NCBI RefSeq assembly: GCF_964204645.1
Contig: NC_134030.1
Coordinates: 8,475,122-8,539,121, forward strand
Direction of reading: 5' to 3'
DNA: 64,000 nucleotides
Origin: Tubulanus polymorphus
Taxonomy: Eukaryota > Animalia > Nemertea
The number at the start of each line of letters is the position of its first letter. Position 1 is the first letter of the stretch. The notes under the pieces were generated by a model. It was not told where the DNA came from, did no database searches, and was given only the letters and a program-made list of their open reading frames with translations. Positions 1 through 64,000 of the stretch are shown piece after piece. Both the position numbers and the translations under genes were made by a program.

Positions 1-1091
1 GTTTGAATGTTTGTGGCAAGTATGCTGAATGAACATTTCGAACAAAAGAACGCGTTTGAAGTGTTTATCGATGACAATTCGTCCGAACGTCGAGTGAAAC
101 ATTTTACAACATTCCATCGACGTAACAAAGGCGCGTAGAAAATGTATTTTGTCGTCGGGACTCTTGATGGGTACGGTACAAGTATTACCTGGTTCAGCGA
201 TGACAACGGTTCGAACGCAAATAACAAAAACCAAAAAGATCAATATCACCGATTTCATTTCTGTGCAGGCTTTCAATGGAAATCTAGATGTCAGTACATG
301 TACAGTTGAATATTTCTTGATTCTAAACTGAAAGGACTTTACTCCGATTGGTTGTTACTTAATTACCTCATGAACGTTGATATCAAACGAAATTGCTATT
401 AATGTTTATGTAACAAAAGAAGATTGTCCACTTCAATGTTAAACCGAGCGTGGGTTGTAGCGTGGGAAAAATTCTTCGTAAAGATCAGATCGATTAGTCA
501 GCAATATGTATATGAATCAATTTTTGATATAGGCCCAATGGATTCGCCAATGCGCCCACTCACTTTGCCGCACGTGAAGCGCATTAAAATCACCCTCCCC
601 ATCAGATGGCGTGATGAGCACTCGGTCTGACGATGTCAAAAATTAGTTCATCTTTAATGAACTTTGAACTAAATGTTCACCCATACATTGCCACGATACA
701 TACAGGACCAACATACACGTCAGGACCAACTAAATATATAATGTAAATATACATATCAAATTCATTATGATACTTGATACTCAAGTAGGTATTGTAGGTA
801 TTACCTCAAGTAGGTAAGTATATATACTGGAATAATTTGTTGTTCACGCTCATGGCCCCGGCAACGCTGCTAGTACGAAGCATATGAATTATATAACCAT
901 TGTTCCGTGGATGGATCAGTACTCGTACAGTAATAATAATAAGTCGAGGCTAATTCCTACGACGTGTTGGCTATGATCGTCGTGTCATCGTATTTATTGT
1001 TAGGATTCCAATGTGGACGAAGAAGCTAATGAAGGTAAACGAATTTGTTAGAAAATTTCCATAACGGGTAGTCACAGTTAAAGAGAATAGA

Positions 1092-2700
1092 ATGAATTTA
1101 ATGTTAATTCAGCTTTCAATCCGCCGCGTATGGTTCACGATACTGGTTGCCGTTGGTTTTCTTACCGTATATACAATAACGCTGGACTGGCGTTGGGGTA
1201 GTCCGGCAGAATTCGCCGCGATAAAGAAGGAACCCGACGACTGGGCGGTGATTGGAGCGTGGCCATCGAATATCACTACGACAGACAATCGCCTCGTACC
1301 GGCGGCCTATGGAGACACTGCTGCCGGCGTTATCGAAGAGAACGGTATGCTACTCGGCTGTAGCCCAAAAATACCGAAGATCATTCATCAAACATGGAAA
1401 ACGAAAGAGGTTCCGGTTCGCTTTAGCAGGTAAGATACTAATATGTTGTAACGTTAGTTGTCGAATAAACACTATAATCCGTGTATACTGTAGATGATGG
1501 TGGTGGTGGTGTCATTCCACCTGATGATGGTTGTTAGTCAACAGCCGAAACGTTGTGGTTCCCTAATGATAAATTTGATCGTATAATTTTAAATTCGAAG
1601 TGTGGGATTTCTTCATTTATGTTGTAACGTTTTCGTTTGTTCTACCATTAACCATCTCGATTCATGTAAATCAAACAGTTATACACTTTTCATATGTCGT
1701 GCGATATACAAATTGAGCGCATTGTAACTGGTTAAATACAATGAATGGTAGGTTAGTCAGGAAATATCAGTGCTTCTTGTAATAAACAAAGCGCTTGGAA
1801 CCCTGGACGAAGAGAAATATTCGTCAACCTATCGGACGTTTCTTTTTGCCGGTCGTTTCTTGTAGATATCGGTGACTGGATGACTTGCCTGGGTCTGGTT
1901 CGGTTTTTTATATCAAATTCAATTTTTGTTATTTCAGCTGTATAGAAAGCTGGTTAAAGCTGCACCCGGATTGGGAATACTGGTTTTGGACGGATGAACT
2001 AGCCGACACTTTTATCGCTAAACACTTCCCGGCTTATATCACGTTATATCGCGGGTACCCGCAGGGAATTATGCGAGCTGACGTCATGCGGTATTTCATA
2101 CTGTATACGTTCGGTGGTTTGTACATAGATCTCGACACCACGGCGCTCAGAAACTGGGACCGCATCAGGCGCCTTCATACGGCCTTGATACCGCAAGATC
2201 ACCCGGTACACGTGAACGTCATTTTCAACGCAGATCGCATTCCTCTAAATGCGATCATGATGTCTAAACCCGGACATCTTTACTTTCGAGCAATAATCGA
2301 AGGACTTCACGCTCGCAACGACGCAACATGGTGGCATGACGTGGTCGGGAAAACTGGACCATTAATGGTCGAGCACGCGTTGAAGGAATACTCCGAGGCG
2401 TTGAAGCCACCGTGTGAGACAGTTTACATACCGAGTCACGTCAACTTCGTGCCGCTATTTGACGAAAATGCAGGCAAATTTAAGTATTTGTTTTTGTGTT
2501 CTTTGAGGTATCTTTTCTTTGAAAAATCGAGGACGTGGTGCCAGTACCTTTCAAAAGTGAGATATCGAAACGAGCCGATATCAAACGACGCGTATAGCGT
2601 ACATAGTTTTCAGCATACATACTATAACCACGCAAAAGTTTCATCATTCAATATCGATGAAATAGCCCCCTTTCGCATCAACATCTCAGCAAAACTATAA
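1092..2700 (+). CDS. Glycosyltransferase family 32 (Gly_transf_sug, DXD; MIPC synthase/Och1/alpha-1,4-GT-like), type II membrane protein; exons 1092-1429 and 1938-2700
   Basis: N-terminal TM helix, KIPKIIHQTWK motif, then W..LHPDWEY.FWTD and RADVMRY.ILY.FGG.YIDLD. Phase-2 intron CAG|GTAAG (1430) to TTTCAG (1937) joins the two ORFs in frame. Confidence 0.9.
1456..1617 (+). mobile_element. Penelope-like/retrozyme-type short insertion, family A, in GT32 intron
   Basis: Flanked by 14-bp direct repeat TATGTTGTAACGTT (1442-1455, 1618-1631); shares sequence with 6423-6668, with the tail segment inverted. Confidence 0.8.
1517..1558 (+). ncRNA. Minimal type-I hammerhead ribozyme motif
   Basis: CCAC-CTGATGA-T-GGTTGT(tagtca)ACAGCC-GAAA-CG-TT-GTGG: intact core, stems I and II pair, palindromic AACGTT in place of stem III. 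Confidence 0.8.
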
Positions 2701-2767
2701 TTAGCCTTCAAATAGCCTTCGTAACGTTCGTTATCGTCGATCTTTAGATCTCTGGGAACACTCGGAA

Positions 2768-3025
2768 GCCAGCTCGTGGGTTCGAACCCCGTCCATTTCC
2801 GTAGTGTACCCAGGCAAGACCCCCATTGCCTCTCTTCACCCAGGATCAAATGGTAACCTGGTCTGATAGATGGCTCTTCAGCGCCAGCAGCTCTTCGGAT
2901 ATCGATTCTCCCCATGGGAGAGACGACTGATTTAAATGGTTAGAGGCTGGCCCAGGGGCGAACGATACTGATTTAATGGAAAGCTGTAAAATGGCGCTGT
3001 AAAAATTTAATTTCTTTTACTTTTA
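2768..3025 (+). mobile_element. 5'-truncated tRNA-derived SINE
   Basis: Pol III B-box GGTTCGAACCC (~2780), central CTCTTCACCCAGG segment resembling Deu/Nin-domain SINEs, 3' tail GTAAAATGGCGCTGTAAAAAT ending in TTTTAC repeats. Confidence 0.65.
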
Positions 3026-4272
3026 CAAACGTGCCAACCTGGTGATCGCAGCATTTTTACTTTTGTCTCAATTTACATTTTCGTTTAATGTTAGCTTTCT
3101 GCGAAATATTTGTGCCTGACTCAATGGATTGGAGTCTAGGAGATATGCTAACCGCCCCTAAGAGATGTAACATATATCGACTAATATATAGTGACTAATT
3201 GGAATCTATTGTGTTCGTTCGTGGAAATAATCCATAGAAAATAATCCGCATAAATTACGCCGTCCGTTCAAGTTTATTTTCCATTATCGACCTCCTACGT
3301 ACGAATTCCTGCTCATACGGAATAATATGAAGGCACTTTCGTTTCGAAACGAACGAAATTTCTTCACTCATTGTTTCAGACGGAACAAAAATATTTCAGC
3401 CCCCAAACGTGTCAACAAAACCGGTTTTTGATTTTGCATATTTACGACTTATATGGGCCAGACGCGAAATAATAGAGTTTTCAGCGGCTAAACTGGAATA
3501 CCGTTTGAAAGCAAGTCCACGGCAGTTTCCAGTTCTAAGTGCACCGTATGAATATATATCTATACACATATCACCTATGTATATCTATATATGTATTTCA
3601 AATTATATTCGTCACGATTTATACAGATGGTTTTTTTACGTGAATAATGATTATTACGCGGGACGACTCGAATGTAAGCGTGTATACGCGTTGTGAGTGT
3701 GTGTCGTATACGTAGCTGTATGAGCGGCAAACCGATACTCTCCGGTAACTCTGTACAGCTCTCCATCAAAAACATAATTGTAAGAGCATGAATATCGACA
3801 ACCTCGATGTAATTGCGTTGTTGTGATGTTGGAACGCGTAGTTTATTGCGTTTCGTCCGATGTATATTAGAAACGAGTCGGGTAAGTACAATGTGCGACT
3901 TTATTTGTTTTTTTTGTCAATCGATGTTATTTTCTTGATTATGCACTTCAAGAAAAGAGATAGAAATGTCAGTTATTTAACAGTTAAACGAAGAAGAAAA
4001 TAGACTTAATAGTCTCTAGTAATAGTGGCGATTTCGATATGACAATCTTATCACGGGGAATGTCTACTTTATACGTATTTCTACTGAAAATGGTTGATAC
4101 GTCTTCCTCGATGTCGAAATACGCGCATTGGTAGGTTTATAATTTCCAAACAGTAATAGACGATTGCCAGTGATAGCGTACCTATAAGGAAGCATTTTTG
4201 GAAAATAAAGGTAGAAACACCAGTTGATTTGTACATTTTTTTGATTTTCACCAGTGACTTCAAAATATTAGA

Positions 4273-5379
4273 ATGACGGATACGGGAACGTTCGACTCCG
4301 CTGAAGACGATGGGTCGATTTTTTTCGAAGAACCAAGTGTTAACGACTTGACCGAAGATAATTCACCGGAGAGTCTGGAGGAGGTGCTGAAAAATCTCGA
4401 ACTCAGTAATCTACGACCAAATAGAGAAATAGGCTTTCCGCCATCTGGTGTTAGTTCGGAAAGCGATGCCGACAGCAGCAGTGGCGCCACCTCTGCTAAG
4501 ATCGAAGACGATTCGTCGTCTCGACGAGCTAGTGTCGACACGGGCAGTGTGCGGTCTCGAAATAGTAACGGATCGATAGTAAGCTCGGAGAAAATGGACG
4601 AAATCTGGGCCGTGGATTACGCCGCTGTCGTTCCCGGCCAGCAACGAGTCGACGGTACAAATCCTGTTTCGATACTTAAGAAAACCACCGACGCCCAAGA
4701 CAACGAACCAGTAAGCAAAAGATCGTCGCAAGTTTTCAAACGACCGATGAAAATTCTCGGTAACATCCGCCGCAGAAGCTTGACGAAGCTCGTCGGCAGC
4801 AAAGATCCGGTGACAACTCAGGAAAACTATATTGATTATTCTAAGATACAAGTTGACAGCCTTCCGCAGCGTTTCGTGTGTAAATATCTAGGTTATAAAC
4901 CGGTCCGTGGCCTACATGGTATCAAACACGTTCGCAATCAAATTGACATCCTCGTCGAACAGGTGACCAAACAAACGAAGGGCGAAGAGGTGCCCCTTGC
5001 TCAGCTTACAATCTGGGAAAAAGGCATTCAGATCAACGCACACCCGAGTACCAAAAATCTGAACGTCGACAAATGCGTGCGTCCGATTGAGTTCGTTACG
5101 TTTTGTGTGCAGGATATCAAATATTTCAAAATCGTAGCGTTTATCTATATCACCGAAATGAGTAAAACGAGTAAGAAAGCTGAATGCCACGTTTACGTGT
5201 GCGACTCGCCGTATACAGCGCGACGGTTGGCGCTATCCGTCTCATTGGCGTTTCAACGTTACGCCAAACGACTAGGCCAGAAACGGCCGAAAATGCAAGT
5301 GGACTTGCGAACCGTCGACGAAATCGAGCTAGATCTAAAAGCCGAATACGGCAAAGATAAGGCGGACAGCGATGCATGA
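4273..5379 (+). CDS. PTB/PID (phosphotyrosine-interaction) domain adaptor with acidic/Ser-rich N-terminus; single coding exon
   Basis: 368-aa ORF with F.CKYLG...V, I..VTFC.QD, .VAFI, CHVYVCDS...A..LA.S...AF: PTB fold signature. Possible 5'UTR intron from GTAAGT at ~3882. Confidence 0.85.
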   Translation: MTDTGTFDSAEDDGSIFFEEPSVNDLTEDNSPESLEEVLKNLELSNLRPNREIGFPPSGVSSESDADSSSGATSAKIEDDSSSRRASVDTGSVRSRNSNGSIVSSEKMDEIWAVDYAAVVPGQQRVDGTNPVSILKKTTDAQDNEPVSKRSSQVFKRPMKILGNIRRRSLTKLVGSKDPVTTQENYIDYSKIQVDSLPQRFVCKYLGYKPVRGLHGIKHVRNQIDILVEQVTKQTKGEEVPLAQLTIWEKGIQINAHPSTKNLNVDKCVRPIEFVTFCVQDIKYFKIVAFIYITEMSKTSKKAECHVYVCDSPYTARRLALSVSLAFQRYAKRLGQKRPKMQVDLRTVDEIELDLKAEYGKDKADSDA

Positions 5380-6422
5380 TGATAAAATATCTATTTCGTG
5401 CCAGAGAAGATATTTTATTCGGTTCTTCAAGAAAAGTCATGGCGTACATTGGAAAGCTTAAACATGCTACATATTACTAATGACCAGATTTCCTTATGGA
5501 AAAGGTGTATTTCCATGTTATTTAATGTCTAAATGAAATTCCTAATTTTTCTCATTTTCAAAATATATTTGCCTCTAATAGCGTTAGAAAAGAGAATGTT
5601 TTCTCAAAAGCCCGATGACAAGAAATGTGTTACATTATAACTTACATGTTTTTACATAACGATCATATAAAATACCATCACAAACAGAAAGTATTATTAA
5701 TCGAAGTGTATATAGTACGCACATGAGCTTCTTTATTTATGTTAATCAAAATATGTCTCCGTTATTATCTATCTGTATAGAATATCGATTGTTATTTGTT
5801 TGTTTGTCTATTCACCATATAGATGATTATGCAATTATCTAAATAATCATTCACTGTCTATAACCAGAAATGATCACTAAATCGTTCAATTTCAAAAGAT
5901 ATTGAAGTATAGCCATTAATGCATCAGCCTGCTGTCTACACGCCCCCTCAGACATTCGACGCATATTCATTTTCCCAAAAACATGATCGGCCAGGCGTCA
6001 CCATCCCCTGTGACAGTACCCCAAACAATATTCTTTGAAAACGAATAAGGGTGTCATATCTGAAGCATCAATTTTAGACAGACATTCGTCCAGACTTCGC
6101 CATTCAAACGGTGATCGTCTGACGGGTCGGGTACGGACAGCAGATTGACAGCTGCGCAAGGGAAGGTCAATGGAGCCGATCTTATTTTCAGGAGCTAACC
6201 TTTACCTAAAGGATCGAAGGTTGAATGTGTGTGTAGGACACAAAGCAGCGATTTCGCTTACAATTGGTGGAACCATGGACTCTAAAAAGAATTTTGAATT
6301 CGTTTTAGAGTCCAAAATGGTGGAACGAGTATAAAGGCAGAATTCCACCGCAAACTTCACTCCCAGTCTTTAAAACCACGGTTTCATCATTCTCACCGCA
6401 GACTACGGACAGCTAAGCGCAT

Positions 6423-6668
6423 AAATGAAGAAATCCCACACTTCGAATTTTAAAATTATACGATCAAATTTATTATAATGAAACCACAACGTTTCGGCTG
6501 TTGACTAACAGCCATCATCAGGTGGAATGACGATGATGGCTGTTAGTCAACAGCCGAAACGTTGTGGTTTCATTATAATAGATTTGATCGTGTAATTTTA
6601 AAATTCGAAGTTTGGGATTTCTTCATTTATCTACAGTATACACGGATTATAGTGTTAATTCGACAACT
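6423..6668. mobile_element. Fold-back Penelope-like/retrozyme insertion, family A
   Basis: ~100-bp inverted arms (6421-~6520 vs ~6532-6630) plus a ~39-nt tail; 12-bp TSD AGCTAAGCGCAT (6411-6422, 6669-6680). Confidence 0.85.
6484..6525 (-). ncRNA. Minimal type-I hammerhead ribozyme motif (intact core)
   Basis: Reverse complement reads CCAC-CTGATGA-T-GGCTGT(tagtca)ACAGCC-GAAA-CG-TT-GTGG, with AATAAA downstream on the same strand (6469-6474). Confidence 0.85.
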
Positions 6669-6670
6669 AG

Positions 6671-9101
6671 CTAAGCGCATGTCGCATCCAAGACGTTTTG
6701 CAAGGCGTTAGTTAAAAGTGAATAATCGCGATTAGTGACCACCACCGTTGGGATTTCATTATTCGATTCACTAAATGCGATAGTCCTAACGACAAGAAAT
6801 TGCACCTTTTCCTGTCTGTATTTCGCTATGGTTTCGATCTCATTTTCGGTGAGAGTATTAACACTAGGCTGTGAAATAATGACGATATTTCGACTGGTTG
6901 CAACTATTTCCGTTTTCAAGGCGTCGAGACCGTGTTGTAAATTTGATATACCATCGTCAGCCTAAAATGATAGATTACTGATATCGTTAGTCTGGCAGCA
7001 AATGCTAATCGAGACTCAATATTTGCCGACAGAAGATTTATTCTATGAAAGAGAAGTTGCCTTACGACGAAAGGAACATACATCTTAGCAAAAATACATA
7101 CGTTGAAATAAGATAAAAACCAACTATGTACAAATTAAAAGAATTATGAAATCGAGAATTTGACAGAATTTGAATTTAAAATACACCTGACGATGATCTC
7201 TAGGGTGAGAGCGAAACGTCGACTATTTTATATCTTTTGAAGAAATAAATTCTCGATATTAATATTCTTTTAATTTGCACATAGTGGGTTTTAATCTTAT
7301 TATCCGTTCACCACGTTGAGTGTGGTTATTGTCCTAATACATATATAGAATGTTTTCGATTTGAAATATTATTTGTAGTTTTTACTAACTCACCGCTGTG
7401 ATGGGCGAGAAAGATCTAGAGTAATCAACACCCGCACACGTGGTCTTGAACAGTTTCTCACAATTTACGTTAGAATACTTGAAATATGACCAAGTGAAGG
7501 CGTCGACCTGCGGCTTCATATCGTAACAAGTTTCCATCATCATTAACGCGAGGTGTAGAGGGGTCGCTGACCACGGTTCGCTGCGGTAGTTTCCGTCGAT
7601 GAGCACGATCAGATTCACTTCAGTCCAAGAACCAAGTTCAACGCAACCTGTCGTAAAATGTTTTACTTTTTGACGAAATAAGAAATTCCAGAAGGATTTA
7701 ATCATTGTTACATTTCATTCATTTCTCATTGAAAACTGTTGACACACATATTTCGGTTATCGTAATTTTTGTATGAAAAATTCGCGTATGAATGATGAAA
7801 TGTACGGCCTTTCAAACTTTGGTTTAATTTTAGATTAAGCTTGAGTGAATGCTATTCAAAAGGAAGATTTATATACTTACTCGGAGTAGACGTGGAAGGT
7901 TGAATGGTTTGACTCGGTGCAGCAAGATCACCTGAAATTTTGTAGGCGGGTTTTTAGTACATACGTATATATATATAGTTTTGTAAAAACTTGATAATAA
8001 ATCAAAGCAAATTTCAAAGCGCTTCAAAATGATTAAATGATTACATGAGATATTAATCTGCCGGTCCAGATGATGCATGTCTACTACCATTAACAAGGGG
8101 TGAGTGTAACAGATTTTTGAAGTTACCTCTGGGCTAGCCAACTTTCACTTCATTAGTAAACTAAAGCAATTTGTGCTTGAGATACTTACCTGCTGCTGAG
8201 CATATTTCCTGGAGAACTTTGTCAGCTGTTTCGGCAGTGTTTTTGGAAGTCATTTCGAAAGTCGCGTTACTCATACGATGGATTACCGTACGCCGCACTG
8301 AACCAACGCCAACCACCATCAGCCGATAACCGAGCTTAACCAACTTGTCTCGTTCGGCAAAGGTCTCCACTCGATATGCCGACCAACCGTTGTAAATCAG
8401 CACAACTTGCTTCAATACGGACACATCGGCTCGCATGCCATGTACTGTATCCAGTATTTTTTCGCGAACGTACGCCAACGGCTTGTTCGAGAAACTCATC
8501 GTTCCATGGGGTTTTACTTTGGCATTTACGCTGGCAATCGACTCTTCGACGCTTTGAGAGGTAAACGTCTTCAAGGTGAACACGTCTCGAATATCGGAGT
8601 AGGCAGAGAAAGTCACAACTGCGTACTGGAAGCCATGCAGGCCCGTAGGCACATTCTGGTTGCCGATTACGTCGACAATGAACTTCTTAGCTACCGGCAC
8701 GTTCTCGTATTCGAATACCATGGACGTATCGACAACGAAAACAACATCCGCTTTTCGTTTCGAGCAATCGACCACCAAAGCCTCAGTTACGCCAATATTG
8801 GACGCCACAAAAAGAACTACCACAATCTCCAAAAACCGTTTTCCCATTTTTCCTTTTTTTAAAGAAAGTAAACACATTTTGAAAAACACATTGAGAAATG
8901 TCGTTTAAATAGCATTTCAAATAAATTCAATATGAATAGAAATTTAATTACGGACGATCCGAACGTTTTAGTAAAAATGCGTTCACAATTTCAATCTTTT
9001 CAAACTTCGCGAGTCACATTCAATCGATAGAATTAAGATAGAATTATTTTAGTTTCTTTCAACACATCATTCTTACCTCGAGATATTGAAAATGTCTCCA
9101 T
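6671..9101 (-). CDS. Secreted protein with two von Willebrand factor A domains (second one degenerate); exons ~9101-9077, ~8852-8190, 7931-7881, 7647-7394, 6961-6671
   Basis: Signal peptide MGKRFLEIVVVLFVASNIGVTEA, VWA start DC..KADVVFVVDTS, YAVVTFS, LMVVGVG; Pro/Ser/Thr linker exon; second VWA-like unit C.....VNLIVLIDG. All junctions are GT-AG and in frame. True start may be the Met at ~8847. Confidence 0.8.
7108..7335 (+). mobile_element. Fold-back Penelope-like/retrozyme insertion, family B (diverged), in VWA intron
   Basis: Imperfect inverted arms (~7108-7161 vs ~7247-7301), tail TCCGTTCACCACGTTGAGTGTGGTTAT shared with 18540-18579, possible degenerate TSD AATACATA. Confidence 0.7.
7183..7224 (+). 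ncRNA. Minimal type-I hammerhead motif, family B (stem I 3' arm eroded)
   Basis: ACAC-CTGACGA-T-GATCTC(tagggt)GAGAGC-GAAA-CG-TC-G. Confidence 0.65.
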
Positions 9102-12100
9102 CGTGCCTTAGCTTTGGATAATAGCGGACCGACCAGCCGTTAGGATGTAATGAATGAAGTGTTCAGATTTTGTAGATTTTTGCAATCGATACAGCTGTAT
9201 TGTATACATATACACGTACATACGATTCATTGTTTTGGGGGGATATATCATATTCGTTCGTGACTGAAATGCTCATTTGATATCACTTAAAACTAATTGA
9301 TTTCTTCAGTAACCTATCCCACTAGAAAAACATCTCCCATTTCATTGGAATATATCATTACCAGCCAGTTTATTGTCGAAAACAAGTAGTTCAAATTCGA
9401 TAATTTTCAACATTTGCTTTGCACTTATCTAGATTTCGACTATGTAGCCCTTTTAACGCTCGTGTCCAGTGTATTGCGTAATAGGACCTACGAAAGTTCA
9501 ACCAATAAACTACTAAATGTGAACATGCAGGTTCGGATCCCGAGTCTAGGGAAGAAGTGCCCACTTCAGAAATCATGGGCCTTTTTGCCAAGCATCGCCG
9601 CAATTTCGTTGCTCTAGTACTCAATTATATTCTGGAACTGAAGACAGTCAAAATTGCTACAACGACATTTGAAAGTCTCTCAGTTGTTCAAGCATAATTC
9701 AAATTTATCGGAAAAAAAATATATTCAGTCCGAAATTTTAGAGGGTGGAAGTATTAAAAGTTCTTAAAGAATTAAGGGGTGTCCGAACCACCAATGACTA
9801 GTGGATCGTCATCATCTTTTTCACAGAGAGCATCGATTAAATGCTTTTATCACTATAAACGCAAACGCATGACACCGATATGTGTGAGTTTTCAAACTAC
9901 AGAAAACAACAGATGTGTATCCGTCTGTGCATAAATAGGTGGAGTCCGCGTTCGTCATGTATGTAAACTGGGTTAATTTGTGAGATCTAACGCCGCGCGC
10001 TCGACTGTATTCAAATACGCACCGTAATCGATATCTATTCCCGTAAAATGGCCGTTGTAATAAATGAAAAGAGTTTATCAATACACTTACTCTGATTTTT
10101 CAAAGATGAAGGCCCAATATAACTTAAAATCTAAATGAATTATGTTCACACCTTTCATCGCTATAGATAAAAGAAAACGAAATCGAATAAATTGCTGAAT
10201 TGAGTAGCGCGAGTTGAAGCGAGAGAATTTATCGGCGGTGAATATCATATCGATTCATTAACAAGATGTGATGTTAATACGGGGCTCTGGAGAAAAAGCT
10301 TATAACCAAATATCGGCTTAAAACAGTTATTGCTGCACTACATTATATCGAAGTGCATGTTATCCGATATGAATTACTTTATTGGATATGAATTTCTCTA
10401 AAGATTATCACGTTTGCGACGAAAGCACGCTCAGCGAGGTTACGCAAAAGTACGATTTACTGCGAGGCTAAACTAAGCAGATTTTAGATTTAGCTTTGAT
10501 GTACAACGCTTAATTTCGCTTACTTGAAGAAACGTCAGTATAGGAGCTGTAAAATTAAGTATCGCGACTCATCTAGAAGCGTTTTATGTTAATGGCACCC
10601 GATAAACTTCTCTATGAATTTAAGGATTATATCATTCTTCCAAATAATCTGTAGCTACGATTTACAGGGGGTATAGTATCTGTAAGATTGAAGATTGTAT
10701 ACATAAGTAAAGGCATTGCAGGACTAAACAGTTCCGATAGGCTTGGTCGAACGTGAATGGAGTGTACTTGAACAAAACTCGGACCACGGAATTCCATTGG
10801 AAATCTATTTCTTGTCGGGCCATATTGAGAAGTCTATAAACTTAGTCTATAAGATTTTGGCTCGGCTCACCTCTACAGCGGAAATTCGTGGAGACATATT
10901 TTCAAGGGAAATATATTTTAGGTCACACAACGGTAAGTTCTAGGCTACAATTTTCACTACTACGTACGTATACGAATATAACGAAAAGATATTCGGTTAC
11001 TATTTTGTTAGCTTACCACAAAAAAATCTATGTCACATTTCTAATATTTGATTAAAATTAGAATATTCGCTTTTACTAAACAAATCTTAAGAATCCTAGT
11101 TACTCCCACCCTTCTTCAGTCTAAAATTGAATTTTAGAATTGAATTTTAGACTGAATAAGGGTGGTTAGCAACCACCCGAAATATTACTAGTATTTCAAA
11201 TGAATTTTTAGTCAGTATATTGAATTCATTTATCGTTGGATTTTACTCGTATTGTTCTATCCAAATATTGCGATCTACTGATTTTTAAATGTCCATGTCA
11301 AAATTAGAAAAGAAACCCGAACTTCTATTGATACGGAGGGCATTATCAATCGTCGACCTCACTGCATCCTCACGGTGACATTTCACATTACGATGTGCTG
11401 CCATTTTATTATGCTGGTGCAATGAAGAGAAAAAAAGTTGATCAAAATCTCGGTATTAATATTTAACTCAATGGGAGAACTGCGATCGATATGAAAATGT
11501 TTTGAATGTCTTGTTTCAGAGCCAGTGCAGTTGATTATCTTGTACTTAGAAAGTGGTATGTTTATGTCAGTGTTTAGCTCCGTGTCGCTAGACGTTCGGT
11601 CTGAGGAAAATCATAGACAAAATCTGTTTGCTGTATATCGTCTTTTGTTTGCAATTGTGTCAGATGTTGAAATGTAGCCCAGCTGTGTCAGTTCGTCACG
11701 GTACAATAAAATGGTATTTTATACGCTCTCAATGTGGCCTGTAAGATAATCTATAGCAATATCTAACAACTATAATGTCCCCCGTGAAACCAGTTTCATT
11801 GTAACTGGTGAATACTGCCCTTGCTTCGAAATACATAAAGGGGTATGCGACGCGATATTCTCTCATAAACGCGAAGAACGTTATCCAAACTGGCTTAGTG
11901 GATTTAGATAGAATTTGATATAAACTACAAAACTCTGATTCAAAATGGCGAAGCGCCTCAGTAGTATTATAGTAGACGTTGTTAAACAAGGTGGTATGGG
12001 GTCACCAACACCCCTCCGGCAATACGACTGGTAAGACATATACGGACGGTCTGACGTCTGGTTAGATTAGCCTTCTTCCATTCATCATTTCAAGGAGCCG

Positions 12101-12829
12101 ATTACGTTTCTGAGTCCGATCGTGAGGTTTTCATTTGGCCCCTTGGACTATGTTAGTTAGATTGAATTTGATATGTACACGTAAATCTATATCAGTAATC
12201 ATAAGAAAATTGCGTTTCATTTAGACAAAGATTGCTAGTGCAGAAAGAATATTACGAGCTTCTTATTATGCGAACGCCCATTTGGCGAGTGAGGTTCTTA
12301 TCTTTGCGAGGAGGATAAATATTTCATGCATTCAAAATATTCACGCGAGTTTCATGCATCAGTCTGAGTGATAAATGTGTGATCAAGTTGTATTAGTCGG
12401 AAACATGTTCCTCGGTAACATGTGGGCTAGCCATGCGGGTACAAACAAAAGCCCTTTAACAGTTATATAAGTATATGTTATACCAAACCCAATAAATCTC
12501 ATTTTCCAACTGGTCACGCATTTTCGATATTTCGCTTTTAACAAATTCACGATCGTTCACATTGGTTTGGTACATCTTGGTTTGGACATTTGAACTCGTC
12601 AGTTTCAGGATTTCAGAGAGATTCAAGTATTATCGAGATCTACGTAAACCTTAAACGCAAAAGTAACATACATGTTAACATGTTTTGGTTGTGGGTTTCA
12701 ATTACGATGTTCACCAGCAAGCCCGTCGCATGATTCTTAAAAGTCATTGAAGGGTGTAATTTCTCATTCTCATATTCAGTTGTTATTTTTTTCAATAATT
12801 CTTTTTTTAGGAACCAAGAAGCGGACGAT

Positions 12830-15800
12830 ATGCAGGACGGAGAAAGTCCGTTTCTTCTCATTGGGGATGAGATAACGCTCTATTGCGTCGATCCCGATGG
12901 ATATGTTTTTAGTGACGAATCATGGTATGATTTAACAAAAAAGATTCAATTTACAATATGAAATATTTCTGAAATCTGTTTTTACAATATTCCTTAGGCC
13001 GGTTCAATAGACTAGTAGATGTATTGAAATTAACCCGCGGTTAACTGCATTCACTGTCAATATTGAATTAACCCCTGGGCAATGATACCAGTTAGTTTAT
13101 CAAAGTTAAACCAATTCCAATTTCCAGCAAAAATGTTTTATAGGGATATATGACCTACACCACATAGAAAATCGGCTATATTCATCGGATATACTACGTA
13201 TTACCTGTGGCAGGTCTACTAAATTCTTAATTGACAATGGTTACCACTTTAAGGTTCTTGTCAAGAACCCTAATGTCTCGAAGAACCCACAATCTGCATT
13301 CTACTTTGCTGAAGAACCTTATAGCCTCACCAAGAACCCCTGGGTTCTTCGAAGAACCCCGAACCCATTGTTCTAAGAATGTATAAAACCAGCCCATTTT
13401 GTTTAGTTGTATTAGGTTTGCAAGTCTTTGGGCCATACATGTTCTATACGAGACACATATTAAGAATGTCGATATTCTGTCTTATTAACAAACGATTATT
13501 GACGACCTACTAAAACTCGAGGCATTTCAAAATTAACAAAAACGTTCATTCGGCTACGATCAATAACACTCGTGTTTTTCGTTTCAATATTTCAGTTCAG
13601 CAAAAGACGGCCTGACAATCTTTAACAAACAAGACAGAAAAAAACCGAAGAATATTTCAAATCCTCATGGTGCGTTTTTGTAGTTGAATTCAGCGAATTC
13701 TGGGAATTAACCGGCTTAATATTGATACTGATTGCCACCATTAAAAATCTTTATGTAATGAAATGATATTCAAAACATCGTCCAAAAGAAGCACAGTTTT
13801 TCCCCATTCCGAACTGGATGAATCAACCAAAGTAACATCATACATTTATTACCAAGTCTTCTGTTCTCACGCTAATTTTTATCCGGAATGAATGCCTACT
13901 TCATCAACATCCATAAAATTACCATTAGAAATGATTGTTTTATTATCGTGTTATATCTCGTAGCGTGCATGTTTCAAGTAAGCATTCAGAACAGATATAA
14001 ACTGAACAAAAAAGCGAGGAATATACAGAAAAAAGCTCTTGGAGAATCCGATAGAGCTGTCACTATTGCGCAGGTATATATGTACTGGCGGATATTGTTT
14101 CATCGTGAAATGACTTTTCCATCTAAACGACTGAAATGGTATATTTCTTTTTTCTCAATTTAGGATTCGGCGAAGGCAGAACATCAAGATAATGTAGCAG
14201 AATATAACCGTAATATCGGAAAAATTGTCAAATACGGTCAAGTTGTTCAGGCAAGAAATTCTAATGATGGAATTTAGATATTATTACCGTACACATGAAA
14301 AAGGAATCGTAATCGAATGCGTAATCAAATTCAATTTTAGCTACGGCACTTGTTTACGGGAAAATACGTTCATGTGAGCTCAACGCAGGGCAGTGTCCGG
14401 GACAAAAACAATATGAAAGTCATTCTCTCCGAGCACAACGCTAAACACGCCCAGTTCCGAATACATTCCAGATATAAAGTCAAAGTCGAAGGAGACAATG
14501 TGAGCATATATCACACACCCATGCATATAAATGAATTAGTAAACAAAGTACAGCAAAGAAAATGTAATGTCTGAAATCTAGGCAAAAATACGTACGTAAA
14601 ATTACTCTTGAAATAGAACGCCATAATGAGTTAACGAATGGTATGAATTTAGTATCGTATACATACATTATTATTTCATGGTCTACATCATGTTATATCA
14701 TCTCTTATGATAAAAAAAAAAGAAATCATAAAACCAGTGTTTGTATCTCGTTCTTTAGTCCAAATTTCAATTTGAATTATGACTATGAAACCTATATGGA
14801 TTTATGAATACTAATATGAAAAAACCCGAAAGTACGGAATGCGGTGAATTTATTTAAAAAGATAGAAAGACAAACCCATGGAGATGACATGTTTTTTTCT
14901 TTTGGATTCTCAGGTGCAGTATCGTGATATCGTAGTTTTTGAGAGTGTAAAATCTCCTGGACAGTTTCTACACTCAAGCGCACCGTGGGAGATTTATCCC
15001 GGGTTCACAGGGTAAAATACGTTTTCAATACTATGAAAAATCTTAATGCATGTACGTATACGCATAAAACGATTTATTTCGTGTTGCAGATCAGAGCTGA
15101 ATCTGGGCATCGAAAGAACAGGATTCGTACTACACAAATGTTACAGCCCTAAACCAGGTGAAAATGACCTCATACGAGTAAGTCACTCCGCCATTTTTGC
15201 TCAATAGTACTTGACTATTTGCAATAGAATTAACGCATTCTTTCGAATTTTTTCTACAGAGCGGTTCTATGTTCCGTTTATTCCATCGTGAACTGGAGGC
15301 ATATCTTATGACGGATGGACTTTTTGTGGATGGCTCGATCCTAACGACCGGTTAGTGCAGTAGTTCTGAATGAGACTGGTAGACTGATATAAATCTCAGT
15401 ATTCAACCTACAGTTGATTATGTTATTTTCGTTTCTCTGATAATGGGTTTTTTAGATAGAAGTCCGAAACTGTCAGAATGGAATAAATTATCAATTTAAA
15501 GTGGGTTTTGTTATTTAGTTTGAACGAATCTACGGGATAAACTGCTTAATGTCATTAGCACTCCATACCCATAGAAGGCTTCATCTGCACTATATCATGT
15601 TATTACCAATCATGATAATAAATAATTTACAGAAATAACTCGTATGTATATTTTCTATTTCATCTGAAGATATGTCAAGTGTAGTCGAAAAAGCTGATAT
15701 GATTGGACTTGCCGATGGAGGTGAGATATGCGTTGGATCGGTGCTATTTGCTACGACTTGCAATCTAGATAAAGGACGCCGTAAAAGAATAGTCTTCGAC

Positions 15801-16885
15801 GAATAAACGTCTTCGATTTCTAGAAAGTCTGGAAAAATTCGGTTTCCCGAAAAACATCCATGTAGCCTGTTTCAATACGGCGGTGTGGCACTACACGCCA
15901 AAGTTCTTATTGTTTTAGACAATTTCTTTAGAAATTATTGACATACGGGAATAACAATACGTAACGAAATTACTTGATTCTCATTCAGTTTACCTACGTT
16001 TGCGTCCAATAGAACAGCTGAAAAATCCAAAATCACTTATGCCAAGTACGGCTGCCAATACCTATTGGCAAATAGAGGCTGCTTCAAACATTCTATCGGG
16101 TGAGTCATAAAATCCAGGTAACATATATCGAGATATCTTAGTAGTAATTAAATATGATCTTTAATTTGAAAAAACGAACATCTTTTTGTTTTTCTTTACA
16201 GGCCGACCTATTTACTGGGAACAGCATATTCGCCTGCGTCACGTGACCACCAGAAAATACCTGTTCGTCGACGACTATTTCGACGTGGGTCTGAGCAAAG
16301 ATGATGATGATCCTCGCACCGTCTTTCGATTCACCCCCGTTAAAACGGTATACAGAACGGAATCGTGTTCAAATCATCTCCGCAGTGTTTGTCACGTTTA
16401 CATGTCTGATTTACATTAAATATTTTGTGAATTCGAAATAGGAAATTGAGAAGATAAAACAAGGAACGTTTGCCCGAATACAGCACGTTGTATCGGGCAG
16501 GTGGCTTCACGGACTGGCCGCCGAGAATCTGAGCAGAAAGTCTAGCATCGACCAAAGAACTAAGAAGAAAGTACGTAAACCGGAATTTCAAACCTCATCA
16601 CTTTAAGATTAACAACATTAACGGGGCAGTCTTTTTATAGACTAGCCATTACGAAAAATATTCATTGAAAAATAGGATTATCATTGAAATGCCCGTTTTG
16701 GCTCTATGGACGTTTGTTGTAATATTGATTTCCCTTGATATCGAAGGTCACCACGAATGACAGTCAACAGTTCGATGACGCGTACGCTCTGCAGGCGGTC
16801 AGTGACGTGGACATGAGAAATTGTAATTTCGTCGCTGGTCACACGACTTTTATACGCCAGCTAACGAGATGGGTAAATGAATATA

Positions 16886-16932
<47 letters not shown>

Positions 16933-19900
16933 GATAATGATAATGATAATGATAATGATGATAATAATAATAATAATTTTATTTTATATATAATATCAAA
17001 TTCAAATACAATATAATGTACATCGAACAGAATTTGCGTTTCTATACATGATAAAATGCTCTTTAAGGCGTTGCTGGGCTTGAGTGATGAAAAATCCGTG
17101 GTTATAGGGTCAGTTTCGAAATAAACATGATTGAGATTTTTCAATGAGTGATCTTTATTATAGTTCAACGACCAACGATTCATCAACACGGCTTCCACGT
17201 TGAAAGCTGTCCGGGTAGGTGGACATCATGAATCATGGGGGTGGACGAAAGTTCGTGCAAATATCAACTCATAGTATAATTTCTTTAGGTTTTCAACGAA
17301 TTGGAAGAATTTCTTGTAGTAGATGGGCATCCTGTGAAAGAAAGACAAAAACTCTTGCGTAATTTTAAGGTAGATAAAGGCTGGTTTCACGTTCCCCATT
17401 TCCTTTCACAGCAAAAGCATACTCTGTTCCAAAAATGAATGCCCTTGAAAACGATCACAATATGGCCACTGCATGCAATAGCTTTTGTACCCGCAGCTGG
17501 AAAGTGCTCGTAATAAACGCGCACTATCGATATTGAATTGCGTTTATCAAGTAAAGCTGAGCAAAAGTTTCGTCTTGGCTGGAAACTGGAAAACGCGTGC
17601 CACTGAAAAAGAAGCGGGCAATTGTTAAACTAATCGATCAAAATACCGACCTCGTTATTCGACATATGTAAGTATAGTATCAGAAGACTGATTAAGGCTG
17701 CTCGATATTTCAATTGTAGACAATAGACCTGTTAACGAACCTACTGAAATACCCGTTCGTAAAAGGCCCGACTGTACGCGCGATGTCCGAGATCTACCAG
17801 AGTGTCTACAGGGTGTTCCACGCGTATTTGACTGGCAACAGCCAGAAGAATGCTCTCTACATGGTTCCGTACATTAAAACGTTTTTCCATCGTCTCTCGA
17901 AATTAGTCATTCCGGTATGCATATTCTTGTAGTCACAAATAGAGTTGATCCTCGTTAATACGAATCTTTTGGGCAAGAGTAAAATTAACGTATTAAACGG
18001 GCTTCGTATTATCAAAATCTTGATTACTGATGTAGATATGTTACCTGGGAAATGCTGCAGATCTTCATTATAAACGGGTTCCGTCTTAAACAGAATCGCA
18101 TTAACGAGGTTCCACTGTATTCTTTTTTAAAGGATTATCCATTATAAGACTTTTTTAACGATTTGCGTATGGGGCGACACCTTTCTGCTTATTTGACGTC
18201 TATTTCATTTCACTGATCTATCATCACTAAGAGTTTTACAAACGCTTTATTTGAGAAACGCTTATTGATATAAGTCTCACATAATTTACATATTTGACGC
18301 AAGCATCAGAATACAGGTCATTAAGATAAAATCCCACTATTTACAGATTAAAAGAATTTAAAAACCAGAATTTATTCATTCAATCTAAAATATATAAATG
18401 ACACGACGTTTCGATCTCACCCTAGAGATCAACGTCAGGTGTGAGATCGAAACGTCGTGTCTTTTATATATTTTAGATTGAATAAATAAATTCTGGTTTT
18501 TAAATTCTTTTAATCTGTAAATAGTGGGATTTTATCTTATCTTCCGTTCACCACGGTTGAGTGTGGTTATCGTTCTACTATACAGGTCATTGTTCTAACC
18601 TAGCGGAACACTGTCCTCAGTGGAACCTCAAAGTAGCGATTTTCATGCAATCTTCGGATTTGCCATGGATCGCCACTTTGCTTATTCCAAAATATCTATC
18701 GATATAAATGCCTCGCTTTATGGTGCTTGATGAGTGCATCGCAACCTTAATGGCATCATGTTATGTCGCCTCGCTTTTGTAATTCGCATAGGCTGCTGAG
18801 AGTAATAAATGGAGACAACTGAAGGAGCATGCGATTGATATCATTAATCAGGTAAGCAAATTCAATGTACCAGTCTTGATTGTCAATTTGTCGATTAACG
18901 ATTGGTAATGAGATAATCAATTAATGTGTGTATAACCTCAAAATCTGATGTAAGTTTATATTGGTGGGTTGGCATAATCTTTTTTCTTAAGTTGTGAAGA
19001 TATACGATATCCGCGATATACGCTATACACTTCTACTCAAGAAGGTTACATCTTTTGCTGTGAGAATCTTTTGGTAATTTTTGTGGAAATTCTTTTCTTG
19101 TTGTTATTGGTTTGACTTGCCAAAGCAAGCTACATTCAAAAATTACTAAAACTGACTTAATTTCTCCATCATAATATATCAATATTCCGCTAAATACCCC
19201 GGGCGGTAACAAAGGTCAAGCGATCGGTGTCTTGTTTCCAAATCTGAGGTAAGCACATTCGCATTAATATTTTTATCATACATGTACGATATGTCGGTAG
19301 AAAAAAAGTGGATTGAAATCAATCACGAAGACAAAGACACCAAAATCAACTCCAACAGATTCCGCTCGAATCACCGAAAAGGTAATCTAAGAAGAAATCT
19401 TTAAATCTTTCAAGATGATCACGCGATTATTACATATGTCTTGTGAAAATGTTTTAAGGTAGATTCTACTCACCAAATTTCTTCTGCTTCGTAATTTCGC
19501 TGCGCTTAATTCTAACTAATACTAGTGCAGTTGTTTTTAGCTAATATAGAATGATTACTGATTAATGATTGCTAAAAGTTCAGTAAAGTTACCAAGAAGA
19601 GGAATGCGAACATAAAACCTATTCACGAGAAGGTGACGCTATTATTTGTTTGTTTGCTTTTTTCGGTAGGAAAGCGTTATGTGTCTACTTGGAGAAACCA
19701 TTATGAAACTGCTCAAAGATAACATGAAACTAGTCGAGAATCTTCATAACGATGAATTGGACCTCATTCTTGTATTGACGAAAAATTCCAAGGTGAGTTT
19801 CCGAAGTCATTTTCAAGATGCGAATTTCAATGAAACCTGAGCAATGTAGGGTAGGTTTGGTGTTACCAGGGAAGCGTCCGTATTCCATCTCATCACACTT

Positions 19901-22900
19901 CCCTGTTTCAACGAACACAATGGACTGCCACACTCGGCAATTTTCAGTATTTAGAAAATTCAGAGATGGACTAGATTGCCCATATCTAGACTGACTCTAG
20001 TTTGAATATTTTTGAATCTGTTTCACAGTTCTGAGTTGAATTTGACTCGAGAGTTAAAACATTGAAAATGACCTGGTTTCAACTCAAAGTTAACTCTTAA
20101 ATCACACCTGTCGAACTGGGTCTTGTAACTAATCGTCGTTCATTTCGTACTATAATTCCTACTTCTATATCTACAATCAGTTCACTTGAAAATTACACGT
20201 AATATGAAAATGCTATGCGTAAACATGTCGAAACATCGTGCCCCGTGTCTTGATAAAGTGCTTTTGCAAAACTTTATCAATCATATATATTACTATTAAT
20301 CTTGTTTTCAATTTTTCTAATAGAATGCAGTATTTCTGGATATGATGAGCGCAGTTTGCGTGTGTGATGGAATGGCAATACCAGACAACCAGAATTACAT
20401 CGCTAAACACCTTTTTAAAGATGATTATGTAAGTTCGAATCTGCCCAAGCTATAGCAAATACGAAAGCAAAACTGTATCTGTAAAGATTTGATACCTGGT
20501 ACTTAAAGTTTGTTGAATTCTTTTATGGAATCTTTATGGATTCTTGGACTACGAGAAATGTATCACATGTTCTCAACTTAAAGATTGCCATTCATTTGTA
20601 CGTTTAAGTAAAGTTTATCGATGTATGTACGAAATAGATATGTAAATATTGTTAATCCTTTTTTGATCGCCAGGTCAACATTCTGAATCTGAGATGCGGC
20701 CAGGAACTCGGCCTTCCATACCAACCAGGTGATTTGTACATCCGTATACAAACTCAATACGAACCACTGGATCAGTTCTGTGATGTAAGTTTTGTATACA
20801 TATTCGATTATCATATTGTGTGAAGTTTGAACGCGAAAAATATCGAATTTTCCTATCGAATTAGAATGACTCCCACGAAACACTAGAACTTCGCACGTCT
20901 CATCTTATTTTCATATTTTGATAATTTCAACACGAGTTTCGATATTTATTATGCGTAGTTTGCCATATTCCATCGGTAGTGAATTTTCTGTTCTGTATTT
21001 TTGTTATTTCTGTTGCAGAAAAACAGCGAAAAGTACAAACCGGAAGCAATGAACTACCTACTACGTCAGTTAGATCTGATCGGAAAGTTAGCCTACGTGA
21101 GTGTAAAACAATATAACGGCATACGGGTATTATTGATCTACAGGAAACTCGCCAATTTTGGCCGTGACCTTTGGTACTGAAGACAAGTAATAGGTCCATC
21201 TGAATGATAATATCTGCTACATTTTCAGGGTTGTAATCAATACGTGATCGACTTGGTCACCAACAAGCTTCAACTTCTTACGTGGAATAGAACCTGGACA
21301 GCAATTACACGCGAAACTCTACCGGATGACGTGCGGGCAATGTTCTGTAAACTTGTCATAGGTACGTGAAATATATACTTTTTGAGATAACTCAAACGGT
21401 AATAACTAGTATAGCAAATACTTTCAGATTTTTTGCTGCTATTCTTAGATATCCATTATCTATTTTCAAGAAAATGATTCCAAATCGAATTACGCACTTT
21501 TTTGCGTAATTATGCTGATGGGTGATATCGGCAGTTTTGTGTTATTTTTGAAACGTCATCGATCGTCTATTGTTTGGCCATATATTCCATCAATTACGAA
21601 GACCTCATGCCGTGAAAATATGGGCTATCATTTTCCCATTACGTCCAAACAACCGACGGCATTAGAAATCATTCACACCGCGTCCGATACAGCATTCCAC
21701 TCCAATTTTCTTTGGATAAAAATATGCGAACAAGACATTGACGTTTACCTATCATTTCCTAGGTGAGCATGTCTAATATTACGGAACTCTGCTACAACAC
21801 TCCGTCATTATACAAGAAACGTTTTCATTATCTGTACGGCATTGGGCCGATCGGAGTTGTCGGCACTTTTCTCAATATTGCCTGCGTCGCAATTTTCTAT
21901 CGTTCGACGACCTCTTCGGCGTTTCTGACGCTGTTCGTTTTAGCCACGGCAGACATCGGTGTATCAGTGTCGACGGTCTTCTACCACATAGGCGTGATTG
22001 CATCCAAGTACATATATTACGAACCCGAAATCGTGTATGAAACCAAATTTGACGATGGGGCGTTTGCCATGTACGTTTTCGCTAATAACTCGATGCAGCT
22101 ATTTTGGAGATGGCGAAATGTCGTTACACTTTTGGTATCATTCGATCGTTTTATTCACGTTTACTGGCCTCTATCGGCTCGGCGATACTGGAAAATCAAT
22201 CACTGTATTGTCTATTCCGTAACGTCGTTTCTTCTTTTTTGTGGATTTCACATTTTCTACGCTTTTTACGCTTTCGTGCGCATTCCAGTGACGAGTCCGT
22301 GTTATGGCAGACACGTATTGGACAGGAAATATCGAAAATTTAGGAGAGCAGATTTGATATTTATTGTCAATATGATCCATCTTTATCTTCCATCAGCTGG
22401 TATTGTGACTTTTACATGTCTTTTAATCTATAAATTGATAACCTACACAAAATCAAATGGAAAAGAAATAGGACACGCGCACGGAAAGAAATCCATCGAT
22501 GTACAAAGCACTGTCATGATCGTTGGAGCCGCCATTTTGTTTATTTGTTGTAACTGTGGTCAAATAGCCATCGATCTCATCAATAGATTTCCGAACATTT
22601 TGGGGTCCGCTAAACCAGTGGATAAAGACGGTTGGCGAGTTTTCTGGACAGATATTTATCTGACCAATGAATACTCAAATGCCATCAATTCTGCCATAAA
22701 TTTCATCGTGTATTTTATAGTAAGCCGAAGTTTCCGTAGCGAACTAAGCAAGTCGCTACATATATGCACGCCGAAATAGCGTCCTCACCGTGCGTCGATA
22801 TTTCTACCAATTCAGTTATTCCGTACACTTAAAGTGAACTGTAGTTCTGTCCACAAAACTAAAACGATGAAAAAATTTCTCGAAGTAATTGTGTATCGTG

Positions 22901-25900
22901 TATATAAAAACTGTTGTTTATAAGTGCATGATGCATGTCGACGCTGTTCAGTACATAATGAAAATAAAGAAAGGATAACTTTTTAGGTTGATCGTGTTAT
23001 CATATGATAATCCCAAAACGAAATTTGCAAGGATGAAGTTTCTGGGCGCCGTGTTGCCAAAACAAATAAATGGAAATTCATGGAAAATTCATGCGATAGC
23101 GAGCATATAGAAAGCAAGATTACTTCAGCTCTCCATCAGAAAATATTAGAAAAATCTAAATTCCGAGTTTTCACAGTAGTACGCGTAGAGTGACAATACA
23201 TTTTCTTGCAAGATTGATATATGTTCCCGTCATAGTATCGCCTGCTATTTCCAGGGTTATTCGTAAACACCGGTTTATCAACGCCTGAAACCGATCATAT
23301 GGCGTTGGCCTTCGCGTATGATGAAGTGACGCCAGAAGGTCTCACGCGTGGTTACGTTGACAACGTGAGTACTATCCGTTCTTTGCGGTTATTACCCAGT
23401 TATAAATCAGGGCCCAGTTGAACAGTCGTGACTTAAGTTGTTAGATTGGCTACAGAACTAAGTTGGTCTTAGACTGGTCTTAAGTCTAAGCCATGACTAT
23501 GCAACTGGCCCCAGCGTCTCAATGTTGCTTTATTCTAAAGATGATATACCAACGTTATCAATTCACAGGCTCACCAAGATTTAGCCTATCAGTTTCCAGA
23601 GGTGAAAGCTTTCATATTCCAATACATACGAACTAACTCGAAACTCATCGCTACCAATCCCTCCCATAACGAATTTGTAGGAAGGGTAAGTATACGGTCC
23701 CATTTATACGTATATGTTTAAATATGGACCCTATCAGTGTTTATCACAAACAGCCATTTGTTGTGTAAACTTTCAGATCGTCGAACTCGTACAGTATCTA
23801 ATAGAATTTGGATATTTCGTCGAAGTGGAGGACATCAGAAATCTGATCGGACCGATCCTGGAGACGCTTGACGGTCGCGATGATCTGCCATTTTTCGCCA
23901 ACCAAGAGTTAGGTGAGATGACTTTTGCGCTCTCCCAGTTTATTATAAAACATGTTTACATTTTCCCGTAATCAGCTCCACAGTTGTGAGTTATTACAAC
24001 TGGCAATTTATTCTCGGCTGATTCTTTGATGATAAGGTTTAGTAAAAACCTCGAAACACAAGTAATCTGCTCACTCCTCATCGATTGTTGGTTCTTTTAT
24101 CATGTGTTATCCGTAAGGTTAAATGCGAAGTAAAAATCAACTCAAAACTTTTAGCTAGGGACCGACTTTTTGCTCTACTGATTTGAGTGATTCTCATAAG
24201 TTTGACTGAGTAAAGGATGGATCTAAAATCAATGAGAATCCAAAATGCTTTCAGATGAAAATTCAGGCGTAGAAAAAGATGTTCAAACTTTTCGAACGGA
24301 AAAACGATTTCAGAAAAGTCCCAATAACGACAGTATTATCAGATCTAAGCTGCAGTAAGTTATTTCCATTTCCAGGTTTCGCATTTTTCTGTTTTCATTC
24401 AATGAACAGTTTCTTTGTTTTAATTAATCTGATTACCGACTCCTTTGTAAGAGTTCGAAGTAAAGTGAAACCTGCTCGATTTTCTATATACATGTAAATT
24501 CATGGACTGATTTGTAGGTGCATGAAGGTTATAAAACTACTCATGAAATTTCAATATCAATCATTAGTTTTGGTAAGTTTCTGAATTATGAAACGTATTT
24601 ATAAAAAAACGGAAACTGAATAAGGCTAAAATATCTTGATGATGACATGATAATATTTTCGGAAAAAATCTTCAATTGCCTTGTCAATTTTCTCAACGTT
24701 CCTTGTCAATAATTACCTTGTCAATTATCCAGGCAAATTCTTCTCATCTCACAATGCTATGTCAGTGACAAGTAACAACTTTGTTCTTATTTGTTCTGAT
24801 GATGGCAACATGGGTCAGCCTAAACATGTTGATGTCATCGTTGTATGTCAGATACAGCAAAAAATGATAGAAATGTTCGCCTTGGCGTTTTGTTTACTAT
24901 TTTCGAAAAAATCAAGCATACTCAATAAAATTGTCAATAGCAGATATATTGCTATCTTATCGTGATGATTTGTGGGAATATTACAGGAGTTCCTCAGCTT
25001 GTTCAAAGATGTAGAGGATAGGTCACATGTCGAGAAAGACTGTTGTTTGTTTCGAGACCCGCGAAGCGTTGTAACAGGTACCATGTACGGACGTTTTGAC
25101 ATCGACTCTGCTTCCAGGTTAGTTTTGCCACGAATGTACTTGCCTTGACTTTCATTTGACAATTATTCAACTATTTTCAAATATTCAATGATTTTAGCGT
25201 AACGAAAAATGCGCGAAAGAAATTGGTGCGTTTGTTCACAGAGAAACAATATTTTGATAAAGAACAATTGACCAACGTGCTATTGGTAAGTAGTCGGCCC
25301 CAACTGGAACAATCTTGGTTCATGATACAACTATCAACTATAATCTACTTAATCTTTCAATATATATCATTCATCTCGTCAGGATTGTGCCATGTACGAT
25401 TACGATGATATGGTTACCGAATCCACTTTGCTACTGAGCAAATTCTACTCGGAGAAAAGTGAAATGTTCGAACGAGCCCACCGTAGTCAGGTAATTAACG
25501 AAAATAAATTCAACCATCCAGGTTAAAATGTCGATCATACGGTAGCAAACGTAAACAAATGTAGAAAAAACATGCATACTTGTTGGTATTACGCAATTTA
25601 ACCTTGATATTACGTGATGTGATTTTGAATTATCGAGCTGAATCATAATTTTATACGATACGATAAAAACATGGGCCCATTAATACAAATTAGACCTTAA
25701 AAACATTACTCAGTTTTTCCTGGTCTAATAGACATTACGAATACGTACAAATAATCTAGTGTTAATCATCTTTAAAGGCACGACATTTGACAATATATGA
25801 TTTGAGGTCTATTTTCTTACTATTTTTCGATAAGATCCTGGTTACCGGGGAGTCACTGCACGTTCATGAACAGTGCAAGGCGTTAATACCAATGATGAAG

Positions 25901-28900
25901 CATCTGGCTCGTATGAAATGGACTGACGCTCAGACCGAAAAAATCAGCAACTCCATGGACACGCTAAAAGAGTATGTTGACGACTAGTGGCAATATCGAA
26001 TACGAACATTAACACCAAAAGGAGAAAAGTGACGGAGTGAATCTTGACATTTGAAAAGAAAAAAGAATTTCTGTTTCTAATATAGAGTTTTCCTGGTTTT
26101 CTAGGTTCTGTCACTTGGCAGATCGGCCAAGTATGAGACATCCAATAAACCAAAAGATACTCGCGAATCATGGTAAACTTTTCTTATCATTATCATAATC
26201 GTCATCATTATCATAACACGGTTACCTTACGTTAGGAATTGAACAATAAACAAAATTTTGTATAGGCTATATCAGCAGTTCATCTGATTCTCGATTTATT
26301 TTTGATTGAAACAAACCGTATATTGTAGATCTCGTCGCCGTGATATTCGACATTTTGGCTCAGCATGAAGATCAAGATCTCGAAGATGAAAACGGTTCCG
26401 ATGCTCATCGCGAGGCGATCAATAAGACATTTCGGTGCCTAGAATACCTGGCGACCGGAAATCCGCTCGTCCAAGAACAGGTGTATCCGCGTCTTGACCG
26501 TATACTAACTATTTACGGTGCCACTGAAAGTATGGCGAAATGTCTCACCATGGTACGTAACATATGGTTCGAAAATATTCACTCTTACAACACGGAAAAA
26601 CAACATTTTCTTTGAGTCCTGCTGCCGAGGTGGATCATCTGCACAATTTTACCTTGCCTTAACATATAGGTTTTCAAAAACAACGAAGAATTATGTCTTA
26701 AGATTCCACCTCAGACGATCGAACTTCTGGTCAGACGCGCGGCTGAGGAACGCGAAAACGCACCGTCCATGTTATGTTTGCTACAAGCTCTTACGAAACT
26801 TGAAGACGTCGACTTGGCTTTGAAACGAAATCAAACCTATATGATGAAGTTCATTATGCAGTATTTCCACAAGGTCGCTTACGTATTGGACCAACCTCAA
26901 GATATCAGGTTCGTGACACAGCATACAGCGATTTTCCTAAACGAATATGCCATTACAGGTACATGAATTCCTTGTTTTCTCATGAACACAGAGAGCAGAT
27001 TCTTACAAAACGTTACGGCCAAGCTCATCTATCGTATTACATTCATCTAGTCGAACTGATTGCCACGTGCGCTGAGGTAATGTCAACAATATTCAACCAA
27101 CATGTTTTCAGAACTCAAATATCGGTAAAAAGAAAATAATGTAAATCGTTTCACTATCTTTTCGCCAGGGAGAAAGTCGTTTCATCGAGTCTCTTGGTCA
27201 GAAGTTCGTGCCTACGGATCATATATTTTGGGTACTCAATAACGAGCAGGTGGCCAAAAATCTTAAGATCCCATTTCTGCAGTACTTACTGAACATGTAC
27301 TTGGTAACATCGTCTAGTTCGATGTCTAGTGGTGCGGCAGCCGACCTTTCTCACGACAGGTGGGTAAAAGAGCTCTGCATTGTCACCGGCTGAAGCGCCA
27401 ATGGAGGAAAGATTATCAAGTCATAAAGCTTGACAAAGTTGATGAGTTATGCTCATGTATGTCCGCCATCGTTCTCCATTTAATCTAATTAGATGTATTC
27501 AATTATGAAAAATACGGATTTGAAAATCGCTTTCGACGAAACATTTTTAAACCGTTTTACCATAACTTGATAATTCGTAAATTTTCTACCGTTTCAGTGG
27601 TGCTTGGCAACACCTCGAGTCTTGTATAGACGATATCGTTCAGTTGACTAATTATGCAATAAAGAACCGCGAACGGGTCAAACCACTTATAGAATTACCA
27701 CTGGATGTGAGGTTAGTCCGTTTCTTATTACATATCGTCGCATAAACTCTAATTTAAAAACAGTATGGTTATTACAAGGAGTATCACCAAATTTTGCTGC
27801 TAACTAAAAAGAAAATAAAGTTTAAATCATGATTTATTTTTATGTTTTAAGGAAGCTGAATAGATGAGGAATAATGCCTGAATAGTTATGATAATCATAA
27901 TAATCGCCCCATCCAAACAAAGTCGGGGCTAACCCGACTAAATTTTGATTAGATTTAGGTCTACTAGATATTGTGTGTACCTCAAGGCCAAAACTTTTGA
28001 TCGCATTCACATACTAAAGCAACTATACAGCCGCTTAAAACTGAACTCATTGATGTGAGCCGTATATATAAGATCAGATATATCAAGAGATATTTGAATC
28101 TATCGGTCGAAATACATTAAAGTTTGATAGAAGTGCTTAATCAATCTTGTTTCAATTTTTTTGCAGTGAAGTCCTGGAAAAAAGCGATGATAACGATTTC
28201 CGCGTGACTTTGGTCTACGTTTTATTTGGTATTCTACCTTACTGCGAAGTAAGTACACTCACATTTCCATTAGAACCACGTCTAATCATGTAGAAATGCT
28301 ATAACATCGACTAAGAATTTACCAAATTTCAGGTGTTCTTCAGACGACTGTATGATCCACAACCGACTGCTTACCCGCATGAAGTCGAGATAACTAACAA
28401 AATAGGCCACGCTGTCATGGTAGGTACATCTAGGCAGTGTGCTTCAGATCCCGAGTTCCCTGAGCCTTCGTGATATTGATAATTTTTTCCTTTCATCTCT
28501 ATGGTAACCATTCTCATTTTCAGACATTTAACGAGGCCATGGGTCCCCTGCTGACGAAGCCGAATCATTTAAGGTTGATATGCAGTGCATCTTTGTCTAT
28601 TGCACCGCGAACCGACATCCCAACAAGTGTAAGGCGATGCTAGTTTCTGATGTTTATTAATTAAAAAAAAAATATCATCAGCTTATCAATATATATCATC
28701 ACTACCATATTCATATTCTGCGCAAATTGATATTCTATCTTGAAGTGGCACGAATTACTACAAAATTATCCTATTCGACGATGTTGAATAAGCAAGGAAG
28801 TTTTTTTGTGGTTGTGGTAGCTTACGAAAGATCGTGGAGTGATTTGCTCCAAATCGAGGAATTGAATCATTGATTTATAAATGTCACTGAATCCTTTATC

Positions 28901-31900
28901 TGTTTCAGACCATCGAACATTTCTGCTCGGAGGAAAGTTTCATCTTAGCGAGTACATTAGAATATAAACTTTAGTTGTCTGGCCCATTACTAATACTTGC
29001 ACGCCATCTAACGTAGCGTGAATTCGTCCTTTTCGATATGAATCCTGATATCGACCAAAGTGCCCTAGCATTAAAAGGCTGTGGGCTGTGCGTGCCTCTT
29101 GCGTGTTTTTTTAGCATAAGTTGTCAATTCGACTAAAACCTATTGATTTGTACATGCATATTAAAATATCATACTATCACGGCAATTCACACGCGCATAT
29201 GCCAATGCCTTCATCGCTATAAGCTGCATTCATCTTTCCTCTGCAAAGCACCATCCTCATGGCAAATAAAAATAAGATGATGATAACATTGCTATATCTA
29301 ATGTTGTAAGATCGGTATTTCCATAGTACCCTCGAGTTATATGGTATGTCTAATCATTCGCTCTACAAAACGAATGTGACGCTAATGTGACGAAAAGACA
29401 GACAATCGATGTCTCAAGTCTTGTTATTCAACGTGGCTTTATGAAGTCGTTTCTTTTTGTGGCAGGTGTTAGAAGACTTTCTTGTTAAATGTTCTGTAAA
29501 TGATGCAAGTCAAATGGTTGAATCGGAAGATGCAGTATACATGGTATGTTTACGGAACATTTGAATATGCCTTCTCGATCATGCACACGGCCATTTTTAT
29601 CATTTAACGAAATCCGAGCATATCTTGCATTTGAGTAGGTTTTTTTTAAATTGGCAAGATTGATTTAAGTTAATTCTATACGACTGTTCATTATCCCGTC
29701 AGGACTTTGAAAACTATTACGAACAAGAAGAAGAGCTGAATGAACAAAGGTCGAATTTCGTGCAACGGTTCAAAGAAATTTACGAAGGGCCGAACACCGT
29801 CAAAAGACAACTGGTATTCACTAATGTACCGGCAAGCGTCGCTGATAAAGGTCAGTTGAATTTTAGAGGACAAAGTGTTTGGCTCCGGGCATAATTTTGA
29901 GCTACATACTAAGTAAATCAATAACATCTCTCTTAATTTCAAATTTTCGACCGTGTCGGAAGATTTTCTTTGATTTTCCTGTTCAGAATACACCCGGATT
30001 GGAGGTAATGAAGAATTACCACTGGGCAGAGATTTCCAGGAGTTCATCCAATGCTTCCGAGACAGTAAGAACCGAGACAAAAAATATCCGAAAGCTGGAA
30101 TTCTCCTGAAACAACTGTCGTAAGTTAATTGTATTTCTGGTGGTTTGAATAATTTGGCTCGCCCGGTTGCAAGTGCTGGAATGATATTTTTTTCTAAACG
30201 ATACCTGTTTTAGGTAATATACTTTCATTTTCTTGCGTATACGATAACAAACGAGATTTGTATTTGCCATTAGAATTTCGACTAAGCGCGGTGAACCGAA
30301 GGGTGACTTGAAGAGACGAGAACGGGAAGAACTTGACATCAAGTGTTTCAAAATACTTCGTGCCATGATAGTGAACGTTGAACGCCTGCTTCCTGAGGGT
30401 TACGACGAATCGCGTCGGCAAACGAAAAAGTATGTTCATTTCTATTCGTAGTTGAAGAGTTGAGAGCCAGCCATTAACTCGTGTCTTATCATGCTGAAAT
30501 ATTATTATGTTTCACCTAGTTCTTGTAGCCCACGACCATAATGAACCAACCAAAGCATTGACAACCCTACAATGTATACTAGTGGCAAATGTAGAGATGA
30601 AAAGTTATGCTTCTTTCTTTTATAGAATTTTGCGCAGTTTACGTACGATCCAGGATGAATTCAACAATTTGGACGCAATACGAATTGTTTTACCTCAAGT
30701 TTCCCGTATGAACAACATCATCGTCCAAGAAGCGTTGGCGTTCATGTCAGCCATGTTGTTCAATGCTAATAAAACAACCCAGGTTAATGTCATATTGCAT
30801 ATCATGAAAATGAATACATGTATTCTTTGCTAATAGAAATCTTATTTGATTCAGGATAGATGTTACATTGTGTATAATGATATTAAAAGTAAATGTTTGA
30901 ATTTTTTTTCACAAAGGAACAAGTATACGATAACTTTTTGGCAACAGAACAAGAGACGTTTTTCTTCGCTCTTCGTAGACAAATTAAGATGTCATCGGTT
31001 CAAATACGAGAGCGGTATGTGAAATCCTATAGGTTTACATGGGAATATTTTGATTGGATAATGATTATGTATAATCGGAGACCTTCCACCGACGGGACAT
31101 ATATTCAATCACAATATGCATCAAACTCTTGACGATTCGTTTAAAAGTAACTTTCAAATGCATTTTAGGAGGGGCCTCGTTTCTCAGCGGCGCGCCAAAA
31201 AAGCAGAGAGAGTAGCCCATGCCAAGACGCTAGAAAGTACATTGCCAGCTGGTCGGCAAGCTCTTTTGGTTTGTATTGTATATGCGCACAGTATACTATC
31301 CACACAAACATCTGACAATTTTGTTGGCAATCTTGTTGGCTTTTGTTTATCTTGGCCGAATTTTGGTTTGAATTAATTGATAACGCTGATAATGCTTTAC
31401 TCGTTCATTCCTAGAAAATTGAACAAATTGAACGCCAGAGACAGCAAATAATTTCTTCGCGCAACAAAGATGCAAGTGCCACAAAAGCCCCCAACGAAAC
31501 AGCGGCGATACCGAAAAGAGGTGCCGGTGTTTTGGTCAATGGAAAGACGAACCCAGCATTCCAAAGCGATGAAGCCGGAATCGAATTGAAAAATGTCAAG
31601 AACTCGCCTGTGACTGTAACGGTAGGTCAAAAAAATATCATGTATATGCTATCGAGACTATTCAAAATATTTAAGTAATAATTCTAGATTAAAAATGACT
31701 CTCAAGTTGAACTGAAAAGATTTGCCTATAAATCAGAACAGTGAAACAAGGTCCAGAATTCATTGAAACCTAACAATGAGTACTCTTTTCATCTTTACTA
31801 TATAATCTTCGTTCAGCCAACTGAAACTACCGATGATGGCTTTTCGGAACTATATAAAGGATGCGACACCGGTATTGGTGCAGTCTTGCAGCTTCTCGGA

Positions 31901-34900
31901 AAGTTATGCGACGGTCAAAATGTCGACCTTCAGGTAATTCAGTTAACAGCCTCGTTGAAACAAGCAGTGATTCTCTCTACTTATACATTTGTATGTCCCA
32001 TACGCGCAGGGGGCGAAAACTTGTCTTTGAAATCGGAAATTAGAGTTTAAGTACATATTTAGAAATTCTGGTTCCGGATCAGGTAAATGATTTCTTATCC
32101 AGCCTGTGAATTAACACACGTGATAGTGGTAGCCTTATATCATCTAATACCCTAATACCAGAACATCACGAGTGGAAAGAACTAAGATTGCTATGTCCGT
32201 TTTTGTAATTGTTTTTTTGGTCATTTTCCACGTACACTAAGCAGTGTTGAGATCGGCAGATCTTTCAGGGATGATCATTATCATTCACGTATTCAAATGA
32301 AATGGATTGACAAAAGGAAAATAAGCAAGCCTCAAACGTTCTTGATAAATGTTCGATTGATTTTCTCTTTAACAGAATTATCTTCGCGAACAACCCGACA
32401 ATGTGATATCTTGCAACTTATTGGCACAAGTTGTAGAGTTTACGTCCGAGGTATACAGCAACATCAATCCCGTCACGATCGAGCTGACCAGTAGAATCCT
32501 TGATACTATCAATGAAATGGTGGTCGTAAGTTTTTTTTCTATGGGCGAATCTGTTCCGACGCGTAAGACCCGTAGTATATGTTGCATTATGTATGTTGAC
32601 CCACTCGACGGTCCGTATATGTTTCCAAATCAAGTTGAAATCATGAACAACAATGGTCATTTCCACACCATGCAAGTTATCACTGCATGGTCCGAACTGA
32701 TGAAAAACTAGCATAGTGTTTTTATGCTACAAGAAGAAAAAACAGAACAAGCCCAAGGACTCATCCGAATTTCTATCTGCATACCGTTGTAACAAACAAC
32801 TTAAATGATTGAATTTCTTTTTTCGCCAGGGAAATCATAAAAACCAGATGGTAGCTTTGGACAATAAAATCATCGATTATGTCAACTATATTCTAAGAGC
32901 TAAACAGTTCATGTCGTGTTCATCAGAACAGAGTATAGAACTAGTGTCCAATGTAACCGGTCTTGTATATTCGCTTATTGAAGAGAACAACCCACAAACT
33001 GATAGAGTTACTAAAGTAAGTAATGCGTGCAAAAGCACATGCTATGCAATTTGGAATCGTTCACCACTAAATCGTATCTTTGGAAAAATGCAATTTTGCA
33101 CGATTTCTTGTTAAATGATCTCATTAATTTTTTTTTCAGGAATGTGTCGAATCTTTGGATAAAGGAGCTCTTTTGAATTTACTTACTGAATGCTATCTGC
33201 TGTCGAAGGTATAGACTTTTATATTACGTATACTGTTATTAGAATAGCCTTTAAACAGAGTTCCATATCTATTTCATTAATCCGCATTTATTTTGGATGT
33301 AGATTATTTGTGCAATCTACCACATCAAGCACAAAGATACCTTATTGTACAAGGTTTTCTATATTCTTTAAATTCTAAAGCCTAAACAAAAGATGAATGT
33401 CACCAATGTGCTGTCAGCAAAAGTGGACGAAACGCCGGATGATGTCTATTCAGCAAAGAATATGGTGTTGTCGAAAGGAATGGAACCCGACTACATAAGC
33501 GGGGAAACAAAAGATTGTCTACACGAATGCGGCACTGGTTTATATCTACTGATGAGACGAATATTCGACATCACTCCAAAATTCAGGAAAATGTGTAGGT
33601 TTATACGGGTATTACAACATACATCGCATTACTGTATATCATTTGATATAAATTTTCAAGCATAAAGGTTCTCAAATCCATTCCATCACTACCCTTCCAT
33701 CTATTTGTCATACACCAGATTCGTTTGATGTACACCCGAGCGAACGGGCAGCGGTGGCACATTACGACGCAAAAAACATATCTTGCGAAGTAGTAAAGGA
33801 CAACATCTTGCAGAAGGTCAACTTCCTCGTTGACAATACGGTAACGTTGAAATTCGAACTCCTCTGAAAATTTGCGGTACGAGAAAAAATGAGTAAATTA
33901 ACGATTCAAATTAATGTTTCATTGAAGGCTATCCTGCGAGAGGAGGTGATTGAACGAGTGAAGTGGGAAGTGGACCGTACAAGTGGAGCAGCGAAAATCC
34001 GAGACTTAATGGACTGGGCACCGGAAATAATGAAGGATATGAAAGCTCAGCGTAAATTATTGAAATCAAAACTGGCCACATTTCTCATGAAAAACTGGTA
34101 CGTATGTGGTTGGTAATTTTGGTGTCCTCTACAATGAGAATGCAGGATAAGTTATTCGAACTGTTTTGGTTCGTAATATTTGTTTTCTTTCATAAGGAAA
34201 TTGTGGAATAATTTGACAGTCGGTTGGTGCATAATGATACAGATATTCTTGCTCGTAGTGTGGAAAGCTGAAGCCACAATAAACACAGTACCTGATCCAA
34301 ATGCAAATCCACTTCCTCCGGAATTATACGAGTAAGAAAACATTTCAAATATCAATAAAATCATCAATCAATAGAAATAAGGTTAATATGATTGCTATTG
34401 ATCTATATTATATGGTGTCGTACAAGCATCATTTTACTTGAAATCAAAATGTATAATTTCTACATCATCATATCATCTCTACCTCATTATTTTAGCACGC
34501 ATACATTTTACAATTACATGACGAAGGAACAATTCATGCCTATATCGTACACTTTGGGTGCCATCCAGGTATACCTGGTAGTGATTGTTGTTGCTACTTA
34601 TTTCTTACTGAATCAGCCAAGACTACCGAGATTCTCCTTTCTCAGGTACGTAATGATATCATTCAGAAGTTACAAATTCATCTGGATTCGTACTTGTTGT
34701 CTAACACATTTCTGTGCTCAAATTTTCTTAAACCTTTTGCGGCGTTTTCAAACATATAGCCATCAACAATATTTATGATAAACCGTTTCTCAATTCTTCA
34801 GGAAGGTATATGCAAAATGTTTCAAGAAAAAGAAAAAGTCACCGAGGGTGGCACAAGATGGCGCTGACGACACATTTGACGACATGGAAGAAGATGACTA

Positions 34901-37271
34901 TGACGAAGAAGAAGGAATTAAAAACAAACCAGATGACGATGACGACACACAAGGTCGTCTGGAAGCGAAACTATTCAGCTTTACGACCTTCTACTTCGCT
35001 GTAATTTTCAAACATTTTCAGCTTAAGACTTGACAATAAATTGAAGAAAATTGAGAAAATATCCTCGAATACTTTTTTTTCAGATAATGTTAGGTTGTTC
35101 GATTGCCGGGACAATTTATCTAGAATACTTTTTCTGCGCTATTTTACTGAACATCGTTAACGGTAACCAGTTATTGGCTCGGGTCATCAAAGCCGTCACT
35201 CAAAACGGTAGGAAACTGCAGTACCTAAATAACCTTGGGTGATGTCTGCATCACGAAATTCATTCTACCCTTTCTGTTTTACGATAGGTTTGTCATTGAT
35301 GTGGGTCAGTATCCTAGGACTGATTTTGATCTATATCTTTGCTTTGATATCGTTTGCCACACAACGCTCTGTAATGGACGCCACTCAGAACTGGCATTGT
35401 ATGACGTTGGCACAATGTTTTGTCACGATCACTAGATACGGTTTGATCGGCGATCTTCTCGATGTAAGTATACTATTTGATGGTGACAATTTCTTATGAA
35501 TACGAAACATTCCAAAATCACATATTATTACAAATTAATTGGTGAAGTCGAATCATTTCCAAAGATAATGACCATGCAAATGATATCTAGTTTAAATATT
35601 GCGTATGCCTTTTAGTTTTCTTCATACATTTTCGGATTATATTGTACGTTTTGTCAATTGATCTTTTTTTACAGGGTATGCCCATACCCGACCAGGAAAA
35701 GTATTTTGCTCGTTTTAGTTTCTACGTTGTGTACAAACTTGCGTTTTTCATTCTCATCACTACCATCGGTTTGAATATCATTTTCGGTATCATCGTCGAC
35801 ACGTTTTCTGAACTTCGTGATACAAAGGTAGACATATTGTTTCCATCATTTTCTACAAGTCAGTACCCAAATCTAATTCTGAATTTGAATACAGGATCAC
35901 TGGAATTGACTCCAAAAATCGTTGATGTGGGTTTTAAGGTTACTTTTTCTACTGCAGTGGACTGCCGAGCAAGACATGCGAGACACTTGTTTCATTTGCG
36001 GATGCGCAAGCTATGTATTTGAACACAATGGAAAGGTAAACAGTCGGAATCATAATGAAAAGAAATAAACCGCTGACATAATGTTTCAAGATGAATATAA
36101 TATACAAAGGCTCTATTAGCAATATTCGAGCATTCTAGATTGTGAATCATGAATGCATCGAAATGATGACCACTAAATTTTACATATACAGGTCTTAAAT
36201 GATCAGAAGTATCTCAATATGAACATATACATTTCGGTTACAGTAGATATTTTATGATTATTTTAAAGGGTTTTGTTTACCACGTCGGAAAGGAACATAA
36301 CATGTGGGCTTACATGTTTCTCTTTTTGAAATTAAAAGAAACAAAAGTGAACGACTTGAATGCCATTGAACTTTATCTAAGAACGAAGGTATGTATATTA
36401 TATATACAGATTGGAATGAATGCGTGGACCACCAATTTTGTTGATAAATGGCCATTATCTATTGGAAATGAATTTGTTGTCTCGTTAACGATAACTCTAA
36501 GTCTGGTACAAGTACTAGTTTACGTATATCATCTATGCGTTTGGTTTAACTACTGGGAAGTAGACAACTGGAAACCTCCTTTTTGTGATCTTGGCACATC
36601 GGGGTATAACGTTTGATATTATTTCTCCACCATACAGATAGAAGAAAAAGCCTACGATTTCTTTCCGGTGGAAAGAGCTTTGTGTTTACAGGATGCAGAA
36701 GTTGACGAAAAAGAAATTCAACTCAACAAAATGATGGACTGCGTACAATCCATATTCGATCGACTAAGCGAAGAGGCAAATATATACCTAAAATTAGTCT
36801 ACCTTAAATCTAACATCTAAATCATAAAATATTCTATGTTTTGCATCTATGATATCTTAAACTAAAACAGTGATTTAATTTGTTTTTAAATCAATTAACT
36901 ACAGCATGATAGGACATAGGTCTACACGTGGATGAATATGGTGGAGAGAACATCGACATTCTTTTTTTTGTTGAGTAGAAATGATGAAACAAAATTTTAT
37001 TCCCTTTCAGGATCGCATGAAACGAATAGCCGAAGAACGTGAAAAACAGGAGAGTTGGGAAAAAGAACAACGAGAAAAGTTATATGGAAACGCTGGTGCA
37101 GGAAGTGTATCGCCACCGCCTCCACCACCTCTAACACCGCTGGCACCTTCCCAGCAGCAACATACGATAACACCAGAACAAGTTGAAATCGATGAACATC
37201 AACCAGACGTAGAGGCTGATGAGGAAGTGGCCGCAATGTTCGCAGCACAGGACACTGGCGATGTATTTTAG
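12830..37271 (+). CDS. Inositol 1,4,5-trisphosphate receptor-like Ca2+-release channel (divergent ITPR/RyR superfamily member), dozens of short exons
   Basis: N-terminus MQDGESPFLLIGDEITLY; MIR-domain motifs (KYGQVVQLRHLFTGKY, RLRHVTTRKYL); KERQKLLR; RIH-associated LCDGQNVDLQNYLREQ; TM helices; S6 LNIIFGIIVDTFSELRD; zinc finger CFIC...H...EHNMWAY; stop TAG 37269-37271. Confidence 0.93.
16885..16977. repeat. Compound microsatellite (AAT)n(AATGAT)n(AAT)n, intronic
   Basis: Seen directly, just after the GTAAAT donor at ~16873. Confidence 0.95.
17940..18119. mobile_element. Tc1/mariner (Tigger/pogo-like) MITE remnant
   Basis: Degenerate TIRs ...CCTCGTTAATACGA / TCGCATTAACGAGGTTCCACTG followed by TA; same terminal type as 56524-56655. 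Confidence 0.55.
18323..18579. mobile_element. Fold-back Penelope-like/retrozyme insertion, family B, in ITPR intron
   Basis: Near-perfect ~99-bp inverted arms (18322-18420 vs 18441-18539), 40-nt tail, 12-bp TSD ATACAGGTCATT (18311-18322, 18580-18591). Confidence 0.85.
18401..18442 (-). ncRNA. Minimal hammerhead motif, family B, with a core substitution (CUGACGU instead of CUGANGA)
   Basis: Reverse complement ACAC-CTGACGT-T-GATCTC(tagggt)GAGATC-GAAA-CG-TC-GTGT. Confidence 0.7.
21769..22779 (+). CDS. Intronless orphan class A GPCR (FMRFamide-receptor-like/srw-type), nested in ITPR intron 21362-23254
   Basis: 7 TM pattern, G..GT.LN, LA.AD, DRF..V.WP, NSAINF.VY, S..FR. Flanking ITPR exons (...FCKLVI-G / LFVNTG) splice around it in phase 1. 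Confidence 0.9.
   Translation: MSNITELCYNTPSLYKKRFHYLYGIGPIGVVGTFLNIACVAIFYRSTTSSAFLTLFVLATADIGVSVSTVFYHIGVIASKYIYYEPEIVYETKFDDGAFAMYVFANNSMQLFWRWRNVVTLLVSFDRFIHVYWPLSARRYWKINHCIVYSVTSFLLFCGFHIFYAFYAFVRIPVTSPCYGRHVLDRKYRKFRRADLIFIVNMIHLYLPSAGIVTFTCLLIYKLITYTKSNGKEIGHAHGKKSIDVQSTVMIVGAAILFICCNCGQIAIDLINRFPNILGSAKPVDKDGWRVFWTDIYLTNEYSNAINSAINFIVYFIVSRSFRSELSKSLHICTPK
23409..23512. mobile_element. Short hairpin MITE
   Basis: Imperfect TIRs GGGCCCAGTTGAACAGTCGTGACTTA / TAAGCCATGACTATGCAACTGGCCCC. Confidence 0.55.
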
Positions 37272-37866
37272 ATCTAAGTTGAATCATATATTGTAAAATG
37301 AAATTAAAGGTTGATACGTTGAAAAATTGAAAAACAAAAATTCAAGCAGCGAGGCAATATAAGGGCTGAGGCGGATCTAGGGAAGTCTTGTGTTGTCGTA
37401 TTGACACTTATGCAAATGTCAATTATGAAGAAATGTAAAATTGAAGTGTAAATTCGATGTGTAGCTTAGTTTAAGTGTCGAGGTGTTCAGGTCCAGTAAT
37501 TTTTCCAATTTTTTAAAAAAGCTTTTGATCAGCCACTGAGAGACGAATTTATTTGTTTTGCTGTTTTGCTTAGTGATGTCAGGGAAGTGTGATGATCACA
37601 CTTCCCTGGTGATGTAAACCACTTTGTGACGGTAAAGCACCTCATCCCGGAAAACGACCGATATTGGTGCCCACATAATCTTATTTTATAGATATGTAAT
37701 ATAATGTACAGTGTACAAACAAACAGCGGTGTTATCATTTATGCGAAAAAAATGCGTATATCCATATTTTACTATAAAGATTTTATTTGCCGTTAAAAAT
37801 TAACCTGTGAAGTATTGTTTGTCAAACATTTTTACTGAAGTTATTTTTTTCAGTTGCTATTTGTAC

Positions 37867-37872
37867 AATAAA
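37867..37872 (+). promoter_or_regulatory. Probable ITPR-like polyadenylation signal AATAAA
   Basis: Canonical hexamer ~600 nt after the stop codon; position only. Confidence 0.4.
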
Positions 37873-38094
37873 CAGTATTATATCGAAAAAATTACCTGAA
37901 TCTTTACGTCCATCGTTTTTGGCGCCAACATAATCATCACGGTAGTTATGGCGACTTCATGCATCCATCATTTCCTCATTATATCGTATTTTGTCCAAAT
38001 CACCCTCAATTAAAGTTGTTACTTGCATCGCAGTCAATATCACCATTCACTCCCACCAGCAGTTCACTGGAAGGCTTCATTTGGGAAAGTGAGG

Positions 38095-39093
38095 ATGTCT
38101 AATGTTACGGATATCTGCTTCAACACTCCATCAGTGTACAAGAAACGTTTCCATTATCTGTACGGCATTGGGCCAATCGGAGTTGTCGGCACTTTTCTCA
38201 ATATTGTCTGCGCCGTCGTTTTCTATGGTTCGATGTCCTCTTCAGCGTACCTGACGCTGTTCGTTTTGGCTGTGGCTGATATTGGTGTATCGATGTCGAC
38301 GATTTGCTACCACATAGGCGTTATTGCATCAAAGTACATATATTATGAACCGGAAATCGTGTATGAAACCAAATTTGACGATGGGGCGTTTGCTATGTTC
38401 GTTTTTGCCAACAGTTCTTTACAGCTATTTTGGAGATGGCGAAATGTCGTTACACTTTTGGTATCATTCGATCGATTTATTCACGTTTACTGGCCTCTAT
38501 CGGCTCGGCGATACTGGAGAATCAAACACTGTATTGTATATTCCGTGGTCACATTTCTAATGTTTGTCGTGTTTCACGTTGTGTATGCCTATTATACGTT
38601 CGCACGAGAACCGGTTACAAGTCCGTGTTATGGAAAACACGTACTGGAAAGAAAATATCGAATATTTAGCAGATCTAGAGCAAATTTGATATTCGCTGTT
38701 AATATGATCCATCTTTACCTTCCATCAGCTGGTATCGTAATTTTTACGTGTCTTTTAATTCATAAATTGATGTCCTATTCAAAATCACAAGAAAAAGAAA
38801 TAGGACACGCGCACGGGAAGAAATCCATCGATATACAAAGCACTGTCATGATCGTTGGAGCCGCCATTTTGTTTATTTGTTGCAATTGCGGTCAAATGGC
38901 TATCGATCTCATATACAGTTTCCCCGATATGCTGGGATCTGCTAAACCAGTGGGTAAAGACAGTTGGCGAGTTTTCTGGACAGATATTTATCTGACCAAT
39001 GAATACTCAAATGCCATCAATTCTGCCATAAACTTCATCGTGTATGTTATGGTAAGCAGACGTTTCCGTAGCGAACTGAGAAAGTTACTGTGA
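38095..39093 (+). CDS. Intronless orphan class A GPCR, paralog 2
   Basis: Highly similar to 21769-22779 (MSNVTDICFNTP..., DRF, NSAINFIVY); ORF intact. Confidence 0.9.
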   Translation: MSNVTDICFNTPSVYKKRFHYLYGIGPIGVVGTFLNIVCAVVFYGSMSSSAYLTLFVLAVADIGVSMSTICYHIGVIASKYIYYEPEIVYETKFDDGAFAMFVFANSSLQLFWRWRNVVTLLVSFDRFIHVYWPLSARRYWRIKHCIVYSVVTFLMFVVFHVVYAYYTFAREPVTSPCYGKHVLERKYRIFSRSRANLIFAVNMIHLYLPSAGIVIFTCLLIHKLMSYSKSQEKEIGHAHGKKSIDIQSTVMIVGAAILFICCNCGQMAIDLIYSFPDMLGSAKPVGKDSWRVFWTDIYLTNEYSNAINSAINFIVYVMVSRRFRSELRKLL

Positions 39094-39656
39094 AATACTC
39101 GTCTCCAATAACCTCCAACTGATTTACATGTGATTTTGGTTTGTTGCCTTAATCCCCCTAGTTCGTGGAAATCAGAATGTTTGATGATGAAAGTTTAGTT
39201 GAGACTGAAATTATTAGGAGGGGAAGGGGCATACGCTGACGCTGCTCTTGGCCATAGAAGACTGCACATGCAATACCGATTGACACTATCGATATAGTAA
39301 TATTGAATTATGAATACCGGGATGTTGACAATATTTTGAAATAATTTGGCTGAATTTCATCCATTGCCTATCAAATAGGGGAACAACTAAATCAGGAAAT
39401 AACGACATACGACAACTCTGATAACGATGCAAAAATATACCAGATTATAGATGTAAAACTCATATATGAACACAGCTGGTTATGATTGGTTACTCGCTCG
39501 TGACTATAGTGACGTTAAGCGGCAACATTTACTGAGAAAATCCGTGTGAGATTGCCCATACCCAACTACGAGAAATATTTTTCTCGTTTTGGTTTCTACA
39601 TCGCACACAAACCTGCGTTTTTTCATTCTTATCGCCATCGGTTTAGTACGTGACCG

Positions 39657-40090
39657 TACATGTTTCTGTTTTTGGATTTAAAGAAACAAAAGTGATTGAC
39701 TTGAATGCCATTGAACTTTATCTAAGAACGAAGGTATGTATATATACAGACTAGAATGAATGTGTGGACACCCAATTTTGTTAATTATTGGACATGAATT
39801 TGAAATCTACGCAACATCTTTGAGAATATATAACTCTTCGTCTGGTACAGGCACTAGTTTACGTATATCATCTATGCGTCTGGTCTAACTACTGGGAAGT
39901 AGACAACTGGAAACCTCTTTTGTGATCTTGACACATCTGGGTATAACATTTCATATTATTACTCCACCAAATATATAGAAGAAAGAGCCTACGATTTCTT
40001 TCCGGTGAAACAAGCGCTGTGTTTATAGGATAGGAGAGTTGACGAAAAGGAAGATGGACCACAAACAATCCATATTTGATCAAGTTAAGA
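39657..40090 (+). pseudogene. Duplicated, decayed ITPR-like 3' exons
   Basis: Copy of 36311-36770 with indels, an altered acceptor and a CAG->TAG stop (TGTTTATAG); no upstream exons. Confidence 0.85.
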
Positions 40091-40752
40091 GGAAAATATA
40101 GTCCCAATGCTTTGGGGGCTGCAGTACCCCTTGGTAAATTTCTCTCCGTATTATAAACTTCCAGTTTTTCACTGCTACATTTCAAAGACAAGGTACATTT
40201 TCGAATATAAGAGATGATCAAGCAGTGCCTATCAACAAACAGAATGCACGAAAAACAGACCAGTTTTTCAAATATTTCTCGGGGACGACCGGAAGAGCAC
40301 CCCTTCTTTAAAATCCTGGATCCGCCCTTGTAAACAAATTGACGGCAAAGCACCTCATTCCGTAAAACGAACAATAAAGCTTCCCATGCCATGTAAGGAG
40401 ATATTTGATATAACGTACAGTATACAAACAAACAGTGGTGATATTATTGAATATGAATATGAACTCAGCCTGCATTGGCAAGATGTGTGATGATGATGTA
40501 ACATAAATGTACATATATAAGCTTATATATTCTTTGTTTCTATAAATGCTATTAATCGTCTATTGTTTTTTTTTAGCACCAACGTAATCATCGTGGTAAG
40601 TATCCTGGTGACTTCATGCATCAATCATTTCCCCATTATATCGTATTATGTCCAAATCACCTCCAATTAAAGGTGTTATTTGCATCGCAGTCAATATCAC
40701 CATTCACTCCCACCAGCAGTTCACTGAAAGGCTTCATTTTGGGAAAGTTAGG

Positions 40753-41745
40753 ATGTCTAATGTTACGGATATCTGCTTCAACACTCCATCAGTGTACAAG
40801 AAACGTTTCCATTATCTGTACGGCATTGGGCCAATCGGAGTTGTCGGCACTTTTCTCAATATTGTCTGCGCCGTAGTTTTCTATGGTTCGATGTCCTCTT
40901 CAGCGTACCTGACGCTGTTCGTTTTGGCTGTGGCTGATATTGGTGTATCGATGTCGACGATTTTCTACCACATAGGCGTTATTGCATCAAAGTACATATA
41001 TTATGAACCGGAAATTGTATATGAAACCCAATTTGACGATGGGGCGTTTGCCATGTTCGTTTTTGCCAACAGTTCTTTACAGCTATTTTGGAGATGGCGA
41101 AATGTCGTTACACTTTTGGTATCATTCGATCGTTTTATTCACGTTTACTGGCCTCTATCAGCTCGGCGATACTGGAAAATCAAACACTGTATTGTATATT
41201 CCGTGGTCTCATTTCTAATGTTTGTCGTGTTTCACGTTGTGTATGCCTATAACACGTTCGCACGAAAGCCGGTTACAAGTCCGTGTTATGGAAAACACGT
41301 ACTGGAAAGAAAATATCGAGTATTTAGCAAATATAGAGCAAATTTGATATTCGTTGTTAATATGATCCATCTTTACCTTCCATCAGCTGGTATCGTAATT
41401 TTTACGTGCCTTTTAATTCACAAATTGATTTCCTACTCAAAATCACTAGAAAAAGAAATAGGACACGCGCACGGAAAGAAATCCATCGATGTACAAAGCA
41501 CTGTCATGATCGTTGGAGCCGCCATCTTGTTTATTTGTTGCAATTCTGTTCAAATGGTTATCGATGTTATTTATAGTTTCCCCGATATACTGGGATCTGC
41601 GAAACCAGTGGACGAAGACGGTTGGCGAGATTTCGGGACAGATTTTTATTTGACCAATGAATACTCAAATGCCATCAATTCTGCCATAAACTTCATCGTG
41701 TATGTTATGGTAAGCAGACGTTTCCGTTGCGAACTGAGAATATAA
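40753..41745 (+). CDS. Intronless orphan class A GPCR, paralog 3
   Basis: Near-identical to 38095-39093; ORF intact; an extra in-frame ATG lies at 40648. Confidence 0.9.
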   Translation: MSNVTDICFNTPSVYKKRFHYLYGIGPIGVVGTFLNIVCAVVFYGSMSSSAYLTLFVLAVADIGVSMSTIFYHIGVIASKYIYYEPEIVYETQFDDGAFAMFVFANSSLQLFWRWRNVVTLLVSFDRFIHVYWPLSARRYWKIKHCIVYSVVSFLMFVVFHVVYAYNTFARKPVTSPCYGKHVLERKYRVFSKYRANLIFVVNMIHLYLPSAGIVIFTCLLIHKLISYSKSLEKEIGHAHGKKSIDVQSTVMIVGAAILFICCNSVQMVIDVIYSFPDILGSAKPVDEDGWRDFGTDFYLTNEYSNAINSAINFIVYVMVSRRFRCELRI

Positions 41746-41769
41746 CTGTAAAATACTCGTCTCCAATAA

Positions 41770-42275
41770 GGCCACACCAAAAGAAAACCCTGTTTCTCGG
41801 GCCCGACCGACCCGATATTTCCCCATTTCAAATAATCATTTTCAGAATAAAATATAATCGCCTACCGACCCTTTTTCAAAATTTTAGGTGAAATAACTAA
41901 TTTCGAAAATATATATGTGGCCGACCGACTACCAAACTCCTTTCTCGTAAATATCTTTTTTTAACCAAATCGTGATGTCGGCACTGAGATCAACATCATA
42001 AAAACATTTTATTATATCGGATTTAAAATTTGATTCTGGAAATGGCGCAGCCATGCTCAGAAAACTTTGCTAATCGGACTTCGATGGCGACATTGGATTG
42101 TAAAATTCCAGGGATTCCGAATAAAATATAGTTTTTCTTATAGTTAATTGTACAAACACCTCAATTTCCTTTTATTATTGTGGTCTACTAGCTGTTAATC
42201 ATATTCCTGACTAAAAATTTTGTCCAGTAAAACTATTTACGGCAACCTACCCACTGATAGAAGAATAAACGATAT
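41770..42275 (-). mobile_element. Truncated PIF/Harbinger-type non-autonomous element (same family as 61064-61383)
   Basis: Begins TAA|GGCCACACCAAAAGAAAACCCTGTTTCTCG; 42090-42272 is the reverse complement of ~61160-61352; the paralogous empty site CTCCAATAA|CC is at ~39111. Confidence 0.8.
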
Positions 42276-43269
42276 TTTTGCATTTTCTGATTCAGGGAGG
42301 GGTGCACCTCCAAAATAAGGCATATCACATAATAAAATTTTGAGGGCAACTTGACATTTTCACGGGCTTCACACCGCCTGTAGCCCCCCTTGGATCGATC
42401 CCTGAAAGAAGTTATTTTTGAACTGTTAACTTCACACGCATTCATCTACAATATGACCCGTTTTGATTTCTATCGTTCTTCGTTATAACAGCTTATACTG
42501 TAAAGCCATGAGAAGCCATATCTGACAGATAAAGAATCTACCAGCTTTGAATAAAACAGCACCGTACCGTGTAAAATCTGTTAGGAGCGTCCTCGTGGAA
42601 CCTCTAATCACTGAGTAAAAACAATTTATGGCAATAATATAAATAATTTTGGTATTAGATATTGAGGGGAGGGGGGTAAATCTCGGCAAATCTCGTCATT
42701 TCGTGGGAATTAAGATGATAATTAGAATCATGAATACCGGTAAGCTGACTATCGGAATAAATTGGCTGAATTTTCGCATCGTCTATCAAAACCGGGATAA
42801 ACTATTGCAGGAAGTTACAACATTTGACAACTCTGCTCATAAACACAGCTTGTTATGATTAGTTCTGGCTTGTGACGTAAGTAATAGGTGAGAGGCGTCA
42901 ACATTTCGTCAGAAAATGCGTGTGAGGAGCGCTGAGCAGCATCATGCCGGTGGAAGTCCTTGCATTTCCGCAGCCATCGTTTAAGGTAGGTAAAGCACCG
43001 TACAAAAAGAGCACATGTTTAAAGGTTTTCCCAATATACCTTGCCTTTTCAAGCACTCGAAAATATTAAGAAATATCGATTGCATGGAACAGATTTTCTA
43101 ATCAGGGTTATGCGGGTCTTGCCGTCCATGTTGCCGCAAGGTTTTCAGCATAGTTCGTGATCTATATGTTTTATAAATTCATTGTCGATCTTTAATTAGC
43201 ATTTCAGATTTCCAATTTAACTGCTCGTGAAAAATATATACAACACCTTTTCGACAACTTATCTATAAA

Positions 43270-44184
43270 ATGCTGAATGAAACGAACAGCAAATTCAACT
43301 GGAATATAAACGTGTTCTACCCGTGTCGAGATGTTATGCTATTCGTGGTCATATTCGTCGGTAATTGCTTAGTACTAGTGTCAATTGCCAAAAACAAGCA
43401 GCTGCAGATTCAAACTAATTTCATGCTTGGTAGCTTATCGTGTGCTGACATTCTAGTCGGCTTCTGTTCACTGTTAAACTTCTTCAAATGGATGTACTTT
43501 CGAGAGAAGTTCGCGAATTCTAATATCTATATTGCGCTTATGGTACTGTATATGACTTCGATGATGTCATCCGTGTTCCATTTGTTGTCTATTTCCGTTG
43601 ATCGTTACGCGTGTGCGAAATGGCCTTTAATCTATCGCGTCAAACGGTCGGCCTTGCATTCCGTCATTCTTCTAACCGCAGCTTGGTTATTAGGAATAGC
43701 CTCGGCGTTACCGGCCATTTTCTTCAATAACCTACCGATAATGTCCTCGCTGGAATATGCGTTCAACCAAACGCATTTGATGTCGTGTGGTATCGTGGTA
43801 TTGATTTGTGAATTCTTCATCATAGTTTTCTACGCTCTTGTCTGGTGGACGAACCGAACTAATTCTCGTCGAATAATGGATGTCGCCGTCTGCACGGTGG
43901 AATATATGAGACGGTGTAAAGAACTAAAAACCACGAAATTACTGCTGATAGTATCGATAGTATTCATCGTCTGCTGGACGCCGATGCTTATAAGTGCAAT
44001 TATGATCAAATTCACCAGTCGTAAATTCGAGGATTCATTTTATCGTGCTCGCAGTATTTTCATAATGATGGCGGCAGCTAATTCGTTTATGAATCCAATC
44101 TTATATTGCCTAATAAATTCTGCATTTAGGGCGGGGTTTAGGCGTATTTTCCGGTTACGTATATGCATTAGCACTGTCGAATAA
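43270..44184 (+). CDS. Class A GPCR (adenosine/melanocortin/amine-receptor-like orphan), single coding exon
   Basis: GN.LV, LS.AD, DRY, CWTP and NPILY motifs; probable 5'UTR intron ~42986-43207. Confidence 0.9.
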   Translation: MLNETNSKFNWNINVFYPCRDVMLFVVIFVGNCLVLVSIAKNKQLQIQTNFMLGSLSCADILVGFCSLLNFFKWMYFREKFANSNIYIALMVLYMTSMMSSVFHLLSISVDRYACAKWPLIYRVKRSALHSVILLTAAWLLGIASALPAIFFNNLPIMSSLEYAFNQTHLMSCGIVVLICEFFIIVFYALVWWTNRTNSRRIMDVAVCTVEYMRRCKELKTTKLLLIVSIVFIVCWTPMLISAIMIKFTSRKFEDSFYRARSIFIMMAAANSFMNPILYCLINSAFRAGFRRIFRLRICISTVE

Positions 44185-45689
44185 TGATATATCAACGCAT
44201 ATCACAGTCTATGACGTGTTAATCTAAATTGTCCATTTCTGTAATAAATATTCACTGAAAAGAAAATATCACTTGTATCTTCTAATTTCAACATTTTTCT
44301 GAATGACTTGGAGGTGTTTTCTAGATAATCACTTTTGATAGCAATCCTAATTGATTTCTTAAGTGGAAGTCTGATTGGGGTGTTCCGCCCATGCATTGGG
44401 GGTAATACGGACACCAATGAGAGTTCATTGACATTTTGGTCGGAAGAATTTGATAGCATGTGCGTCAAATAAAACCTTTTGTAGATAACGGAAAGTGTCA
44501 TTTATTTGTTGCAACCTTATGATATCCGGTAAAATACGACGATGAATTGCCTACAGAACTCAAAGCCATTAGCCGAGGAAAAGGCCATCAATCTTAATGA
44601 GTCATGTGATACCGGAGACAATGGCTAGCCATAAAAGATATTTCTGTCTCTTGGTTAACACTACTTAATAGGTTGCGACTATGTTCTATAACATCAACTC
44701 TTTATGATCCATAAATCATAATCAAATCATATATCAGTATTTCAGAATCTGTATTCAGTTACTGCATTCTCGATTTTCTCGGGCCATAAGAACACGAGAC
44801 CAGATCGAGGTCGCATATCTTTTTTTTTCTTCTTTTTCATGGCCCGAATCAATCGCCATACTTTAGTAGCCACAATAGCACTTTGCAACGTCTTAAATTA
44901 CGGTTTTGGATTTAGATTTAGGGTCGGTGGGTGACCTCGGGTGCGGTACACGGAGAGGGGTAAAACGTAGGGGCTCAGTGTGATGTCGTGTTCGTCAACC
45001 ACAGGGGCTCGTATTTGAGCTACAGTTCATCCCAAACTTCAAATACGAGGGTCTGTCGTTGAAACTAAATTGGGAAAGGCGGGACCCGGCCTGACTATGC
45101 TTTGTTGCCGATGCCGATTTTCAGAGTTTTGTATCCAGTATGAAATTAATTGAATTTTCTTACTTGGGACGAAATTCTATGGCATTTGTTATATCTGATG
45201 AATCGTTGTATACTAGTTCGAACGAGGTTCCACTCTTATCAGTTTACTGCCCGTCGCCCAAACTCCCCCCCCCGTCGCGTGCCTAGGCAATTATTCGCTT
45301 GGAATAAAAATATTTTAATGAAAATTCGTGATACCATTCATAGATACAAAGCGAGAAGCAAGCGCGCGGAACCGCAAGCAGTTTGTCGGGCTTCTAACTA
45401 ACATTATGTACGACAATCCAAACATTGTGTACTTTCACGTCACGCGCCGCCACAGTGTTGTCATCACCGAAAGTACACGTCAAAAAACACCACAATGCTG
45501 CAAAATAGATCAACACCACAAACCGAAAGTTTCCGCTGATATTTATTTATGAGTAAGCCTGTTTGTTTCAATGTTGTCACAGGGGCACGCATTTGAATTT
45601 TGGGGGTAAACTGTAGCTTAGGATCATCCAGAACCCTGGCTTTACGCTACTATTAGTAACTTCTTACTCGTTCGTCTACATACAGGCTG

Positions 45690-45845
45690 AGGCCGTTTGG
45701 CTATGGGCTTGGACTGGTTGTTGATAATCTCGCGAGAATGGCGCTAAATATGAACTGCGAATAAATTCAAAATATCACGGAAATACCTTGTGTTTATATT
45801 GTTTGCTTATCCGCTATAAAGTTCCGATAAGAAATGTGGTCATGA
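45690..45845 (+). repeat. Solo partial TIR copy of the 45889-46665 element
   Basis: Direct repeat of ~45895-46050 (ATCTCGCGAGAATGGCGCTA...CCGCTATAAA). Confidence 0.8.
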
Positions 45846-45888
45846 ACAGCTGTGAATAAATTCTAGGCCTAATTAGTAGGGAGACACA

Positions 45889-46665
45889 CACAGGGGTTTG
45901 GCGATGGGCTTGGATTTTATTTCCGGGTTTTTGATGATCTCGCGAGAATGGCGCTACATATGAACTGCGAATAAATTCAAAATATCACGGAAATACCTTG
46001 TGTTTATATCGTTGATTTATCCGCTATAAAATTTCGACAAACAATTGGTCGTTAAGAATCATTATCAGACGGTCGACACGCTACTATATATAATAACAAG
46101 GGATGAAACGCCTTCAGAGTTGTGCCAGCCAGAAAGTTGGGACAGTCACGTGACATTCTGATGATGTCATCACATTTAAAACTTTAACATGAAAAGTTAA
46201 CATATTCACAGACCGATATCAATTGTCAGATTATGATTCATATGAAATTAATAACTAATAAAGAATAAATTATGATCAAATATATAATTCATAGAAAAAA
46301 ATGCATTTGAATGTAAGTTATTCTCAAATATTTTTCGTATCATAGTTTCCATCTTAGATGCTTCGGGTTTGCATTCAGTCAAATAAGAAGCGCGACTGTC
46401 ACGTGACTGTCCCAACTTTCTGGCTGGCACGAATTGAACTGCGTTTCATCCCTTGTGATTTTATATAGTAAAGCGTGACGACTGTCTGATGATGATCCTT
46501 AACGACAAATTGTTTATCGGAACTTTATAGCGGATAAATAAACAGTATAAACACAAGGTATTTCTATGATATTTTGAATTTATTTGCAGTTCATATTTAG
46601 CGCCATTCTCACGAGATTATCAACAACCCGGAAATAAAATCCAAGCCCATCGCCAAACCCCTGTG
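45889..46665. mobile_element. Non-autonomous DNA transposon with ~265-bp TIRs and 8-10-bp TSD (hAT- or MULE-like)
   Basis: CACAGGGGTTTGGCGATGGGCTTGG...GTCACGTGACA (45889-46154) inverted at ~46397-46665; flanked by (G)GAGACACA(C) on both sides. Confidence 0.85.
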
Positions 46666-47254
46666 GAGACACACACACACAGTTAGGGTTCTCCAAATCA
46701 TGTAGGGTGAAAACAGTTTACAAGAGAATAATAAATGATATGGAGAACTTACAACACAAAACGGAACAGGGGACTAAATAACTACATATACTTGAAGATA
46801 CAAACAGTTAGCGTTCAAGACGAGGTATTCAGATTCAGTTACTAATCTAGTATCTCGGAACAATGCCCCAGGCGCCTTAATTTGGCGCCTGGCAAATATT
46901 TTAATTTGGAATATTTTATATTCAAGCTAGTGTAAATTTAACTGTTCAATGAACTCTTTTTAACTTGGGATGTAGCCTATTTGAACTTTGCGATAACTTT
47001 TAGTATTAATTTAGTATTAATGAACTGTTTAATTTGTAGTATTTTTTATTTCAATTGTACGATGATATTCTTTTGCTAAAGCATATAGTAGAATATGAAT
47101 AAATTGGATATATTAATATGAATAAATTCACCTTAAGATTGTATCTACTTGCACACTCGAAGACAAAAGGTGGGGTATTTTTATCTACTTTGAAGAATTT
47201 GGGATTTTTACCGCATACCATCAGGAGAGACTGGGCATTTCTATTTTTCAGCTT

Positions 47255-47460
47255 GTCTTCCTACGGTGGCAGAGCGTTCTCCACATACGCTCCCAGACTG
47301 TGGAATAACCTTCTCGTGGACATATCATCTTTGTCTTGTGATTCATTCAAGCAGACACTCAAAATAGTACTATTCCGTGCTAGCTACTTATAGTTTCTTT
47401 TCTAGAGGAGCGCGTTTGAACTTTTTTACATAAATGACAATTTTTTATCATTATTATAGT
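47255..47460 (+). mobile_element. 3' remnant of an L2/CR1-group LINE
   Basis: Encodes YGGRAFSTYAPRLWNNL...SFKQTLK, typical of the L2/Crack ORF2 C-terminus, followed by an ATT-rich tail. Confidence 0.7.
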
Positions 47461-47499
47461 TTTTTATATTGTAGTTCGGGAAGGTTTACGTAAGATGGT

Positions 47500-50400
47500 A
47501 TGGCAGATTTGGGCGCATTTGGACTCGCGTTTCTCGCATTGGTGATACACGATGTAGCTCCGTTTGTAATCTCGTCGCATAATCATAGCAAGCATTTGAT
47601 ATCGGCCGGAGATCGCGAGGGCGACGAACGTTTGAGTTGGGGTGTACAAATTGTCAACCACGAACGATTCACCGACAGCGGCGCCGCCGTAGCAGCGAAG
47701 ATAGCCGAGAATTTGGATTTGAAATTTCGCGGAAAAATTGCCGATCTGCCCGGGGTGTTTCGTTTATCGCATCGGTCTCATACTGACGAAAAACAAACGG
47801 GCTTTTCAGCGGGAAGTTTACCGGATTTCGTCGAGTTACGAGATTCGATACAAGATCGGTTTCAGAGCGATGACAACGTAGAATGGTTCACGCAGTTTAT
47901 TTGGCTGAAACGAGTCGGTCGAACGTTGCCAGCTGCCGTACGCTTCAACGATCCGCAATTCAAGAATCAGTGGCATCTCGTAAGTGTCACGCTTAAGAGA
48001 CGGTTCTCATAGTTGAGAACGAACGAGAACATTTTGGTTCCGAGGAAAAAAGTGTTCTCTAAGGGAGGTGTTGATTTGTGGAGCGAATTCACTAAGAGAT
48101 GTTTTGATTTATCTTTGAAATGCTAAAGATGTTGATTAGACATTAAAATGATTTCATTGCCGGCCAATAAATTCATTAATTTGGCCTATAGAGTAAATCT
48201 TAAAAGCATAATCGTCTTTCCTTCGTTATGCACATTTGCTAGTTTGATTAATCAATGATGTGCCCTCGCTTCAATGTAGTACGTACCGATATATATGACA
48301 TGTATGTAATGTTATAGATTACTGTATACCGTTGATTGTCAAAATTGAGCCAGTTGAATACCACTTTCAAACTTTTGGTTTTGTTGGTAACAGGTAATAA
48401 TCCTCGGGGTAAATGTTCCCCTTCTAGATTTAAAAAGTTTCAAGTTCGGTGTGGTGTTGGTCACAATATTCACCTCGGATAATCTATGACTTTTATTAGC
48501 ACGCTACACACATCAAAAATGATATTATTGTAGTGTTGAAAATGGAGAAATATAGTTTAAGACTAATAATAAAATATCTACGGATATTTGTATTCATTGA
48601 TATTGTTGTAAAAAGCGTTATCCAGTTATTATCAGAATTTTACACTAGTTTGATAGAATTTGAAGGCATTTTTACCTATGGGGATATTTACCGGGTGAGA
48701 TTATTACCTACAATGCGTTTTGTTTTGTGGTTTGAGCCTATGGCGACACATTTGCATATGAATATTGCAAGTGACATGTGTTAGAAACAGCATCACAACA
48801 CTTGCCATACAAACAGAAATTTGATACGTAAGCTGAGTGTCAGCAAAACAATACATAGGTTTTCCCTGCTGTCAGCGAAAGAAAGTAACCGGTATGGTAA
48901 TTATTGTGACTGTCAAACTATGCTAGCGTGATATGGTATCTGTTTACCCGCATTGACTGTCTAAATATCACAAGCGTAATACAGGGTTTCTGTTTACACG
49001 CATTGAAGCAATATTATCGGCATCAATAGAAAATCTTACACCACGTCTACATTTAGTGAGAAAAGACTAGGAATAAGAATTAATATTTGCTGACCTTTGG
49101 CTTTATAAAAGCTATAACAGCAGCTATTGTTTGATAACAGCTCTTCGCTGAAGGCTACTTCCCCCTCGGAACGGTGTTTATATTGCTTCATTGACAAAAT
49201 TATTTGATCATAAATAGTCTAGCCGTGATTTGCTGAAGAAACTGAAACCTTATGAAAAACAACTGATTTGTCGTAAGCCAATTATAAATGCTATTTCAGT
49301 ACAATGGTAAAAATCGTAGATATGATATCAATGTGACTGGTGTATGGATGACGTACAACATTACAGGGCGTGGAGTCACTGTCTGTATTGTGGACGATGG
49401 TAAGGTCCTTTATTTATAGCTTGCCCTATCAGGTTTTAGATCAGTCCGCAAAAAATGTTTTTGTTTTTCTCCGCTCGAATAAAAGATCATAAGGAGAATA
49501 GATATCTATGGCTGACATTTTCGTTTAGAATTTCAATCAACTTAATGATTGTCCGATTGATTTACTATGACAAGGACAGTTCTCTGCTTTTATATTCTTA
49601 CATTTGATCTCAAATTCTCTGCGCAATTTCATTTTCAATCTTATTTTGAGTCACTTTATTCATACAAAGTGGTCGGTGGTAGAGGGTGGGCTGGCCCTTT
49701 CACGGAAAATCGCAGAGTCTTGCAGACTGGTCATGTGCGGGTAGTACAATACAGCACGCTTCAAACTGTTGACAGGCTACTTCATGACTGGACATCAACT
49801 GACTGTCTATGTTTTTGGGGATTTTTTAGGTGTAGAATGGAGGAACCCGGATCTGGTGTCAAGATACGAGCCCGATGGGAGTTGGGATTTGAATGACGAT
49901 GATCCTGATCCATCACCTCACCCCGCAAAAAGTAAGTAGTAAAGTTACTGGGTAGTCGAGCTAAAATAACTTTTGCTGTAAGTGTTTTATTAGTTGATTG
50001 ATGGGTTTGTTAGTTGATTGATTTATCATTGATTGGTTTGTTAGTTGATTGATTTATCATCGATTGATTGGTTTGTTAGTTGATTGATTTATCATCGATT
50101 GGTTTCATATTTTATTGATTGGTTTGATAGTTGATTGATTTTATGATTGATGGTATTGTCAGTACATTGTCACTGATTGATGATGGCTTCATTAGGTTTG
50201 TTAAGCATTAGGGACTTATCGATTGATTGGATTAATTCATTGGAGCTATCATTGATGAATAGGTTTGTCATTCGATTGGCCGATAATCCATTTGCGTAGT
50301 ATTCAATATTTTAAAGCACATTGGTTTCCAGATCAGAATTCACACGGAACAAGGTGCGCTGGTGAAATAGTCGCTGCCCCCAATAATAACTTCTGCGGTG

Positions 50401-53400
50401 TGGGCGTGGCATATGACGCGCGGATGTCTGCCTTGCGCATGATTGATGGCCGCATTTCTGATTACTTGGAAGCCGAAGGTTTCCTGTTTAAACTCGATAT
50501 TAATGACATTTCCAGCAATAGGTATCAATATATTCCTACATCCATACCCAAAAACTTACCTTCGTCGTCAATCATAGGCAGAAAGCTGTTTCTATGAGCA
50601 ATATTCACTTCGGTAGACCTAGTAATTTGGTGCGTGGTAGACTCTAGTAAATGCCTCATACACCTTGCACCTTTTGCCTGTAACCATTCTTAAAAAGAAC
50701 ATACCCAGTTATAAAATGGTCGATGGTCGTCACGGTAATTTGATCGTTGATTGGTCATCTTTAGCACAAAAAATGCTATTTACAGCAATACCGGAGAACA
50801 AATATTCTCTTTAAGATATCGCTGTTAGTTCATCAGAATTGTAATTTGGATAACTGGTATATGATATTATTGAAGCTGTTTCTCAATTCGACAACTTTGA
50901 AATCAACAAAGTGCTTATCATCAGTTGAAACCAAAATAGCTTTATTCCTGACAATTGTGAATGATGGGTGTAGCTAATATCTTTTCATTTATGTCCGGTG
51001 TATTTTTAGAAACCAATCAACACGGTACCCGGTGTGCTGGGGAGGTGGTAGCCACGGCCAACAATTCATTCTGCGGTGTTGGTGTCGCTTACGAAGCGAA
51101 AGTTTCGGGAATTCGATTGTTAGATGGGCCAATCACGGACAGCCTCGAGGCCGAGGCATTTTACCATAAACTAGATATAAATTTCATTGAAAATCTGAGG
51201 TAAAATTTTAGTAGGGATTTATTGAAATGTGGGAAGAAAAAGCGAATGATGGATTTGAATTCGAAATTATTAGTCTACCATGGTTTTTGCATCAGGCCTA
51301 TATATGTGATTGTTTTTAGCTGGGGTCCAAGCGATGATGGAAAGACAATAGACGCTCCACATGTTCTAGCTCAGGTACGTGTCAATAGTACCATTCACTC
51401 AAACATTACAAGGCTACACACGCGTGTATACCATCTATAATGGTCTGTATCCTAAATATAAATTATCATTATCCTCCCGTATCGATTCAGAAAGCACTGC
51501 AAAGAGGAGTAACGCTTGGTCGCGGCGGGTATGGTACTGTTTACGTCATACCAGGTGGTAATGGAGGAATGCATAAAGACAATTGTAACTACGATGGCTA
51601 CGCTAATTCCATATATACTGTCACCATCAGTACGTACAACATATTAGCAAATCTCATGCTGATATCAATCTGCTACCTGCATAGCTAGACTGTTATTCAC
51701 TTTCAAATGACATTGCCTTGGGTCCAGACAAGAGACCTGATTAAGTCTTGATGACAATTTTTTGTAAAGATGGCAAAGTACAGACCGCAGATTGATATCC
51801 ATATCAAACATTTAAAGGCCTGTTGCTACTTTGATATTATAAATAAAATGGTTCATTCAAACCCGACAGATGCAGTTGATGAACACGGAAGAACGCCATT
51901 TTATGCCGAACTCTGCGCGGCGAGTCTTGCCTCAACTTTCAGCGGTGGAAACAACATGTTTTTACGCAGAATCGTAAGTTTGACTCGACTCAATGGACTA
52001 CTACGATACGCAATCCAGATCTGCTAATTCTATATAGAGAATCCCGCGCTAATATAACGAAAGATGCAGTCCGTAAGCCAATAATTTATTCATTCGACGT
52101 TTTAACTATAGCCCAATAGTCATCTTAAGGAATACTCAGGGGTCATTCATTTATTACATACGCATTAGGGGAGGGGTCAGTGCAATTGCGTACTGTAATG
52201 CTTAATGTATATGAAAAAATGGTTGATTTTGCATACAGAGGGGGAGGGGGATTCAAATTTTATGCGTACGTAATAAATGAATGATCCATCAGGAATATTT
52301 CTGTATTCCTTGAGGTGACTATTAGGTGATAGTCAAAACGTCAAATGATTAGCTTTAAGGAAAACCTTTCGGACTTTCGTTTCATTTTCCTCTTTCATTA
52401 TGTTAGCGTGTAATTCTCCATAAACTGCCAATTCTTCATTTATTTTCAAATTGATATGATTTTCAGACGACGACGGATTGGGATTTCGATGGGGGAAATG
52501 GCTGTACAAACAAGATGTCGGGAACGAGCGCCTCTACGCCGATAGCTGCCGGCATTATTGCGTTGATGTTGGAGGCGAAACCCTGTTTGTCGTATCGCGA
52601 CGTTAAATATATCATTATAATGTCCGCCAAAAAAGTAAGCGGTACACTGAGTATTTAAGCATATCTGCTGTGCACTGGGTATTTTAGAGGGGAGAGGATG
52701 TGCACCACGTCATTAACAAATCAGCCTGGACTTAGACTGGCTTGAATTGAATTCAATTATCAATATATTAATTTTCCAGTGATTGATCATTAATATTATA
52801 TTTCATTTATATAATATCATTAATTGTTGGCAGTATTAAGCAATTATTGTACGTTCACCTGTTTTTCAAGGCATTGATAAACTTAAATTAAGTTTTCTTG
52901 TTTCAAAACGTTCGCCCAGCGGCTTGGAAGTGGTATAGAGATGACTCGCGTTCATGTTGTAGGTAGACGATATTGATGGACAGTGGATCACTAACGAAGC
53001 CGGCCTCCATCATAACCATTTCATCGGGTTCGGTATCATTGACGCGTTTCGCGCGGTTTCTGTGACTAAAATCTGGACGCCGGTCCCGATGCAAGTTCGG
53101 TATTCTCATCAAACGGTGACAGTCGAGAAAATGCTTCCGAAATATCCGATGGAATACGGCGGTACCGTTGTCGGTAAGTTTCAATGAATTTAATCACAAG
53201 GTTCATTTCATCTTGAAATCAAATGAATACCGTGTATGTTTTGTAATAAAAAGCATTTTGTAGATGGGGATTTGTAGCATAGATTTTAATTTTATTTAAA
53301 CATTGAATTGAAAAGGATTAACTTAATACAGTAGAACCTTTTTCAGCTTTTTTCAATCGCGATTTTCATTTAATTCAGATGCAATATTTGGTCCATTTAT

Positions 53401-56241
53401 CCTGGAACCACGTAAACAATTATTCACAATTCGGATTTTACTTAATTCGAAATAATCTGGACAGTCCCTGGTCATCCGAATTAAGCGAGTTCTGCTGTAT
53501 TTTTTCTTTCAAACTGAGGATCAGGGAATTCTTATTATAATTCATCAAATATTGATATATCTTGTTTCAGTACGTGAAGAAGATTTAATCGGTATCAGTT
53601 TGTTGGAGTACGTTCAGGTCACGGTGACGGTGAAAACTTATCGTCGCGGTAACCTGGTTATTTATCTCAAATGCCCTAGCGGAACAAAATCGATACTTAC
53701 CTCCGTCCGACCCAAAGATAAGTAAGTTGAAATGAGAAGCGTTCAATTCGCTTAAGTCACTTGAGTACCTCAAGGCTTTTTCGTGCTATCAAGATAATTG
53801 ACCCCTATATTTTCTTAAATTTTAATTATTTAATATTTGGATTAATATAATAACAGCACCTAAATACTAACAACTACCTGTTTGCATAATTCCTATGAAT
53901 TATGCAAAGCAAACTAGTGCACTTACTTAGTTTAGCTAATTAATGCATTTGAGACGTTTGGATTACTCTGGGTTCAGTTCCTAAAAGTTTTGGTTTAGTT
54001 ATTACTTGTCAATTCATGTTTGAGGTCAACAATTCGAAATACAACTGTTTTAAGCTTAAACATTTCTATCAAACTTGACCGTGATTGCAAGTTATTAATA
54101 ATTCTTAAGTTTCCTTTGATTTTGAAAATGAACTACAATCTTGACAAGGGATCGAAAAATGGGGGTCATTCGTCTTGCATTGCACTACAGCCATGACAAA
54201 CTGTCCAAAAACAATGCAATGACAATGTTCATAGAAGCTTTAGATAACTTAGGCATGTTATTGAAATGTGATGATTCCACTTTTGTCGCAGTTAGTCAGA
54301 AGATTGTAATTAGCTTATATATATTCTTTTCAAGGACTGAATTTGGTCTAACTGGTTGGACGATGACGTCTGCTCGTTGTTGGGGAGAACGACCTTACGG
54401 CGAATATACAATAACAATCATTGATAATGGTAATATTTATCATTCATTTTATGAGCTTTTTTCTCATAGATCTCCATCTATTATTGTAATTCATTGTTGA
54501 AATTTTGTTTCGATATTCAGATGAGGAGATAGATTATCAATATGGCCAAGTTTCATCGTGGCAGCTACATCTTACCGGAACGCCATTAACTTACGAACAA
54601 TTTATGGAACGAAGAAGGTAAATGCCATGATTATTAGATGAAAGACTATGAATTATATGCAATAGTGGTAGGGTGGGGTCGATTTTTGAATTGGATTTGG
54701 CTGTTAATGACAGCCTTCTCATTTCCGATGACGTCAATATTCAATTTACCTGGTAATAATGATGTCTCTTTGAGAAACTGGCCCCTAATTAAGGTTAAGC
54801 TATTTATCTAAAAAAAGATAAATCTCTTTTAACACTCTCTCTCTTTGTTTAGGCTGGTAATGGATACTATAGCTAATGGCTTTGTGAATCAATCCAAAGA
54901 AACTCCATGTTGGTCAGCTCCAGCCGGACCTGGGCTATACGAATTGGAGCCAATGTCAGGAAGATTGCTCAAGGTATTTTACATAATGTGGGCTATCATT
55001 GTGAAAAAATTCAACGCGCATGATCACAATGTTTATAGGCAGCCAAAGTCAGATATGTCAAGAGAGTGCAATATTGTCACTTCTCTGCGGCCGGGAATAA
55101 CTTGTACAATGAGGACTTAACATGACCGTGGCAATCAAGGATTCCCTTTGGATCCACCGGGTTTGCGAGTGTACATTCAGACAACACCCGGATTTCTTCT
55201 CAGATTTAAACAAAATCTATCCGCAATTTTGCAAATTTTAGGAATGATGAATGTATTTGATCAATCCAATAAAGAGACACGATTTGCCCAATGTTTCATG
55301 TGGGAGGCTGTAACTCTAAATGAAAGCTACTTGAAAATGAACTAAAGTTTGATTGTGCTGTCCTCACCGGGTCTTTATTGCACATTACAATATTTTTCAC
55401 TTCTGTTTATATGACCGAAGCCTCAAATCCTTTCCAACCACCAATTGCCTATTAACTCATGAGCTGCGTATTTCAGATGTTGGCATTCACCTGCATATTC
55501 TGCCTCATTATGCTCTGGTATGAAATGATGGAGTATATGTGCTGCTACGCGGAAGAAAAACAGGAGTCGTCGCGTCAAATGCGTCGCGTGCGTCGTGCCC
55601 AGAAGATGGGTCTGATCGACGTTCACCAGGCTCCCGAGTCATCGCCTTCAACGACGATTAATGAACAAACTCGATTGTTGGCACCTGCTGGCGCCGAAGA
55701 AAATATCGCGATGTCGGCGATCGATTCGAATCGGCATCGAGACGGCGGCGCGGATCATATCAGCGAACGAAATCAGTTGCTCGGTGATGAGGGCACTAGT
55801 CACGAGTCTATAGATGATGGTTTCGTAGACTTCAATAGTTCGAATGAATTATGCAATGATAATTGCTACAGTGGTGTACGATCAGAGAGCAAAAATGTAA
55901 ATTATATTTCTACGTGTACTTCTAGTCTTTCACAAACTTCAACTGCTGCTGAAACAAATCAACAAATTTGTCTTCCTTTAAACATCGATAATTCATGTAA
56001 TGAGGCGTCAAGTTCTTCCAATTCGTTTGTCAACGATTCTCAGGACGATCGTCAAGGTAGTCTAGTCAAAGATGGGCGGGGAAATCTTGTTTCTAATATT
56101 CCCTCGGCTCAAAATAACGATAATGACTCAGTGATCGAAAACATTCTTAATATGCCAGATAATGAAGGCTTAGTGGGCGTAGACCTTCTTTACGGTTTAT
56201 CGAAAGAGGAAATTGAATTGAACATGAATCTTGCCAAATGA
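47500..56241 (+). CDS. PCSK7: Kexin/furin-family proprotein convertase, PC7-like (signal peptide, prodomain, S8 catalytic domain, P domain, TM, cytosolic tail)
   Basis: FNDP.F..QWHL, catalytic Asp IVDDG (~49390), His HGTRCAGE (alternative exons), SWGP.DDG, oxyanion [28 protein letters not shown], Ser GTSASTP (~52520), RRGNL, CWGE.P.G, TM segment at 55477. [18 protein letters not shown] and the lack of a Cys-rich domain favour PC7. Confidence 0.88.
49990..50140. repeat. Intronic minisatellite, ~31-35-bp unit TTAGTTGATTGATTTATCAT(C)GATTGGTTTG
   Basis: 4-5 degenerate copies seen directly. Confidence 0.85.
50332..50521 (+). other. Convertase alternative exon A (190 nt, phase 1->2) containing the catalytic His
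   Basis: TTTCCAG|ATCAG...AATAG|GTATC; encodes [62 protein letters not shown]. Confidence 0.85.
51010..51199 (+). other. Convertase alternative exon B (190 nt, phase 1->2) containing the catalytic His
   Basis: TTTTTAG|AAACC...CTGAG|GTAAA; encodes [62 protein letters not shown]. Confidence 0.85.
52090..52348. mobile_element. Nested MITEs: Harbinger-like inner element (52139-52288, TCA TSD) inside an outer hairpin element
   Basis: Outer arms 52090-52135 / 52303-52348; inner TIRs GGGGTCATTCATTTATTAC / GTAATAAATGAATGATCC. Confidence 0.7.
53329..53497. mobile_element. Tc1/mariner-type MITE (TA TSD)
   Basis: TA|CAGTAGAAC...GTTCTGCTG|TA. Confidence 0.6.
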
Positions 56242-56523
56242 TAGTCGCGTTCCTTAATTTCGCAATAGTTGTACTTATGTTTTTCAAATTTAATTTTTTC
56301 TTGCAATATGCATTTATTTATCGAAGAATAAATCCTATATATTGTATACCAAAATCTATATCTGTGCTTTCTCCATCGTTTCTATAAAGGATTTCTTTCA
56401 ACGATTATTTATCTTGTACATGGACATGTTAACTTCCTCTTCATTTTCTCATAGTTCTCATTAAGAACAGGTGGAAAAACGAGGGTTCCGGAGACACCTT
56501 GCCCACTTGATGAAATGCTTGCA

Positions 56524-56655
56524 CATTGAAACCTCGTTATACCGAATTTGGATACGATTCATTGGATATAACAAATATAGAATTTCGTCCCAAGTAACAC
56601 AATTTCACTAATTTCATACTGGTCCCGTGAAGTTCACTGTAACGAGGTTCCACTG
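56524..56655. mobile_element. Tigger/pogo-like MITE
   Basis: CATTGAAACCTCGTTATACCGAA / TTCACTGTAACGAGGTTCCACTG|TA. Confidence 0.6.
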
Positions 56656-57236
56656 TATAAGCATCTTTGAAACTTCCCAAAATAACTGGATTCCATCTAC
56701 AGGACGGACAATGGACAAAATGAGGCAATAGCCCACAGAGACCAAGACAAGACCGCATCCACGAAGGAATAGCCTCCTGATGCACCAAGATCTGGCATAT
56801 ATAGTTGTGGTTTCACCAATGTCATAAAAGACTCATGAAAAGACATATGGGCCTGTTCATCGGAGTTTCGCAGAGTAAACCAGACAAATCTTTTCTTACA
56901 TTGAATGCATTTCCAGTGTTTATTACTCATTGACGATGCACACATAATAATGTAAGTATCACAAAAAATGTACAGCAGTATTACTAATTAAAGTACAATG
57001 CCAATCTTAATAACCCCATCCTATTGTAACGACACAGATAGCTACCCCTGATTGTAAAAATAGAAAAAATTGTCGTATTAGCTGTTACCAGCTGACTTCT
57101 AATACAATTCAACCCTGTGTTTTGATTTTAAAGTCAACATCTATCGTATACAAAATTACGAAATTTTAATGCATTACGCGTAGTCAGATAGTTGAACATT
57201 CATCGACATAATATACAGAACCTTGAAGCATACTAA

Positions 57237-57648
57237 GGGGCTGTTCAAAAATTACATAAAACACTTTTCATTCCCCTCCCCTTGTAATAAGCGTTACAAA
57301 TTTTGGCAGACCTGCTATAATATTACGTGACAAGTGTTACACCACAGGACTAGTTTGAAACTGCTATGATCAATATCATTTTTATGCCTACAGAATATAG
57401 GTTTCGAGTTGTGTTAATATCATGTTTTACAGTTCCAGTTAAATAAAGCATTATTTATTGTTAGAAAATGGTCCAACAACTTCACTACTGTCCTGGTTTC
57501 ACTCCAAAAAGGTCGCTCAGGATTTTTCTACTGAGAAATTACATTTCGTTATGTAACAGATGTTGAGGCAACCTCTTTTAACAATCTGTAACAAACTTTT
57601 GACACCCAACCCCCATACGCACGCATTATGTAATTTTTGGATAGTTCC
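57237..57648. mobile_element. PIF/Harbinger-type MITE (TAA TSD)
   Basis: TAA|GGGGCTGTTCAAAAATTACATAA ... TTATGTAATTTTTGGATAGTTCC|TAA. Confidence 0.65.
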
Positions 57649-58176
57649 TAAATTTATTATTTTCATCGAATTATGAACCTGTATTTATGTTTGGCACTTT
57701 TTGAAAAACTTGGGAGACAATGAATCAATTAAGTAGAGACGCCTGTATCAACATCACAATGAATGTTTTGAGTATACATGTATTATGCATTCTGACTAGA
57801 AAATTAATTCATGTAACATAATTACAATTTCAATGCTAGTGCTAGCAAACAACAATCGAGACAAAAACCAGACCAAATTATCATTCCACTCACCTACCAA
57901 TTATTCCAAGAACACAACTCACAACTCAATATCTCACAGATAATGCCTGTGATATCGATCGTGACCCAAACCTATGTATTTCAATATATAAGAAAATTGA
58001 ACCTTACAAAATTTTCAGAAGTAGCACCAAACTTTACAAGAATAAATCAAAGAAGCTCGAAAAATACCAAGAAGACACATCAATTTATCTGAAAATCGGA
58101 CGAGTATGAATCACAATAACATCATCCCCCAAGACAAGATAACTTGGTTCCTTTTTTAAAAAAGATAAGTCAATTA

Positions 58177-63332
<5,156 letters not shown>

Positions 63333-64000
63333 CGTCGCCGATTCTCGAGGTCAATCAGAGCATGAAGAAGAACCGGTGATTATGGTGAACCCACAAAAAA
63401 GCTAAGACGAAGTCGGCGTCAGATGACTATTATTTTTGACTGATGATACTGAAAATTGAAAAATAAGAAAATAAATTTAGGTAAAAAATTTAGTAGGAGG
63501 TATACTAAATAAAATCAAATAAGCTCAAGTCAAAGCAAAGGCACACAGGCTATATCCGTCCCATTTGACCTTAGGAAAAAATACAGTTTGGCATTTCTAA
63601 ATTAATTAAGAAGACTCTTATCGAGAATGTGGACAATTACCATGAACAAGACGACTGTCAAGTGTCAGCTGACAGTTTGTTTTGACATAGAAAAAACTAC
63701 TTCCGGGTTTGAAAAAATGACTTCCGCGTACACATAATCTCTTATTCAAAATATATAGAAATGCACTTGTAAAGCAAATATTCAGGAACCATAACCTATT
63801 TTTCCAAAATTCATATACTTTTCAAGGAGAACAAATGTTTTATTGAATTGTAATTTATTTTTTCAATACTCGTGTAAGGAGATTTAGTTATCGCTGGTGG
63901 CATATATTTAACTGTGTTTTCGATCAAATACTTCAACAGTTTAAATTCTTGAATGAAATTATCATAGATTTTTAGACATTACGTCTTGTGATTCCGTGAT

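Follow-up and report, generated by a model that had tools for sequence, protein, structure and literature searches.

The PCSK7 (PC7) gene of the nemertean Tubulanus polymorphus contains two tandem homologous exons, A and B, that encode the segment carrying the catalytic histidine. Exon B is the default exon, and a second version of the enzyme using exon A is likely. On balance, we favor the reading that A is a minor or tissue- or stage-restricted alternative that tunes the P5/P6 preference of the enzyme.

The PCSK7 gene and its paired exons

The gene occupies positions 47500–56241 of the window (the whole 64,000-nucleotide stretch of contig NC_134030.1 that was analyzed) and, like all of the features described here, lies on the forward strand; the 925-residue protein of the exon B version could be mapped onto it exon by exon. 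The RefSeq proteins XP_074652165.1 and XP_074652166.1 are identical, contain exon B, and are annotated as PCSK7, and the best full-length protein matches of the gene are PCSK7, indicating orthology with PC7 and not with furin, PC1, or PC2. The first-pass annotation had called the gene PC7-like, an identity confirmed by the RefSeq name, by these matches, and by the placement of the exons in a tree; the human PCSK7 protein was left out of all alignments. In furin numbering, D153, H194, S368, N295, D258, D306, E331, D233, E236, D264, and Y308 are present in the protein as a complete set, and a predicted model, which represents the B form only, has the convertase fold and P domain (pLDDT 90) and overlays on furin with TM scores of 0.87–0.94 and an rmsd of ∼1.9 Å.

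Exon A (50332–50521), a duplicated catalytic-His exon corresponding to furin residues 191–252, is separated by an intron of 488 nt (50522–51009) from exon B (51010–51199). The properties originally described for the pair were all recomputed and upheld: each exon is 190 nt long, has AG/GT borders, runs from phase 1 to phase 2, and contains no stop codon and an intact HGTRCAGE motif. The constitutive exon on the 5′ side (49830–49931) ends in phase 1 with a strong donor, GTAAGT. When this exon was joined to the exon starting at 51320, either A alone or B alone led into its SWGP sequence, whereas inclusion of both copies or skipping of both gave premature stops, so that the proposed frame-enforced use of one exon only holds. 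As 190 does not divide evenly by 3, a message must carry exactly one of the copies to encode the enzyme; those with both or neither would presumably be removed by nonsense-mediated decay. The 488-nt intron exceeds the length that allows steric exclusion, and steric exclusion is thereby ruled out.

Selection on the two copies and their use in RNA

Exons A and B are identical at 114 of 190 nucleotides (60%) and at 39 of 62 amino acids. By codon position, the identities are 42, 48, and 21 of 62 for first, second, and third positions, respectively, and 13 of the 17 four-fold sites differ. The Nei-Gojobori method gives a pS of 0.86, which is saturated, a pN of 0.27, and a dN of 0.33. The introns flanking A and B showed no similarity when compared. 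The GC content of A is 0.48 (GC3 0.52), as compared with 0.49–0.51 for coding exons and 0.31–0.38 for introns, and the two copies have equal profile scores (A, 135.0; B, 133.3), with 2 residues in A and 3 in B that are never seen in 129 convertases. The approximately 16 lineage-specific replacements in A cost 28 bits as against 110 ± 16 under neutral drift, and none of 1500 simulations was as mild. The saturated pS, the low dN, and the tolerance of the replacements in A within the family indicate that both copies have long been under purifying selection, in agreement with what had been proposed from their strong divergence as DNA and conservation as protein. Recent relaxation would be compatible with this result, since up to 3–5 neutral replacements in A are consistent with the tests, to which a recent silencing would therefore be invisible.

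RNA contigs are unbroken across positions 49931, 50332, 50521, and 51320. In run X3, exon B is spliced on both sides, through the joints 49931→51010 and 51199→51320 (depths 67 and 87). Exon A is seen in RNA only within an unspliced contig (50138–51039; depth 14), which is about one-fifth as deep as the contig spliced across 49931→51010. No junction of exon A is among the joints listed, all but two of the total, for one RNA run at the level of contigs, which drop rare forms, and RefSeq holds no exon A isoform, the 90% cluster having a single member. Of the junctions that the first-pass annotation proposed counting, those of B were borne out in this one contig-level run and those of A were not seen. 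An assembly or haplotype-duplication artifact is ruled out by the 60% identity of A and B together with the unchanged exon A in unspliced contigs of run X2.

The main rival of the favored reading, possible although unlikely in our judgment, is that A was functional for a long period and was silenced recently, leaving an intact relic in a gene that now makes the B enzyme only. Although the exon and its splice sites carry no disabling lesion and nearly all of the residues of A occur in working convertases, spliced A appears neither in the RNA run nor in RefSeq, the branch leading to A in the exon tree is longer than that of B (1.06 versus 0.58), and A departs from G223, T232, S234, and A239, which are invariant in PC7. 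A simulated copy of A with 3–5 neutral changes was still stop-free 81–88% of the time; on the other hand, the RNA evidence on this point comes from one run whose contigs lose rare variants. Should A prove to be silent, this would be an unremarkable remnant of a duplicated exon.

Such a silencing could have involved a young G/T-rich minisatellite (49985–50155), which is locus-specific and polymorphic, and has units of 20–35 nt that are complementary to the first 11–12 nt of exon B; pairing with the start of B could loop A out. The minisatellite is possibly an upstream docking element for exon B, a candidate role that was recognized post hoc from predicted pairing. For downstream RNA pairing that would favor A, the best value was −21.7 versus −19.7 ± 1.9 for shuffles, which is not significant.

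Pocket positions and substrate preference

Pocket positions were assigned, in furin numbering, from Table 1 of PMC2820236. The two exons are identical at H194, D228, G229, I231, D233, and E236 and differ at the pocket-rim positions 191 (Gln in A, Thr in B), 193 (Ser in A, Gln in B), 227 (Ile in A, Leu in B), 230 (Arg in A, Pro in B), and 232 (Ser in A, Thr in B), so that five of the 23 differences among the 62 residues are at pocket-lining positions. The original numbering and the placement of Arg at position 230 of A were correct, but the description of the pair as two active sites was overstated, because the catalytic His and all of the acidic pocket residues of the exon are shared. Position 230 has been linked to P5/P6 preference, and the effect of losing the charge at this position alone has been described as “not very clear” (PMC2820236). 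It is occupied by 15 residue types across the convertase family; PC7s lack an acid here, and Arg or Lys is present in 21 of 129 convertases as well as in two of the animal's own paralogues. These residues suggest that A and B may differ in specificity.

In the reading that we favor, the constraint on A suggests that it would be used as a minor, tissue- or stage-restricted alternative. Both forms retain the Asp/His/Ser triad and the acidic S1 and S4 residues and, by analogy with furin, would therefore cut after sites of the R-X-X-R type. Because the acid at position 257 has already been lost in the shared exon, Arg230 should further disfavor basic P5/P6 residues; form A would thus have a tuned preference or rate as opposed to a second kind of active site. 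The use of A would also provide a natural pair of otherwise identical PC7s whose 23 differing residues surround the His194 helix and the 227–236 loop, and with it a clean test of what the S2 rim and position 230 contribute, a question that published work on PC7 has not settled.

It is improbable that A is spliced in to give a product equivalent to that of B, with the pair being kept for expression control or through leaky choice. The six identical positions, the marked variability of position 230, and the unclear effect of changing it alone (PMC2820236) would accommodate equivalent products, but the extent of the differences, five of them lining the pocket, speaks against equivalence, and it would be hard to explain why a redundant copy, with its risk of non-productive splicing, had been kept for so long. 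A regulatory role, in which A acts as a poison cassette, with the A+B frameshift leading to decay, or within a detained intron that limits how much PCSK7 is made, is very improbable. The occurrence of A and the A–B intron in an unspliced contig, about one-fifth as deep as the spliced one, and the premature stop in A+B messages are compatible with such a role; however, poison exons need no amino acid conservation and A is constrained as protein, and the intron 52635–52962 is retained at a depth equal to that of the unspliced A contig, which therefore resembles ordinary pre-mRNA.

Real isoforms are the usual outcome of such homologous exon pairs, according to the main texts of two surveys (PMC8373072, PMC7954323), which, in those texts, catalogue 236 human events (PMC8373072), list nine events that affect catalytic sites (PMC7954323), and mention neither PCSK genes nor proteases. 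The Tubulanus pair resembles such mutually exclusive exons, or substitutions derived from tandem exon duplication, in the equal length of the copies, the use of one per message, and the location of variable residues near a functional site; it differs in not being common to several phyla and in that A is known here from its intact, putatively usable sequence. MASP1 likewise produces, by mutually exclusive splicing of one gene, proteases with different catalytic parts (MASP-1 and MASP-3; PMC3759447), but it exchanges a whole terminal protease domain, whereas the Tubulanus exons encode an internal 62-residue piece with one triad residue of a shared domain. PC5-A and PC5-B also arise by alternative splicing of a convertase gene; these variants, reported to differ at the C terminus and in their sorting (PMC2121096), have an unchanged catalytic core. 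In the exon 4.1/4.2 pair of Drosophila serpent, the second exon is promoted when an upstream docking sequence pairs with a selector (PMC4691838), a geometry shared by the complementarity of the minisatellite and B. Unlike that of serpent, the Tubulanus pairing is predicted and post hoc, covers the first bases of the exon and not a conserved intronic selector, and has no counterpart for A above shuffles.

A stronger proposal, which we put forward as tentative, is that both exons are used according to tissue or stage, giving from one gene two convertases that differ in P5/P6 and P2/P2′ preference; no earlier case would then be known of splicing that switches the catalytic core of a convertase, and the choice might be governed by the minisatellite-exon B pairing. 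Convertase families diversify specificity through gene duplication, and the splice isoforms found vary the C terminus; no catalytic-core exon switch in any convertase was found in the literature searched, the coverage of which included few subscription journals.

Origin of the pair and replacements in the shared exons

The PCSK7 orthologues of vertebrates and spiralians resemble the Tubulanus protein in domain order, triad, oxyanion Asn, the P230 loop of exon B, and ∼60% catalytic-domain identity. A single PCSK7 is retained in spiralians, and in leech it is broadly expressed (10.1101/802215). A search for a duplicated exon had been suggested, and the His exon proved to be single in all eight other invertebrate PCSK7 loci (Lingula, Capitella, Owenia, Liolophura, Pecten, Lottia, Helobdella, and one invertebrate contig), unlike that of Tubulanus; pan-spiralian conservation of the pair is ruled out for these loci. 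Low-power searches for a nemertean orthologue gave four candidates and one unrelated match, none of them a nemertean PCSK7, when exon A was compared with short proteins, returned the query alone for the P-domain region, and named no nemertean in protein cluster look-ups; a metagenome scan, also of low power, yielded 80 loci, which were at most 62% identical and in no case contained a second His motif.

An exon in which the His segment is undivided occurs at this locus alone in the 268-Mb genome, and matches to paralogues end at a mid-segment intron position. Probably, the intron that divides the segment in other convertases disappeared first and the 190-nt exon was then tandemly duplicated on the Tubulanus line; the saturation of the synonymous sites shows that the duplication is old. 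An origin of A from another convertase gene, by insertion or gene conversion, can be dismissed as most improbable: although A has the furin/PC1-like M226 and R230 found in paralogues L005 and L007 and is not the sister of B in the free tree, a 100/100 branch places both exons with PC7 and kexin, forcing them together costs no likelihood (p-AU 0.50), they share V203, which is found in none of 120 PC7s, and their borders are identical, whereas the paralogue matches stop midway.

The constitutive exons include that with catalytic Asp153 and Asp154 in a VDDG sequence (49300–49399; RNA joint 49399→49830). In the SWGP exon (51320–51374), Ser253 is a split codon and Asp258 and Asp264 are kept, but Asp/Glu257 is replaced by Ser and Gly265 by Ala; the exon at 51491–51629 has the oxyanion Asn295, Asp306, and Tyr308, with Ala292 changed to Pro and Ser293 to Gly, and that at 52467–52634 has catalytic Ser368, with His364 changed to Met. 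About 30 positions that are near-invariant in other PC7s are replaced. With changes at Y250, S251, C252, D257, G265, A292, S293, and H364, all invariant in other PC7s, the expressed enzyme is an informative natural variant, whatever exon A does; cleavage after basic motifs is predicted, and the shared A292P, S293G, H364M, and D257S replacements make an assay worthwhile. The 3′ end of exon B, FIENL|SWGP (F248, E250, N251, and L252), is unusual relative to the DIYSC|SWGP of PC7, and RNA confirms the FIENL ending; a concealed alternative end of B giving DIYSC is ruled out by RNA that continues to the 51199→51320 joint without differences.

Structure and origin of the exon pair

The PCSK7 gene (47500–56241, plus strand) contains two tandem copies of the exon encoding the catalytic His194 (furin numbering throughout), exon A (50332–50521) and exon B (51010–51199), between constitutive exons at 49830–49931 and 51320–51374, the latter being the SWGP exon and all on the plus strand. 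Both copies are 190 nt, have AG/GT borders, run from phase 1 to phase 2, are stop-free, and encode HGTRCAGE; each detail of the first-pass annotation that was checked here is correct. Inclusion of A or B alone leaves the frame open into the SWGP exon, whereas inclusion or skipping of both produces premature stops, so that the frame permits exactly one copy, as had been proposed. The strong nucleotide divergence with protein conservation noted earlier is also borne out: the copies are 60% identical in DNA and at 39 of 62 residues in protein, third codon positions are identical at only 21 of 62, and synonymous differences are saturated (pS 0.86) versus a pN of 0.27. Comparison of the flanking introns revealed no similarity. 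The duplication is genuine and ancient and has been shaped by selection; with respect to mutually exclusive exons, the pair has the expected structure and signature of selection, and its documented use is through exon B junctions only.

A search of 1.84 billion representatives with exon A gave as top match a 925-residue protein containing exon B exactly, the PCSK7-like RefSeq entry XP_074652165.1/XP_074652166.1 of Tubulanus polymorphus. Its 90% cluster has a single member, and no isoform with exon A is therefore annotated. The RefSeq name, the nearest full-length relatives (PCSK7 proteins, ∼60%), and a segment tree in which both exons lie on the PC7/kexin side of a branch with 100/100 support agree with the earlier description of a PC7-like convertase. 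In that tree exon A has the longer branch (1.06 versus 0.58), and a sister grouping of A and B is neither supported nor rejected (p-AU 0.50). Tandem duplication is the simplest origin, because the two exons have identical borders and share Val203, which is found in 0 of 120 PC7 sequences, and because at each of the genome's six other convertase-like loci a match covers just one half of the segment at a time. In one convertase paralogue (L005, G000:C1:3781577-3781693) HGTRCAG is replaced by HGTMCGG and DIYS by DIKT; another convertase-like segment (L008, G000:C6:1843007-1843096) has ATQCAG at the position expected for HGTRCAG and may belong to a divergent or inactive member of the family.

A search of PC7 orthologues for a duplicated exon, as suggested earlier, was negative: a single His segment is present in all eight other invertebrate PCSK7 loci compared (Lingula, Capitella, Owenia, Liolophura, Pecten, Lottia, Helobdella, and one further invertebrate), and the duplication is not common to spiralians. 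Protein, cluster, and metagenome searches retrieved no nemertean PCSK7 other than that of Tubulanus. The mid-segment intron of other convertases is kept in Lingula, Owenia, and Lottia PCSK7, and the segment is undivided in Capitella, Liolophura, and Pecten, as in Tubulanus, suggesting repeated loss among the PCSK7 loci compared (L009–L014 and Tubulanus). In Owenia fusiformis (L011:2855-3380), the real exon is preceded at the homologous position by a tandem array of about five nearly identical units of 106 bp. Each unit consists of an acceptor site and an incomplete copy of the second half-exon (the 223–247 loop); either the array expanded recently or it is a feature of the assembly.

Use of exon B and status of exon A

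Expression was assessed at contig level from one RNA run (X3), identified as RNA from its GT-AG joints, four runs having been compared over 49000–53400. Of the junctions named earlier, those of exon B are present (49931->51010, depth 67; 51199->51320, depth 87), and exon B is the default exon. No exon A junction is among the joints listed, and the contigs are unbroken at all four would-be branch places; because contigs drop rare forms and the listing leaves out two joints, this bounds exon A as minor in the X3 sample and does not imply its absence. Exon A occurs only inside an unspliced contig (50138–51039, depth 14), matching in depth another retained intron at 52608–52992 (depth 15). The introns neighboring these two have little or no cover among the listed pieces, which reflects either selective retention or assembly filtering. 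A short, high-copy, interspersed intronic repeat at 52138–52287 reaches a depth of >40,000 in the RNA run.

Exon A is exon-like in composition (GC 0.48, GC3 0.52; introns 0.31–0.38), and its donor is no more unusual than several of those used elsewhere in the gene. Scored on a profile of 129 convertases, exon A reaches 135.0, compared with 133.3 for exon B, with two never-seen residues versus three. Its 16 replacements from a proxy ancestor cost 28 bits, whereas 16 neutral ones cost 110 ± 16, and 0 of 1500 simulations were as mild; the proxy, derived from both copies, is somewhat biased to small losses, but the gap is still large. This cost and the level profile score argue that exon A has been translated under selection over most of its history. 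Three to five recent neutral changes are compatible with the test and beyond its reach, which leaves recent silencing as a less probable alternative. With exon B shown in use, we consider it somewhat more likely than not that exon A is a minor alternative.

Predicted consequences of the exchange for the enzyme

The exon segment aligns without gaps to furin 191–252, and a model of form B, the enzyme containing exon B, superposes on furin with a TM of 0.87–0.94; the earlier placement of His194 and the 228–236 loop in this segment, with Arg at 230 in A, was thus accurate. The segment encodes subsite residues 191–194 (P2), 198, and 227–233 and 236 (P3–P6) (Table 1, PMC2820236). Asn192, His194, Cys198, Asp228, Gly229, Ile231, Asp233, and Glu236 are identical in the two exons, which differ (A/B) at 191 (Q/T), 193 (S/Q), 227 (I/L), 230 (R/P), and 232 (S/T). 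Asp258, Asp264, Asp306, Tyr308, Glu331, Asn295, and Ser368 are encoded by shared exons, so that both forms should have an identical requirement for arginine at P1 and P4. Preference at P5/P6 has been linked to the charge at 230 and 257, the effect of 230 alone being unclear (PMC2820236). Residue 257 is Ser in a shared exon, so form B lacks both acids, like PC1 and PC2, and Arg230 introduces a positive charge in form A. With the catalytic His and the acidic Asp228, Asp233, and Glu236 unchanged, and Arg or Lys common at 230 (21 of 129 convertases, and two T. polymorphus paralogues), the exchange would probably tune the enzyme rather than create the second active site originally envisaged.

The expressed form B is itself unusual in sequence, and its catalytic activity and specificity are putative. 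The YSC motif of 120/120 PC7s is ENL in exon B (Y250E, S251N, C252L; 51180–51199) and SSN in exon A. D257S, G265A, A292P, S293G, and H364M, in shared exons, are among about 30 replaced near-invariant residues, the exons concerned lying at 51320–51374, 51491–51629, and 52467–52634. Several replaced residues line S1, S1′, and S5, and the whole catalytic domain is fast-evolving. The strand with ENL is still modeled as a strand with good confidence, in a model that leans on the alignment.

Exon choice and comparison with known systems

Frame and decay would suffice for exclusive protein output. A locus-specific, polymorphic minisatellite (49985–50155; 4 of 5 genome matches at this locus) has units complementary to the first 11–12 nt of exon B (51009–51021), and these bases are paired in a global fold with a probability of 0.94. 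The frequency of exact 11-mer complements in the window is 9e-5 per base, giving a rough chance estimate of ∼1% allowing for ∼120 positions near four splice sites; the test was post hoc, however, and among windows of the gene the duplex ranks no higher than the top 1.2%. A search for a matching element for exon A found none. The predicted geometry resembles that of Drosophila serpent, in which upstream pairing promotes the second exon (PMC4691838); by this analogy the minisatellite could be a docking element, which we regard as quite improbable.

In its predicted operation the PCSK7 pair resembles those homologous mutually exclusive exons by which enzyme sites are altered (PMC7954323, PMC8373072), and it bears a looser likeness to MASP-1/MASP-3 (PMC3759447). 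As stated earlier for most such isoforms, the convertase isoforms found are C-terminal (PMC2121096), a metazoan convertase survey (10.1101/802215) makes no mention of splicing or isoforms, and no catalytic-core exon switch was found in literature whose coverage excludes most subscription journals.

Upstream of the gene, nested inverted copies seen by eye at 45700–46660 and 46050–46500, including a fold-back pair (∼46060–46150 versus 46390–46500) within further direct and inverted copies, are probably a miniature inverted-repeat element.
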